Source: an uncultured Collinsella sp. (GTDB lineage: Bacteria; Actinomycetota; Coriobacteriia; Coriobacteriales; Coriobacteriaceae). Taken from it: 64,000 nucleotides of DNA. The notes under the pieces are model-generated. The model was not told the DNA's origin, did not search any database, and was given only the letters and a program-made list of their open reading frames with translations. Shown piece after piece: positions 1 to 64,000 of this stretch. Positions within the stretch are counted from its first letter, which is position 1; each line of letters opens with the position of its first letter. The DNA is taken from contig UQIB01000001.1 of NCBI GenBank assembly GCA_900541015.1, positions 23,519 through 87,518 of the forward strand, read 5' to 3'. A program made the position numbers and the translations under genes.

Positions 1-47
1 CCCCTGCCGTCGATCCGCTCGATCCTACGGGCGCGACCGGTCAGTTT

Positions 48-560
48 ATGCCCGATCCCTCGGACACCGGCTTCTTTACACTGTCAGAGTCCGAGATGGT
101 CCAGCAGGACCGTCAGGATCGTAAGCAGGCCAAGGTCCGTCGTCGCCATCGCCACACGGGTCTTAAAGTCTTCATTGTGCTGCTTCTGCTCATTTTGATC
201 GCCGCGGGCGGCCTGGGCTTTGCCTACACGCGCGGCTTTGGCTTCCCGTCTCAGGAATCTGTGGTTTCCGATCTGTTCCAGGCTGCCGGCGACGGTGACA
301 CCGCAAAGGCCGAGTCTTGCCTGGCCTCGAGCCTGTCCGAGGACGCCAAGTCGATGATCATCTCCTCGATTCCGCAGGGTGCCACCGTGTCCGTCGAGGG
401 CACGGATCAGTCCATGACCGAGACGACCGCCAAGGTGAAGGCATCGCTGTCCAAGGGCGGCGAGCAGGAGTACACCGTCAAATTCGTGCGCTCCGACAAC
501 CATATCGGCTGGGCCGTTTCCTCGCTCGATATGGATTTCTCGGCTGCTGACAACCAGTAG
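48..560 (+). CDS. hypothetical membrane-anchored protein with a single N-terminal TM helix (LKVFIVLLLLILIAAGGLGFAY) and a soluble Ser/Thr-rich domain
   Basis: ORF with coding-like codon usage; clear hydrophobic helix after a basic stretch (RRRHRH); no motif I recognise. Confidence 0.4.
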   Translation: MPDPSDTGFFTLSESEMVQQDRQDRKQAKVRRRHRHTGLKVFIVLLLLILIAAGGLGFAYTRGFGFPSQESVVSDLFQAAGDGDTAKAESCLASSLSEDAKSMIISSIPQGATVSVEGTDQSMTETTAKVKASLSKGGEQEYTVKFVRSDNHIGWAVSSLDMDFSAADNQ

Positions 561-675
561 TGACCTTATGGGATTTAGCTTTGCCCGGCGCTTCACCGCA
601 AGTGAGGTGCCGGGCTTGCGCTAGTATGATGAGCTAGTAGTTTTCCAGCAATCATCCAACACATCAGGAGTTGCG

Positions 676-1719
676 TTGTTTTCTTTGATGGATATGTTCT
701 TCGGTAGCTATGCGGGCGATCTTGCCATCGACCTCGGCACCGCAAATACGCTTGTCTCCGTGCGCGGCAAGGGCATCGTCATTCGCGAGCCCTCTGTTGT
801 CGCCATCGACAAGAACGACGAGCGCATCCTGGCGGTCGGTATCGAGGCAAAGCGCATGCTCGGCCGTACGCCCGGCAACATCGTGGCCGTTCGTCCCCTG
901 AAGGACGGCGTCATCGCCGACTTCGATGTTACCGAGGCCATGCTTCGCTACTTTATCGACAAGGCGTCTGAGAAGCGCTATCCGTGGACCCCGCGTCCGC
1001 GTGTTGTCGTCTGCGTTCCTTCCGGTGTCACGTCGGTCGAGAAGCGTGCTGTCTTTGAGGCCACGATCCAGGCCGGTGCCCGCCAGGCCTATCTGATCGA
1101 GGAGCCCATGGCTGCCGCTATCGGCGCCGACCTGCCCGTCGAGGAGCCCACCGGCTCCATGGTCATCGACATCGGTGGCGGTACCACCGAGGTCGCCGTT
1201 ATCGCCATGGGCGGCATTGTCGTCTCGCAGTCCATCCGTATTGCCGGCGACGAGTTCGACCAGGCTATCCTCACGCACGTTCGCGATGCCTACAACCTGG
1301 CCATCGGCGAGCGCACGGCAGAGGATATCAAGATTAAGGTCGGCTCCGCCGTGCCGCTCAAGGACGAGCTCGACGTCGAGGTCAACGGCCGCGACGTGAT
1401 CACCGGTCTGCCCAAGACCGTGCGCATCGAGAGCGAGGAGATTCGTCGCGCGCTCAACAAGCCGCTCGACGAGATGGCCAAGGCCGTCAAGGACGCCCTC
1501 GATGCCACGCCGCCCGATCTTGCCTCTGACCTTATGTACTACGGCATTTTGCTGACCGGTGGTGGCGCTCTGCTACGCGGTCTCGACGTGCGTCTGCGCG
1601 ATGAGACCGGCGTTTCGGTCAACGTCAGCCCCACGGCGCTCGATAACGTCGTTAACGGCTGTGCCCGCGTGCTCGAGGCCAATGCGTTTGATGGCGGCTT
1701 CGTCCAGACCAATGCTTAA
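676..1719 (+). CDS. mreB: rod shape-determining protein MreB (actin-like ATPase)
   Basis: DLGTANT, GGGTTEVAV and IEEPMAAAIGA motifs typical of MreB; TTG start 5 nt after AGGAG (a downstream ATG at 688/694 is also possible). Confidence 0.9.
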   Translation: MFSLMDMFFGSYAGDLAIDLGTANTLVSVRGKGIVIREPSVVAIDKNDERILAVGIEAKRMLGRTPGNIVAVRPLKDGVIADFDVTEAMLRYFIDKASEKRYPWTPRPRVVVCVPSGVTSVEKRAVFEATIQAGARQAYLIEEPMAAAIGADLPVEEPTGSMVIDIGGGTTEVAVIAMGGIVVSQSIRIAGDEFDQAILTHVRDAYNLAIGERTAEDIKIKVGSAVPLKDELDVEVNGRDVITGLPKTVRIESEEIRRALNKPLDEMAKAVKDALDATPPDLASDLMYYGILLTGGGALLRGLDVRLRDETGVSVNVSPTALDNVVNGCARVLEANAFDGGFVQTNA

Positions 1720-1740
1720 TTTCCAAAAGGTGGATTCCAT

Positions 1741-2739
1741 TTGGCACGATCTTCGGGTTTCTCCACAAATCTGAATACCAAGCGACAATCAACGGGTATG
1801 CGCCCGTTGATTGTTTTCAGCCTGATTTCGGTGTTGCTGCTCACGTTTTACATCCGCGAGGGCGAGGCAGGGCCGATTCATGCCGTGCGTTCGGGCGTAA
1901 CGACGATTACCTCGCCGGTGCGCTTTGTGGGTTCGGCTGTGGCGGCTCCTTTCAATGCCATCGGCAACGTGTTCTCTAACCTTACGGCGTCGCAGGACAC
2001 GCTCGACGAGCTCAAGAAGCAAAACGAGGAACTGACCTCTAAGGTTGCTGAGCTCTCCGAGGCTCAAAAGACCGCTGAGCGTCTGGAGGGGCTGGTCGGC
2101 CTGCAGTCGACCTATAACCTCAAATCGACCGCTGCTCGTATCGTTGGTGCCTCGGGCGATGCCTGGACCTCGACCGTTACCATCGACAAGGGCTCTGCCG
2201 ACGGCCTTACCATCAACATGCCCGTGACGAGTTCTGCCGGTGTTATCGGCCAGATTATCGAGGTATCGGCTAAGACATCGACCGTGCGCCTGATTGGCGA
2301 CGAGAACTCGGGCGTGTCCGCCATGGTGCAGGACACGCGCGCCCAGGGCATGCTTCAGGGTCAGGCTGACGGCACACTGCGTCTTGAGTACGTGAGCGTC
2401 GACTCCGACGTTAAGGTTGGCGACATCATCGTAACCTCGGGCATTGGCGGTGTGTTCCCTAAGGGTCTACCGCTCGGCACCGTCTCGTCGGTCGAGAAAT
2501 CGGCAAACGACGTGTACTACACCATTGTGGTGCGCGCTCAGACCACGGCCGAGAACAACGAGGAAGTGCTGGTCATTACCTCGCTGACCGACGAACAGTC
2601 GGCTTCGGATGAGGACGTGAGCACGGCCAACAGCACGCCGCAGGGAACGTCGCGCGATGCTGCGACCAAGACGAAGGACGAGAGTTCGGACGACAGTTCC
2701 GACACGTCCGAGACGACCGACTCCGGCTCGAGCGAATAG
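1741..2739 (+). CDS. mreC: rod shape-determining protein MreC with a Ser/Asp/Glu-rich C-terminal tail
   Basis: Position after mreB; N-terminal TM helix, coiled-coil (LDELKKQNEELTSKVAELSEAQ) and β-rich domain typical of MreC; true start may be the internal Met near 1798. Confidence 0.8.
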   Translation: MARSSGFSTNLNTKRQSTGMRPLIVFSLISVLLLTFYIREGEAGPIHAVRSGVTTITSPVRFVGSAVAAPFNAIGNVFSNLTASQDTLDELKKQNEELTSKVAELSEAQKTAERLEGLVGLQSTYNLKSTAARIVGASGDAWTSTVTIDKGSADGLTINMPVTSSAGVIGQIIEVSAKTSTVRLIGDENSGVSAMVQDTRAQGMLQGQADGTLRLEYVSVDSDVKVGDIIVTSGIGGVFPKGLPLGTVSSVEKSANDVYYTIVVRAQTTAENNEEVLVITSLTDEQSASDEDVSTANSTPQGTSRDAATKTKDESSDDSSDTSETTDSGSSE

Positions 2740-2744
2740 GGGGC

Positions 2745-3317
2745 ATGTCCATGGATCTACACGAGCAGGGGATGAGCTCCCGTACGTTTGTGATCGCCGC
2801 CATCGTGTGCGTGCTGCTGCAGGCAGGCCTGGCACCGCAGATCTCCATTGCGGGCGGTCGCGTCAACTTCATGATTATCCTGGTGTGCCTAAGCGTGTTC
2901 TCGGGCGACCCGACCCGTGCCGTCGTGTGCGGATTTTGCAGCGGCTTGTTTTATGACCTGTCCGCTGCCGTGCCGGTGGGCGTTATGTCGCTCCTGCTGA
3001 CCGTGGGTTCTTTTGCCCTGGTGCACAGTGCCGTCGGTCAGACGGGCGGTAGCCCGAGTGCGCGCGGCGTCACCGTGGGCGCCTTCGCGCTCGCCATTAA
3101 TGTGATCTACAGCATCATCTTGCTGTTTATGGGTTTGGAGACGAGCTTTGTCGTGGCGATCTTCGGCCATGCACTGCCGTCCTCGATCCTGACGGGTCTG
3201 GTTGCCATTCCGTTTTTGATGTCCGGCGTCGTGCCGCAGTCCGGCTATGGATTCTCCGCACGTGGCGGACGCCAGACGGGTATGCGCTTTAAGCCCAAGA
3301 CCCGCAAGCTCAAATAG
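2745..3317 (+). CDS. mreD: rod shape-determining protein MreD (polytopic membrane protein)
   Basis: Small, very hydrophobic multi-TM protein directly after mreC in the mreBCD arrangement. Confidence 0.7.
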   Translation: MSMDLHEQGMSSRTFVIAAIVCVLLQAGLAPQISIAGGRVNFMIILVCLSVFSGDPTRAVVCGFCSGLFYDLSAAVPVGVMSLLLTVGSFALVHSAVGQTGGSPSARGVTVGAFALAINVIYSIILLFMGLETSFVVAIFGHALPSSILTGLVAIPFLMSGVVPQSGYGFSARGGRQTGMRFKPKTRKLK

Positions 3318-3330
3318 GGGAGGCCCGTAG

Positions 3331-5400
3331 ATGTCTTCCCAGATGACGGTTATTATCGCCGGTATCGTGCTGGTTGTGGCCATCGTGGTCGCGCTGGTCA
3401 TCATGCGTCGGGGCGATTCCCGTTTTACCTACGATACGCAGCATGGAACGGCCCCGCGCGCCACCGAGGGCGAGGGCAATACCGCGGCGACCGCCTTTAA
3501 GGGCCGCTTTTCCATCCTCACCGCGGGTGTGGGCGCGATGTTTGCGGCGCTTGCCGTTAAGCTGTGGGGCATGCAGATGGTCTCGTCGGACTATTACGAG
3601 AAGCAGGCCAATAGTAATCAGACTCGCACCGTTACCACACCCGCTGTGCGCGGTCGCATCCTCGACCGCAACGGCGTGGCGCTTGTCCAGAACCGTCCCT
3701 CACTTGCTGTCGTGGCCTACCGCGACCTTGCCGAGGATGAGGTTCTGGTTCGCCATCTTGCCAACGTGCTTGGAATGCCCTACGTGGCGGTCCTTCGCAA
3801 TATTCAGGACAATACAGAGGGCGCTCAGAGCCTGCATACCATCGCGACGGACGTCCGTCGTTCCACGGTTGCCTATATTCAGGAGCATGCCGGCGAGTTC
3901 CCAGGCGTCAAGATTGCCGAGCGTACCGAGCGCCAGTATCCATATGGCGAGACGGCATGCCATATCTTGGGCTATACCGGCACCATTACCTCCGAGCAGC
4001 TCGAGGCCCAGAATAAGAAAACCTCTGGCGATGATGATGCTTCTGCTGGCAAGATTACGTACCAGTCGGGCGATATCGTGGGCCAGGCGGGCGTTGAGAG
4101 CTACTACGAAAACCTGCTGCAGGGTATTCGTGGCGAGCAGACCGTCAAGGTCGATGCCTCGGGCAATGTGACCGGTCAGGCCGGCGCCGTGCCCGCGAAG
4201 GCCGGCTCCGACATTAAGCTCACGCTCGACCTTAAGATCCAGCAGGCCTGCGAGACGGCGCTGGCGAGCGCTATCGAGCTTGCCAAGACCACTGGCTACA
4301 GCAATGCCGGCAACGGCGCTGTAGTGTGTCTCGATCCCAACAATGGCGAGATCCTGGGCATGGCGAGCCAGCCCAAGTTCGATCCGTCCGTCTTTATCGG
4401 CGGCGTCTCAAATGACGTGTGGACCGAGCTCAATGATGACAAGGGTTCGCACCCGCTGCTCAACCGCGCCATTAGCGGACAGTACATGTCGGCCTCGACC
4501 ATCAAGCCGCTCTCGGCGCTGGCCGGTCTTGAGTTTGGAACCTACACTTCAACGCAGACAACCAACTGCACGGGCTATTGGACGGGCCTGGGCAAGGCTT
4601 GGGGCAAGCGCTGCTGGCTGACGTCTGGCCACGGCACCATGACGCTGCAGTCGGGTATCGCCAACTCGTGCGACCCCGTCTTCTACGACATGGGCAAGGC
4701 GTTCTTTTATGACGAGCAACATCCCGAGGGCCTGCAGGAGGTCTTTCGTCGCTGGGGTCTAGGCAAGACCTGCGGTATCGATCTGCCGAGTGAGGGCGCG
4801 GGCCGTATTCCCGATGCCGAGTGGAAAGAGTCGTACTTCACCGACGCCTCTGCCGAGGACCGCAAGTGGAATGCCGGCGATATGACCAACATTGCCATCG
4901 GCCAGGGTGACATTTTGGTGACGCCCCTGCAGATGGCGTGTGCCTATATGGGTCTTGCCAACGGCGGCAAACAGTACGTGCCTCACGTGTTTTTGTCTGC
5001 CGTGTCGCGCGATGGCGACGGCGATGCCTATAAGTACAACGGAAAGGGTAAGAAGAAGCGCCTGGAGGCCAAGATCAACAGCGATTCGGATTTGGCTCTT
5101 GTCCGCAACGGCATGCACGACGTGATTTACACGGCATCGACGTCCCTGGCGGCGCACTTTGACACCCTGACGCCGCAGGTATACGGCAAGTCGGGCACGG
5201 GCGAGAAAAGCGGCGAGGACGAATACGCGTGGTTCTGCGCCTATGCACCGGCCGATGATCCCAAGTATGTCATCGCTACTGTCCTGGAGCAGGGCGGCGG
5301 TGGCTCAGATACCGCGATGCATGTCGTGCGTGACGTGCTCGGCGTGATTTATGACGAGCCCGATACCTCTTCGGCCTCGGGCGATTCTTCGGTTCGATAG
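3331..5400 (+). CDS. mrdA: penicillin-binding protein 2 (elongation transpeptidase)
   Basis: N-terminal TM anchor, SASTIKP (SxxK) and KSGTG motifs; lies between mreD and rodA. Confidence 0.85.
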   Translation: MSSQMTVIIAGIVLVVAIVVALVIMRRGDSRFTYDTQHGTAPRATEGEGNTAATAFKGRFSILTAGVGAMFAALAVKLWGMQMVSSDYYEKQANSNQTRTVTTPAVRGRILDRNGVALVQNRPSLAVVAYRDLAEDEVLVRHLANVLGMPYVAVLRNIQDNTEGAQSLHTIATDVRRSTVAYIQEHAGEFPGVKIAERTERQYPYGETACHILGYTGTITSEQLEAQNKKTSGDDDASAGKITYQSGDIVGQAGVESYYENLLQGIRGEQTVKVDASGNVTGQAGAVPAKAGSDIKLTLDLKIQQACETALASAIELAKTTGYSNAGNGAVVCLDPNNGEILGMASQPKFDPSVFIGGVSNDVWTELNDDKGSHPLLNRAISGQYMSASTIKPLSALAGLEFGTYTSTQTTNCTGYWTGLGKAWGKRCWLTSGHGTMTLQSGIANSCDPVFYDMGKAFFYDEQHPEGLQEVFRRWGLGKTCGIDLPSEGAGRIPDAEWKESYFTDASAEDRKWNAGDMTNIAIGQGDILVTPLQMACAYMGLANGGKQYVPHVFLSAVSRDGDGDAYKYNGKGKKKRLEAKINSDSDLALVRNGMHDVIYTASTSLAAHFDTLTPQVYGKSGTGEKSGEDEYAWFCAYAPADDPKYVIATVLEQGGGGSDTAMHVVRDVLGVIYDEPDTSSASGDSSVR

Positions 5401-5409
5401 GAGGTTGCG

Positions 5410-6636
5410 ATGGATTTTTCTCCGGCGGATCTGTTCCGTTCAACCAAGACCGGCTCTCGCAGCAGCCTGGACCGTGTCAACAAGCAACTTTCGGCCTCGC
5501 GCGGCACGTTTCGCCAAAAGGTGCATATCGGTGTGCTCGTGGCTACTGTGGCCCTCGTCGCCTACGGTGCCATCATTATCTGGTCGGCTTCGCAGTTTAA
5601 GGCCGATGCTTCGTTCTCACGCCATCTGCTGGGAATTGGAATCGGTACGGTGCTGGCGGTGCTGGTCTGGCGTACCGACTTGCGCGGTATTTCCAATTTC
5701 TCGACGGCGTTGCTCGTCATCGACCTGATCGTGATCCTCTCGCCCAAGATTCCGGGTCTGTCCTATACAGGCGGTCTGGGCATGACGGGCTGGATCAAGA
5801 TTCCCGGTATCGGCTTGACATTCCAGCCGGTTGAGCTTGCCAAGCTCATCACCATCTTCTTTATTGCTACGCTTGGCTCGCAGTATAACGGTCGCATCGA
5901 TACCGTTCGTGACTACGTCAAGCTCTGCGGCATGCTGTCCATTCCGTTTTTGGCCGTCGTTGCCATGGGCGACCTGGGCTCGGGCCTGGTCGTGCTGGTT
6001 TCAGGCGCCATCGTCATCTGTATGAGCGGTGCACGCCGCGAATGGGTGCTGTCGACCTTGGCCCTGCTCGTGGGCCTGGTGGCCCTCGTCCTGGCGCTCG
6101 ATTCGGTCTTTGATTCGTTGCTCGGCCACGATGTGCTCATCAAGCAGTATCAGATGAACCGTCTGACGGTCTTTATCGACCCCGATAATGCCGATTCGGA
6201 CGATGCCTACAACCTGCAGCAGTCGCTTATCGCCGTTGGCTCGGGCGGCTTCTTTGGTAAGGGTTTGGGCCATGCGACGCAGTCGGCCGGCGGCTTTCTG
6301 CCTGAGTTCCACACCGACTTCGTCTTCGCCTTCCTGTCCGAGACCTTTGGCTTTTGCGGTTCCTTTTTGCTCCTGTGCCTCTACGTGCTGCTGATCTTTT
6401 CGACGATTCGCGTCGCCTTTAAGTGTGAGTCGCTGTTTTTGCGTCTTTCGTGTGTGGGCATCGTTGGCATGTGGGCGTTTCAGACTTTCGAAAACATCGG
6501 CATGTGCATCGGCATGATGCCGATTACCGGTATTCCGCTACCGTTTATTAGCTTCGGTTCGTCTTCGATGATGATTCAGCTGCTGACGGTGGGTATCGTA
6601 CAATCCATATGGCGGCATCGTTCGGGCGCCGCGTAA
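5410..6636 (+). CDS. rodA: peptidoglycan polymerase RodA (SEDS family)
   Basis: Ten-TM FtsW/RodA/SpoVE-type sequence directly downstream of PBP2. Confidence 0.85.
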   Translation: MDFSPADLFRSTKTGSRSSLDRVNKQLSASRGTFRQKVHIGVLVATVALVAYGAIIIWSASQFKADASFSRHLLGIGIGTVLAVLVWRTDLRGISNFSTALLVIDLIVILSPKIPGLSYTGGLGMTGWIKIPGIGLTFQPVELAKLITIFFIATLGSQYNGRIDTVRDYVKLCGMLSIPFLAVVAMGDLGSGLVVLVSGAIVICMSGARREWVLSTLALLVGLVALVLALDSVFDSLLGHDVLIKQYQMNRLTVFIDPDNADSDDAYNLQQSLIAVGSGGFFGKGLGHATQSAGGFLPEFHTDFVFAFLSETFGFCGSFLLLCLYVLLIFSTIRVAFKCESLFLRLSCVGIVGMWAFQTFENIGMCIGMMPITGIPLPFISFGSSSMMIQLLTVGIVQSIWRHRSGAA

Positions 6637-6654
6637 CCGCTGGAGGGGTTTGCT

Positions 6655-7584
6655 ATGAAAATTCCCGTAGATAAGCTGACCCGCGCTTTTAAGATGGGCG
6701 CGTCCGTTAAGAAGGATTCCGATACGCCGGTGCGCGTCTCGGTCTATCTGGATTCGTCCGCCTCGCGCTTTCTGGCCGAGACGGTGCGTGACGCCTTTGT
6801 GCCGCAGACGACCTCGGGCATTGTGCGCGTCGAGCGTCTGGGGGAGGAGCGAATTGCTCCAAAGACCGATACCGATGTGGTGCTGGTGCTCTCGTGTGGT
6901 TCCGACCGCTTGGAGAGTGCCGTGCAGGAGCTCGTGATCGCCGGCGCGCCCGTGTGCGTGCTTGCCGAGTCTGCTGTGGAGGTGCCGTTTATCGAGGAGT
7001 CCACGCCCATGCTCGGCATGGTAGCGGCAACCGATAAGACGTATCTGCTCGAGACGCTTGCCCGCTGGATTCTCGATCGCACCGACAAGGAAACGGCTTT
7101 TGCGGCGAACTTTGCCTTTATGCGCATCGCGGCGGCCAACCGTATCATCACCTCGTGCGCGCTCACCAATATGGCGACCGGTGCGCTGGTGTTTTTGCCG
7201 GGCGCCGATTATCCCGTTATGGCGCTGGCGCAGGTGGGCATGCTCTTTGAGCTCGCTGCCGTCTTTGGACGCGGCATTAAGCCTGAGCGCGGCTACGAGG
7301 TCGCGGGCGTGCTTGCCGGCGGTCTTGTGATCCGCGCGGTCACCCGCGCACTCGTCAAGCAGACGCCGCATATTGGGTTTGCCGTCAAGGCGCTCACTGC
7401 TGCCGCGGGCACCTATGGCATGGGCCGTGCGCTCGTTTCGCTCTACGAGCGCGATGTCGACTACAGCCGTGCCAACGAGGTGGTTACTGCCACGTTCTCC
7501 CGCGTTCGCGATCTGGTGACCACGGTCGCGGGCGCTACCCGTCCTATGGCGTCCTATCAGGACGCATCAGATCTCGCTGCTTAG
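6655..7584 (+). CDS. conserved hypothetical protein; N-terminal α/β region and C-terminal hydrophobic helices, possibly DUF697-like
   Basis: Long ORF with good codon usage; C-terminal segment (ALVFLPGADYPVMALAQVGMLFELAAVFGRGI) loosely resembles the YcjF/DUF697 core, judged from memory only. Confidence 0.45.
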   Translation: MKIPVDKLTRAFKMGASVKKDSDTPVRVSVYLDSSASRFLAETVRDAFVPQTTSGIVRVERLGEERIAPKTDTDVVLVLSCGSDRLESAVQELVIAGAPVCVLAESAVEVPFIEESTPMLGMVAATDKTYLLETLARWILDRTDKETAFAANFAFMRIAAANRIITSCALTNMATGALVFLPGADYPVMALAQVGMLFELAAVFGRGIKPERGYEVAGVLAGGLVIRAVTRALVKQTPHIGFAVKALTAAAGTYGMGRALVSLYERDVDYSRANEVVTATFSRVRDLVTTVAGATRPMASYQDASDLAA

Positions 7585-7594
7585 GGGTTTTCCG

Positions 7595-9472
7595 TTGCGC
7601 GTTGCATACCAAGATTGTTTTCATTTAATTGAGCCGCTGCTCGCCAAGGTCGAGAAGCCGAGTCGCTATATCGATCACGAGTGGGGCACGCTTTCCAAGG
7701 CCGATGCCGACTACCGTTGCTGCCTGATCTACCCGGATGTGTACGAGGTTGGTCTGCCCAACCAGGGCATCGCCATCCTCTACAACATCCTTAACCAGGC
7801 CGAGGGCATCTCCTGCGAGCGTGGCTATGTGCCGTGGCCCGATATGGGTGATGCCATGCGCGAGGCGGGTATTCCGCTGCTGTCGCTCGAGGGTGCAGCG
7901 CCGGTCGCTTCGTTTGATATCGTCGGTCTGCATGTGCCGCACGAGATGGCGGTGACGAACTTCCTCGAGGCACTCGACCTCGCTGGTATTCCGCTGTTAG
8001 CGGCTGACCGCACCGAGGACGACCCCATTATCATCGCCGGCGGCCCCTCGGTGTACAACCCCGAGCCGTACGCGGCCTTCTTCGATGCCATCCTTATCGG
8101 TGAGGGCGAGGAATCGCTGCTCGAGACCTGCCAGCTGCATCGCCGCTTGCGTGACGAAGGGGTCCCGCGCGCGCAGATTGTTGAGCAGCTTGCATCCATT
8201 GCCGGCAACTACGTGCCGTCGCTCTATGAGGTTCGTCACGACGAGCCCTGCTCGCCGCATGGCTACACCGTGCCGCGTGAGGGCAAGGATGCGCCGACCG
8301 TGGTCTACAAGCGCGTCGTCGAGGATTTCGGCGCCACGAATCCGCTGTCACAGTCGTGCGTGCCCTATGCGCAGCTGGTTCACGACCGCCTGTCTATCGA
8401 GATCCTGCGTGGCTGCGCCCGCGGCTGTCGTTTTTGCCAGGCCGGCATGACGTATCGCCCGGTGCGCGAGCGCTCGGCCGACCAGATTGTCTCGTCGGTG
8501 ATTCAGGGTCTGGAAAAGACCGGCTATGATGAGGTGTCGCTGACCTCGCTCTCCACGACCGACCACTCCTGCATTCGGGACGTGCTCGGCAGGCTCAACC
8601 GTCGCCTGGAGGATACGGGTATTCGCGTGTCTATTCCGTCGCAGCGCCTGGATTCGTTTGGCGTGGATATGGCCGAGTCGGTTGCCGGCGAAAAGAAGGG
8701 CGGCCTGACGTTCGCGCCCGAGGCCGGCAGCCAGCGCATGCGCGACATCATTAACAAGAACGTGACCGAGGAGGACCTGGACCGTGCGGCCAAGGCGGCC
8801 TTCGAGGCCGGCTGGAACCGCATGAAGCTCTACTTTATGATGGGCCTTCCCGGCGAGCGCGACGAGGACATCGTGGCCATCGCCAATCTGGCCGATCACG
8901 TGCTGGAGCTCGGTCGCTCCGTGGTGCCCAAGGCTCGTCGCGGCTCGATCTCGGTGTCGATTTCGGTTTCGGTCTTTATCCCCAAGGCTGCCACGCCGTT
9001 CCAGTGGTGCCCGCAGCTCGACTACGACGACGTCAAGCGTCGCCAGAAGCTGCTTATCACGAGCGTTCGCAACCGTGCCGTCCGCGTGCATTACCACGAT
9101 GCCGAGACCTCGCTCATCGAGGCCGCGCTGTCCCGCGCCGGTCGTGACATGACGCCCGTCATCATCGACGCTTGGCGCTCGGGCTCTCGCTTTGACGCCT
9201 GGGTAGAGCATTTCTCGCTCGAGAACTGGAAGGAGGCTGCTGCCAAAAACGGCATTGACCTCAATGAGCTCGTGCACCTGCCCTACGAGTTGGACTGGCG
9301 CCTGCCGTGGGAGCATGTGAGCCCCGGCTGCACGCGCGGCTTCCTCGAACGCGAGTACCGTCGCTCGCTCGAGGGCGTCACGACTCCCGACTGCACCCGC
9401 ACGTCGTGCACCGGCTGCGGAATCTGCCCCACGCTCCACGCCAAGAATGTATTGATGGGTGATCGCGCATGA
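7595..9472 (+). CDS. radical SAM protein, TIGR03960 family (B12-binding-like N-terminal domain plus rSAM core), function unknown
   Basis: CxxxCxxC radical-SAM motif (CARGCRFCQAG); family usually adjacent to DUF2344; TTG start. Confidence 0.8.
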   Translation: MRVAYQDCFHLIEPLLAKVEKPSRYIDHEWGTLSKADADYRCCLIYPDVYEVGLPNQGIAILYNILNQAEGISCERGYVPWPDMGDAMREAGIPLLSLEGAAPVASFDIVGLHVPHEMAVTNFLEALDLAGIPLLAADRTEDDPIIIAGGPSVYNPEPYAAFFDAILIGEGEESLLETCQLHRRLRDEGVPRAQIVEQLASIAGNYVPSLYEVRHDEPCSPHGYTVPREGKDAPTVVYKRVVEDFGATNPLSQSCVPYAQLVHDRLSIEILRGCARGCRFCQAGMTYRPVRERSADQIVSSVIQGLEKTGYDEVSLTSLSTTDHSCIRDVLGRLNRRLEDTGIRVSIPSQRLDSFGVDMAESVAGEKKGGLTFAPEAGSQRMRDIINKNVTEEDLDRAAKAAFEAGWNRMKLYFMMGLPGERDEDIVAIANLADHVLELGRSVVPKARRGSISVSISVSVFIPKAATPFQWCPQLDYDDVKRRQKLLITSVRNRAVRVHYHDAETSLIEAALSRAGRDMTPVIIDAWRSGSRFDAWVEHFSLENWKEAAAKNGIDLNELVHLPYELDWRLPWEHVSPGCTRGFLEREYRRSLEGVTTPDCTRTSCTGCGICPTLHAKNVLMGDRA

Positions 9473-10281
9473 GTGAGCGCCTGACCGACAACCCCTCGCT
9501 CTTTAGGCTTCGTGTTCGCTATGGCAAGCGCGATCGCCTAAAGTACCTGGGCCATCTCGAAGTAATCCATACCATTGAGCGCATCGTGCGCCGTGCGGGA
9601 CTTCCCTATGCCGTCACGCAGGGCTTCTCTCCGCACATGCGCGTGGGCTTCTCTTCGGCGCTACCGGTGGGTACGTCGTCGACCTGCGAGTGGTATGACC
9701 TGTTTATGACCGAGTTCGTGGCGCTCGACGAGGCGTTTGGGCGCCTGGCTGCGGCGTCTCCGGCCGATCTGGCGCCCATCGAGGCGGCGTACATCGACGT
9801 GCGCACGCCGGCGTTGACGGCGCAGCTCACGCGCCTGTCGTATCGCATCGACCTGCACTTGGATCCCGAGGCGCCCGTAAGCGCCGACGAGGTGCGTCGT
9901 GCGATCGACACGCTGCGCGCGGGCCACGGCATCGACTACGCGCGCGGCAAAAAGAGCAAGCGCTTAGATTTGGATCACACGCTCGTGGGCTATGAGCTCA
10001 CGGCGGGGGAGCGCCCGGACCATTTGGTGCTCATGCTCGACACCCATGCCGACAACGAGGGCTCCATGCGTCCGGAAATTTTGCTTTCTGCTGCTGATGT
10101 TTTGTTGCAGGGCTTGACCCCGGGCGTGGATGCACCTATTGTTTCCACCGGTATGCAAGACCTCGTGACCATCTGCTCCTACGATGTCGAGCGTCAGAAT
10201 CAAGCATGCGAGGACGACGAGGGCCGACTCGTCAGCCCCATACCTGTGCGAACTTGTGGATTTGCTCCACATACTCGTTGA
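9469..10281 (+). CDS. radical SAM-associated protein, DUF2344/TIGR03936 family
   Basis: Starts 4 bp inside the upstream rSAM gene (ATGA overlap); N-terminus RVRYGKRDRLKYLGHLEVIHTIERIVRRAGLPYAVTQGFSPHMRVGF is characteristic of DUF2344. Confidence 0.75.
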   Translation: MSERLTDNPSLFRLRVRYGKRDRLKYLGHLEVIHTIERIVRRAGLPYAVTQGFSPHMRVGFSSALPVGTSSTCEWYDLFMTEFVALDEAFGRLAAASPADLAPIEAAYIDVRTPALTAQLTRLSYRIDLHLDPEAPVSADEVRRAIDTLRAGHGIDYARGKKSKRLDLDHTLVGYELTAGERPDHLVLMLDTHADNEGSMRPEILLSAADVLLQGLTPGVDAPIVSTGMQDLVTICSYDVERQNQACEDDEGRLVSPIPVRTCGFAPHTR

Positions 10282-10348
10282 CGGGGGTATTTTCGCCTGC
10301 TACTATATTCGGCTGTTGCACTAACTGATGCATGAAGGGCAAGTAAAC

Positions 10349-10723
10349 ATGTACGCAATCGTTAACACGGGCGGCAAGCAGTACAAGGTCGCCACCGACG
10401 ATGTCATCACCGTCGAGAAGATCGAGGGCAATGAGGGCGACAAGGTCACCCTGCCGGTTATCTTCCTCAACGATGGTAAGAAGATCGTCACCGATCCCGA
10501 CAAGCTGGCCAAGGCCAAGGTTACCGCTCAGATCGTTGAGCAGTTCAAGGGCGAGAAGCAGCTGGTCTTCAAGTTCCACAAGCGCAAGCGCTATCGTCGT
10601 CTGAAGGGTCACCGTCAGCAGCTCACCAAGCTGAAGATCGTGAAGGTTCAGGCTACCTCCCGCGCCAAGAAGGCTGTCAAGGCAGAGGCTGAGGCTGTTG
10701 CCGAGGCTCCCGTCGCCGAGTAG
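10349..10723 (+). CDS. rplU: 50S ribosomal protein L21
   Basis: MYAIVNTGGKQYKV N-terminus; Lys/Ala-rich C-terminal tail. Confidence 0.92.
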   Translation: MYAIVNTGGKQYKVATDDVITVEKIEGNEGDKVTLPVIFLNDGKKIVTDPDKLAKAKVTAQIVEQFKGEKQLVFKFHKRKRYRRLKGHRQQLTKLKIVKVQATSRAKKAVKAEAEAVAEAPVAE

Positions 10724-10756
10724 ATTACACTCGTAACGAAAGAGTAGGTATACACA

Positions 10757-11014
10757 ATGGCACACAAAAAAGGACTCGGTTCCTCCCGTAATGGCCGTGA
10801 CTCCCGCGGTCAGCGCCTTGGCACGAAGCGCTATGCCGGCCAGACGGTAACCACGGGCACGATTCTCGTCCGTCAGCACGGCACGCACATCCACCCGGGT
10901 GAGAACGTTGGCCGTGGTAAGGACGACACGCTGTTCGCGCTGGTCGACGGTACCGTTGAGTTCCACAAGGGTATCAAGCACAGGGTCAGCGTACGCCCGC
11001 TCGCGAACGCGTAA
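10757..11014 (+). CDS. rpmA: 50S ribosomal protein L27
   Basis: [22 protein letters not shown] signature. Confidence 0.95.
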
Positions 11015-11039
11015 TTCACCCTTCATAGAGCACATATGT

Positions 11040-11084
11040 GGGAGGCACTTGAGTTTTAGGATTCAAGGGTCTCCCTCTTTTTTG
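11040..11084 (+). terminator. stem-loop (GGGAG...CTCCC) followed by TCTTTTTTG downstream of rpmA; terminator or attenuator before obg
   Basis: Inverted repeat plus T-tract seen directly in sequence. Confidence 0.5.
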
Positions 11085-11087
11085 TAG

Positions 11088-12566
<1,479 letters not shown>

Positions 12567-12569
12567 GCC

Positions 12570-13247
12570 ATGTCGCTGCGCGGTGGAATCGGTCTGCCCG
12601 AGCTTCCTCTAGAGGACGGGCAGGAGTTTAGGCTCGGCATTATGGGTGGCACCTTTGATCCCATCCATTACGGGCACCTGGTGACCGCCGAGCAGGCGCG
12701 CGAGTCGCTCGACTTGGACGCAGTGCTCTTTATGCCGGCGGGCTCTCCTGCCTTTAAGCTTGACAAGCCGGTGACGCCTGCCGAGGACCGTTATGCCATG
12801 ACGGTCCTCGCCACCGCTGCGAACCCGGCCTTTTTGGCGAGTCGGTTCGAGATTGACCGTCCGGGTGTAACCTATACGGCCGATACGCTTCATGCCCTTC
12901 GCGACTTTTACCCGCCGCAGGTAAAGCTCTACTTTATTACGGGCGCCGACGCGATTATCGATATTGTTACCTGGCATGATGCCGAACGAATCGCTGAGCT
13001 TGCTACCTTTATTGCGGCGACACGACCGGGCTTTGATATCGATACGGCGCGTGCCCGAATCAAAGAGTCGGGGCTGCCGTTCGACGTGCGCTATATTCAG
13101 ATTCCGGCGCTGGCGATCAGCTCGACGAACATTCGTAAGCGAGTTGCTCGCGGTATGAGCGTGCGCTATCTTACGAGCGAGTCCGTGCTCGGCTACATTC
13201 GCAAACGCAGGCTATATGCCGATTTGGGCCAAGAAGATTTTGAGTGA
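12570..13247 (+). CDS. nadD: nicotinate-nucleotide adenylyltransferase
   Basis: GGTFDPIHYGHL (H/TxGH) motif. Confidence 0.88.
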   Translation: MSLRGGIGLPELPLEDGQEFRLGIMGGTFDPIHYGHLVTAEQARESLDLDAVLFMPAGSPAFKLDKPVTPAEDRYAMTVLATAANPAFLASRFEIDRPGVTYTADTLHALRDFYPPQVKLYFITGADAIIDIVTWHDAERIAELATFIAATRPGFDIDTARARIKESGLPFDVRYIQIPALAISSTNIRKRVARGMSVRYLTSESVLGYIRKRRLYADLGQEDFE

Positions 13248-13259
13248 TGGGGGTCTACG

Positions 13260-13868
13260 TTGTCGGTAGAGGATCAGTTTGAGGGCGATGAGAGCGCGCT
13301 GCTCAAGCGCATTCAAGAGCTGCTCGATGTTCGCATGAAGGATAAGCGCAAGCGCTATGTGCATTCGCTGGGTGTTGCCGAGACCGCACTTCATCTGGCC
13401 GAGGTCTACGGCGTTGACCGCTTTGATGCCGCTGCTGCCGGTCTGATCCATGACTGGGACAAAGTGCTCTCCGACGACGAGCTGGTTACGCGCGCTCTGC
13501 ATTACGGCATTAAGATTGCCGGCTCTCCGTCTGCCGCGACGCCGCTTTTGCATGGCCCGGTTGCCGCCTATGAGCTTCCGCAGCTTTTTCCCGAGCTGTC
13601 GCCGGCGGTCTTTCAGGCTGTCGACCGTCACACCGTGGGCGCTTGCGACATGACGCCGCTCGATATGGTGGTCTTTGTGGCCGATGCTATCGAACCCAAC
13701 CGCCACGGCGATTATGCCCATGCGCTGCGCAAGATGGTGGGGAAGTCCTCGCTCGACGAGTTGTTCTTCTCCTGTTTTGCGCAGGGTCTGGTCTATGTGA
13801 TCCAGTCCGGGCGTTATCTTTATCCCACGGCTATTATGATTTACAACCATTACGCCCAGCTGCGCTAG
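13260..13868 (+). CDS. yqeK: HD-domain bis(5'-nucleosyl)-tetraphosphatase YqeK
   Basis: HSLGVAETA and LIHDWDK HD motifs; conserved position after nadD; TTG start. Confidence 0.8.
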   Translation: MSVEDQFEGDESALLKRIQELLDVRMKDKRKRYVHSLGVAETALHLAEVYGVDRFDAAAAGLIHDWDKVLSDDELVTRALHYGIKIAGSPSAATPLLHGPVAAYELPQLFPELSPAVFQAVDRHTVGACDMTPLDMVVFVADAIEPNRHGDYAHALRKMVGKSSLDELFFSCFAQGLVYVIQSGRYLYPTAIMIYNHYAQLR

Positions 13869-13895
13869 CTTGGGCTGTCTAGAAAGAGGTATTCC

Positions 13896-14351
13896 ATGGC
13901 CGATGAGACCATGACCGACGATCAGATTCTTGAAGGTGTGGAGCACAAGAGTTTTGTTGCCACGTCCGACCGCACCGCTGCCTCGCTGTCCGCGAGCGGT
14001 GTTGCCGCCGAGGATGTCGCCCGCGCCGCCGCGCAGGCCGCCTACGACAAGAAGGGCGAGGACGTTCAGGTGCTCGACCTGACCGAGCTTTCCGACGTAT
14101 GCGACTACTTTGTGCTTGCCACCGGTACCAACAACCGCCAGGTCGATTCTATCGTCGACGAGATCGAGGAGAAGGTCGCCGAGGCTTGCGGCGAGCATCC
14201 GTTCTCCATCGAGGGCCGCGAGCAGAAGACCTGGATGCTCATGGACTACGGTTCGGTTGTCGTCCACGTCTTCACTCCTGAAGCCCGCGACTTCTACCGC
14301 CTAGAAAAGCTCTGGGGCGACGCCCCCCAGCTCCCCCTCAACCTCCTCTAG
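13896..14351 (+). CDS. rsfS: ribosomal silencing factor RsfS (Iojap)
   Basis: VLDLTELSDVCDYFVLATGTNNRQV...WMLMDYGSVVVHVF core; conserved nadD-yqeK-rsfS order. Confidence 0.85.
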   Translation: MADETMTDDQILEGVEHKSFVATSDRTAASLSASGVAAEDVARAAAQAAYDKKGEDVQVLDLTELSDVCDYFVLATGTNNRQVDSIVDEIEEKVAEACGEHPFSIEGREQKTWMLMDYGSVVVHVFTPEARDFYRLEKLWGDAPQLPLNLL

Positions 14352-14391
14352 TAGCTCATTTGAGACGGGGTTAGCTACCCTCACGCATATC

Positions 14392-14434
14392 GCCGGGCAG
14401 GTGCGGTTTTCCGCACCTGCCCGGCTTTCTTTTT
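14392..14434. terminator. bidirectional intrinsic terminator between rsfS (+) and dinB (−)
   Basis: Perfect 15-bp stem GCCGGGCAGGTGCGG-TTTT-CCGCACCTGCCCGGC followed by TTTCTTTTT. Confidence 0.8.
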
Positions 14435-14446
14435 GCCCAAAGGCGG

Positions 14447-15700
14447 TTAATCGTTGAAGCGGGATTGGCGGCCGAAGGAAAGGGCGGTGTCGCCGAATTT
14501 GTCTCGGACGGCGTCGATGGCGACGGAGAGGTCGCGGCGGTCGCTGGATTGGGCTCCGCGGTCATCGATCTCGCAGAACAGGTCGGTCTGGATGCCGCCT
14601 TGGTGGTCGAAGTCGCTCATGCCGATGCCCACTAAGCGAACATGCATGCCTTCCTGCCAGATGTTGTCGAGAAGGTCGAGTGCAACCGCCACGAAGATGT
14701 TCTCATCGTCGGTCGGATGAGGCAGCCGGCGCTGTGCCGTACGTCCGCTGCCATACGAATACTTAAGCTTGAGCGTTACCGTGGCACCCGTCAGCCCCTG
14801 ACGGCGCAGGCGGCGTCCCACTGACTCTCCCAACAGCGCAATCGCCGCCTCAATATCCCCACGCTCAGTCAAATCTTTAGCAAAGGTGCGTTCATTGCTG
14901 ACCGACTTGACCTCGCGCTCCTCATCGAGACTCGTGACTTCGGAGATTTCGAGTCCCAACGCACGCTTGCGCATGCGTTCGCCGTTGACGCCAAAAATAG
15001 AGGCCAAGGTGGATTCTGGTGCACGTGATAGCTCGCCGAGGGTGTAGATGCGCATGCGGCGCAGTCGCTCCTCGGCCGAGCGCCCGATGCCGCTCATGGC
15101 AGATACCGGCAGCGCGGCCAAAAAGCGCTGCTCGGTTCCGGGGCGCACGATGGTCAGCCCGAACGGCTTATCCCGCTCGCTTGCGATCTTTGCGACCGTC
15201 TTGTTGCAGCCCACGCCAATGGAACAGGTCACTCCCAGCCCTGCCACGCGGTCGCTTATACGTCGCGCAACCAGCAGCGGGTCTTCGGGCGCAAAGCGAC
15301 CCGGTGTGATATCGATAAAGGCTTCGTCGATGGATACGCGCTCCACGCGCGGCGTCTCCTCGGCAAGAATCGCCATGACCTGCGCGCTCACCTCGCGGTA
15401 GCGATCAAAATGCCCATGCGTCCAAATGGCTTGCGGGCACAAGCGCCGCGCCTCGGCCGAGGCCATGGCAGAGTGCACGCCAAAGCGACGTGCCTCATAC
15501 GAACACGTGGACACGACGCCGCGCGAATCGGCGTCTCCGCCCACGATGAGCGGCTTTCCGCGCCATTCGGGATGATCGAGCATTTCCACGCTCGCAAAAA
15601 ACGCATCGAGGTCCATCAGGCCCACCGCTGGACCCGTCCAGGGAGGCGGCGTGACGCCCATGGCATCCTCATAACCGTATGTATGTTCGCGTCTTTCCAT
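14447..15700 (-). CDS. dinB: DNA polymerase IV (Y-family translesion polymerase)
   Basis: LMDLDAFFASVEMLDHPEW...CSYEARRFGVHSAM N-terminal region typical of DinB; true start is probably the internal Met near 15661. Confidence 0.85.
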   Translation of the reverse strand: MERREHTYGYEDAMGVTPPPWTGPAVGLMDLDAFFASVEMLDHPEWRGKPLIVGGDADSRGVVSTCSYEARRFGVHSAMASAEARRLCPQAIWTHGHFDRYREVSAQVMAILAEETPRVERVSIDEAFIDITPGRFAPEDPLLVARRISDRVAGLGVTCSIGVGCNKTVAKIASERDKPFGLTIVRPGTEQRFLAALPVSAMSGIGRSAEERLRRMRIYTLGELSRAPESTLASIFGVNGERMRKRALGLEISEVTSLDEEREVKSVSNERTFAKDLTERGDIEAAIALLGESVGRRLRRQGLTGATVTLKLKYSYGSGRTAQRRLPHPTDDENIFVAVALDLLDNIWQEGMHVRLVGIGMSDFDHQGGIQTDLFCEIDDRGAQSSDRRDLSVAIDAVRDKFGDTALSFGRQSRFND

Positions 15701-15901
15701 GTCATGAGTATACCGCGCAGCTCATGTGGGGTGCGTGTATGTGCTTGCAAATCCCGAATTCTTGTCTAAGATATGGATTTGCCCTCGACTACACCGAAGA
15801 AGTTGGTCTCACGGACTTCACCTGCCCGCGTCGATGGCGTATTATGTTCAACTGTTTGTTTGTAGTTGCAGCCTAAAGCTGCTTGGTTGGAGGAGTTTCC
15901 T

Positions 15902-16243
15902 TTGGCAGTCAAGATTCGCCTTGCTCGTCACGGCGCTAAGAAGCGTCCGTACTACCGTGTCGTCGTCGCCGATTCCCGCGCCCCGCGTGACGGTCGTATC
16001 ATCGAGGAGGTTGGCCGCTACAACCCGATGACCGCCCCCAAGACCATCAACCTCGACCTCGAGAAGATCGCCGACTGGCAGTCCAAGGGCGCTCAGCTCA
16101 CCGACGCCGTCGCCGCTCTGGTCAAGGCCGCCAACGAGGGCGAGAAGACCGAGACCGTCGTCAAGAAGTCCAAGAAGCAGCTCGCCAAAGAGGCCGAGGC
16201 CGCTAAGGCTGCCGCTGAGGCCGCTGAGGGCGCCGAGGAGTAA
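15902..16243 (+). CDS. rpsP: 30S ribosomal protein S16 with an Ala/Glu/Lys-rich C-terminal extension
   Basis: [25 protein letters not shown]; TTG start 6 nt after GGAGGAG. Confidence 0.9.
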
Positions 16244-16285
16244 ATCGTGCCTGAGGTTGACGCTGCACAGCTCGAGGGTGAGGCA

Positions 16286-16531
16286 ATGCTCTCAGATCGC
16301 ATCGCCGATCTCGTCGAATATCTCGTTGTTCAGATCGTCGACGACCCGGATTCCGTGAGCCTTGAGGTCATCGATGGTGACGACGCCTCTACGATTGAGG
16401 TTTCGGTCGCCGAGGATGACGTCGCTAAGGTCATCGGCCGTCGTGGCCGTACCATTAAGGCCATTCGCACGCTCGCCCGTGCACTGGCCGCTCGCCTCGA
16501 CACTGCTGTCGAGGTAGAGGTTCTGGGCTAG
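16286..16531 (+). CDS. KH-domain RNA-binding protein (YlqC/UPF0109)
   Basis: VIGRRGRTIKAIRTL GxxG KH motif; conserved rpsP-KH-rimM-trmD order; ORF could extend to a GTG at 16247. Confidence 0.8.
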   Translation: MLSDRIADLVEYLVVQIVDDPDSVSLEVIDGDDASTIEVSVAEDDVAKVIGRRGRTIKAIRTLARALAARLDTAVEVEVLG

Positions 16532-16535
16532 GACC

Positions 16536-17057
16536 TTGAGGTCCCAGTACAAAAACATCGCCCGTGTGGTCAAGCCGCACGGAAGGAAGGGGGAGGTCCT
16601 CGCGCAGCCGCTGCGGGGGCTTCCTTCTGTATTAGAGCCGGGTATGCGCGTCGCCCTGACGCCGCCGGCGCTCAAGCGCGACCGCTTTTGCACGGTCGTG
16701 TCCGTCACCGATACGGGCGATGGCGATCTGGTCTCGTTTGAGGGCATTGACGACTTGACGGCCGCCGAGGGCATCACGGGATGCTACGTGCTGGCAAATC
16801 GTGACGATTTTGAGGTCGATTCGCTCGACGCTGCCTATACCGACCTGATGGGTCGCGAGGTGGTCGACGAGCGCTTCGGTTCGCTCGGCACGATCGTTGA
16901 GATCATGTCGACGCCCGCTAACGATGTTTGGGTTGTCGAGGGTGATCGGTACGGCGAGGTACTGATTCCCGTGATCGAGCAGGTTGTGCTCGATCTTCCC
17001 GACACAGGAACAATTTCCGTCCACGTGATGGACGGCCTGATCGATATGGACAAGTAG
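16536..17057 (+). CDS. rimM: 16S rRNA processing protein RimM
   Basis: ARVVKPHGRKGEV N-terminal motif; PRC-barrel-like C-terminus; TTG start. Confidence 0.85.
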   Translation: MRSQYKNIARVVKPHGRKGEVLAQPLRGLPSVLEPGMRVALTPPALKRDRFCTVVSVTDTGDGDLVSFEGIDDLTAAEGITGCYVLANRDDFEVDSLDAAYTDLMGREVVDERFGSLGTIVEIMSTPANDVWVVEGDRYGEVLIPVIEQVVLDLPDTGTISVHVMDGLIDMDK

Positions 17058-17067
17058 GGAGGACAAC

Positions 17068-17826
17068 ATGCTGATTGAGACCCTTTCGGTCTTTCCCGAG
17101 ATGTTTGAGCCCGTCATGTCAACGTCGATTTTGGGCCGCGCCCGCAAGGCCGGCCTTTTTGATTTTAAGGCGTATAACCTGCGCGACTGGACGCACGACC
17201 GCCATCGTACCGTCGATGACGAGCCGTACGGCGGCGGGCAGGGCATGCTCATGAAGGTCGAGCCTATCGCCGAGGCCATCGAGGCCATTAGCGCAGAGGG
17301 TCCCAAGCCCACTGTGGTGTTCTTTACCCCCTGTGGCGAGCCTTTTACGCAGCATGTGGCCGAGCGCCTGCTCAAAAGTGAGCGCCTGCTGTTTGTGTGC
17401 AGTCGCTACGAGGGCGTCGACGAGCGCGCGTATGCGTATGCCGATGAGCGTCTGTCGATCGGCGACTATGTGCTCACGGGCGGCGAACTTCCCGCTATGG
17501 TCGTTACCGATGCCGTCGTACGCCTGATTCCCGGCGCCCTGGGCGACGAGATGAGCAACGTCGACGAGTCGTTCTCGACCGCCGAGGACGGAGGCCTGCT
17601 CGAGTACGCGCAGTACACCCGTCCCGCCGAGTTCAACGGCGAGGGCGTGCCGCCGGTGCTTGTGAGCGGCGATCACGCCAAGGTCGATGCCTGGCGTCGC
17701 AAGAACGCCATCGAGCGCACCTGCCGCTGGCGTCCCGATCTGATCGAGACAGCGCGGCTCACGCCCGAGGAGCGCGCTTACGCGCAGGAGATTTTGGACG
17801 CTTCGTATTCGCAGAGCGAGGAGTGA
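17068..17826 (+). CDS. trmD: tRNA (guanine37-N1)-methyltransferase
   Basis: IETLSVFPEMF...DDEPYGGGQGMLM SPOUT motifs. Confidence 0.9.
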   Translation: MLIETLSVFPEMFEPVMSTSILGRARKAGLFDFKAYNLRDWTHDRHRTVDDEPYGGGQGMLMKVEPIAEAIEAISAEGPKPTVVFFTPCGEPFTQHVAERLLKSERLLFVCSRYEGVDERAYAYADERLSIGDYVLTGGELPAMVVTDAVVRLIPGALGDEMSNVDESFSTAEDGGLLEYAQYTRPAEFNGEGVPPVLVSGDHAKVDAWRRKNAIERTCRWRPDLIETARLTPEERAYAQEILDASYSQSEE

Positions 17827-18392
17827 GAATGGTTCCATCGCAGCATTCCGCGTTGAGGGGCGCTTTTGAGTGGATCGCGGTCATCGCGATCGCGCTTGTG
17901 GCCACGTTCCTGATCCGTACCTTTGTGGTCGAGCCCTTTGTGGTGCCCACCGGCTCCATGGAGTCCACGATCGAGATTGGCGACCAGATCCTGGCACAAA
18001 AGGTGAGCCTCGAGCTCGGTCAGCCCGTCAAGCAGGGCGATATCGTGGTGTTTCACAACCCCGATGGCACCTCCGAGCATGATGTTCTTGTCAAGCGTGT
18101 TATTGCCACGGCCGGCCAGACGGTCGACCTGCAGGATGGCAAGGTGGTCGTTGACGGCCAAGCGCTCGACGAGGACTATACGACGGGCATGAGCTGGCCG
18201 CTTTCGGTCCAAGCGCCCGGTGCTCAGGTGAGCTATCCCTACACCGTTCCCGACGGGTGCGTGTGGGTGATGGGCGACAACCGCGAAAACTCTGCCGACT
18301 CACGCTACTTTGGTCCCGTCGACCGCTCCGAATTGATCGCTGTGGCACTCGTTCGCTACTGGCCGCTCAACCGCATCGGCGCTATCGACTAA
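17823..18392 (+). CDS. lepB: signal peptidase I
   Basis: N-terminal TM helix; catalytic GSMESTI Ser box and VKRVIA Lys box; GDNRENSADSRYFG. Confidence 0.88.
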   Translation: MRMVPSQHSALRGAFEWIAVIAIALVATFLIRTFVVEPFVVPTGSMESTIEIGDQILAQKVSLELGQPVKQGDIVVFHNPDGTSEHDVLVKRVIATAGQTVDLQDGKVVVDGQALDEDYTTGMSWPLSVQAPGAQVSYPYTVPDGCVWVMGDNRENSADSRYFGPVDRSELIAVALVRYWPLNRIGAID

Positions 18393-18451
18393 AAACCGCT
18401 ATAGTACAGTACCTAACCGTGTAATCGTTTCGACGAGGGGATATTAGAGGC

Positions 18452-19363
18452 ATGAACGCTTCATCGCTTTCCTTCCAAGACATCATCCTGCGCCTCCAGC
18501 AGTACTGGGGCGAGCAGGGCTGCGTCATTATGCAGCCCTATGACTCCGAGGTCGGTGCCGGTACCTTCCATACCGCGACCACGCTGCGCTCGCTCGGTCC
18601 CGCCGAGTGGCGCACCTGCTATGCGCAGCCTTGCCGCCGTCCCGCCGACGGCCGCTACGGCGAGAACCCCAACCGCATGCAGCACTACTATCAGTTCCAG
18701 GTGCTCATCAAGCCCTCACCGGTCAACGCCCAGGAGCTTTACCTGGGGTCTCTTGCCGCTATCGGTCTGGACCCCAACGACCATGACGTCCGCTTTGTCG
18801 AGGACGACTGGGAGAGCCCGACGCTCGGCGCCTGGGGCCTTGGCTGGGAGGTCTGGCTCAACGGCATGGAGGTCACGCAGTTTACGTACTTCCAGCAGGT
18901 AGGCGGCATCGAGGTCGACCCCGTACCCGTCGAGATCACCTATGGCCTAGAGCGCATTGCCATGTATGCGCAGGGCGTTAACTCGGTCTACGACTTGGTG
19001 TGGAGCTACCTGCCCGACGGCACGCCCATGACCTATGGCGACGTGTTCCTCGAGAACGAGCGCGAGTTCAGTGCCTATAACTTTGAGGTCGCAAACGTCG
19101 AGATGATGCGTCAGAAGTTTGATGACTACGAGGCCGAGTGCCATTCCTGCCTGGAGCGCAAGCTGCCGCTGCCGGCATATGACTGCGTCATGAAGTGCAG
19201 CCACGCTTTCAACCTGCTCGATGCCCGCGGCGCCCTGTCCGCGGTCGAGCGTGCCAACTACATCCTGCGCGTCCGCGCCGTCGCCAAGGCGTGCTGCGAG
19301 GCCTACATGGCCGAGGTCGCCGGAGTCAACGAGAATGCCGACCAGGAAGGCGAGGTGGCGTAA
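18452..19363 (+). CDS. glyQ: glycine--tRNA ligase alpha subunit
   Basis: [25 protein letters not shown]-terminus, highly conserved in GlyQ. Confidence 0.93.
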
Positions 19364-19366
19364 GCC

Positions 19367-21463
19367 ATGGCAGACGCTAAGGATTTCCTGTTTGAGATCG
19401 GTACGGAGGAAATGCCCTCCGCACCGCTGAACAATGCCGTCAAGCAGCTTGGCACCATGATCGCCAAGGGTCTCGACGAGGCCGGTCTGGCTCACGGCGA
19501 GGTCCGCGTGATCTCGAGCCCGCGTCGTCTTGCCGCGCTCGTGGCTAATGTTGCCACCGCGACCGATGAGGTTCACGAGGTCAAGCGCGGTCCCGCGGCA
19601 AACATTGCCTTTGATGCCGACGGCAACGCCACTAAGGCCGCCCAGGGCTTTGCCCGCAAGTGCGGTGTGGCTGCCGAGGATCTGGTCCGTCGCGAGGACA
19701 CCGACGGTCGCGAGTATGTGTTCGCCGAGAAGAACATTCCCTCCGCACCGGCTACCCCGATCCTGACGGCCCTGTGCGAGAAGACCATCGCCGGCCTGCA
19801 GTGGCCCAACTACCGCTCCCAGCGCTGGGGCCACGAGCACGCGACGTTCGTGCGTCCTGTCCGCTGGATCTGCTGCCTTTTGGGCGAGGATGTTGTGCCC
19901 GTGTCGTTTGCTGACGTGACGAGTGGCAACATCACGCGCGGTCATCGCGTACTTGGCCCTGGCGACCATGTGGTTGCCAGCCCCGCTGTTTACGAGCAGG
20001 TGCTCGAGGACGCCGGTGTGCTTTCTGCCGAGCGTCGTCGTGAGGCCATCCTCGCCGGTATCGCCGAGGTCGAGGCTGCCCGTCCCGGCTGCCATGTCGA
20101 TACGCCCAAGAAGGTCTTTGAGGAGGTCATTAACCTCTGCGAGTGGCCGACGGTGCTCGTCGGTACCTTCGATGAGGAGTTTCTCAATGTCCCGCACGAG
20201 ATTATCTGCGAGTCCATGCTCACCAACCAGCGCTACTTCCCGATCTATGACGGCGAGGGCAAGCTCACGCGTGAGTTCGTGGTCGTTTCCAACAGCAAGC
20301 CCGAGAATGCCGAGCGCGTGATTGACGGCAACGAGCGCGTCGTGCGCGCCCGTCTGGACGACGCCAAGTTCTTCTACGAGGAGGACCTGAAGATCTCCCT
20401 CGACGAGTTCCGCGAGCGTCTGGCCAAGGTCGCCTTCCAGGAGAAGCTCGGTAGCGTGCTCGCCAAGTCCGAGCGTATTGAGCAGCTCGCGCTCGCCATC
20501 GCCCGCGAGGCCCATCTGGGTGCCCACCTTGCCGCCGATGCCGCTCGCGCCGCTCACCTGTGCAAGGCCGACCTGGTATCGAACGCCGTCGTTGAGTTCA
20601 CGAGCCAGCAGGGCGTGATGGGCGGTTATTACGCCTCCGCGATGGGGGAGAACGACGAGGTCGCCCACGCCATTCGCGATCATTATCGTCCCCGCTTCGC
20701 CGGCGATGAGCTGCCCGAGGGCACCGCTGGCTGCATCGTGGCCTGTGCCGACAAGCTCGATACCATCGCCGGTATTTTTGCCATCGGCGAGCCCCCGACC
20801 GGCTCTTCGGACCCCTACGCGCTGCGTCGTGCCGCTATCGGCATCATCAATATCCTGCGCGACCGTCTGCCGATCGACCCCACGTCGCTTATCGACTTCG
20901 CCCTCGAGCTCTATGGCGAGCAGGGCATTGAGTTCGACGCCGCCGAGGTCGCCCAGCAGGTTCGTGACTTCTTCCATGGCCGCCTGGTGAGCATGGCCCG
21001 CGACGAAAAGATCCCGGCCGATACCGTTGCCGCCGTCTCTGCAGTGCACATCATCGCCCCGTCCGTCTTCTTCGCCCGCTGCGCCGCCCTCGACGAGGCC
21101 CGCAAGAACGACGCTGAGACGTTCGACAACCTGGCGACCGCCTATGCCCGCGCCGCGCACATCTCCAAGCCCGAGCTGGGTGCGAAGTACGACCGCAGCC
21201 TGATGGGCGAGGCCGAGCTCGCGCTTGCCGACGCCTCCGAGGCTGCTCAGACCGCTGTAGATGCCGCCCTTGCTGCCGAGGACTACCCGGCCGCATTTGC
21301 CGCCCTCGCCGCCCTGCGTGCTCCCATTGACCGCTTCTTCGACGAGGTTATGGTCATGGACAAGGACGAGCAGCTCCGCGATAATCGCCTTAAGCTGCTC
21401 AACCGCTTCGAGGCCGTTTTCTCCGGCATCGCCAACATCGGTGAGCTTGCCCGCAAAAAGTAA
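19367..21463 (+). CDS. glyS: glycine--tRNA ligase beta subunit
   Basis: 698-aa ORF directly after glyQ; conserved MPSAP N-terminal region. Confidence 0.9.
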   Translation: MADAKDFLFEIGTEEMPSAPLNNAVKQLGTMIAKGLDEAGLAHGEVRVISSPRRLAALVANVATATDEVHEVKRGPAANIAFDADGNATKAAQGFARKCGVAAEDLVRREDTDGREYVFAEKNIPSAPATPILTALCEKTIAGLQWPNYRSQRWGHEHATFVRPVRWICCLLGEDVVPVSFADVTSGNITRGHRVLGPGDHVVASPAVYEQVLEDAGVLSAERRREAILAGIAEVEAARPGCHVDTPKKVFEEVINLCEWPTVLVGTFDEEFLNVPHEIICESMLTNQRYFPIYDGEGKLTREFVVVSNSKPENAERVIDGNERVVRARLDDAKFFYEEDLKISLDEFRERLAKVAFQEKLGSVLAKSERIEQLALAIAREAHLGAHLAADAARAAHLCKADLVSNAVVEFTSQQGVMGGYYASAMGENDEVAHAIRDHYRPRFAGDELPEGTAGCIVACADKLDTIAGIFAIGEPPTGSSDPYALRRAAIGIINILRDRLPIDPTSLIDFALELYGEQGIEFDAAEVAQQVRDFFHGRLVSMARDEKIPADTVAAVSAVHIIAPSVFFARCAALDEARKNDAETFDNLATAYARAAHISKPELGAKYDRSLMGEAELALADASEAAQTAVDAALAAEDYPAAFAALAALRAPIDRFFDEVMVMDKDEQLRDNRLKLLNRFEAVFSGIANIGELARKK

Positions 21464-21497
21464 GCCAGCCTGCGCATAAGCGCAAAAGGAGCCCCGC

Positions 21498-22373
21498 ATG
21501 GATTGCCCGGTCACCGCTCGTCCCACCGTCATCGTTATCTCCGACTCGCTCGGTGATACCGCTTGTGAGGTGGTGCTTGCGGCGTCCGGGCAATTTGATG
21601 AAGGGGCTTTTCGCGTTTTGCGCCTGCCCAAGGTGACCTCCGTGGAGCAGGTCAAGTCATTTGTGGGGCCGCGTGTCGATGCGGACCATCGCGATATCGC
21701 CGTGTTCCACACCATTGTCGATCCGGCGCTTCGCGCCCGCGTGCTCGATTACCTGGGTATGCTGCATATCCGTTCGGTCGACCTGATCGGCCCGACGCTC
21801 GCCGTGCTGTCGTCGCTCATCGGTGTGTCGCCAAAGGGCGTCGCGGGCGTGATTCACAAGACTGATGACCGCTATTTCCATCGTATCGAGGCCATGGAGT
21901 ATTTCGTTGAGCACGATGATGGACGCGGCTGCGACGACCTTTCGGGAGCCGATATCGTGCTGCTGGGCGTATCCCGCACGTCCAAGACGCCGCTGTCGAT
22001 GTATTTGGCCTATCAGGGTTACAAGGTTGCCAATGTTCCGTTGGCCCATGGCATGGAGCCGCCGAAGTCGATTTACGAGGTTGACCCGACGCGCCTGTTC
22101 GGCCTGATTTCGACCGTCGACGTTATTTCTGAGATTCGCGATAGCCGCTTGGGCGATGATTACGCCCGTGCCGTTGCCGGCTCCTATGCCGAGCCCGAGA
22201 GTGTGCGCAGCGAGCTCGAGGAAGCCCGTGCCCTCATGAAGCGCCTAGGCTGCTTTGTGGTGCGTACCGATGGCAAGGCGATCGAGGAGAGTGCCTCCGA
22301 GATCATTAGCCACTTGGAGGAAATCCAAGAAGTCCGCGCCCGCCGCGCCGCCCGCCGAGCCCAGCAAAGCTAG
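21498..22373 (+). CDS. pyruvate phosphate dikinase regulatory protein (PDRP; bifunctional kinase/pyrophosphorylase, DUF299)
   Basis: VIVISDSLGDTA N-terminus and P-loop GVSRTSKTPLSMYLA; directly upstream of ppdK. Confidence 0.85.
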   Translation: MDCPVTARPTVIVISDSLGDTACEVVLAASGQFDEGAFRVLRLPKVTSVEQVKSFVGPRVDADHRDIAVFHTIVDPALRARVLDYLGMLHIRSVDLIGPTLAVLSSLIGVSPKGVAGVIHKTDDRYFHRIEAMEYFVEHDDGRGCDDLSGADIVLLGVSRTSKTPLSMYLAYQGYKVANVPLAHGMEPPKSIYEVDPTRLFGLISTVDVISEIRDSRLGDDYARAVAGSYAEPESVRSELEEARALMKRLGCFVVRTDGKAIEESASEIISHLEEIQEVRARRAARRAQQS

Positions 22374-22383
22374 CTCATTGGGG

Positions 22384-22547
22384 TAGCTAAAATGCCCGTC
22401 TATATAAGACTAGCTAAAAATAATGCACGATATTGGTAAAGCGATTTAGCAAGAAACTGGCATTTGACCTGTAAGCTTCCTGCATTGGTATCTTCATAAG
22501 GTAACCACCTTTACCTACCGTTTACCGCCACATTTACCACGTTTACC
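22384..22547. promoter_or_regulatory. repeat-rich, AT-richer control region upstream of ppdK: TAGCTAAAA direct repeats, a TTGACC/TGgTATCTT promoter-like element, and a phased TTTACC array with inverted GGTAAA/GGTAAC copies
   Basis: TAGCTAAAA at 22384 and 22411; TTTACC at 22510, 22521, 22533, 22542; GGTAAA at 22435; GGTAAC at 22500. Confidence 0.45.
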
Positions 22548-22669
22548 AAACCCCGCGCCCTCTACGCAAGCCCGCTCAATGCCCGCCGTATAGTACCCTC
22601 ACGGCCCGCATCCGGCGGGTCGATTCGTCACCACGGTCGTGCGCGAGAGTGCATGGAAGGGGAAGTATC

Positions 22670-25420
<2,751 letters not shown>

Positions 25421-25532
25421 CGTTTTGGGTTTAGACGCCTAGCGTAGCCCCCCTCATGCCGTCCGTCTCATTCGTGAGGCGGGCGGCTATCATGTGCGGG
25501 TTTTGTCTTTTTGTCTGCGTAAAAAATTGTTC

Positions 25533-25560
25533 TTGCAGCAGAAACCCGCGCGTGTATACT
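25533..25560 (+). promoter_or_regulatory. candidate sigma-70-type promoter for rplS (TTGCAG, 16 nt spacer, TATACT), followed by a GTGCCG...CGGCAC leader hairpin
   Basis: Hexamers read directly from sequence; no experimental support. Confidence 0.3.
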
Positions 25561-25629
25561 CGAATACGTTTGTTCAACTACGTGCCGGCCAAGGTGGTAC
25601 GGCACCTCTAGAAGAGTAAGGAATTGCAC

Positions 25630-25971
25630 ATGGATTACATCCGCGCAATCGAGCGTCAGCAGATCCGCGAGGACATTCCTCAGGTTCGCGTCGCCGACAA
25701 CGTCAAGGTTCACTACCGCATTAAGGAAGGCGACCGCGAGCGCATCCAGGTCTTCCAGGGCGACGTCATCCGCATGGCCGGCGCCGGTGCCCGCGAGACC
25801 TTCACCGTCCGCAAGATGTCCTTCGGTGTCGGTGTTGAGCGTACCTTCCCGCTTCACAGCCCCAAGATCGCCAAGCTCGAGGTCGTTCGTCATGGTCGCG
25901 TCCGTCGCGCCAAGCTGTACTACCTCCGCGACAAGGTGGGCAAGGCTGCTCGCATCCCCGAGAAGCGCTAA
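25630..25971 (+). CDS. rplS: 50S ribosomal protein L19
   Basis: [47 protein letters not shown]. Confidence 0.93.
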
Positions 25972-26064
25972 GAAGATCGCAGCGTCTGTCCACTCGTTTG
26001 GACACAAGGGTCACCTTCGGGTGGCCCTTCTTTTTATCTGATTTGCATGCAAGGAGGCCCCGAT

Positions 26065-26853
26065 ATGGCCAACATGACGAGCTCGGTTTCGGCTTCGCAG
26101 GTTGCCGGCGAGCTGGCGAGCGCCACGTTTGAGGAGATTCCCGCCCTCGTGGAGCATTATCGCGAGGACCCGCGTCAGCAGGTGATCAAGGCTTGTGAGC
26201 GTGCTCTTAAGCGCCATGCCAAGGAACTTGCCGAGCGCGAGCGCGTCAACGGCATGTACGAGCTGATGCGCGAGCTCGGTGGGGATGGCGTGGTCGTGGG
26301 CGTCGACGAGGTGGGTCGCGGCTCGGTGGCCGGTCCTTTGACGGTATGCGCCGTTTGCCTTCCTATGGAGCCGCGCGTCTGGGGCATCAACGATTCCAAA
26401 AAGCTCACGCCCGCGCGCCGCGAGCTGCTCTCTGTGAAGATCGCCGAGGTGGCGACGGCGATCGGTTTTTGCCATATCGCGCCTAAGGATATCGATGAGA
26501 TGGGCATGGCCCGTGCTATCCGTACCGCCGTTGCGGGCGCCGTGGCCGATACGGGGCTCGAGCCCGACTGCGTCCTCATGGATGGCAACCCCTTGGGCGC
26601 CGTTCCCAACGAGCGCGATGTGGTGAAGGGCGATGCCAAGATCGCCTGCATCGCCGCGGCGTCCATCATGGCCAAGGTCACGCGTGACGAGATGATGGTC
26701 GAGTACGACGCCGAGTACCCCGAGTACCATCTGGCCGAGTCGAAGGGCTATGCGAGCCCCGTGCACATCGAGGCCATTCGCAAACATGGACTTTGTCCGC
26801 TGCACCGCGTGAGCTTTTGCGGAAACTTTCTGCAGACTGAGCGCCTTTTCTAG
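26065..26853 (+). CDS. rnhB: ribonuclease HII
   Basis: GVDEVGRGSVAGPL catalytic motif after a Bacillus-like ~75-aa N-terminal region; ATG 7 nt after AGGAGG (ORF also open from 26047). Confidence 0.88.
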   Translation: MANMTSSVSASQVAGELASATFEEIPALVEHYREDPRQQVIKACERALKRHAKELAERERVNGMYELMRELGGDGVVVGVDEVGRGSVAGPLTVCAVCLPMEPRVWGINDSKKLTPARRELLSVKIAEVATAIGFCHIAPKDIDEMGMARAIRTAVAGAVADTGLEPDCVLMDGNPLGAVPNERDVVKGDAKIACIAAASIMAKVTRDEMMVEYDAEYPEYHLAESKGYASPVHIEAIRKHGLCPLHRVSFCGNFLQTERLF

Positions 26854-26902
26854 GTCAATTGTGGAGACAGGGACCTCTGGGGTTTTATAAACCTGCTGGT
26901 AG

Positions 26903-26946
26903 CGGGCCGTATGCAACAGCATTGCTGCGTACGGCCCGTTTTTTGT
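26903..26946 (+). terminator. intrinsic terminator after rnhB
   Basis: GCGGGCCGTA...TACGGCCCG stem followed by TTTTTTG. Confidence 0.75.
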
Positions 26947-27042
26947 CGGCATTTGGTCAGCTTTTGGTTTGCTTCCGGTACTTACCCGCATGAAAGGTGC
27001 CCTCATCATCGGGGCAATGCAGTGTGCGGGAAAGGAGACCCC

Positions 27043-27528
27043 ATGAGTGCCGCAAGCAAAAAGAGCAAGACGCAGCAGCTCAAGGAGCGTTGGGAAAACG
27101 GCGAGCTCGACTGCGGGGCGATGACGCCCGAGTTTATCAAGGGACTCAGTCCCCGCGAGCTGGGCATGCTGGGCGAGCTGATCACCATCGACTACTTTAA
27201 CGAGCGCGGCTACACCTTGCTGGAGCAGGGTTATCGTTGCACCGAGGGCGAGGCCGATCTGGTGCTGCTCGATGAGCTCGACGATGTCGTGGTGATGGCC
27301 GAGGTCAAGACCAGACGCGTCGCACTGGATTGCAACACGCGGGTCTTTCCCGAGGAGGCCGTGGACGCCCAAAAGCAACGCCGCTACCGCCGCATCGCAA
27401 GCTGCTATCTTATGGAGCATTATCCGCTCAAGGCGATTCGCTTCGATGCCGTGGGTGTCACCATTCGCGGCGGGCATATCGCCGAGATCGAGCATCAGTA
27501 CAACGCGTTCGATTGGCAGGTTTCGTGA
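27043..27528 (+). CDS. yraN: YraN family (UPF0102) predicted endonuclease
   Basis: GEADLVLLD...VVMAEVKTR core; AGGAG RBS; conserved rnhB-yraN-comM-dprA order. Confidence 0.75.
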   Translation: MSAASKKSKTQQLKERWENGELDCGAMTPEFIKGLSPRELGMLGELITIDYFNERGYTLLEQGYRCTEGEADLVLLDELDDVVVMAEVKTRRVALDCNTRVFPEEAVDAQKQRRYRRIASCYLMEHYPLKAIRFDAVGVTIRGGHIAEIEHQYNAFDWQVS

Positions 27529-29051
27529 TGGCGTTCGAGACGTTTGCCGTTCACGCGGCCTGCATTCGTGGCGTCGAGGCGATTCACGTCACGGTCGAGG
27601 TCTCGCTTGCCGGTGGCGTTCCGGGCATTCAGATGCTCGGTATTCCGAGTATGGAGGTGATGGAGTCACGCGGTCGTATTCGCTGCGCGATGCGCTCGGC
27701 CGGCTTTGAGATCCCACGCTCGGGCATTACGGTCAATCTGGCGCCCGGCGATATTCGCAAGACTGGAAGTGGCTTTGATCTGCCCATCGCCATCGCGGTT
27801 CTGGCGGCCGATGGTCAGATTCCCTGCGACAACCTCGATCGTTGTCTTATCGCTGGTGAGCTTGGCTTGGACGGTACGGTGCTTCCTGTCAAGGGCGAGG
27901 TAGCGTTTCAGCTATTGGCTCGCGACATGGGGCTGTCTTTTATCGCCGGCAGGTCCGACCAGCATGTGCCACTCGCGGGCGTGGATTGCGGCTTTATCGA
28001 TCATTTGTCTCAGCTTGCTCATGGTATGGGCGATGCCGCGCGGCACTACTTGGATTCCGAGGGCGTCGAGGCGACCTTTGAGCCAGAGCTCGACTATGCC
28101 GACGTGCTGGGGCAGGAAGTCGCTAAACGCGGCATGGCGCTTGCGGCGGCAGGAGAACTCGGCTTGCTCATGATCGGGTCTCCGGGATCGGGCAAGACGA
28201 TGCTCGCACGCCGTATGACCGGCATCCTACCCGAGCTTTCCGTTGAGGATCAGCAGGAGGCACTGTGCATCCATTCGGTTTTGGGTGAGAACATTGATGG
28301 CTTGTTGGCGGGGCACCGCCCCTTCCGCAGTCCCCACCACAGTATTTCGACCGCAGGCCTTATCGGCGGTGGGCGCCCGGTGCACCCGGGTGAGATCAGC
28401 CTTGCTCATGGCGGCGTGCTCTTTTTGGACGAGCTTGCCGAGTTTCCCACGGGCGTGCTGCAGACGCTGCGTCAGCCCATCGAGCGCGGCTACGTGAGGA
28501 TCGTACGCGTCGACGGGGCTTTTACCTTCCCGTCGCGCTTTCAGCTGCTGGCTGCGAGCAATCCCTGCCCCTGCGGCTTTTTGGGCGATCGCGAGGTGCC
28601 GTGTCGCTGCTCGGCGGCGATGGTCGAGCGCTATCGGTCTAAACTGCGCGGTCCTTTGGCCGACCGTATCGACATGATGATTGATGTGACCCGTCCCGAC
28701 CCTCAAGTGATTATCGAGGGTGCGGAGGGCATGTCGTCGGCCGAGTTACGTGACTACGTTGTGCGCGGTCGCGCCTTTCGCGCTTGGCGCGAATCCCGCA
28801 TGGACGATGCGGATGCCGAGGCCGAGGATGACGAGACACGGTCCATTGACGGCGTCGTTTCGACCTTTGAGCTCGATGATGCGGCGGAGAAGTGTGTGCT
28901 CGGCCTGTCGAAGCGCACGCATCTCACAGGGCGTGGCATCGTGCGCCTTGTTCGCATTGCGCGCACGATCGCAGATGTCGCCGAGAGCGAGCAGGTGACG
29001 CAGGACCACGTGCTCGAGGCGGCGATGTACCAGGGAAGGAGGGACCAATGA
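27528..29051 (+). CDS. comM: Mg-chelatase-like AAA+ ATPase YifB/ComM
   Basis: Lon-like N-terminal domain, Walker A GSPGSGKTM, and C-terminal CPCGF...CRC zinc motif; ATG overlaps the yraN stop (TGATG). Confidence 0.85.
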   Translation: MAFETFAVHAACIRGVEAIHVTVEVSLAGGVPGIQMLGIPSMEVMESRGRIRCAMRSAGFEIPRSGITVNLAPGDIRKTGSGFDLPIAIAVLAADGQIPCDNLDRCLIAGELGLDGTVLPVKGEVAFQLLARDMGLSFIAGRSDQHVPLAGVDCGFIDHLSQLAHGMGDAARHYLDSEGVEATFEPELDYADVLGQEVAKRGMALAAAGELGLLMIGSPGSGKTMLARRMTGILPELSVEDQQEALCIHSVLGENIDGLLAGHRPFRSPHHSISTAGLIGGGRPVHPGEISLAHGGVLFLDELAEFPTGVLQTLRQPIERGYVRIVRVDGAFTFPSRFQLLAASNPCPCGFLGDREVPCRCSAAMVERYRSKLRGPLADRIDMMIDVTRPDPQVIIEGAEGMSSAELRDYVVRGRAFRAWRESRMDDADAEAEDDETRSIDGVVSTFELDDAAEKCVLGLSKRTHLTGRGIVRLVRIARTIADVAESEQVTQDHVLEAAMYQGRRDQ

Positions 29052-29983
29052 TGGTTGAGGGGACCTTCGAGCTGCATCCAGGTGACGCGTTGTATCCCGA
29101 GACCGTTTTGGAGCTTTCTGATGTACCTCAGACGCTCTATGTGCGCGGCAACCCCGAGGCGCTTTCGACGCCCGCGCTCTCCATCATCGGTGCGCGAAAG
29201 GCCTCGCCGTATGGTCTTGCCGTGGCAGAGCTTGCGGCGAAGGTGGCGGTTGAGGCGGGAGTGACGGTAGTTTCGGGCGGTGCGGTCGGTTGTGACCAGG
29301 CCTCGGGTTGGGCTGCGGTCAACGCCGGCGGCAAACACGTTGTGGTGCTGGGGACGGGCGCCGACGTGGTCTACCCGCGTTCGAGCGCGGGGCTGATTAC
29401 GCGCACGCTTGATACGGGTGGCGCGGTCGTGTCGATCTCTCCGTGGGGCATGGGTCCGCGCAAGTTCGCCTTTCCGCGCCGCAATCGCGTAATCGCGGCC
29501 CTGTCGCAAGCCCTCTTTGTATCCGAGGCGGGTATGCCTTCTGGGACGTTTTCCACAGCCGAGGCTGCTATGGATTTGGGGCGCGAACTTCTTGCCGTGC
29601 CGGGGTCGATCCTATCGCCCGAGTCGCGTGGCACGAATTACCTCATTGCGAACGGTGCCTGCTGCATCATCGACGAGGAATCTATCGAGATGGCTATCTC
29701 ACGCATCTACGGCACCCTGCGCTACTCGCGCCCCGATGCTCCCGGCATTGCCGACCTGAATCCAACGCAGCAGACCGTGATGCATGCGCTCATCGCCTCT
29801 CCACTCAAGGTCGACGACATTGCGGCGCTCGTCTCGCTCGATGCTGTCGGCGTACTCAAACTCTTGGGTTCGCTTGAACTCGAGGGCCTTATCGAGCGCA
29901 TGATGGATGGAAGGTATGCGCCCTCCAAGTTTGCCCTTCACGCCCAGACACCCTTCGGTCACAATGGAAAACGTGTCAATTAG
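29048..29983 (+). CDS. dprA: DNA processing protein DprA (Smf)
   Basis: Rossmann-like core GARKASPYG...VVSGGAVGCDQA...GADVVYP; ATGA overlap with comM. Confidence 0.85.
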   Translation: MMVEGTFELHPGDALYPETVLELSDVPQTLYVRGNPEALSTPALSIIGARKASPYGLAVAELAAKVAVEAGVTVVSGGAVGCDQASGWAAVNAGGKHVVVLGTGADVVYPRSSAGLITRTLDTGGAVVSISPWGMGPRKFAFPRRNRVIAALSQALFVSEAGMPSGTFSTAEAAMDLGRELLAVPGSILSPESRGTNYLIANGACCIIDEESIEMAISRIYGTLRYSRPDAPGIADLNPTQQTVMHALIASPLKVDDIAALVSLDAVGVLKLLGSLELEGLIERMMDGRYAPSKFALHAQTPFGHNGKRVN

Positions 29984-29991
29984 AAAGGTGT

Positions 29992-31335
29992 TTGCAGATG
30001 CAGTTCGATCAGGTGACGGTTATCGGTGGCGGTCTGGCGGGTTCGGAGTGCGCGATCCAGCTTGCAGACCGCGGGTTTGCCGTAAAGCTGTGCGAGATGC
30101 GCCCCCAGGTGAGCTCCCCGGCCCACCATACCGATCATCTGGCAGAGCTCGTCTGCTCCAATTCGTTTAAGTCGACCCGTCCGGATTCCGCGGCTGGTTT
30201 GCTGAAAGCTGAGCTTGAGCGCATGGGTTCAGTCCTGCTCGATTGCGCCCATCGCGCGGCTGTTCCCGCCGGTGGCGCCTTGGCGGTCGACCGCGTCAAG
30301 TTTTCCGAGCTTGTCGAGGCCGAGGTTGCCGCTCGTCCCAATATCGAGGTCGTGCACGGCGAGGTCACGCAGATTCCCGAGGGTCACGTGGTCATTGCCG
30401 CGGGCCCGCTGTGTTCACCGGCGCTGAGCGAAGAGGTCATGAAGCTCGTCGGTGGCGACGCCCTTGCGTTCTTCGATGCCGCGGCGCCGATCGTCGATGC
30501 CTCCACGCTCGATATGGACGTGCTGTTCTCGCAGTCGCGCTACGAGGAGCAGGGGAGCGGCGACTATCTCAACGCTCCGCTCAACAAGGAGGAGTACGAG
30601 GCCTTTATCGAGGCGCTTACCACGGCCGACCGCGTGGTGCTCAAAGACTTTGAGGGCGGCGATCTGTTCCAGGCCTGCCAGCCTGCCGAGGAAGTTGCGC
30701 GCACCGGCAAGGACGCCATTCGCTTTGGCGCCATGAAGCCCGTCGGCCTCACCGACCCGCGTACCGGACGTCGCCCCTGGGCGGCGATTCAGCTGCGTGC
30801 CGAGAACAAGGAGAAGACCGCCTATAACCTGGTGGGCTTCCAGACCAACTTGACCTTTGGCGAGCAGAAGCGCGTCTTCCATATGGTGCCGGGCCTGGAG
30901 AACGCTGAGTTCTTCCGCTACGGTGTCATGCACCGCAATACCTTTGTCGACGCCCCGCACGTGCTCGATGGCACCTTTGCCGTGCCCGGTACCGGCGTGC
31001 GTCTGGCCGGTCAGATCACCGGTACCGAGGGATACATGGAAGCCGTGGCGACAGGTCTGCTCGCGGCGCTCAACACCTATGCCGAGGCTATCGGTGCCGC
31101 GGGCGTCGAGTTGCCGCGTGTGGGTGCCCTGGGTGCGCTCGTGGGCTACGCGACCGATCCTGCCACCGTGGGCTATCAGCCTATGCATGTCAACTTTGGC
31201 CTGGTGCCGCCGCTCGAGGACGGTAAGCGCCGCAGCAAGCGCGACCGCTATCAGGCCTATGCGGACCGTGCGCTCGAGGCCCTCGATGCCTACTTGGCCA
31301 CGCGTTCCGACTTGTTTGGAGGCGACCGGTCATAG
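29992..31335 (+). CDS. trmFO: methylenetetrahydrofolate--tRNA-(uracil54-C5)-methyltransferase TrmFO (Gid)
   Basis: VTVIGGGLAGSECA FAD motif; ELVCSNSFKS. Confidence 0.9.
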   Translation: MQMQFDQVTVIGGGLAGSECAIQLADRGFAVKLCEMRPQVSSPAHHTDHLAELVCSNSFKSTRPDSAAGLLKAELERMGSVLLDCAHRAAVPAGGALAVDRVKFSELVEAEVAARPNIEVVHGEVTQIPEGHVVIAAGPLCSPALSEEVMKLVGGDALAFFDAAAPIVDASTLDMDVLFSQSRYEEQGSGDYLNAPLNKEEYEAFIEALTTADRVVLKDFEGGDLFQACQPAEEVARTGKDAIRFGAMKPVGLTDPRTGRRPWAAIQLRAENKEKTAYNLVGFQTNLTFGEQKRVFHMVPGLENAEFFRYGVMHRNTFVDAPHVLDGTFAVPGTGVRLAGQITGTEGYMEAVATGLLAALNTYAEAIGAAGVELPRVGALGALVGYATDPATVGYQPMHVNFGLVPPLEDGKRRSKRDRYQAYADRALEALDAYLATRSDLFGGDRS

Positions 31336-32252
31336 CCTTTGACCTGTACGACACCGTCGACTCGTTTATCGCCTATATCGCACGCGTCGAGGGACTTTCT
31401 CCCAACACGGTGACGGCCTATGGCTCGAGGCTGGAGCGCTTCGCTGCCTGGTGCGAGCGCGAGGATATCGATGCTTTCGCTGCCGACGTGCGCACCATTC
31501 GTCGCTATCTTGCCGAGCTTTCGCGTGAGCAGGTGGCTCCCCGAACGCTTGCGGCGCACCTGTCGGCTATTCGATCTCTCTATCGCTGGATGGCTGCCGA
31601 GGGGATTGTCGAGGGCGATGCGGTCTCGGCGATCGCATCGCCCAAGCTGCCGCGTGACCTGCCGGGTGTCCTTACGACCCAGCAGGTTGAGGCGCTGCTC
31701 AAGACGCCTGATACCTCGACGCCCGCGGGACTGCGCGATGCGGCGATGCTTGAGTTGCTCTATGCCTCGGGTGCCCGCATCTCAGAGCTTGCGGCGCTCA
31801 ATGTGGAATCCATCTCATGGTCCGAGCGCACGCTGCGCCTGTGGGGCAAGGGAAGCAAGGAGCGCATCGTTCCTCTGTATCGTCGTGCGCTCGATGTGAC
31901 GCGTCTCTATATTGAAGAGGGGAGGCCGGAGTTGCTCGCTCGGGCAAAGCGCCGCGACCTCGCTACCGGGCCGCATCCGCTGCTTATATCGGCGCGCGGC
32001 AATCGCATGAGCGCCGCGATGCTCCGGCGGCGGTTCCATACGCTGGCGACGCTCGCCGGCATTCCGGCTGACATCGCCCCGCATGCGATGCGCCATACCT
32101 TTGCGACCGACTTGCTCGAGGGCGGTGCGGACCTGCGCTCGGTTCAAGAGCTGCTAGGTCATGCGAGCCTGTCCACGACGCAGATCTACACGCATCTCAC
32201 ACCCGATCGGCTTAAGCGGGCTGTGGCTCAAGCCCATCCCCGCGGCGAATAG
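31332..32252 (+). CDS. xerC: tyrosine recombinase XerC/XerD (chromosome dimer resolution); start codon non-canonical or unresolved
   Basis: C-terminal RHTFATDLLEGGADLRSVQELLGHASLSTTQIYTHL with catalytic Tyr; conserved N-terminal SB-domain residues are encoded upstream of the first canonical start (GTG 31410) in a frame with no ATG/GTG/TTG. Confidence 0.8.
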   Translation: MAFDLYDTVDSFIAYIARVEGLSPNTVTAYGSRLERFAAWCEREDIDAFAADVRTIRRYLAELSREQVAPRTLAAHLSAIRSLYRWMAAEGIVEGDAVSAIASPKLPRDLPGVLTTQQVEALLKTPDTSTPAGLRDAAMLELLYASGARISELAALNVESISWSERTLRLWGKGSKERIVPLYRRALDVTRLYIEEGRPELLARAKRRDLATGPHPLLISARGNRMSAAMLRRRFHTLATLAGIPADIAPHAMRHTFATDLLEGGADLRSVQELLGHASLSTTQIYTHLTPDRLKRAVAQAHPRGE

Positions 32253-32471
32253 TGGCTGGGACGTCCCGCGCCGCACTCAGGTGTGTGGTTTTGATTGCGG
32301 GTTGGCAGGAAGAGGCATTCCTGCTATCATTCATCGGGTTGCTTCACGGCAACATGTTTTTATCACGCACGCGCGGCTACTTCATACCGTGGTGCCCGGG
32401 CTTTGGTAGCACATGTCCGGGTTGGTTTTGGAGGATGACCCCGCGCGGAGGCAAACCACAGGAGGTTTAAC

Positions 32472-33200
32472 ATGGCTACCAAGATTAATATCCGCACCCT
32501 GCTTGAGGCCGGCTGCCACTTCGGTCACCAGACCCGTCGCTGGAACCCCAAGATGAAGCCGTTCATCTTCGGTGAGCGCAACGGCATCTACATCCTCGAC
32601 CTCAAGCAGACCATCCTCGACGCCGACCAGGCCTACACCTTCGTCAAGAACGTCGCCAAGGGTGGCAACGTGCTGTTCGTCGGCACCAAGAAGCAGGCTC
32701 AGGAGGCCGTCAAGAACGCTGCTGAGCGCGCCAACATGCCTTACATCAACCAGCGTTGGCTCGGCGGTATGCTGACCAACTTCGTCACCATCCGCTCCCG
32801 CATCAACCGCATGGAGGAGCTCGAGGCCATGGTCGAGGACGGCCGCATGGCTGTTCTGCCCAAGAAGGAGCAGGCTGTTCTCGGCAAGGAGCTCACCAAG
32901 CTCCAGACCAACCTCGGTGGCGCCCGCGACATGAAGGGTCTGCCCCAGGCTCTCTTCGTCATCGACACCAAGCGCGAGGAGAACGCCATCAAGGAGGCTC
33001 AGCGCCTGAACATCCCCGTCGTCGCTCTGATCGACACCAACTCCGATCCCGACGAGGTCGAGTACGGCATCCCCTGCAACGATGACGCTATCTCCGCTGT
33101 CACCCTTATGTGCGAGCTCATGGCTGACGCCTGCCTCGCTGGCTCCGGCAAGGAGCAGGTCTCCGAGGCCGAGATGGCCGCTGAGCCCAAGGCCGAGTAA
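32472..33200 (+). CDS. rpsB: 30S ribosomal protein S2
   Basis: [19 protein letters not shown] signature; GGAGG RBS. Confidence 0.93.
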
Positions 33201-33245
33201 ATCAGTCTTAGTTAATTCTTTTTCATCTCTTTGAAAGGAACCACA

Positions 33246-34115
33246 ATGGCCCAGATTACCGCCGCTATGGTCAAGCAGCTCCGCGAGATGACCGACTCCC
33301 CGATGATGGAGTGCAAGAAGGCTCTCGTCGAGGCTGACGGCGACATGGACGCCGCTGTCGACGTTCTGCGTAAGAACGGCCTTGCCAAGGCTGCCAAGAA
33401 GGCTGGCCGTGAGACCAACGAGGGCGCTGTCGCCGCGTTCGTCTCCGAGGATGGCAAGACCGGCGCTCTGCTCGAGCTCTCCTGCGAGACCGACTTCGTT
33501 GGCTCCAACGCCAAGTTCACTGGCTTTGCTTCCAAGGTCGCTGAGGTTGTCGCTACCACCGAGCCTGCTGACGTCGACGCTCTGCTCGAGAAGCCGATGG
33601 GCGAGGAGACCGTTTCCTCCGAGCTCACCGAGATGATTCACATCATGGGCGAGAACATGAAGATCTCCCGCTTCGCTGCCCGCAAGGCCGAGAACGGCGC
33701 GCTCGCTTCTTACATCCACATGGGTGGTAAGATCGGCGTCCTCGTCGAGTTCGCCTTCGAGAAGGCCGAGACCGCTCAGGCTGAGTCCTTCAAGACCTTC
33801 GCTCACGACGTTGCCCTTCAGGTTGCCGCCGTCGCCCCGATCTGCGCTACCCGCGATCAGGTTCCGGCCGAGACCGTCGAGCACGAGAAGCAGATCTACA
33901 TGGCCCAGGCTGCCGAGTCCGGCAAGCCCGAGGCTATTCAGGAGAAGATGGCTGTCGGCCGTCTGGAGAAGTTCTACAAGCAGTCCGTGCTCACCGAGCA
34001 GGAGTTCATCAAGGACAGCTCCCTCACCATCAAGAAGTACGCTGAGCAGGTCTCCAAGGAGCTCGGCGACACCATTACCGTCGTTGCCTTTGACCGTCTG
34101 GTCCGTGGCGAATAA
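33246..34115 (+). CDS. tsf: elongation factor Ts
   Basis: MAQITAAMVKQLREMTDSPMMECKKAL N-terminal UBA-like motif. Confidence 0.93.
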   Translation: MAQITAAMVKQLREMTDSPMMECKKALVEADGDMDAAVDVLRKNGLAKAAKKAGRETNEGAVAAFVSEDGKTGALLELSCETDFVGSNAKFTGFASKVAEVVATTEPADVDALLEKPMGEETVSSELTEMIHIMGENMKISRFAARKAENGALASYIHMGGKIGVLVEFAFEKAETAQAESFKTFAHDVALQVAAVAPICATRDQVPAETVEHEKQIYMAQAAESGKPEAIQEKMAVGRLEKFYKQSVLTEQEFIKDSSLTIKKYAEQVSKELGDTITVVAFDRLVRGE

Positions 34116-34137
34116 ATAAGCTCTTGTAGCTGGTAAT

Positions 34138-34174
34138 GAGCAGGCTGTGGGTTTTACTCGCAGCCTGCTTTTTC
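34138..34174 (+). terminator. intrinsic terminator after tsf
   Basis: AGCAGGCTG...CAGCCTGCT stem followed by TTTTT. Confidence 0.75.
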
Positions 34175-34233
34175 ATGGCTCTTATCAGAGCCTTTGATAG
34201 AATGTTGAGAGTTCAATCTAAAGGAGGATCGCT

Positions 34234-34956
34234 TTGTCCGACATCCGATATAAACGCGTGCTTCTTAAGCTTTCCGGCGAAGCGCTGATGGGCGACGGCC
34301 AATATGGCATCGACCCCAAGGTTACCGACCATCTTGCTAAGCAGGTCAAGGAGCTGCTCGCCGTTGGCCATGAGGTCGGCGTCGTTGTCGGCGGCGGCAA
34401 TATTTTCCGCGGCATGGCTGGCGCTGCCGGTGGCATGGAGCGTGCTCAGGCCGACTACATGGGCATGCTGGCAACCGTTATGAACGCGCTCGCCCTGCAG
34501 GATGCCTTCGAGCATAACGATGTTCCCTGCCGCGTGATGAGCGCTATCCAGATGAACGAGATCTGCGAGCCCTATATTCGCCGTCGCGCCATCAACCACC
34601 TTTCCAAGGGCAACGTCGTTATTTTTGCCGCCGGTTCGGGCAATCCGTACTTTACGACCGACACCGCCGCGGCTCTTCGTGCGTGCGAGATCGGCGCCGA
34701 GATTCTGATTAAAGCCACCAAGGTTGACGGCATCTACGATAAGGATCCCGTCAAGTGCGCCGACGCCGTCCGTTTTGACAAGATTACCTATCACGAGGTT
34801 CTCGTCCGCGGTCTGCAGGTTATGGATTCCACGGCTACGGCACTGTGCCAGGACAACCGTATGCCGATTTTGGTCCTCAACATCGATGGCGAGGACACCG
34901 TCAAGCGCGCGCTTTCGGGTGAGCCCGTCGGCACGCTCGTCTATCAGGAGGATTAA
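34234..34956 (+). CDS. pyrH: UMP kinase
   Basis: [11 protein letters not shown]...[10 protein letters not shown] motifs. Confidence 0.92.
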
Positions 34957-34958
34957 GC

Positions 34959-35495
34959 ATGGCAGAGAACATCACCGCCCATATGGACAAGTCGCTCGAG
35001 TCCCTCAAGCATAACTTCTCCAAGGTCCGTACCGGCCGCGCCAATGCCAACATTCTGTCCGACATCACCGTCGATTATTACGGTGTTCCCACGCCGGTCA
35101 CGCAGGTTGCCGCCGTCAAGACCCCCGAGGCCCACATGCTGCTCATCGAGCCATGGGACAAGGCGCTCATCAACGCTATCGTCAAGGCCATCGGCGCTTC
35201 CGATCTGGGTATTACCCCCAACTCCGATGGCACCGTCGTTCGTCTGCCGTTCCCGGCTCCCACCGAGGAGCGCCGTCGCGAGCTCGTCAAGGAGTGCCGC
35301 GAGTACGCCGAGCAGGCCAAGGTGTCTATCCGTAACATCCGTCGCGACTTCAACAACAAGCTCGAGCGCGATGAGGAGCTCACCGAGGACGATGTCCGTC
35401 GCGAGCAGGCTAAGGTCCAGAAGCACACCGATGAGTATGTCGCCAAGGTCGAGGAGCTTCTGAAGGAAAAAGAAGCCGAGGTCATGGAGATCTAA
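34959..35495 (+). CDS. frr: ribosome recycling factor
   Basis: Conserved RRF sequence; pyrH-frr order. Confidence 0.92.
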   Translation: MAENITAHMDKSLESLKHNFSKVRTGRANANILSDITVDYYGVPTPVTQVAAVKTPEAHMLLIEPWDKALINAIVKAIGASDLGITPNSDGTVVRLPFPAPTEERRRELVKECREYAEQAKVSIRNIRRDFNNKLERDEELTEDDVRREQAKVQKHTDEYVAKVEELLKEKEAEVMEI

Positions 35496-35496
35496 G

Positions 35497-36291
35497 GTGC
35501 AATACGACGAGCATAAACTGGTCGAGTACTTTGCCGACGCCCCTGCGGGCGTCGGTTTTTCCGACCTTGACCTCAATAACATTCCGCACCATATCTCGTG
35601 CATCATGGACGGCAACGGTCGTTGGGCCACGTCGCGCGGTCTTGCACGCACCGAGGGCCACAAGGCGGGTATCGTCTCGCTGCGCGAGATCATTACCGCC
35701 TGCGTGCGCCTGGGCGTCGACGTGCTTTCGGCCTATGCGTTTTCTACCGAAAACTGGAACCGCCCGCAGCATGAGGTCAACGTCTTGATGCACCTGTTTG
35801 CCAAGACGTTCATCGACGAGTTGCCGCTTCTGAAGCGCGAAAACGTGCGCGTTGTCTTTTTGGGTGATATTTCCGCGCTGCCCAAGAAGACCCGCGACGT
35901 TTTTGAACGCGGTCTTGCCGAGTGCGCCGATCACACCGGTATGACGCTGGCGCTTGCTGTCAACTACGGCGCGCGTGCCGAGATTACCCGCGCTGTCCGT
36001 CAGATCGCGCTCGACGTTGCCGCCGGTAAGATTGATCCTGCCGCAATTGATGACGACATGGTGGCTTCTCACCTTTATACCGCCGGTCTTCCCGATCCTG
36101 AGCTTGTGATTCGCACCTCTGGTGAGCTGCGCCTTTCGAACTATCTGCTGTGGCAGGTGGCTTATTCCGAGTTCTACGTCACCGATACCTATTGGCCCGA
36201 CTTTGATCGTTGGGGCCTTGTCGACGCCATTTTGGCCTATCAGGGCCGTGACCGTAGGTTTGGTGGTCTGAGCAAGACCGAGGAGGCTTAA
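35497..36291 (+). CDS. uppS: undecaprenyl diphosphate synthase
   Basis: HISCIMDGNGRWA and RTSGELRLSNYLLWQ motifs; GTG start. Confidence 0.9.
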   Translation: MQYDEHKLVEYFADAPAGVGFSDLDLNNIPHHISCIMDGNGRWATSRGLARTEGHKAGIVSLREIITACVRLGVDVLSAYAFSTENWNRPQHEVNVLMHLFAKTFIDELPLLKRENVRVVFLGDISALPKKTRDVFERGLAECADHTGMTLALAVNYGARAEITRAVRQIALDVAAGKIDPAAIDDDMVASHLYTAGLPDPELVIRTSGELRLSNYLLWQVAYSEFYVTDTYWPDFDRWGLVDAILAYQGRDRRFGGLSKTEEA

Positions 36292-36293
36292 TC

Positions 36294-37193
36294 GTGTCCG
36301 ATCGTCCCAAGGCAATTGCTCCCAAGACATCTGAGCGCAAGGCTGTCGCTGCGGGAGCGCCCGCAGCGAAGAATGGCACCGGTTCGTGGCTTGCCGGCTT
36401 TATCACCCGTGCCGCCGCCGGTATCGTCTATGCCGTTGTCTTTATCCTGTGCCTGGTTTTGGGTATTGTGCCCACGGCCATCTTTGTTTCTGTCATGAGC
36501 GGCCTGTGCTGCTATGAGTTTTTCCGTATGACGAGGCTCGATGGCAAGATGGCTAACGAGCGCATGGGTATCGCTGCCGCCGTACTCTTTCCGCTGTCGG
36601 CGTTGGGCGATTCGATGTTGCTGAATGCCCTGCTTTTTGCCCTGATGCTCGCTGTGGGCATTTGGTATGTTTGGTCGCCGCGTACCCGCATCTCTGATGT
36701 GGCCGTGACGCTCATGGGTCCCATCTACACTGGCTTTATGCTGTCGGCTATCGTGCTGCTGCGCGATGCCGTGCCCGGTTTTGCCGGCGCCCTGCTTTCG
36801 GTGGGCGTTTGCGCGTCCCTTTGGGTCTCCGATTCGTTTGCCTACATCGTGGGTAGCCGTATCGGCAAGCACAAGATGGTTCCCAAGATCTCTCCCAAAA
36901 AGAGCTGGGAGGGGTTTGTCGGCGGCATCCTGGGCTCGGTTTTGATTTGGCTCATCCTGTGGGCGACGCACTTCTACAAGCTCAGCCTGCCCTATGCGCT
37001 GCTGTGCGGCGTGGTCGTGTCCGTCCTGGGCGTTATCGGAGACCTCATCGAGTCGCGCATCAAGCGCGGTGTGGGCGTTAAGGATTCCGGTAACCTTATC
37101 CCGGGCCACGGCGGCATGCTCGATCGTAGCGATTCGCTTATCTTTGGCTGCATTACCGCGCAGCTGCTTTTGATGATCGGAGGCGTGCTGTAA
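36294..37193 (+). CDS. cdsA: phosphatidate cytidylyltransferase
   Basis: Polytopic membrane protein with C-terminal SRIKRGVGVKDSGNLIPGHGGMLDRSDSL CTP-transferase motif. Confidence 0.88.
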   Translation: MSDRPKAIAPKTSERKAVAAGAPAAKNGTGSWLAGFITRAAAGIVYAVVFILCLVLGIVPTAIFVSVMSGLCCYEFFRMTRLDGKMANERMGIAAAVLFPLSALGDSMLLNALLFALMLAVGIWYVWSPRTRISDVAVTLMGPIYTGFMLSAIVLLRDAVPGFAGALLSVGVCASLWVSDSFAYIVGSRIGKHKMVPKISPKKSWEGFVGGILGSVLIWLILWATHFYKLSLPYALLCGVVVSVLGVIGDLIESRIKRGVGVKDSGNLIPGHGGMLDRSDSLIFGCITAQLLLMIGGVL

Positions 37194-38380
37194 TGTCCTT
37201 CCAGACGACGTATGGCCCCGATGGACGTCTCCGTGTTGCCATCCTGGGTTGTACGGGCTCTATCGGCACCCAGGCGCTCGATGTGTGCCGCCAGCATGCC
37301 GATCGCCTGCAGGTGACGGCGCTGTCCGTTAACTCCAGTACCTCCGAGCTCGTTGCCGCTGCCCGCGAGTTCTCGGTTCCAGCGGTTGCCGTGGCCGATG
37401 TCGCTCATGGCGATGACGCCGTGCTGCAGGAGTTGCCCGAGGGAACGAAGCTCGGCGTTGGCGCGCAGGCGGTTTGCGAGCTCGCGCGTCGCGACGATGT
37501 CGACTGCGTGCTCGTCGCTATTGTGGGCGCCGCCGGTCTCGAGGCGAGCCATGCGGCCTTGACCTCGAATAAGCGTCTTGCCCTTGCCAACAAGGAGTCC
37601 CTCGTCGTCGGCGGCGACTTGCTTATGCCGTTGGCGCAACCGGGCCAGCTTATTCCAGTCGACTCTGAGCACTCCGCCATCTACCAGTGCTATCTGGGGG
37701 AGAACCCACGCGAGGCTCATTGTATTTGGCTCACCTGCTCGGGCGGTCCGTTCTTTGGCCGCACCCGCGACGAGCTCGACCGCGTGACGCGTGCCGATGC
37801 CCTCGCACATCCCACGTGGGCCATGGGTGCCAAGATCACCATCGACTCCGCCACCCTCATGAACAAGGGCCTGGAGCGCATTGAGGCCATGCATCTGTTT
37901 AACTGCGACCTCGATTTCATTAACGTGGTCGTGCAGCGTCAGTCCAAGATTCACTCTATGGTCGAGTTCGCCGACGGCTCCGTGATGGCGCATCTCGGTG
38001 CTTCCGACATGCGTATTCCCATCCAGTTCGCGTTCTCGTATCCCGAGCGTTGGGATACCCCGGCGCCTCGTATCGATTTCCGCGAGCTGGGGCAGCTCAC
38101 GTTTGATGCTGCCGACATGGATACCTTCCGCTGTCTGGCACTGGCCGAACGTGCCGGCAAGACGGGTGGCACCATGCCGTGCGTGCTCAATGCCGCCAAC
38201 GAGGTCGCCGTCGATGCCTTCCTGAACGATGGCTGCAGCTTTACCGATATCGATCGCATTGTGGAATCCTGCATGGATTCCCACGATATGCAGGCGGTCG
38301 ATTCGTTTGAGCAGCTTCGCGACATCGATGCATGGGCGCGTGAAAAGGCTGCGCAGGTGCTCGCCGCAACCCGTTCCTAA
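37193..38380 (+). CDS. dxr: 1-deoxy-D-xylulose 5-phosphate reductoisomerase
   Basis: VAILGCTGSIGTQALDV NADPH motif; LANKESLV. Confidence 0.92.
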   Translation: MSFQTTYGPDGRLRVAILGCTGSIGTQALDVCRQHADRLQVTALSVNSSTSELVAAAREFSVPAVAVADVAHGDDAVLQELPEGTKLGVGAQAVCELARRDDVDCVLVAIVGAAGLEASHAALTSNKRLALANKESLVVGGDLLMPLAQPGQLIPVDSEHSAIYQCYLGENPREAHCIWLTCSGGPFFGRTRDELDRVTRADALAHPTWAMGAKITIDSATLMNKGLERIEAMHLFNCDLDFINVVVQRQSKIHSMVEFADGSVMAHLGASDMRIPIQFAFSYPERWDTPAPRIDFRELGQLTFDAADMDTFRCLALAERAGKTGGTMPCVLNAANEVAVDAFLNDGCSFTDIDRIVESCMDSHDMQAVDSFEQLRDIDAWAREKAAQVLAATRS

Positions 38381-38390
38381 CCCATAAGGA

Positions 38391-39767
38391 TTGCTTTTTC
38401 GTTTTATGGATACTGTTCTGAGCGTTCTCTCATCGGTCTTTTGGGGCCTGCTGATGCTTTCCGTCCTTGTGTTTTTGCACGAGGGCGGCCACTTTTTGGC
38501 GGCGCGTGCCTGCGGCGTCCGCGTGACCGAGTTCTTTTTGGGCCTGCCGTGTCGCTTTGACATCCATTACACGTCACGTCGCATTGGAACCAAGTTTGGC
38601 GTGACCCCGCTGCTGCTGGGTGGCTACGCTGCCATCTGCGGTATGGATCCGACCGACGTCTCGTGCGCCGATCGCGTGCTCGCGGCTATCTATCGTCATG
38701 GTCGCGTGACCGTGGCCGACCTTGCCGCCGAGCTCGAGCTATCCGAGGAGGTTGTGCTCGAGGCATGCGCCTTGCTCTTGGGTTGGGGCTCTATCGCGCC
38801 TTGGTATGAGGAAGGGGAGAAGCCCTCGCCGAGCTACTATCCCGCCAAGTATCAGACGCTGCCACGAGATGCGGCGGGTTACACCACCTTTGACGGCCGC
38901 CGTTTCGATCGAGAGCATGCGACTACCGAGGGCGATGTGTGGGAGCTGCCGTGCGGCGAAGCCGAGTTCCTTGCGCAAGAGCGTTCGCATACCTATCTGG
39001 GCCAGGGTTTTCTCAAGCGCGCCTTTATGCTGCTCGCGGGCATTCTCGTCAATATCCTGACGGGCTTTTTGCTGCTTATGAGCATCTACTCTATTGCGGG
39101 TGTCACCGTGCCGATGGATACCAACGTGATCGGTCAGGTTGACGAGGGGTCTATTGCCGCCAAGGCGGGTATCGAGGGCGGCGACGCGATCCTTTCGGTT
39201 GACGGAGTATCGTGCTCTACCTGGATGGACGTTTACGATGCCATCGGCAAGGCCGCCGGTAAGGACGATATCGCCATTGAGTATGAGCGCGACGGCAAGC
39301 AGCATTCGACCTCGGTTGCGCTCAAAGAGGACGAGCGCCTAGGTGTGTATGCCTCTACGCAGGTGGTCCGTTTAGACCCCATCACGTCGGCTCGCCTTTC
39401 GTTCTCCTATGTCGTGCAGACAGCGGAGGGCGTGATGCGCCTGCTCCAGCCGCAGCATACGATGGAGATTCTCGATCAGTCTTCTTCGATCGTGGGCATT
39501 AGCGTTATGTCCTCACAGGCTGCTGCTGCCGGCCCTGCCACGTTCCTTTCGTTTGCCGCCCTCATTTCGTTCTCGCTTGGCTTTATGAACCTGCTGCCCA
39601 TCCCACCACTCGATGGCGGCAAGCTGGTCATCGAGATCATTCAAAAGATTGCTGGCCGCGAGCTTCCGCTCAAGGTCCAGACGATTGTGAGCTATGTGGG
39701 CATCGCGCTCTTTGCGCTGCTGTTTGTCTATATGCTTCGTACCGACGTCCTTCGATTTATCCTGTAG
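38391..39767 (+). CDS. rseP: site-2 (RIP) zinc metalloprotease RseP/RasP with one PDZ domain
   Basis: HEGGHF zincin motif in TM1, LLGGY, PDZ segment, and C-terminal LDGG motif. Confidence 0.85.
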   Translation: MLFRFMDTVLSVLSSVFWGLLMLSVLVFLHEGGHFLAARACGVRVTEFFLGLPCRFDIHYTSRRIGTKFGVTPLLLGGYAAICGMDPTDVSCADRVLAAIYRHGRVTVADLAAELELSEEVVLEACALLLGWGSIAPWYEEGEKPSPSYYPAKYQTLPRDAAGYTTFDGRRFDREHATTEGDVWELPCGEAEFLAQERSHTYLGQGFLKRAFMLLAGILVNILTGFLLLMSIYSIAGVTVPMDTNVIGQVDEGSIAAKAGIEGGDAILSVDGVSCSTWMDVYDAIGKAAGKDDIAIEYERDGKQHSTSVALKEDERLGVYASTQVVRLDPITSARLSFSYVVQTAEGVMRLLQPQHTMEILDQSSSIVGISVMSSQAAAAGPATFLSFAALISFSLGFMNLLPIPPLDGGKLVIEIIQKIAGRELPLKVQTIVSYVGIALFALLFVYMLRTDVLRFIL

Positions 39768-39780
39768 GGGAGTGTTTGGA

Positions 39781-40863
39781 TTGTCTTTATCCCATCCTTT
39801 GCCTCGCGAGTTGACGCGCCCCGTGCATGTGGGCGGTGTGCAGATCGGTGGCGGCGCGCCGGTGGTGGTCCAATCCATGACCTGCACCGATACCGCTGAC
39901 GCCCAGGCAACGCTTGCGCAAGTGTGCGCGTTGGCGCAGGCTGGCTGCGATATCGTGCGTGTGAGCGTGCCCACCGAGGCCGCGCTTGAGGGTTTCCGCA
40001 TCATCTGTGCCGAGTCTCCGGTGCCGATCGTCGCCGATATTCACTTTAACCATAAGCTCGCCATCGGCGCCGTCGAGGCTGGTGCCGCCAAGCTTCGCAT
40101 CAATCCCGGCAATATCGGCGATTGGGCTAAGGTCGACGCGGTGATTGATGCTGCGGGTGCTGCGGGCTGTGCGATTCGTATCGGCGTCAATGCCGGTTCG
40201 CTTGAGCAGGATATCGCCGAGCGCGATGACCTCACGCAGCCCGAAAAGCTCGTGATGTCGAGCGAGCGCTTTGTGCGGCACTTTGAGGATCGTGGGTTTA
40301 CCAACATAGTGCTTTCCGCCAAGGCCCATAGCGTACAGACGACGCTCGATACCTATCGAGCCCTGTCGCGTGAGATTCCCCACGTTCCGCTTCACCTGGG
40401 CGTGACGGAGGCGGGGACCAAGCTCCAGGGCACCATCAAGAGCTCTGTAGGCTTGGGTATCTTGCTTTCCGAAGGCATTGGCGACACCATGCGTGTGTCG
40501 CTCACAGCCGATCCGGTTGAGGAGCCGCCGGTTGCCTGGGGTATTCTGCAGTCGTTGGGCCTGCGTCGCCGTGGCCCCGAGATTGTCTCGTGCCCCACAT
40601 GCGCCCGCTGCCAGGTTAACCTTATTCCCATTGCCGAGGAGGTTACCGAGCGGCTTAAGAACTACTCCGCGCCGCTTTCGATCGCTGTGATGGGATGTGC
40701 CGTTAATGGCCCCGGCGAGGCTTCTGATGCCGATCTGGGCGTTGCTTGCGGACGTGGTCAGGCCTTGCTCTTTTCGCATGGCCAGATCATTGGTAAAGTA
40801 GCTGAGGACCAAATTGTCGACGCGCTTATGGCCGAGGTCGACAAGCTTATTGAGGAGAAATAA
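39781..40863 (+). CDS. ispG: 4-hydroxy-3-methylbut-2-enyl diphosphate synthase
   Basis: GGAPVVVQSMT, RVSVP and C-terminal CPTCARC Fe-S motif; TTG start 8 nt after GGGGAG (ORF track begins at 39694 inside rseP). Confidence 0.9.
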   Translation: MSLSHPLPRELTRPVHVGGVQIGGGAPVVVQSMTCTDTADAQATLAQVCALAQAGCDIVRVSVPTEAALEGFRIICAESPVPIVADIHFNHKLAIGAVEAGAAKLRINPGNIGDWAKVDAVIDAAGAAGCAIRIGVNAGSLEQDIAERDDLTQPEKLVMSSERFVRHFEDRGFTNIVLSAKAHSVQTTLDTYRALSREIPHVPLHLGVTEAGTKLQGTIKSSVGLGILLSEGIGDTMRVSLTADPVEEPPVAWGILQSLGLRRRGPEIVSCPTCARCQVNLIPIAEEVTERLKNYSAPLSIAVMGCAVNGPGEASDADLGVACGRGQALLFSHGQIIGKVAEDQIVDALMAEVDKLIEEK

Positions 40864-42585
40864 ATGACCCGAGCAATGTATATGTCTAAGCTTTATGCGC
40901 CGACGCTTAAAGAGGATCCGGCGGACGCTGAGCTCGCCAGCCACCGTCTGCTGCTCCGTGCCGGCATGATCCGCAAGGAGGCCGCCGGTCTATATTCCTA
41001 CCTGCCGCTTGCTTGGCGCTCGATTCGCAAGATCGAGAACATCGTGCGCGACGAGATGGACGCCGCCGGCGCCCAGGAGCTTATGATGCCTATCATGGTC
41101 GACGCCGAGTTGTGGCGCGAGTCCGGCCGCATCGACGCCTATGGTAAGGAGCTTGTGCGCTTTGACGACCGTCATGGTCGCGAGTTCGTCCTGGGCCCCA
41201 CGCACGAGGAGACCGTCACGGCCTTGGTGCGCAACGAGCTGCGCTCCTATAAGCAGCTGCCCGTCAACCTGTACCACATTCAGGACAAGTTCCGCGACGA
41301 GTTCCGCCCCCGCTTTGGCCTGATGCGCGGTCGCGAGTTCATCATGAAGGACGCCTACAGCTTCTCCGCCACGCAGGAGAGCCTGCAGGAGGAGTACGAC
41401 AAGATGAAGCAGGCCTACGCTAACATCTGCGAGCGCTGCTATATCAAGGCCCTGCCCGTTGTTGCCGACTCCGGTGAGATCGGTGGCGATACCTCCGTCG
41501 AATACATGGCTTTGGCTGACGCCGGCGAGGCTTCGCTCGTCTACTGCGACGATTGCGGCTTCGCTGCCGACGATGAGGCCGCAAGCACCAAGGTCGTTGT
41601 GACCGAGGGTCCTGGCGACGGTACGCTTACCAAGGTCGAGACTCCGGGCATGGGTACCATCGAGGCCGTTGCAAAGTTCTTCGGCTTCCCCGAGAACGGT
41701 ACGCGCAAGTCGCTGGCACTCATCGACGCCGAGGGTAAGCCCGTCGTGGCCATTGTTCCGGGCGACCACGAGCTCAACGATTGCAAGGCCGAGCATGTCT
41801 TTGGCAAGGGTTATCGCATGATGACCGACGAGGAGCTTCAGGCGAACGGTCTGCACAAGGGCTTTATCGGGCCGGTTAATCTGCCCGAGGGCATTCGTCT
41901 GGTCTGCGACGAGAGCCTGCGTGAGTCCAAGCAGTGGGCCTGCGGCGCCAATGAGGTCGACTATCACTTTACCGGTGCCTGCCCCGAGCGCGACTTTACC
42001 GTTGACGAGTGGGCCGACCTGGTTACCGTTGTCGCCGGCGATCCCTGCCCGCACTGCGGCAAGCCGCTCTCCGCAGCCCGCGGCATCGAGGTCTCTCAGG
42101 TCTTCCAGCTGGGCACCAAGTATTCCGAGGCCATGGGTGCCACCTTTATGGACGAGGACGGCAAGGAGAAGCCGCTCATCATGGGTTGCTATGGCGTGGG
42201 CGTGTCCCGCTCGCTCGCTGCGGTCGTGGAGCAGCACAACGACGAGCATGGCATTGTCTGGCCGGTCTCCGTTGCCCCGTACGAGGTCGCGGTGATTCCG
42301 CTCGATCCCAAGAAGGAGGAGTGCGCTACCGTCTGCGAGCAGATCGTTGATGGCCTGTGCGCCGAGGGTATCGAGGTCGTCGTCGACGACCGCGACGAGC
42401 GTCCCGGCTTTAAGTTTGCCGACAACGACCTTATGGGCTTCCCGTATCAGGTCGTTCTGGGTAAGCGTGGCCTTAAGAATGGCACCGTTGAGCTCAAGGA
42501 CCGTGCCACGGGTGAGCGCGAGGATGTGGCGATCGACGAGGTCGTCGCCAAGGTCGCCGAGCTTGTGAAGGCAGCACGCCGTTAA
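40864..42585 (+). CDS. proS: proline--tRNA ligase (bacterial type with editing domain)
   Basis: Class II motifs, editing INS region, YAPTLKEDPADAE N-terminus. Confidence 0.92.
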   Translation: MTRAMYMSKLYAPTLKEDPADAELASHRLLLRAGMIRKEAAGLYSYLPLAWRSIRKIENIVRDEMDAAGAQELMMPIMVDAELWRESGRIDAYGKELVRFDDRHGREFVLGPTHEETVTALVRNELRSYKQLPVNLYHIQDKFRDEFRPRFGLMRGREFIMKDAYSFSATQESLQEEYDKMKQAYANICERCYIKALPVVADSGEIGGDTSVEYMALADAGEASLVYCDDCGFAADDEAASTKVVVTEGPGDGTLTKVETPGMGTIEAVAKFFGFPENGTRKSLALIDAEGKPVVAIVPGDHELNDCKAEHVFGKGYRMMTDEELQANGLHKGFIGPVNLPEGIRLVCDESLRESKQWACGANEVDYHFTGACPERDFTVDEWADLVTVVAGDPCPHCGKPLSAARGIEVSQVFQLGTKYSEAMGATFMDEDGKEKPLIMGCYGVGVSRSLAAVVEQHNDEHGIVWPVSVAPYEVAVIPLDPKKEECATVCEQIVDGLCAEGIEVVVDDRDERPGFKFADNDLMGFPYQVVLGKRGLKNGTVELKDRATGEREDVAIDEVVAKVAELVKAARR

Positions 42586-42606
42586 TCGACGATTTCGCTT
42601 GTAGTT

Positions 42607-42657
42607 CGATAGACGGGACGGCCCCGCATTTCTCCAGATCGGGGAGATGCGGGGCCG
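42607..42657 (+). terminator. strong intrinsic terminator after proS
   Basis: 14-bp perfect stem GGACGGCCCCGCAT...ATGCGGGGCCGTCC followed by TTTTAT. Confidence 0.85.
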
Positions 42658-42682
42658 TCCTTTTATCTTGTGGCATCCTCGA

Positions 42683-42729
42683 TATCTAAAAGGAAAACCC
42701 CATAGCCCATGAGAGCTGCGGGGTTTTCC
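42683..42729 (-). terminator. intrinsic terminator for the − strand phosphotransferase gene
   Basis: 10-bp perfect stem GGAAAACCCC...GGGGTTTTCC with a U-tract on the − strand. Confidence 0.75.
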
Positions 42730-42763
42730 TTGTGCCTCCGATGCGAAATAAATCGCTCAGATA

Positions 42764-43528
42764 TTACTGATAATCGACGACGTCGATCCAGTTCTTCAGG
42801 AACTCATCGTTCACGTTGCGCTTACGAGCGAGCTCGGAAGCGGCGACGATGCTCGTCCACTGACGCATGACCTGCATGGGCATGTCGGCGCGGTCGCAGT
42901 AGAGCTCCAGGTAGGCCTCGGCCTGATCCTTGCTGTTGAGGGCAAAGAGCAGGTAGGTGGTGGCAACGTCGGCAGCAGGGGAGCCCTGGGTGGCGTGTGC
43001 CCAGTCGCACACATAGAGCTGGCCGTCGTCGCCGACGATGACGTTGGAGGGGTTGAAGTCGCCGTGGCAGACCTTGAACTCCTTGGTCATGCCGTCCAGA
43101 CGCTCCTGAAGGTTGTAGCGCGTGGTGGCATTGAGCTGATCAAGGCTGTCGATCATGCGGGCGTACTTGTCGCGCTGACGGTTGAGCAGCGGGGAGGTGT
43201 AGCCGTGGATCTCGATCTGGAGGTCGACGAACATCTCGAGGTACTCACCAAAGCGCTGGGGCTCGGCAGTCATCTTCTCGGCAAGGGTGGTGCCCGGAAC
43301 CTTCTCGGTCACGAGCGCCCAGCCGTTGGCGTTCTCGAGCTGGGAAACCTCGAGAGCCTTGGGGCTGCGGATGCCGCACTCATTGATGCGGGCAAGATTC
43401 AAAGCCTCGTTGAACACGTCGGAGACAGGCTTGGTCTCGTTAAAGACCTTAACGATCTTGTCGCCCAGGTCGTAAACGACCTTGTTGCCACGGCGGACGA
43501 GCTCGGTCTTGGAATCGGGTAGCAGCAT
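42764..43528 (-). CDS. aminoglycoside/choline-kinase-type phosphotransferase family protein (APH fold), substrate unknown
   Basis: Brenner motif VCHGDFNPSNVIV and downstream YVCDWAHA; N-terminal Lys-containing lobe; 254 aa. Confidence 0.7.
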   Translation of the reverse strand: MLLPDSKTELVRRGNKVVYDLGDKIVKVFNETKPVSDVFNEALNLARINECGIRSPKALEVSQLENANGWALVTEKVPGTTLAEKMTAEPQRFGEYLEMFVDLQIEIHGYTSPLLNRQRDKYARMIDSLDQLNATTRYNLQERLDGMTKEFKVCHGDFNPSNVIVGDDGQLYVCDWAHATQGSPAADVATTYLLFALNSKDQAEAYLELYCDRADMPMQVMRQWTSIVAASELARKRNVNDEFLKNWIDVVDYQ

Positions 43529-43560
43529 GGTTGCATCCTTTCAACGATGCGATAGAAGCG

Positions 43561-43599
43561 ACGGCGGGGGTGTGTGAAACACCCGTGCACCCCCGCCGT
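43561..43599 (-). other. GC-rich 12-bp perfect hairpin without a U-tract between adhE and the phosphotransferase gene
   Basis: ACGGCGGGGGTG...CACCCCCGCCGT inverted repeat seen in sequence. Confidence 0.5.
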
Positions 43600-43616
43600 T
43601 AAAAACCGTGCTAAAA

Positions 43617-46265
43617 CTAGCAGACGGCGTAGTCCTGGGGCTCGCGGCCGTAGTAGGCGTCCAGGTAGAGCTCCTTGATCTCGCTCATGAGCGGGTAGCG
43701 CGGGTTAGCGCCGGTGCACTGGTCGTTGAATGCCTGCTCGGTCATCTCGTCGAGGGTGTCGAGGAAGTACTGCTCGTCAACACCGTAGTCGGCGATGGTC
43801 TTCTTGACGCCGATGAAGTCCTTGAGCTCCTCGAGCTTCGTGATGAAGTTCTCGAAGACCTCCTTGTCGTCCTTGCCCTCGATGCCGCAGTACTTGGCCA
43901 TCTCGGCGTAGTTGTGCAGCGCGTTGGGGTAAGGATACTGGGAGAAGGTGCCCATCTTGACGGGGGCCTCGGCGGCGTTGTAGCGCATGACGCGAGTCAG
44001 GATGACGGCGTTGGCGAGGCCGTGGGGCAGGTGATGGAAGGCGCCGAGCTTGTGGGCCATGGAGTGGTTGAGGCCCAGGAAGGCGTTGGCGAAGGCCATA
44101 CCGGCCATGCAGGAGGCGTTGTGCATCTCCTCGCGGGCATGCGGATCTTTGGCGCCGTTCGTGAAGCTGGAGGGCAGGTTCTCGAAGACGAGCTTAGCAG
44201 CGCGCTCGGAGAGGCCCTTGGTGTAGTCGGAAGCCATGATGGAGACGTAGGACTCGATGGCGTGGGTCATGACGTCGATGCCGGAGGCAGCGGTCAGGCC
44301 GCGCGGGGCGGTCATGCAGTTGTCGGCGTCGACGATAGCCATGTTGGGGAGCAGCGCGTAGTCGGCGAGCGGCCACTTGATGCCGGTCTCCTTGTCGGTG
44401 ATGATGGCGAACGGCGTGCACTCGGAGCCGGTACCCGAAGAGGTCGGGACGGCGACGAAGTAGGCCTTCTTGCCCATCTCGGGGAAGGTGAAGATACGCT
44501 TGCGGATGTCCATGAAGTCCATGGCCATGTCCTCAAACTTGCACTCGGGGTGCTCGTACATCATCCACATGATCTTGCCGGCGTCCATAGCGGAGCCACC
44601 GCCGACGGCGATGATGACGTCCGGCTCAAAGAGAGCCATCTGCTTGGCGCCGCGACGTGCGCACTGCAGCGACGGATCGGGCTCGACGTCGTAGAAGCAG
44701 TCGTGGGCGATGCCCATCTCGTCGAGCTTGGCCTCGATGGCGCGGGTGTTGCCATTCTTGAAGAGGAACTGGTCGGTGACGATGAAGGCACGCTTCTTGC
44801 CCATGACGTTGCCCAGCTCGTCGAGGGCGACGGGCGTGGAACCCTTCTTGAAGTAGACCTTCTCGGGAGCGCGGAACCACAGCATGTTCTCACGGCGCTC
44901 GGCCACAGTCTTAACGTTGATCAAGTGCTTCACCCCAACGTTCTCGGAGACGGAGTTGCCGCCCCAGGAGCCGCAGCCCAGGGTCAGAGACGGCTTCATG
45001 CCAAAGTTGTACAGGTCACCGATGCCGCCGTGCGAGGACGGGGTGTTGATGACGATACGGCAGGCCTTCATGACGTGCTCGAACAGGCTGATCTTCTCGG
45101 CCTGAGCGGGGTGCACGTACAGAGAGGCGGTGTGGCCCGGGCCACCGGCGAGCACCAGGCGCTCGGCCTTGTCGACGGCCTCCTGGAAGTCCTTGGCGTG
45201 GTACATGGCCAGGACCGGGGAGAGCTTCTCGTGGGAGAACTCCTCCTTGGCGGGGTCGGTGGAGGTGACCTCGGCGATCAGGATCTTGGTCTTGGCGGGA
45301 ACCTCGATGCCGGCGAGCTCGGCGATCTTGGCAGCGGCCATGCCGGGGATGCGGTGATCGAGAGCGCCGTTCTTGAACATGGCGGCACGCAGGGCCTCCA
45401 TCTCGGCACCCTGCTTGACGAAGTAGCAGCCGCGCTTCTGGAACTCGGCCTTAACCTGGTCATAGATGGTGTCGATGACGGTCACGGACTGCTCGGAAGC
45501 GCAGATCATGCCGTTGTCGAAGGTCTTGGAGTGAATGATGGAGTTGACGGCGAGCAGCACGTCGGCGGTGTCGTCGATGACGACCGGGGTGTTACCGGCG
45601 CCAACGCCCAGGGCGGGCTTGCCCGAGGAGTAAGCGGCCTTGACCATGCCCGGGCCACCGGTGGCGAGGATGATGTCGACGTCGCGCATGACCATGTTGG
45701 TCAGCTCGATGGAGGGGACATCGACCCAGCCGATGATGCCCTCGGGGGCGCCGGCCTTGACGGCGGCGTCAAGCACGAGCTTGGCGGCGGCGATGGTGCA
45801 CTTGGCGGCAGCCGGGTGCGGGGAGATGATGATGGCGTTGCGGGTCTTCAGGCAGATCAGCGTCTTGAAGATCGCGGTGGAGGTGGGGTTGGTCGTCGGG
45901 ATGACGGCGCCCACGATGCCGATGGGCTCGGCGATCTTGGTGATGCCGTAAGCCTCGTCGCGCTCCAGGACACCACAGGTCTTGGTGTTCTTGTAAGCGT
46001 TGTAGATGTACTCTGCGGCGTAGTGGTTCTTGATGACCTTGTCCTCAAGAACGCCGCGGCCGGTCTCCTCGATGGCCATCTTCGCCAACGGGATACGAGC
46101 CTTGTTGGCGGCCATGGCGGCCTCATAGAAGATCTTGTCGACCTGCTCCTGCGTGTACGTAGCAAAAAGCGCCTGGGCCTCTCGCATCTGAGCGAGCTTG
46201 GCCTCAAGCGCCTCTACGTTGTCCACAATTGCGGGAGTAGTGTTTTCCGGTGACTTTTTCACCAT
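43617..46265 (-). CDS. adhE: bifunctional acetaldehyde-CoA/alcohol dehydrogenase
   Basis: 882 aa; N-terminal ALDH domain and C-terminal iron-ADH domain (GGGSAMDAGK); AAGGAGA RBS. Confidence 0.92.
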   Translation of the reverse strand: MVKKSPENTTPAIVDNVEALEAKLAQMREAQALFATYTQEQVDKIFYEAAMAANKARIPLAKMAIEETGRGVLEDKVIKNHYAAEYIYNAYKNTKTCGVLERDEAYGITKIAEPIGIVGAVIPTTNPTSTAIFKTLICLKTRNAIIISPHPAAAKCTIAAAKLVLDAAVKAGAPEGIIGWVDVPSIELTNMVMRDVDIILATGGPGMVKAAYSSGKPALGVGAGNTPVVIDDTADVLLAVNSIIHSKTFDNGMICASEQSVTVIDTIYDQVKAEFQKRGCYFVKQGAEMEALRAAMFKNGALDHRIPGMAAAKIAELAGIEVPAKTKILIAEVTSTDPAKEEFSHEKLSPVLAMYHAKDFQEAVDKAERLVLAGGPGHTASLYVHPAQAEKISLFEHVMKACRIVINTPSSHGGIGDLYNFGMKPSLTLGCGSWGGNSVSENVGVKHLINVKTVAERRENMLWFRAPEKVYFKKGSTPVALDELGNVMGKKRAFIVTDQFLFKNGNTRAIEAKLDEMGIAHDCFYDVEPDPSLQCARRGAKQMALFEPDVIIAVGGGSAMDAGKIMWMMYEHPECKFEDMAMDFMDIRKRIFTFPEMGKKAYFVAVPTSSGTGSECTPFAIITDKETGIKWPLADYALLPNMAIVDADNCMTAPRGLTAASGIDVMTHAIESYVSIMASDYTKGLSERAAKLVFENLPSSFTNGAKDPHAREEMHNASCMAGMAFANAFLGLNHSMAHKLGAFHHLPHGLANAVILTRVMRYNAAEAPVKMGTFSQYPYPNALHNYAEMAKYCGIEGKDDKEVFENFITKLEELKDFIGVKKTIADYGVDEQYFLDTLDEMTEQAFNDQCTGANPRYPLMSEIKELYLDAYYGREPQDYAVC

Positions 46266-46358
46266 TTGTGTCTCCTTGCGATCGGAGATTTACCCTACGC
46301 CTTGCATGATAGCAAGAAATTATTCGGCGAACGGTAAGATTCCTCTAAAAGGCACACT

Positions 46359-46386
46359 AAAACGCTTCAATAAACTGAAGCGTTTT
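46359..46386. promoter_or_regulatory. perfect 11-bp inverted repeat AAAACGCTTCA-N6-TGAAGCGTTTT in the adhE upstream / rpmB downstream region
   Basis: Exact palindrome read from sequence; function (operator or second terminator) unknown. Confidence 0.4.
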
Positions 46387-46428
46387 AACTAAACTATCTG
46401 CCAGTGCATCGCCCTGCCCCCAATGAGT

Positions 46429-46464
46429 GCAAAAAGGCGCCCTCCGTAGGGGAGGGCGCCTTTG
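46429..46464 (-). terminator. intrinsic terminator for rpmB
   Basis: GGCGCCCTCC-GTAG-GGAGGGCGCC stem with a U-tract on the − strand. Confidence 0.8.
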
Positions 46465-46531
46465 GTAAGTTCTATGTGAACGCGAGGTCTTTGACCCGGA
46501 GAGTCCGAGGTACTTGTTGGTAAGACCTTAT

Positions 46532-46720
46532 TTAGGAGCGCGCAACCTTGCCAGACTTGAGGCAGGTGGAGCAAACGTTCATCTTGCGACGGTGACCGTC
46601 GACGACGACGTAGACGCGCTGGATGTTGGGGCGGAACTTACGGTTGGTGACGCGGTGAGAGTGGCTGATGGAGCGACCGGCAACGGGGTGCTTACCGCAA
46701 ACTTCGCAAACTTTGGACAT
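46532..46720 (-). CDS. rpmB: 50S ribosomal protein L28
   Basis: MSKVCEVCGKHPVAGRSISHSHRVTNRKFRPN signature. Confidence 0.9.
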   Translation of the reverse strand: MSKVCEVCGKHPVAGRSISHSHRVTNRKFRPNIQRVYVVVDGHRRKMNVCSTCLKSGKVARS

Positions 46721-47039
46721 AACTGACCCTCCTTGGGCGACAAACGAACATGTCGCGTTAACAAACAAGCCTGAACTATAGCACAGAAGTCGCTCCCTGT
46801 GCGCAATCTACACAGAGATATTTCTCTTTTGGCGATAGTGCCCACGCTACGGCCCTGGACGTAGATCCGATTTGCGTGCAGCAGAGGGGATTATGCCAGC
46901 TCGTGCGTGCGTTTTCAAGTTCGTCCCACAAATATATATAGGTTTATGGAGCATTGGGCTCCGTTTACGGATTGCTTTGTATTAATGCTCGCAATTGAGC
47001 TCGAGGTTGGCTACACTATCCCTTGACCATTAAAGGGGT

Positions 47040-47756
<717 letters not shown>

Positions 47757-47760
47757 TACC

Positions 47761-48705
47761 GTGGCGTTCAACCATAAGCACCTGATCGACATTACCGAGT
47801 ACTCCGAAGAGGACATCAAGCTCATCCTCGAGACCGCCAAGGCGTTCTCCGAGGTCAACGAGCGTGCGATCAAGAAGGTCCCCACGCTCAAGGGCAAGAC
47901 CATCGTCAACATGTTCAACGAGCCCTCGACGCGCACCCGCAGCTCCTTCGAGCTCGCCGAGAAGCGTCTTTCGGCCGATAGCCTTAACTTTGGCGGCTCC
48001 TCGACCTCCACGGTCAAGGGTGAGAGCCTCGTCGACACCGTCGAGACCCTCAACGCCTACAAGATCGACTGCATCGTCGTGCGCGATAAGCACGCCGGTG
48101 CTCCCTACATCGTCACGCAGAACTCGCCCGCGAGCGTCATCTGCGCCGGTGACGGCAAGCACAACCACCCCACGCAGGCCCTTCTCGACCTGTACACCAT
48201 CTGGGAGCATAAGGGTGACTTCCACGGTCTGAAGGTCGCCGTCGTCGGCGATATCTCACACTCCCGTGTCTGCGGCTCGCTGATTCCCGCCCTTAAGATC
48301 ATGGGCTGCGAGACCTACGCCGTCGCCCCCGGCACGCTGCTGCCGCCGGCGCCCGAGGTTCTGGGCTGCGACCACGTGACGAGCGATCTCGATTCTGTCC
48401 TGCCCGAGCTGGACGTTGTCTACATGCTGCGCGTGCAGCAGGAGCGCCTCGAGGGTGCCCCGTTCCCGACCATTCGTGAGTACCACAAGCTCTTCGGTCT
48501 GACCAAGGACCGCGAGAAGCTCATGAAGCCCGACGCAATCATCTGCCACCCGGGCCCCATCAACCGCGGCGTCGAGTTCGACTCCTATATGGCCGACCAC
48601 CCGCAACGCTCCGTCATCCTGGAGCAGGTCTACGCCGGTATCTGCGTGCGTATGGCTATCCTGTATCTGCTGCTTGGAGGTGCCGATAATGGCCTTGCTT
48701 CTTAA
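47761..48705 (+). CDS. pyrB: aspartate carbamoyltransferase catalytic subunit
   Basis: STRTRSSFE carbamoyl-phosphate motif and HPTQ; ORF open from GTG 47749 overlapping pyrR. Confidence 0.9.
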   Translation: MAFNHKHLIDITEYSEEDIKLILETAKAFSEVNERAIKKVPTLKGKTIVNMFNEPSTRTRSSFELAEKRLSADSLNFGGSSTSTVKGESLVDTVETLNAYKIDCIVVRDKHAGAPYIVTQNSPASVICAGDGKHNHPTQALLDLYTIWEHKGDFHGLKVAVVGDISHSRVCGSLIPALKIMGCETYAVAPGTLLPPAPEVLGCDHVTSDLDSVLPELDVVYMLRVQQERLEGAPFPTIREYHKLFGLTKDREKLMKPDAIICHPGPINRGVEFDSYMADHPQRSVILEQVYAGICVRMAILYLLLGGADNGLAS

Positions 48706-49978
48706 GAATGCCCACGTCGTCGACCCGTCCGTCGAGCTTGACGGTGTCGTTGACGTCCTGATTGACGGCGACAAGATCGCCGAGGTCGGCGAGAATCTCG
48801 CCGTCGAGGGAGCCGAGGTCCGCGACCTTTCCGGCAAGTACCTCGTCCCCGGCCTGGTGGATATGCACGTTCACCTTCGCGAGCCCGGCTACGAGGTCAA
48901 AGAGGACATCGAGAGCGGTACCCGCGCAGCTGCCAAGGGCGGCTTTACCGGTGTGTGCTCCATGCCCAACACCGATCCCGTCACCGATAACGGCACCGTC
49001 GTGGAGTTCGTCAAGTCCCGTGCTGCCGAGGTCGGTCACTGCCGCGTCTATCCGTCGGGTGCCATGACCCGCGGTCTTAAGGGCGAGGCCATGTCCGAGA
49101 TGGGCGATATGGTCGCCCACGGCGCCGTCGCCTTCACCGACGACGGTCGCGGCGTGCAGGGTGCGGGCATGCTCCGTCGCTGCATGGACTACGGCAAGAT
49201 GTTCGGCAAGGTCTTTATGAGCCACTGCCAGGACGAGGATCTGGTCGGCCACGGCCAGATCAACGAGGGCAAGGTCTCGACCCGTCTGGCTCTCGAGGGT
49301 TGGCCGGCTGCCGGCGAGGAGCTCCAGATCGCCCGCGACATCGAGATCGCCAAGCTGACTGGTGCCAAGCTGCACATTCAGCACATCTCCACCGCCCATG
49401 GCCTGGAGATCGTGCGTGCCGGTAAGGCCGCTGGCGTTCAGGTTACCTGTGAGGCCACCCCGCATCACATGTTCCTGACCGAGAACGACCTGGACGAGAC
49501 CTACAACACCTCGCTCAAGGTCAATCCGCCGCTGCGTACCGAGGAGGATGCCGAGGCCATCCGTCAGGGCGTCATCGACGGCACCGTCGACGTTATCGTC
49601 ACCGATCACGCTCCCCACACCCCGTGGGAGAAGGCCCGCGAGTTCGAGCTTGCGCCCTTTGGCATGATCGGTCTCGAGACCTCGCTGTCGCTCGTGCTCA
49701 CCGAGCTGGTCAACACGGGCAAGATGAGCATGGGCCGTATGGTCGAGCTCATGGCCATCAAGCCGCGTGAGATCCTGGGCCTCGACCAGGTTCAGGTCAA
49801 GGCGGGCTCCGTTGCCGACCTGACCGTGTTCGACCCCTCTGCCACCTGGACGGTCGGCGAGGACGGTTACGAGTCGCGCGCCGAGAACTCCGGTTTTGCC
49901 GGCCGCACGCTTATCGGTCGTGCCACCGATGTGTTTGTCGGCGGTAAGCAGACGCTCGCCGACGGCTGCATCTGCTAG
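48689..49978 (+). CDS. pyrC: dihydroorotase
   Basis: DMHVHLREPG metal-binding motif; ATG 8 nt after GGAGG. Confidence 0.9.
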   Translation: MALLLKNAHVVDPSVELDGVVDVLIDGDKIAEVGENLAVEGAEVRDLSGKYLVPGLVDMHVHLREPGYEVKEDIESGTRAAAKGGFTGVCSMPNTDPVTDNGTVVEFVKSRAAEVGHCRVYPSGAMTRGLKGEAMSEMGDMVAHGAVAFTDDGRGVQGAGMLRRCMDYGKMFGKVFMSHCQDEDLVGHGQINEGKVSTRLALEGWPAAGEELQIARDIEIAKLTGAKLHIQHISTAHGLEIVRAGKAAGVQVTCEATPHHMFLTENDLDETYNTSLKVNPPLRTEEDAEAIRQGVIDGTVDVIVTDHAPHTPWEKAREFELAPFGMIGLETSLSLVLTELVNTGKMSMGRMVELMAIKPREILGLDQVQVKAGSVADLTVFDPSATWTVGEDGYESRAENSGFAGRTLIGRATDVFVGGKQTLADGCIC

Positions 49979-50070
49979 CATAGCCTTATCGCTTTTGTGC
50001 GCGGTGCCCTTGCGGTGCCGCGCTTTCTGTTCGTTTTGACCATGCAACCGCATGGGGGATTGGAGCGTCT

Positions 50071-50862
50071 ATGCCCACACCTTCCACTGCACGCATGCAC
50101 GACTTCGAGGTCGTCTCGAACCAGGAGATCGCCGACGGCATCTTCTCGCTCGTCATCTCGGCCCCCAAGCTTGCAAGTGCGCTCAAGCCCGGTCAGTTTG
50201 TGAACATTGCCGTGCCCGGCGATGCGTCCTCGCTGCTTCGCGTGCCCCTGAGCTTCTATCGCGCCGACGCCCAGGCCGGTACCGTCGAGCTGTGGTACGC
50301 CGTCGTGGGTGACGACACCCGTCGTCTGTCGCAGATGGCCCCCGGCTCCAAGTCCAACCTGTTGGGCCCTGGCGGCCGCGGCTGGCTTGTTCCCGAGGGC
50401 ACCAGGAAGGCCCTGCTCGTCGCCGGTGGCATCGGCGTTCCGCCTGTGCTGTGTCTTGCCGGTATGCTTGCCGAGCAGGGCGTGGATGTTGACGTGTGCC
50501 TGGGCTTTGGCACCGCTTCCAAGGCCGTGGGTGTCGATGAGTTTCGCGCGCTGGGCGCCACGGTCAACGTTTGCACCGACGACGGCTCGCTCGGCACGCA
50601 CGGTTTTTGCACCGATCCTGCCGCCGAGCTGCTCGGCGAGGGCGGCTACGACTACGTCGCCAGCTGCGGCCCCGCTGTCATGATGAAGAAAGTCGCCGCC
50701 GCTGCCGCCGAGGCCGGTGCGTACTGCGAGGTGTCGCTTGAGCGCATGATGAGCTGTGGCTTTGGCGCCTGCAACACCTGCAATGTCGAGACGGTCGACG
50801 GTATGAAGGGTGCTTGCATGTGCGGCCCCGTGTTCGATGCTTCCAAGGTGGTGGTCTTCTAG
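50071..50862 (+). CDS. pyrK: dihydroorotate dehydrogenase electron-transfer subunit
   Basis: FAD/NAD-binding fold plus C-terminal 2Fe-2S cysteine cluster CGFGACNTC...C.C. Confidence 0.85.
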   Translation: MPTPSTARMHDFEVVSNQEIADGIFSLVISAPKLASALKPGQFVNIAVPGDASSLLRVPLSFYRADAQAGTVELWYAVVGDDTRRLSQMAPGSKSNLLGPGGRGWLVPEGTRKALLVAGGIGVPPVLCLAGMLAEQGVDVDVCLGFGTASKAVGVDEFRALGATVNVCTDDGSLGTHGFCTDPAAELLGEGGYDYVASCGPAVMMKKVAAAAAEAGAYCEVSLERMMSCGFGACNTCNVETVDGMKGACMCGPVFDASKVVVF

Positions 50863-51785
50863 TGGGTACCGTGAACATGGCCGTCGATTTCGGCGGCGTC
50901 AAGATGCAGAACCCCATCAACACCGCAGCCGGTACTTTTGGTTACGGTTGGCAGTTCCAGAACTTCTTTGATGTTTCCCAGCTGGGCGCCATCACCACCA
51001 AGGGTTGCGCTGCCGAGCCCTGGCCCGGCAACCCCGCGCCCCGCATGGCCGAGATCCCCGGCGGTATGATCAACTCCGTGGGCCTTCAGAACCCCGGCGT
51101 GGCCGCCTTTGCCCGCGAGTCCGGTCCGTGGCTCGAACAGCTGTCCAAGGACGGCTGCCAGGTCATCTGTCAGGTTGCCGGCCACTCCGTTGACGAGTTT
51201 GTCCGCGCGCTCGAGATGTATGTCGAGCTGTGTCCCTGGGCTGCCGGCTACGAGATCAACGTGAGCTGCCCTAATATCGCCGCCGGCGGTGCCGCCATGG
51301 GCTCTACGCCCGAGGGCGCCTCATCCGTTATGGCTGCCTGCCGCAAGGTGACCGATAAGCCGCTGTTCGTGAAGATGGCGCCGGTCAACGTCGCCGAGAT
51401 TGCCAAGGCCCTCGAGGCTGCCGGCGCCGACGGCCTTTCGGTCATCAACTCCATTCAGGGCATGGCCATCGACGTCCATACCCGCAAGTCCCGCGTGGCC
51501 AAGCCCAAGGGCGGCCTTTCGGGCCCGCTGTGCCACCACATCGCCGTGCGCATGGTCTGGGAGGTTGCCCAGGCCGTCGATATCCCCATCAACGGCGTCG
51601 GCGGTGTCATGACCGGCGAGGATGCGGCCGAGTTTATCCTGGCCGGCGCCACCTGCGTGTCGGTCGGCATGGCCAACTTCGTCGATCCGTGCGCTTCGCT
51701 CAAGATCGCGCACGAGCTCGAGGCCTGGGCTGAGTCCCAAGGCGTGAAGGACATCAACGAACTGGTAGGTGCTTTCGAATGCTAG
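50862..51785 (+). CDS. pyrD: dihydroorotate dehydrogenase 1B catalytic subunit
   Basis: GVKMQNPINTAAGTFGYG...NSVGLQNPG motifs; start GTG 50862 (TAGTG overlap with pyrK) or ATG 50877. Confidence 0.88.
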   Translation: MGTVNMAVDFGGVKMQNPINTAAGTFGYGWQFQNFFDVSQLGAITTKGCAAEPWPGNPAPRMAEIPGGMINSVGLQNPGVAAFARESGPWLEQLSKDGCQVICQVAGHSVDEFVRALEMYVELCPWAAGYEINVSCPNIAAGGAAMGSTPEGASSVMAACRKVTDKPLFVKMAPVNVAEIAKALEAAGADGLSVINSIQGMAIDVHTRKSRVAKPKGGLSGPLCHHIAVRMVWEVAQAVDIPINGVGGVMTGEDAAEFILAGATCVSVGMANFVDPCASLKIAHELEAWAESQGVKDINELVGAFEC

Positions 51786-52495
51786 AGACCGATGCCCGCG
51801 AGCGCGTAATCGTCGCTCTCGACTGCGACCGCGAGCGTGCGCTCGAGCTCGCCCACGAGCTTTCGGGCCATGCCGCCTGGCTTAAGGTTGGCATGACGCT
51901 CTATTACGCTGAGGGCCCCGAGATCGTCAAGACCTTTAAGGACCTGGGCTTTAAGGTCTTCCTTGACCTTAAGTTCCATGATATTCCGCATCAGGTTCGC
52001 GGTGCCGCCCGTTCGGCCTCGCTTGCCGGTGCCGACCTGCTCTCGGTTCACGGCTTGGGTTCGGGCGCCATGCTCGCTGCCTGCCGCGAGGGTGCCGAGG
52101 AGGCGCGCGAGGACCGCGCCAAGCTCGTCGCCATCACCGTGCTCACGAGCATGAATCAGGATGCCTTGAGCGAGATCGGCGTCGAGTCGCCCGTGGCCGA
52201 GGAGGCCGCCCGCCTGGCAAAGCTCGCTCAGGCCAACGGCATCGATGGCATCGTGTGCTCGCCGATGGAGGCTCACGACATGCGTGAGCTGCTGGGCCCT
52301 GATGCCCTGATCGTGACTCCGGGTGTGCGTCCGGTGGGTGCCGCCCTTGGTGACCAGTCCCGCGTGGCGACGCCTTCCCAGGCTATCGAGCGTGGCGCAA
52401 GCCACATTGTGGTGGGCCGTCCCATCACCGGTGCCGACGATCCGGTTGCCGCCTTTGACGCCATTGTCGCCGAGCTGGTCGAAAACGTCGCGTAA
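51779..52495 (+). CDS. pyrF: orotidine 5'-phosphate decarboxylase
   Basis: VIVALDCD...LKVG and FLDLKFHDIP motifs. Confidence 0.9.
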   Translation: MLETDARERVIVALDCDRERALELAHELSGHAAWLKVGMTLYYAEGPEIVKTFKDLGFKVFLDLKFHDIPHQVRGAARSASLAGADLLSVHGLGSGAMLAACREGAEEAREDRAKLVAITVLTSMNQDALSEIGVESPVAEEAARLAKLAQANGIDGIVCSPMEAHDMRELLGPDALIVTPGVRPVGAALGDQSRVATPSQAIERGASHIVVGRPITGADDPVAAFDAIVAELVENVA

Positions 52496-52659
52496 AAGAT
52501 TCCCCTAAGTCACCACTTTTGGGTTTCATTAGCACAAAATAGCCCCTGTGCCTGCGTAAACTTTCCCATCCTTTGTGTGGAATCGCAGGTCAGGGGCTTA
52601 ACTTTGGGCGCAGTATATTGCACTTTTTGCGGGTATCGTCTAACCTATGGAGCCGCGAT

Positions 52660-52690
52660 TGGGCATTTTGTACGTTCTACGTGCTAAAAT
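52660..52690 (+). promoter_or_regulatory. candidate extended −10 promoter (TGcTAAAAT) for mihF-gmk-rpoZ
   Basis: Hexamer at 52685-52690 in an AT-rich intergenic region. Confidence 0.3.
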
Positions 52691-52734
52691 GCCAATTATT
52701 GAATCAGATATAACCCAACTATTTGGAGGTACGA

Positions 52735-53043
52735 ATGGCACTCCCTCAGCTTACCGATGAGCAGCGCAAGCAGGCTCTTGAGAAGGCTGCTGCCGCACGT
52801 CACGCCCGCGCTGAGCTTCGCGAGCAGATCAAGAAGGGCGAGAAGTCCCTCGAGTCCGTGCTCAACTCCGATGACCCCATCGCTTCCCGCATGAAGGTTT
52901 CCACCCTCATCGAGTCTCTCCCTGGTTATGGCAAGGCCAAGGCCGCCAAGATCATGGAGGAGCTCGGCATCTCCGCTACCCGTCGCGTCCAGGGCCTCGG
53001 CGTCCGTCAGCGCGAGCAGCTCCTCGAGCAGCTGACCAAATAA
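52735..53043 (+). CDS. mihF: actinobacterial integration host factor (mIHF)
   Basis: ALPQLTDEQRKQALEKAAAARHARAELREQIKKGE...; conserved pyrF-mihF-gmk-rpoZ order. Confidence 0.85.
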   Translation: MALPQLTDEQRKQALEKAAAARHARAELREQIKKGEKSLESVLNSDDPIASRMKVSTLIESLPGYGKAKAAKIMEELGISATRRVQGLGVRQREQLLEQLTK

Positions 53044-53613
53044 GTGAGCGCTCAGGATTCCAAGCTCTTTGTGATTTCTGGACCGTCAGGCGCAGGCAAG
53101 GGTACGCTCGTCACTCGTGTGCGCGAGCGCCGCTCGAACCTGGGCCTGACGGTTTCGGCTACCACGCGAGCACCACGAAAAGGTGAGGTCGACGGCGTCA
53201 ACTACTTTTTTCTGACGCGCGAGGAGTTCGACCGCCGCGTGGCAAACGGTGAGTTTGTTGAGTGGGCCGAGGTCCACGGTAACTGCTACGGCACGTTGGT
53301 GAGCGAGGTCACATCCAAGCTCGCCTCGGGCGCGTCTCTGATTTTGGAGATCGATGTCCAGGGCGCCCTGCAGGTGAAGGAACGTTTTCCCGAGGCCGTG
53401 CTGATCTTTATCAAGCCGCCTTCGCTTGAGGTACTCCGCGAGCGTCTAGTCGGTCGCGGTACCGAGACGCCCGAGACGATTGAGCTGCGTATGGCAAACG
53501 CCGCCGATGAGCTTGCCCTTGCCGACCGCTACGACGACGTCGTGGTTAATGACGATCTCGACCGCGCGACCGATGAGCTCGTTCGCGTTCTCGATATGCA
53601 TGAAAGGATCTGA
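53044..53613 (+). CDS. gmk: guanylate kinase
   Basis: P-loop GPSGAGKGT; GTG start. Confidence 0.9.
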   Translation: MSAQDSKLFVISGPSGAGKGTLVTRVRERRSNLGLTVSATTRAPRKGEVDGVNYFFLTREEFDRRVANGEFVEWAEVHGNCYGTLVSEVTSKLASGASLILEIDVQGALQVKERFPEAVLIFIKPPSLEVLRERLVGRGTETPETIELRMANAADELALADRYDDVVVNDDLDRATDELVRVLDMHERI

Positions 53614-53618
53614 GGTCC

Positions 53619-53900
53619 GTGTCCGTTGTAAAGCCTTGCATTGACGATCTTCTGGAGAAGACCGATCACAACCGCTTCCTGCTCGCTTCGCTTGCCTCCA
53701 AGCGCGCCTGCGATATTAACAGCATGCTGCGTGGCCAGCACAACCGCGTGCTTGCCGTCCAGGATGTCGATGACATCACCATCGGGCTTTCCGGTGCCGA
53801 TACCATTTCGATGGCTATGGACGAGATTGTCGACGGCGACATCTCTTACGACGAGGCCCGTTACGAGAAGGCGCTCGGCCACAAGGTTGCTGAAGCCTAA
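53619..53900 (+). CDS. rpoZ: DNA-directed RNA polymerase subunit omega
   Basis: CIDDLLEKTDHNRFLLASLASKRACDIN; position after gmk. Confidence 0.85.
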   Translation: MSVVKPCIDDLLEKTDHNRFLLASLASKRACDINSMLRGQHNRVLAVQDVDDITIGLSGADTISMAMDEIVDGDISYDEARYEKALGHKVAEA

Positions 53901-55145
53901 ATGGCGGCTCGCGTCTGCCTGGTCCACTATCACGAGGTTGGACTGAAGGGTAAGAACCGCGCACATTTTGAGCATATCCTCATGGATAACATCAAGGCGG
54001 CCTTGGCCGCCTTTTCCGTGAATGCCGTGTCTCGAATTTCCGGTTATATCCTCGTGACCTTTAACGAGCATCAGGCCGACGAGGCGGCGCGTGTCATTCG
54101 CACCGTTCCCGGCGTTGCTCGTGTGTCTTTGGCGTATCACACCAATCGCGACCCTCAGGAGTACTGCGCCGCCGCCGTGAAGGCGCTGCGCGAGTTTGGT
54201 TCCTTCGATTCGTTTAAGGTGCACGCCAAGCGCTCCAATACCGATTATGAGCTCACCTCGATTGACATCAATCGTCAGGTGGGCGAGGTGCTGTGCGAGG
54301 CCTTCCCCGATAAAAAGGTTCAAATGCACGACCCCGATGCGATGGTGCACGTACTGGTGGTCCAGGGTAGCGTTTATGTGTACGCGCGCTCCGAGCGCGG
54401 CGTGGGCGGTCTGCCGGTGGGTTCTGCCGGCAAGGTCGTGACGCTGCTGTCGTCGGGTATTGATTCTCCGGTGGCAACCTGGATGCTCGCGCGTCGCGGC
54501 GCGGTGTGCGTGCCGGTACATTTCTCAGGTCGTCCGCAGACGCCCGACACGAGCGAGTATTTGGTGCAGGACATCATTCGTGCGCTTGAGCCGGGTGTCC
54601 AGATCGGCCGCCTGTACGTGGTGCCGTTTGGCGACTGCCAGCGTGAGATTTCGGTCACCTGTCCCAGCAACCTGCGCGTGATCATGTATCGCCGCACCAT
54701 GTATTCGGTTGCCGAGCGTATCGCGCATATCGAGGGCGCCAAGGCCATCGTGACCGGCGAGTCGCTCGGTCAGGTTGCCTCCCAGACGCTCGAGAATATC
54801 ATGGCCGTCAACGAGGCCGTGAAGATTCCCGTGTTCCGTCCGCTCATCGGGTCCGACAAGCAGGAGATCATTGCGCGCGCTCAGGAGATCGGCACGTTCG
54901 ATATTTCCACCGAGGCGGCGCCCGACTGCTGCACGCTGTTTATGCCGCGTCGTCCCGAGACGCACGCCAAACTCGATGCCGTGCACGAGGCCTGGGAGCT
55001 GTTCGACCACGAGGAGATGATCGAGCGTCTGCTTAAGCAGACCGAGTACATTGACTTCTCCAGCAACACGTATAAGGCCTCTAAGACCTTAAAACGCAAA
55101 CATTCGGAGCTTGCTCCGCGTGAGATTTACCAAGATCACGAGTAA
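53901..55145 (+). CDS. thiI: tRNA uracil 4-sulfurtransferase ThiI
   Basis: THUMP domain followed by PP-loop LLSSGIDSPVA. Confidence 0.88.
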   Translation: MAARVCLVHYHEVGLKGKNRAHFEHILMDNIKAALAAFSVNAVSRISGYILVTFNEHQADEAARVIRTVPGVARVSLAYHTNRDPQEYCAAAVKALREFGSFDSFKVHAKRSNTDYELTSIDINRQVGEVLCEAFPDKKVQMHDPDAMVHVLVVQGSVYVYARSERGVGGLPVGSAGKVVTLLSSGIDSPVATWMLARRGAVCVPVHFSGRPQTPDTSEYLVQDIIRALEPGVQIGRLYVVPFGDCQREISVTCPSNLRVIMYRRTMYSVAERIAHIEGAKAIVTGESLGQVASQTLENIMAVNEAVKIPVFRPLIGSDKQEIIARAQEIGTFDISTEAAPDCCTLFMPRRPETHAKLDAVHEAWELFDHEEMIERLLKQTEYIDFSSNTYKASKTLKRKHSELAPREIYQDHE

Positions 55146-55156
55146 ATTTGTGCATA

Positions 55157-55190
55157 GACCGACGATGCGCCTGCATCGTCGGCCTTTTGC
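55157..55190 (+). terminator. intrinsic terminator after thiI
   Basis: CCGACGATGC-GCCT-GCATCGTCGG stem followed by CCTTTT. Confidence 0.75.
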
Positions 55191-55358
55191 TATCTGGGCA
55201 TTTTGCGGCTAAGTGTTCATTTGCTGACGTGTGCCTGAATAAATGGACAGATTTGTGCAAGGTTTTGGTCGGTTTTTGGTTTGACCGTTAAAACCGGTTT
55301 TGGAGCGTGGCTGTTGTGGAGCTCCTTTCCTGACACGATGGTGTTGGGAGGTTTTGCT

Positions 55359-56072
55359 ATGGCGCAGCGCGAACAACACGAACGAGTCAAACGGATGGAC
55401 CGCTTGGCGGACAAGCTGTTCGGTCATAAGGCAGTGGTGATGGCGATACTGGTCGTCATTGCGATGGCGAGTGGACTGGCGATGGCGAACCTTGGCGGCG
55501 GTGCCGGTGGCGTGTCGTTTGAGCGCACTGACGGTTCAGGCTCGTTGGTGGAGCCGGGATCCGGTGATGCCTCGAGCGGAAAGACATCCGAAGGTTCTTC
55601 GGCTAAGGCTTCTGCCGCGGCAGAGGTCTATGTCGATGTCGACGGCGCCGTTGTGTCGCCCGGTGTATATCGTCTCAAGGACGGCGCGCGGGTGGCTCAG
55701 GCGATTGATGCCGCCGGCGGGCTTACGCCCGAGGCAGACGTTACGGGGCTTAACCGGGCATCCAAGGTCACTGATGGACAAAAAATCAACGTTCCAACGG
55801 TGGGGGAGCAGCAGGCGTCCATTGCGGAAGCCGGTGTTGATGGTGGGGCTTCCGCATCATTGGGCGTGAGTGGCGCAACGGGCCTAGTCAACATCAATAC
55901 GGCAAGCGCGGCAGAGCTGCAGACGCTCTCGGGCATCGGTCCCTCCATGGCACAGTCGATTATCGATGAGCGGACAAAGAACGGTGCTTTTGCCTCGGTT
56001 GACGATCTGATGCGTGTGTCGGGAATCGGCGAGAAGAAGCTTGCCAAAATCAAAGATTGCATCTGCGTATGA
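55359..56072 (+). CDS. comEA: competence protein ComEA (DNA receptor with tandem HhH)
   Basis: NINTASAAELQTLSGIGPSMAQSIIDER...LMRVSGIGEKKLAKI helix-hairpin-helix motifs; N-terminal TM helix; ATG 8 nt after GGGAGG. Confidence 0.85.
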   Translation: MAQREQHERVKRMDRLADKLFGHKAVVMAILVVIAMASGLAMANLGGGAGGVSFERTDGSGSLVEPGSGDASSGKTSEGSSAKASAAAEVYVDVDGAVVSPGVYRLKDGARVAQAIDAAGGLTPEADVTGLNRASKVTDGQKINVPTVGEQQASIAEAGVDGGASASLGVSGATGLVNINTASAAELQTLSGIGPSMAQSIIDERTKNGAFASVDDLMRVSGIGEKKLAKIKDCICV

Positions 56073-58372
56073 GTGCGACCGAGCGCGATCATGTGATGCC
56101 TCCGCGGCCCCTGATGCCGTGGACGATGGCCCTGTGTGCCGGCATGTGCATGAGCTGCGCCTCGGTGCTCAACGTGGCCGCTGATGCGCTGCTGAGGGAG
56201 CGGGCGCCGGCGGTCGGGCTGCTATGGGCCATTCCCGTTGCGGCGGCGGTATTCGTTGTGCTGGCTCAATCTTGTGCGCGGCTTGCCCCTTTGAAGTGGT
56301 GGTTGTATGCCGCGTCCGTCGGTCTCGTGGCGGGAGCGGTCGTCTCGGCGTGGTGGGCTGTGGGTGCGCTCAGCGCCTCGAAGGCGCTCGACGGTCGAGC
56401 GGCAAGCGGCCTCGAGTTTATCGTGCAGGGCGATCCATCCATAAACGACGACGTGTATTCCTATACCTGCGAGGCACGCGCGGACGGTAAGAACTTGGCA
56501 ACGGTTCGCCTATCGTGCGACCGCGAGCTCAAGGTCGGGGCGCACGTGCGTGTTATCGGTCGCGTTTCACGTTTTGAGAACGATGCGTATGGACGATCGC
56601 GCGTGCTCCGAGGCGAGGTATGCAAGGTAAAAGCCGTTCGGATTGTGTCGGTCGATGAGGGCTCTCCGGGGCCGCTGCTTCGGCTGCGAAATGGGCTGCT
56701 TGCGTCCATCGCGCCTGCGACCGACCCGGCGCGTGCACTCATAGCCGGTGTCGTCTGCGGTCGTTCGGCCGAGCTGCGCGCCCAGTCGGCGGGCGATTGG
56801 TTTTCGGTGACGGGAACGGCGCATCTTATAGCCGTCTCCGGCAGCCATTTGGCTATCGTGGGGTTTGTAATCGAGGGTGTATTGCAAAAGACTCGCTGCT
56901 CACGTGGTCTTCAGCGGGCGATATTGGCGATAACGCTTGTGGGCTACGCTGTCTTTACGGGCGCGTCTCCCTCGGCCGTGCGCGCGTGCTGCATGGTGTT
57001 CGCGACGCTTGTCGTAAACGGCGCGGGGCGTCGCCGGCACGGCGCATCGGCACTCTTCGTAACCATGTCCATCTTTGTGCTACTGCGGCCGACGGTGCTG
57101 TTCGAGATGGGCTTTCAGCTTTCATGTGCCAGCGTCTTTGCCATTCTGTGCTTTTGCCCCTATGCGACCTTCGCTTTGGGTGAGCTGAGTGTGCCATCGG
57201 GCGTTGCAAGCATGCTTTCCGTCACGCTGTGCTCGCAACTGGCGACTCTTCCCATTACCATTCCCGCCTTCGGTACGTTCTCGCTCATTGCTCCGTTGGC
57301 AAATGCGGTCATCGGTCCGGTGGTGAGCGTACTGCTTGCTGTGTCCATCGTGCTGGTTCCCTTTTCGCTCGTGGCACCGTTGCGGACTTGGGCGCTCGTT
57401 GTGCCCATGATTGCCGCCCGTTGCGCGCTGTTTTTCGAGCAGCTGTTTGCCGCCGTGCCGGGTGCATCCGTGAGCGTGCCGCCCGATAGCATGTGGATTT
57501 ACCTAGTGCCGTGTTTGCTGGCGGTTCTGCTGGTCTGGTGGCCGCGTCCCCGTGCACGTCCTATGGCGGTGGGGCTTGCATGCCTGGTGCTCTTGGCTGC
57601 GATTCCGTACGTCTACTGGGATCGATTCGCTCCGCCTTCGGTGACGGTGCTCGATGTGGGCCAGGCGGATGCGATTCTTATCCGCCAGGGCGGCGTAGTA
57701 GCGCTCGTCGACTGCGGGCTCGACGAGCGCGTGGTGGCGGCGTTGGTTCGCAATAACGTGCACCATATCGATGCCGTCTTTGTTACGCATTGGGATGAGG
57801 ACCACTGGGGTGGTCTGCCTGCCGTGCTCGAACAGTTTTCGGTTGGAACGATTGCCGTGGCGGCTGATGCGCTGGAGGATGCTCCTGCCGAAGTATTGAA
57901 CCGACCTGGCGTGGAGTATCGGCAGGTGCGCCGTGGGGATACGGTTGACATCGGCTCATTTTGCGCTCGCGTGATGTGGCCATTCGAGTCCGTGGATGGC
58001 GAGGGAAATGAGGACTCGCTTGTCCTGCTACTCTCTTATGTTCAGGAAGGCAAGGGCCTGCGTATGCTCCTCACCGGCGATGCCGAGCTCGACCAAGAAC
58101 GGGAATTCGTGCAGGAGGTGGGGGATATCGATGTACTTAAACTTGGGCATCACGGCTCCAAGGTTTCAGTTGATGGTGAGTTGCTGGACGTCCTGAAGCC
58201 CGATCTTTCCCTCGCGAGCGCGGGCGAGGGGAATCGATACGGTCATCCGTCCGATGCCTGCATCGATGCCGTGAAGGAAGCGGGCGGCGTGTTCGCGTGC
58301 ACCATCGAACACGGCGACATTACCGTTACGCCGACTGAGAATGGCTTTGCGATGCGATGCCAGCGACCGTGA
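56069..58372 (+). CDS. comEC: DNA internalisation channel ComEC (competence domain plus metallo-β-lactamase domain)
   Basis: Polytopic membrane protein; C-terminal HWDEDHWGG β-lactamase-fold motif; ATGA overlap with comEA. Confidence 0.85.
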   Translation: MSATERDHVMPPRPLMPWTMALCAGMCMSCASVLNVAADALLRERAPAVGLLWAIPVAAAVFVVLAQSCARLAPLKWWLYAASVGLVAGAVVSAWWAVGALSASKALDGRAASGLEFIVQGDPSINDDVYSYTCEARADGKNLATVRLSCDRELKVGAHVRVIGRVSRFENDAYGRSRVLRGEVCKVKAVRIVSVDEGSPGPLLRLRNGLLASIAPATDPARALIAGVVCGRSAELRAQSAGDWFSVTGTAHLIAVSGSHLAIVGFVIEGVLQKTRCSRGLQRAILAITLVGYAVFTGASPSAVRACCMVFATLVVNGAGRRRHGASALFVTMSIFVLLRPTVLFEMGFQLSCASVFAILCFCPYATFALGELSVPSGVASMLSVTLCSQLATLPITIPAFGTFSLIAPLANAVIGPVVSVLLAVSIVLVPFSLVAPLRTWALVVPMIAARCALFFEQLFAAVPGASVSVPPDSMWIYLVPCLLAVLLVWWPRPRARPMAVGLACLVLLAAIPYVYWDRFAPPSVTVLDVGQADAILIRQGGVVALVDCGLDERVVAALVRNNVHHIDAVFVTHWDEDHWGGLPAVLEQFSVGTIAVAADALEDAPAEVLNRPGVEYRQVRRGDTVDIGSFCARVMWPFESVDGEGNEDSLVLLLSYVQEGKGLRMLLTGDAELDQEREFVQEVGDIDVLKLGHHGSKVSVDGELLDVLKPDLSLASAGEGNRYGHPSDACIDAVKEAGGVFACTIEHGDITVTPTENGFAMRCQRP

Positions 58373-58450
58373 CGACGTCGTTGGCGTGTGGTGGGCCCCT
58401 GGGCTAGAATGGCACGGAACGAATACGAAGACCTGCGGGAGGGGAGCGCA

Positions 58451-59413
58451 ATGTCCGAAATCGGTCTGCTGCCGGCATATCTGATCGTCGGTACCGACGG
58501 AGTCAAGCGCGATCACGCCGTCTCGCGTATGAAAGCGCGTCTGGAAAAGACGGGCATGGTCGAGTTCAACCTCGACGAGCGCGACATGACCAAGGACCCC
58601 GATATCGAGTCCATTATCGGATCGCTTAACACCTTTCCGATGGGCAGCGAGTTTCGCCTGGTAATCCTTGACGGCTGCTCAAAGCTCGCCAAGGCGGTCT
58701 CGGAGCCGCTTGTCGAGTATTTGGCGAGTCCCAGCCCCACAACGGTCTGCCTCATCATTGCTGACTCGCTTGCCAAGAACACGCGCCTGTATAAGGCGAT
58801 CGCCAAGATCGACAAGAAGGCCGTGATCGATTGCTCCGGCACCAAGCGCTGGGAGCTTCCGCGCCGCGTGCAGCAGATGGCGACGCAGCACGGCAAGTCG
58901 ATCTCGACGGCGGCCGCCGAGGAGCTCGTCTCGCGTTCGGGTGAAAACACTCGCATGCTCGATAACGACTTGGCTAAGCTTGCCCAGATGGTCGAGGCAC
59001 CCCAGATTGAGCTTGCCGACGTTGAGCGCTGGATTGTACGTACGGCCGAGGTTCAACCCTGGGACTTCCTCAACGCCGTCTCGGCTCGCGATATGCGGCG
59101 ATCGCTCGAGCTCTTTAAGCTTTTGCCCTCCAAGAGCTACGTGTGGACGTACACATTGCTGTGCGGCCGCATCCGCGAGCTGATCGTTGCCAAGGCGCTC
59201 GATGCGCGCGGACAGGGTCGTGAGCTGGCCGCAACGCTCAAGCTCCAGTCCTGGCAGGTCAAGAATCACCTGACCTGGGCACGTCGCTTTTCGATGGCAG
59301 AGCTCATTGCGGCGCTCGAGGGTGCGGTCGATGTGGAGCTTGCGCTCAAGGGTTCGGCCGATTCTCAGACGGCGCTTTTGCTCTGGATTACGAACATCTT
59401 GAGAAAATCGTGA
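58451..59413 (+). CDS. holA: DNA polymerase III delta subunit
   Basis: Conserved comEC-holA-rpsT-lepA order and delta-subunit fold features; ATG after GGGAGGGGAG. Confidence 0.75.
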   Translation: MSEIGLLPAYLIVGTDGVKRDHAVSRMKARLEKTGMVEFNLDERDMTKDPDIESIIGSLNTFPMGSEFRLVILDGCSKLAKAVSEPLVEYLASPSPTTVCLIIADSLAKNTRLYKAIAKIDKKAVIDCSGTKRWELPRRVQQMATQHGKSISTAAAEELVSRSGENTRMLDNDLAKLAQMVEAPQIELADVERWIVRTAEVQPWDFLNAVSARDMRRSLELFKLLPSKSYVWTYTLLCGRIRELIVAKALDARGQGRELAATLKLQSWQVKNHLTWARRFSMAELIAALEGAVDVELALKGSADSQTALLLWITNILRKS

Positions 59414-59546
59414 TGATACCTGCCTATTTGACAAATTCGTTCTATCCCTTTGAGTGGGAGCGTGCTATAGTAGGCGCTTGCATGACCTCACCGTGTCTCA
59501 GAGGTGTCATACATTTTTTGCAAGGAACTCGAAAGGAACTCCAGAA

Positions 59547-59813
59547 GTGGCAAACATCAAGTCTCAGAAGAAGCGTATCCGCACCAATGAGGCAGCTCGC
59601 ATGCGTAACAAGGCTGTCAAGTCCGAGCTCAAGACGCTGACCAAGCACGTCCAGTCCGCCGTCGCCGAGGGCGACGCCGAGAAGGCCCAGGCTGCCCTCA
59701 AGACCGTCACCAAGCGTCTCGACATGGCTGCCGCCAAGCATGTTATCCACAAGAACCAGGCTTCCAACCGCAAGTCCGGTCTTGCCAAGCTCGTGAACAG
59801 CATCAACGCCTAA
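59547..59813 (+). CDS. rpsT: 30S ribosomal protein S20
   Basis: [29 protein letters not shown]; GTG start. Confidence 0.9.
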
Positions 59814-59847
59814 GTTGTAAATTTCACACCACACAGATTACGCGCAT

Positions 59848-59886
59848 AAATGGAGCCTGTTTTATGGAACAGGCTCCATTTTTTGT
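59848..59886 (+). terminator. intrinsic terminator after rpsT
   Basis: AAATGGAGCCTGTT-ttatgg-AACAGGCTCCATTT followed by TTTTTG. Confidence 0.85.
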
Positions 59887-59909
59887 ACCGCTCGGGTAAG
59901 ATAGTCCGC

Positions 59910-61721
59910 ATGAATACTTCAATTGACATTTCCCACATCCGCAACTTCTCGATCGTTGCGCACATCGACCATGGCAAGTCCACGATCAGTGACCGCATCC
60001 TCGAGCTCACCCATACCGTCGACGAACGCGACATGGAGTCGCAGCTGCTCGACACCATGGATATCGAGCGCGAGCGCGGCATTACGATCAAGTCCAATGC
60101 CGTCCGCGTTTCCTATGACGCCGACGATGGTGAGACGTATCAGTTCAATCTGATCGATACGCCGGGCCACGTGGACTTTACCTATGAGGTCTCGCGCTCG
60201 CTGGCAGCCTGTGAGGGCGCTGTGCTCGTCGTCGACGCCACGCAGGGCGTCGAGGCGCAGACCGTTTCCAACGCGACGCTCGCCATGAACGCCAATCTGG
60301 ACATTGTGCCGGCCATCAACAAGATCGACCTGCCCTCGGCCCATCCCGATGAGGTTAAGACCGAGATCGAGGATGACCTGGCGATCCCTGCCGATGATGC
60401 TGTGTGCGTATCGGGCAAGACCGGCGAGGGCATCCACGATCTGCTGGAGTCCATTGTCTTTTTGATCTCTCCGCCTAAGGGCGATGCAAACGCTCCGCTC
60501 AAAGCGCTCATTTTGGATTCGTACTTTGACGAGTATCGCGGTGTGGTGGCTACGGTGCGCGTCTTCGATGGTTCCATCAAAAAGGGCGATACCCTGCTTA
60601 TGATGCAGGCCAAGGGCGACTTTTTGGTCGACGGCGTGGGCGTCAAGCGTCCTGCCGAGACCCCGGTCGACGCGCTGACGGTCGGCGAGGTCGGCTACGT
60701 GGTCACGGGCTTGAAGGACCCCGAGGCCGTTCGCGTGGGCGATACCCTTACGTGGGCGTCGAACCCCTGCCCCGAGCCGCTTCCCGGTTATCGCGAGGCC
60801 AAGCCCATGGTCTATACGGGCCTGTTCCCGATCGACAACAAGGACTACGAGAACCTGCGCGACGCGCTCGATAAACTGCACGTTAACGACCCGTCGTTGG
60901 TGTGGGAGCCCGAGACCTCGGTGGCGCTTGGCTTTGGTTTCCGCGTGGGCTTCCTGGGCCTGCTGCACATGGAAGTCGTCAAGGAACGCCTGGAGCGCGA
61001 GTTCAACCTGGACCTCATTGCCACGAGTCCCTCGGTTGACTATCACGTCTACAAGACCGACGGCGAAATGATCGATGTCCGCAGTCCGCAGGACCTTCCC
61101 GAGGCCACACGCATCGATCGTATCGAGGAACCCTACCTCAAGGCAAAGATCATCTGCCCGCCTGAGTACACGGGTGCCGTCATGCAGCTCGCCATCGAGC
61201 ACCGCGGCGTCACAACCGACATGATCCACCTGACGAGCAAATCGGTCGAGATGCGCTTCGATATGCCGCTCGCCGAACTCATCTTGGACTTCTTTGACCA
61301 GCTCAAGAGTCGCACCAAGGGTTACGCCTCGTTGGACTACGAGTTCAACGAATATCGCCCCTCCGAGCTCGTCAAGCTCGACATCCTGCTTTCGGGCGAC
61401 GAGGTGGACGCGCTGTCGTTTATCGTCCATAAGGACAAGGCATATGGCCTGGCCCGTGGCCTGTGCGACAAGCTCAAGGAGATCATCCCGCGTCAGCTGT
61501 TCGAGGTGCCCATCCAGGGTGCTATCGGCAACAAGATCATCGCCCGTTCCACCGTCAAGGCGCGTCGCAAGGACGTTCTTGCCAAGTGCTACGGCGGCGA
61601 TATCTCGCGTAAGCGCAAACTGCTTGAGAAGCAGAAAGAGGGCAAGAAGCGCATGAAGGCTATCGGCTCGGTCGAGGTCCCGCAGGAGGCGTTTATGGCG
61701 ATCCTCAAGGTGGACGAGTAG
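59910..61721 (+). CDS. lepA: elongation factor 4 (LepA)
   Basis: [23 protein letters not shown]1 motif and DTPGHVDF; ORF-track start at 59850 lies inside the rpsT terminator hairpin, so the Met at 59910 is used. Confidence 0.92.
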
Positions 61722-61725
61722 GTCT

Positions 61726-62769
61726 ATGGCGCTTTCTGAATACAGCAAGCGGCTGCTGGGTGCCTATGCCGAGCAGCCGTTCCTTATGGCTCCCATGGCG
61801 GGCGTTACCGACCCCGCCTATCGCATCATGTGTCGCCGCCGCGGTGCCAACCTTGCCTACAGCGAGATGGTGAGCGTGGCAGGCCTTGCCTATGCCAGCA
61901 ACAAAACGTGGCGCCTGGTGCTGCCGGCCGACGAGGAGCAGCAGATTTGCGTGCAGCTCTTTGGCTCCAAACCTGATCAGTTTGCGAGCGCCGTCGCCGC
62001 CGTCGAGGAGCGCGTTGGCGATCGCCTGTCGCTCATCGACATCAATATGGCATGCCCCGCCCGCAAGGTCGTTACCAAGGGCGAGGGATCGGCGCTCATG
62101 CGCACGCCCGACCTGGCGGAGAAGATCGTCGAGGCCACGGTGGGCGCGGCGCACGTGCCCGTGACCGTCAAGATCCGCAAGGGCTTTTATGCCGAGGACC
62201 GTAATGCCGCGACGTTTGCCCAGATGCTTGAGGGCGCAGGGGCTGCCGCAGTCGCCGTGCATGGTCGTTGCGCCACGCAGCTCTACACGGGCCAGGCCGA
62301 TTGGTCGGTCGTCGATGAGGTTGCCGACGCTGTCGAGATTCCCGTTATTGGTTCGGGCGATGTGTTCTCGGCCGAGGACGCTGCTGAGCATCTGCACGGC
62401 TCGGGTGCCAGCGCGGTGTTTATCGCGCGCGGCATCTACGGCAATCCGTGGGTGTTCGGCGATGCCCGAGCCCTTGCACTCGATGGCACGCCGGTTCCTT
62501 CTCGCTCCTCGGTCGAGCGCCTGGAGGCTCTGCGCGAGCACCTGACGTTGACGCACGAGCTTCTGCCGCTCATGTCGCGCGCCCGCACGTACGCAAGCTG
62601 GTACTTAAAAGGCATGCCCCATGCCGCCGCCTGGCGCGCTCAGGTGGTGCGTTGCTCTACGTACGAGGAGTTCATGTCGCTGGTCGATGATATCGAGCAC
62701 GATGTGGTGGCCTGCGAGGCCGCGCTTGCCGCCGGTGAGTCGGTGCCCGCTCATCCGCTGGAGGCTTAA
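61726..62769 (+). CDS. dus: tRNA-dihydrouridine synthase (Dus family)
   Basis: LMAPMAGVTD FMN-binding motif, INMACP, catalytic region. Confidence 0.85.
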   Translation: MALSEYSKRLLGAYAEQPFLMAPMAGVTDPAYRIMCRRRGANLAYSEMVSVAGLAYASNKTWRLVLPADEEQQICVQLFGSKPDQFASAVAAVEERVGDRLSLIDINMACPARKVVTKGEGSALMRTPDLAEKIVEATVGAAHVPVTVKIRKGFYAEDRNAATFAQMLEGAGAAAVAVHGRCATQLYTGQADWSVVDEVADAVEIPVIGSGDVFSAEDAAEHLHGSGASAVFIARGIYGNPWVFGDARALALDGTPVPSRSSVERLEALREHLTLTHELLPLMSRARTYASWYLKGMPHAAAWRAQVVRCSTYEEFMSLVDDIEHDVVACEAALAAGESVPAHPLEA

Positions 62770-62771
62770 GG

Positions 62772-64000
62772 GTGGCCGTTACCGCGCTGTACGTGCACGT
62801 GCCGTTCTGTGCCCAAAAGTGCCGCTACTGCGACTTCGACTCGCACAGCTTTGCCCCGTGCGATCTGGACGCTGCGCTCGATGCCTATTTTGAGCAACTG
62901 TATGCGCGGCTCGATGCCTTTGGCAGCGCCGGGGCACTCGGGCGGATCCGCACCGTCTACGTAGGCGGCGGCACGCCGTCGCTGGCAGGGGAGCGCCTGG
63001 TGAAACTTGCCCGTCGTATCTCCATGTGGTGCAAGCCCGTTGAATTTACTTGCGAAGCCAATCCCGAGTCGCTGACCGCCGAGCTCGCCACCGCGCTTGC
63101 CGAGGCGGGTGTCACGCGCATCTCTCTGGGCGTGCAGACGCTCGATAACACCGAACTGGCTGCTATTGGCCGTATTCACGATGCCGATCGGGCGCTCGCT
63201 GCCATCGCGACGGTGAAGGACGCTGGCCTCGATGTGTCGTGCGACCTTATGTGTGGCCTCCCCGGGCAGACGGCGGCGAGTTGGCAGCGCACGCTCGATG
63301 GCGTGCTCGCGGTGGCTCCACACCATGTTTCGGTGTACCCGCTCACGCTCGAGGAGGGGACGCCCCTTTATCGCATGGCGTGCCGTGACGAGTCGCTCGA
63401 GCCCGATGAGGATTTCCAAGCCGCCTGCATGGACGTGGCGCGCAAGCTCCTGGGCGCCGCCGGCTATCACCCGTATGAGGTGGCGAGCTACGCACTCGAC
63501 GGCCATGAGTGCGCCCATAACATTGCCTACTGGACCGGACGGGGCTACCTGGGCCTGGGCCGTTCTGCCGCGGGCATGCTCGACGCCGAGGATTTCGACC
63601 GTCTTGCAGGTTTGTTCCCCAGCGTGTCTTCTCGAGGCGATGCGTACCGCGTGCGTCTGGTGCAACGTGACGATGACGCGACGGCGTTCGAGGCCGAATA
63701 TCTCTCGCAGCGCGAGGCTGCGGCCGAAGACCTGATGCTTGCTTGTCGCATGACGCGCGGTGTCGCGTCCGACCTGTTGGTTCGCGCGGCCCGTGTCATC
63801 CCGGCCGATGGGCTGACAGCCGCTTGCGATCGCGCGCTCGAATTGGGTCTTGCCACTTGGGTGCCCGAGACGCTCGGGGTCCATGAGGGACCCTTCACTT
63901 CGGCAGATGTCGTCGCGGCCCATGTTCGAGCTCGTTTAGCACCGACACACCTGGGCTGGCTCGATGGAAATGTTCTGTTCGAGCTGTTTTGGGATCTAGC
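62772..64000 (+). CDS. hemW: radical SAM heme chaperone HemW (HemN-like), truncated by the window end
   Basis: ALYVHVPFCAQKCRYCDF CxxxCxxC motif; open frame from GTG 62772 to 64000 checked by hand with no stop; conserved lepA...hemW neighbourhood; not listed in the ORF track. Confidence 0.8.
   Translation, partial: MAVTALYVHVPFCAQKCRYCDFDSHSFAPCDLDAALDAYFEQLYARLDAFGSAGALGRIRTVYVGGGTPSLAGERLVKLARRISMWCKPVEFTCEANPESLTAELATALAEAGVTRISLGVQTLDNTELAAIGRIHDADRALAAIATVKDAGLDVSCDLMCGLPGQTAASWQRTLDGVLAVAPHHVSVYPLTLEEGTPLYRMACRDESLEPDEDFQAACMDVARKLLGAAGYHPYEVASYALDGHECAHNIAYWTGRGYLGLGRSAAGMLDAEDFDRLAGLFPSVSSRGDAYRVRLVQRDDDATAFEAEYLSQREAAAEDLMLACRMTRGVASDLLVRAARVIPADGLTAACDRALELGLATWVPETLGVHEGPFTSADVVAAHVRARLAPTHLGWLDGNVLFELFWDL

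Follow-up and report, generated by a model that had tools for sequence, protein, structure and literature searches.

The TTTACC array upstream of ppdK, together with two inverted repeats built from the same hexamer (O1 and O2), forms what sequence comparison marks as a selected cis-regulatory module around the ppdK promoter of the Collinsella aerofaciens species complex. The anatomy of this module is now clearer: as judged from the DNA, two 16-bp inverted repeats and a phased array of TTTAnC half-sites bracket a predicted promoter, P1. The motifs, the selective constraint on them, their geometry and their limited phylogenetic range were all observed.

The window, by which we mean the whole 64-kb stretch of DNA that was analysed, derives from a genome of the C. 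aerofaciens group, and its PPDK is 96–98% identical to that of ∼35 Collinsella genomes. The region under study is the gap between a PDRP (Kinase-PPPase) gene at 21498–22373 and ppdK, as identified by Pfam. For ppdK, GTG 22670, preceded by GGAAGGGGAAG, is the most likely start codon, and public gene calls and tblastn matches give a product of 916 aa. The gap therefore measures 296 bp, and not the 275 bp given in the first-pass annotation, which had rightly described it as AT-rich (35–45% G+C, as compared with about 60–65% in its surroundings). The neighbours are housekeeping genes, with rpsP, khpA, rimM, trmD, lepB and glyQS on one side and rplS and rnhB on the other. With the exception of a gene with a PyrR-like phosphoribosyltransferase domain, no recognisable transcription factor was found by Pfam among the 56 called proteins of the window (seven of which had no match, a few short called ORFs being left out). 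In particular, none of the scanned proteins encoded near ppdK was a regulator, in line with what had been noted earlier. The features discussed below are the following, with coordinates referring to the window.

22374–22430, no strand assigned: strain-variable segment after the PDRP stop codon, which holds both TAGCTAAAA copies and lies outside the conserved module
22435–22450, no strand assigned: O1, the 16-bp inverted repeat GGTAAA-GCGA-TTTAGC; π 0.048, as against 0.19 at four-fold sites
22464–22469, forward strand: −35-like TTGACC, 19 nt upstream of the −10; π 0.076; CTGACC in most relatives
22486–22494, forward strand: predicted extended −10 of P1, TGGTATCTT; π 0.027; predicted start near 22500–22508
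22500–22515, no strand assigned: O2, GGTAAC-CACC-TTTACC, a 6-N4-6 repeat like O1, with array copy 1 as its right half; π 0.043
22502–22590, forward strand: C-rich, G-poor tract, predicted to be unpaired, which begins at the predicted P1 start
22510–22547, forward strand: array of four same-strand TTTAnC hexamers in steps of 11, 12 and 9 bp
22548–22585: stretch 3′ of the array; π 0.17
22586–22594, forward strand: CCGTATAGT box, a candidate −10 of a second promoter, P2 (TATAGT, 22589–22594), or an RNA element; π 0
22603–22621, forward strand: leader hairpin 1, GGCCCGC-loop-GCGGGTC; 97.5% of cells paired, changes one-sided and wobble-compatible
22638–22655, forward strand: leader hairpin 2, CGTGCGC-GNRA-GTGCATG, abutting the ribosome-binding site; three pairs with compensatory changes
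22655–22672, forward strand: ribosome-binding site GGAAGGGGAAG and ppdK start codon GTG (22670), invariant in the alignment
46358–46387, reverse strand: inverted pair TAAAACGCTTCA / TGAAGCGTTTTA upstream of adhE, resembling the inner 12 bp of O1

All hexamers quoted in the first-pass annotation were found in place, namely TTTACC on the forward strand at 22510, 22521, 22533 and 22542, GGTAAA at 22435 and GGTAAC at 22500. At least four copies of any one hexamer arose in 1.2% of dinucleotide shuffles of the gap. Window-wide, TTTACC occurs 25 times where 9 occurrences were expected, with 21 of the copies on the forward strand, and those outside the array lie mostly in coding sequence. Constraint was judged from an alignment of 33 ppdK upstream sequences of the aerofaciens group, 31 of them distinct, to which five relatives with 87–90% PPDK identity were added later, and 238 four-fold degenerate ppdK sites served as the neutral baseline (π 0.19, 22% invariant). 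Copy 2 was invariant in all 37 sequences, and copies 1 and 4 were identical in 32 of 33. Within the aerofaciens group, copy 3 varied solely at hexamer position 5, reading TTTACC, TTTATC or, mostly, TTTAGC. π amounted to 0–0.04 over 22495–22526, 0.25 in spacer 2, 0.079 in copy 3 and about 0–0.01 in spacer 3 and copy 4; for O1, O2, copies 1, 2 and 4 and spacers 1 and 3 it was 0–0.05. Spacers 1 and 3 were invariant, spacer 2 was neutral-like and tolerated G, and the array was free of indels in the aligned relatives. The 19-mer CTTTACCTACCGTTTACCG was essentially invariant in 37 sequences spanning 87–100% PPDK identity. From 22435 on, the gap is a mosaic of conserved boxes alternating with neutral-like spacers. 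Because the boxes are conserved while the adjacent spacers and the four-fold sites vary freely, we conclude that the array is under purifying selection. The earlier reading of the hexamers as a phased array was borne out, and the array can be regarded as a selected, sequence-specific element. Spacers 1 and 3 vary no more than the hexamers do, so that the constrained unit may be the 19-mer rather than the separate hexamers, a point that counts against the model of a hexamer-binding regulator.

Additional alleles were concentrated at hexamer position 5. When counted over the left and right halves of O1, the left half of O2 and copies 1–4, there were 8 at this position, as compared with 1–3 at each other position, and the tolerance holds in both halves of O1 and in copies 1 and 3. 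The motif can therefore be written as TTTA[C/G/T]C, and the recognition unit, as defined by this allele pattern, is the hexamer TTTAnC. The inverted copies GGTAAA and GGTAAC, which had been singled out as flanking the array, proved meaningful, as each of them pairs with a TTTAnC hexamer four bases downstream (6-N4-6). Within its hexamers, O1 variation was restricted to position 5. The centre of O1 reads GCGA, TCGA, TCGC or ACGA, with an invariant CG, and that of O2 reads CACC, CATC or CATT, without CG. A search for GNTAAANNNNTTTANC with at most one mismatch returned O1 (0 mismatches) and O2 as the sole two matches in 64 kb, and nearly all matches in ∼560 kb of (redundant) Collinsella loci were likewise at O1 or O2. 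Relatives at 87–90% PPDK identity, such as L085 (90%), carry O1 as the perfect palindrome GGTAAATCGATTTACC and have kept CTTTACCTACCGTTTACCG. The left half of O2 is the least conserved element, and a direct TTTATC stands in its place in L081 and L171, an observation that sits uneasily with reading by a DNA-binding regulator.

O1 and copy 1 are separated by 75 ± 1 bp in the aerofaciens group; in four relatives the distance has shrunk to 65 bp, and L081 has 67 bp. The difference between 75 and 65 bp corresponds to one helical turn and is compatible with helical phasing; this evidence is weak, since the change in distance reflects a single event. The tolerant position 5 is common to O1, which lies upstream of the promoter, and to the array, and we therefore argue for one common reader. 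Indeed, this shared tolerance is the strongest argument for a single DNA-level, sequence-specific reader of both. If P1 is the promoter, the constraint on O1 does not act at the RNA level, because O1 lies upstream of it.

Both motifs of the promoter-like pair proposed in the first-pass annotation are present, the extended −10 TGGTATCTT at 22486–22494 and TTGACC; TTGACC starts at 22464, one base off the position given for it, and the spacer is 19 nt long. A simple sigma-70 scan with spacers of 16–18 nt called no promoter in the gap, the TTGACC/TGGTATCTT pair included. The stretches flanking the P1 boxes are neutral-like, with π 0.32 between O1 and the −35 and 0.34 between the −35 and the −10. 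In L029 (77% identity), TGGTATCAT is retained and the right half of O1 is placed as its −35, while the 87–90% relatives lack TGGTAT and keep CTTCATAWGGTAAYC, which contains a TANNNT hexamer. With either form of the −10, P1 would start at ∼22500–22508. O1 would then be centred ∼59 bp upstream of the predicted start, O2 would cover it, and the array would extend from about +10 to +47, with copies 2–4 within the first ∼50 nt of the predicted leader. The array is thus located downstream of the promoter pair and not upstream of it.

The TATAGT box is the most widely conserved promoter-like element of the gap. It reads TAGAGT in L029 and TATGAT in L082, and in L083 and L172 TATAGT lies within the 3′ end of the PDRP gene, the gap there being only ∼50 nt long. 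The box is without a good −35. The array ends ∼40 bp upstream of TATAGT and spans about −91 to −54 relative to a predicted start near 22601. The ends of short public contigs gave no information on transcript starts, since that of L088 falls within the strain-variable segment and L089 proved to be a scaffold from a metagenome, as L088 is a metagenome contig.

The direct repeats of TAGCTAAAA were confirmed at 22384–22392 and 22411–22419. Upstream of ∼22431 the segment that holds them was unalignable among the 31 distinct Collinsella upstream regions, and other strains carry unrelated sequence there. Both copies were found in 2 of 32 relatives and neither copy in 23, and a repeated 9-mer arose in 12.5% of local shuffles. 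The repeats had been regarded as part of the element, and this view could not be maintained, as they are neither conserved nor locally significant. Being strain-variable and absent from most relatives, they were also rejected as an operator.

Among the upstream regions compared, the complete array was present in the aerofaciens group only. Five of the 87–90% relatives (L081, L085, L086, L087 and L171) have kept CTTTACCTACCGTTTACCG exactly or nearly; in these, copy 3 reads TTTATC, or TTTGAT in the case of L171, and what is left of copy 4 is a degenerate CGYTCRCC or CGCCCGCC. A single CGTTTAC was found in L082 (86%), and no array was found in the upstream regions of L029, L083, L084, L170 and L172. 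The array is clade-specific, being full in the aerofaciens group, partial at 87–90% identity and absent beyond. All informative sequences come from close relatives, which also tempers the case for a DNA-binding regulator.

Searches of the 64-kb window detected neither the array nor the 16-bp inverted repeat at any second locus. The only other central-carbon promoter in the window is that of adhE (Pfam; 43617–46265, minus strand). TAAAGCGNTTTA was matched with at most one mismatch 4 times in the window, as compared with 0.22 expected, and two of the four matches are O1 itself. The inverted pair upstream of adhE is CG-centred and conserved in adhE relatives down to 85% identity, and the copy nearer to the promoter has its centre ∼60 bp upstream of the start that TATCAT would predict, in a position similar to that of O1 at ppdK. 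These similarities hint at adhE as a possible second target. This evidence is weak, since the remaining words in common do not rise above chance: 6- and 7-mers common to the array and the adhE promoter were as frequent as expected by chance (P about 0.6). A match of 12 out of 13 positions in one adhE variant (L091) was discounted as cherry-picked.

The predicted P1 leader has distinctive features as well. From 22503 to 22590 its C content is 44% and its G content 12.5%, and most of it is unpaired according to the partition function. The highest 78-nt C-minus-G value on the forward strand of the window (33%) begins at 22502; C/G skews of the same strength were found at three sites of the opposite strand. 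The tract shows the features described for rut sites, with a bubble of 78 nt or more in which C exceeds G, a [(YC)N9–13] chain of at least 4 (the longest being 5) and little secondary structure. This comparison is unspecific, since chains of at least 5 occur in 28% of the 99-nt windows here, and YC-dimer chains, which are not unusual in this DNA, were rejected as a specific rut signal. The location of the array in a predicted transcribed, C-rich, G-poor and unpaired leader would also fit a role of the array in RNA.

A GGUAA/UUACC fold is predicted at the 5′ end of the transcript. Further downstream, the two leader hairpins have 91.5% of their cells paired, as compared with 27–42% when the partners are slid. 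The place of hairpin 1 is occupied by hairpins of different sequence in L029 and L082, and hairpin 2 has variants in relatives, for example GTGTGC..GCACAT. A terminator scan of the gap detected no intrinsic terminator or attenuator, and hairpin 1 is followed by GAUUCGU instead of a U-run. No covariance model of Rfam 15 matched 22300–22750 on either strand up to E = 10. An anti-SD role of the array was rejected, as its duplex reaches −14.1 kcal/mol against a shuffle mean of −20.3, and 99% of the shuffles pair at least as well. RNAalifold, when applied to the whole leader, paired copy 2 with the start codon without covariation, and this fold was not adopted.

Among the explanations that we considered, the best is that the array, O1 and O2 are sites of a DNA-binding regulator that bracket P1, a reading that we hold tentatively and with slightly less than even confidence. 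A sequence-specific regulator, encoded elsewhere in the genome, would bind TTTAnC hexamers cooperatively, with dimers on O1 and O2 that perhaps extend along the phased half-sites. It would occlude P1 or block P1 transcripts, and in this way tune PPDK synthesis, and expression might be shifted towards the TATAGT promoter. The promoter starts, the binding of a protein and the direction of its effect are what we infer here. On the other side of the balance, no regulator gene is located nearby, the window holds no second locus with the array or the inverted repeat, and both promoters and their starts are predictions.

The main rival, which we judge rather unlikely, is that the array acts on RNA, as an unpaired C-rich tract of ∼90 nt with phased UUUAnC units in P1 transcripts. 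The tract could serve as a Rho loading platform (rut-like) or as the site for a sequence-specific RNA-binding protein, or the first UUUAnC unit and GGUAA could form a 5′-terminal hairpin that affects mRNA stability; control would then consist of early termination of transcription, or of decay of the mRNA, ahead of the two conserved hairpins in the leader. Supporting this idea, the forward-strand C-minus-G maximum of the window begins at the predicted P1 start, the published rut descriptors (PMC6144790) apply, a 5′-end fold is predicted, the rest of the leader is clearly structured with covariation, and the leaders of relatives are by eye similarly C-rich and G-poor where their sequences differ. 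However, O1, which is not transcribed from P1, is constrained with the same hexamer and the same tolerant position. Moreover, the T, T, T and A of the hexamer are as invariant as its Cs, and copy 3, being mostly TTTAGC, loses its YC dimer. The frequency of YC chains, the equal skews on the other strand, the G tolerated in spacer 2, the failed anti-SD pairing and the lack of an Rfam match likewise speak against an RNA role. We therefore favour the DNA-binding regulator, because O1 shares the motif, TTTA is constrained and the rut descriptors are common. A more specific version appears improbable to us. In it, UUUAnC units read on the transcript would be a loading platform for Rho or a novel RNA-binding protein, heading a ∼170-nt leader that ends in two covarying hairpins, and O1 would be a separate transcription-factor site. 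If true, the leader would be a cis-regulatory RNA of a kind not yet described, which controls PPDK and through it the PEP/pyruvate flux of an actinobacterium that is abundant in the gut.

We give equally little credence to the view that a response regulator of the OmpR/PhoB family uses the direct repeats as its boxes and activates P2, possibly as a Pho-like phosphate control of a Pi/PPi-dependent enzyme, in which case O1 would be a separate operator of a different, LacI-type regulator. Support for this view comes from the 11-bp step between copies 1 and 2, from the similarity of the repeats to the PHO box and the CpxR box detailed below, and from the TATAGT box, whose conservation extends to L029, L082, L083 and L172 and which lacks a good −35, the array being placed at about −91 to −54 from its predicted start. 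Besides, the central CG of O1 is invariant, as in a LacI operator, and is absent from O2, and the palindrome before adhE is CG-centred too. Yet boxes that take the place of a −35 lie ∼30 bp closer to the promoter than this array, the separation of O1 from the array ignores their common hexamer and common tolerant position, and the likeness to known boxes extends over a short sequence only. In addition, the degenerate motif CCGYTYRCCG, which turned up ahead of ppdK in Atopobium-like loci, within adhE promoters and at copy 4 of the relatives, was rejected, as it occurs at about chance frequency in the loci compared; its striking match in L035 is located inside the glyS coding sequence. Still less probable is an array without specific function, that is, a by-product of slippage or duplication in an AT-rich gap whose conservation merely reflects the closeness of the genomes. 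This would account for the narrow clade, with no array at or below 86% PPDK identity, for 12-nt units such as ACCACnTTTACC, which suggest an origin by duplication, and for the finding that four copies of one hexamer appear in about 1% of shuffles. It is at odds with a 19-mer that is essentially invariant next to spacers and four-fold sites with π 0.19–0.34, and with substitutions concentrated at one hexamer position. Lastly, we regard as barely credible the full model of the first-pass annotation, in which the TAGCTAAAA repeats and the hexamer array make up one operator system. TAGCTAAAA does contain GCTAAA, the reverse complement of TTTAGC, oriented like the left half of O1, and it is rare window-wide (2 copies versus 0.10 expected), but the G of GCTAAA is not retained in the second copy, and the scarcity of the repeats in relatives, their frequency in local shuffles and the exchange of the whole segment in other strains all contradict this model.

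PPDK is located at the PEP/pyruvate node in Collinsella, a prevalent human gut genus. The defined TTTAnC motif offers a bait for the regulator and a pattern for regulon scans of complete genomes, and the possible link to adhE hints at a coordinated control of fermentation. Promoter-proximal operators are an ordinary kind of element, and the value of the finding is local and not conceptual. In our literature search, no account of ppdK or adhE regulation in Coriobacteriia was found, nor anything usable on TTTACC direct repeats or GGTAAA/TTTACC operators.

Several known systems are nevertheless informative for comparison. DeoR and CggR of Bacillus subtilis, which belong to the glycolytic and sugar repressors, use operators in which a palindrome is joined by directly repeated half-sites, or which lie just downstream of the start. 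The ppdK module resembles them in concerning a central-carbon gene, in having sites that bracket or follow the predicted start and in placing half-sites about one helical turn apart, whereas the sequences here are unrelated to theirs. LacI-type dimers are not known to recognise arrays of direct half-sites. LacI operators are palindromes of 14–20 bp with a central CG, unlike O2 and the direct repeats, in which this CG is missing. The LacI-family regulators AraQ and MalR1 of Bifidobacterium have sites upstream of the −35/−10 (PMC6882875), and Cra/FruR of Escherichia coli activates ppsA and regulates adhE (PMC4393010). As with such carbon regulators, O1 and the adhE palindromes are CG-centred and lie upstream of the predicted −35/−10 of ppdK, a relative of ppsA, and of adhE; the AraQ/MalR1 motif TGTGAGC><GCTCACA, in contrast, differs in sequence.

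As in OmpR/PhoB boxes, the direct repeats here are short, read the same way and stand several in a row, with a period of 10–11 bp (11 bp for copies 1 and 2). CpxR boxes are direct repeats of the form GTAAA-N5-6-GTAAA (PMC9600279), and the reverse strand of copies 1 and 2 reads GTAAA-N6-GTAAA, units of a kind read by winged-helix regulators. The PHO box of Streptomyces PhoP consists of direct repeats of GTTCACCC (PMC7244524); its units are 11 nt long, and compared with their core GTTCACC(C), copies 2 and 4 carry GTTTACC (6 of 7 positions) at a distance of 21 bp from each other, and copy 1 is CTTTACC. In contrast to OmpR/PhoB boxes, 6-N4-6 inverted repeats are built from the hexamer as well, the array follows P1 and is too distant from P2 to stand in for a −35, and no other regulon member was found within the 64-kb window. 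For rut sites, bubbles with more C than G over ∼78 nt or longer and YC dimers 9–13 nt apart have been described (PMC6144790). The tract downstream of P1 resembles them in being C>G, unpaired, YC-spaced and part of a long leader, and departs from them in that TTTA is sequence-constrained, copy 3 loses its YC dimer and the descriptors are common in this genome. Viewed alongside these systems, the ppdK module adds a further case to a class of elements that is already well known.

The rpsP-rimM-trmD-rplS genes form a ribosomal operon that is usually contiguous. In the window (15866-25971), lepB, glyQS, the PDRP gene (the Kinase-PPPase gene 5′ of ppdK) and ppdK stand between trmD and rplS, within the rpsP-rimM-trmD-rplS region. 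Their order between trmD and rplS was unchanged relative to the window in the Collinsella loci L081 and L082. In the relatives L081, L085, L087 and L171, ppdK and rplS are separated by an insertion of one or two large genes, for which no Pfam match is on record; the window lacks these genes. L081, L087 and L171 have a single inserted gene (945-957 aa), which in L171 is cut by the end of the locus, whereas L085 has two, with lengths of 398 and 551 aa.

On the 5′ side of ppdK, three relatives with 84-87% PPDK identity (L083, L170 and L172) displayed a gap of just 47-62 nt between the PDRP gene and ppdK, with the TATAGT box, a candidate second -10 element, situated within the 3′ end of the PDRP gene. 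In these three loci, O1 and O2 (the 16-bp inverted repeats of TTTAnC) and the array of four TTTACC hexamers were all absent. Since L087, at 87% PPDK identity, does bear the array, the leader type is not predicted by PPDK identity. Within the ppdK leader of the window, wobble-compatible and compensatory changes supported two hairpins:

22603-22621, first leader hairpin
22638-22655, second leader hairpin, with a GNRA loop and adjoining the ribosome-binding site

Hairpins were present at matching places in the leaders of L029 and L082, with sequences that differ from those of the window. Downstream of the start codon, GTTTACCG at 22688-22695 represents a fifth same-strand copy of the array element; it falls within ppdK codons 7-9, which encode Val-Tyr-Arg of the conserved N-terminus, and is probably coincidental.

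The segment directly 3′ of the PDRP stop codon (22374-22430) varies among strains, and in the upstream regions of L004, L009, L017 and L044 it contains short repeats in inverted copies, for example GGGGTAGCTAAAAAA and CCCCGTCCCAA. The variable stretch that precedes adhE also contains words similar to these, and the short repeats of both segments may represent a small dispersed repeat family.

The region upstream of adhE (43617-46265) contains the following features:

46358-46387, minus strand, inverted pair of CG-centred 12-mers, TAAAACGCTTCA / TGAAGCGTTTTA
46535-46720, minus strand, small zinc-ribbon ORF (MSKVCEVCGK...) that looks like ribosomal protein L28
46721-47171, gap of ~450 nt
47172, PyrR-like gene, the first of a pyr operon that includes, among others, pyrB and pyrC

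The inverted pair is kept among the adhE relatives and its 12-mers are similar to the core of ppdK O1. The adhE-upstream pair and O1 could constitute a common LacI/Cra-like operator for fermentation genes.
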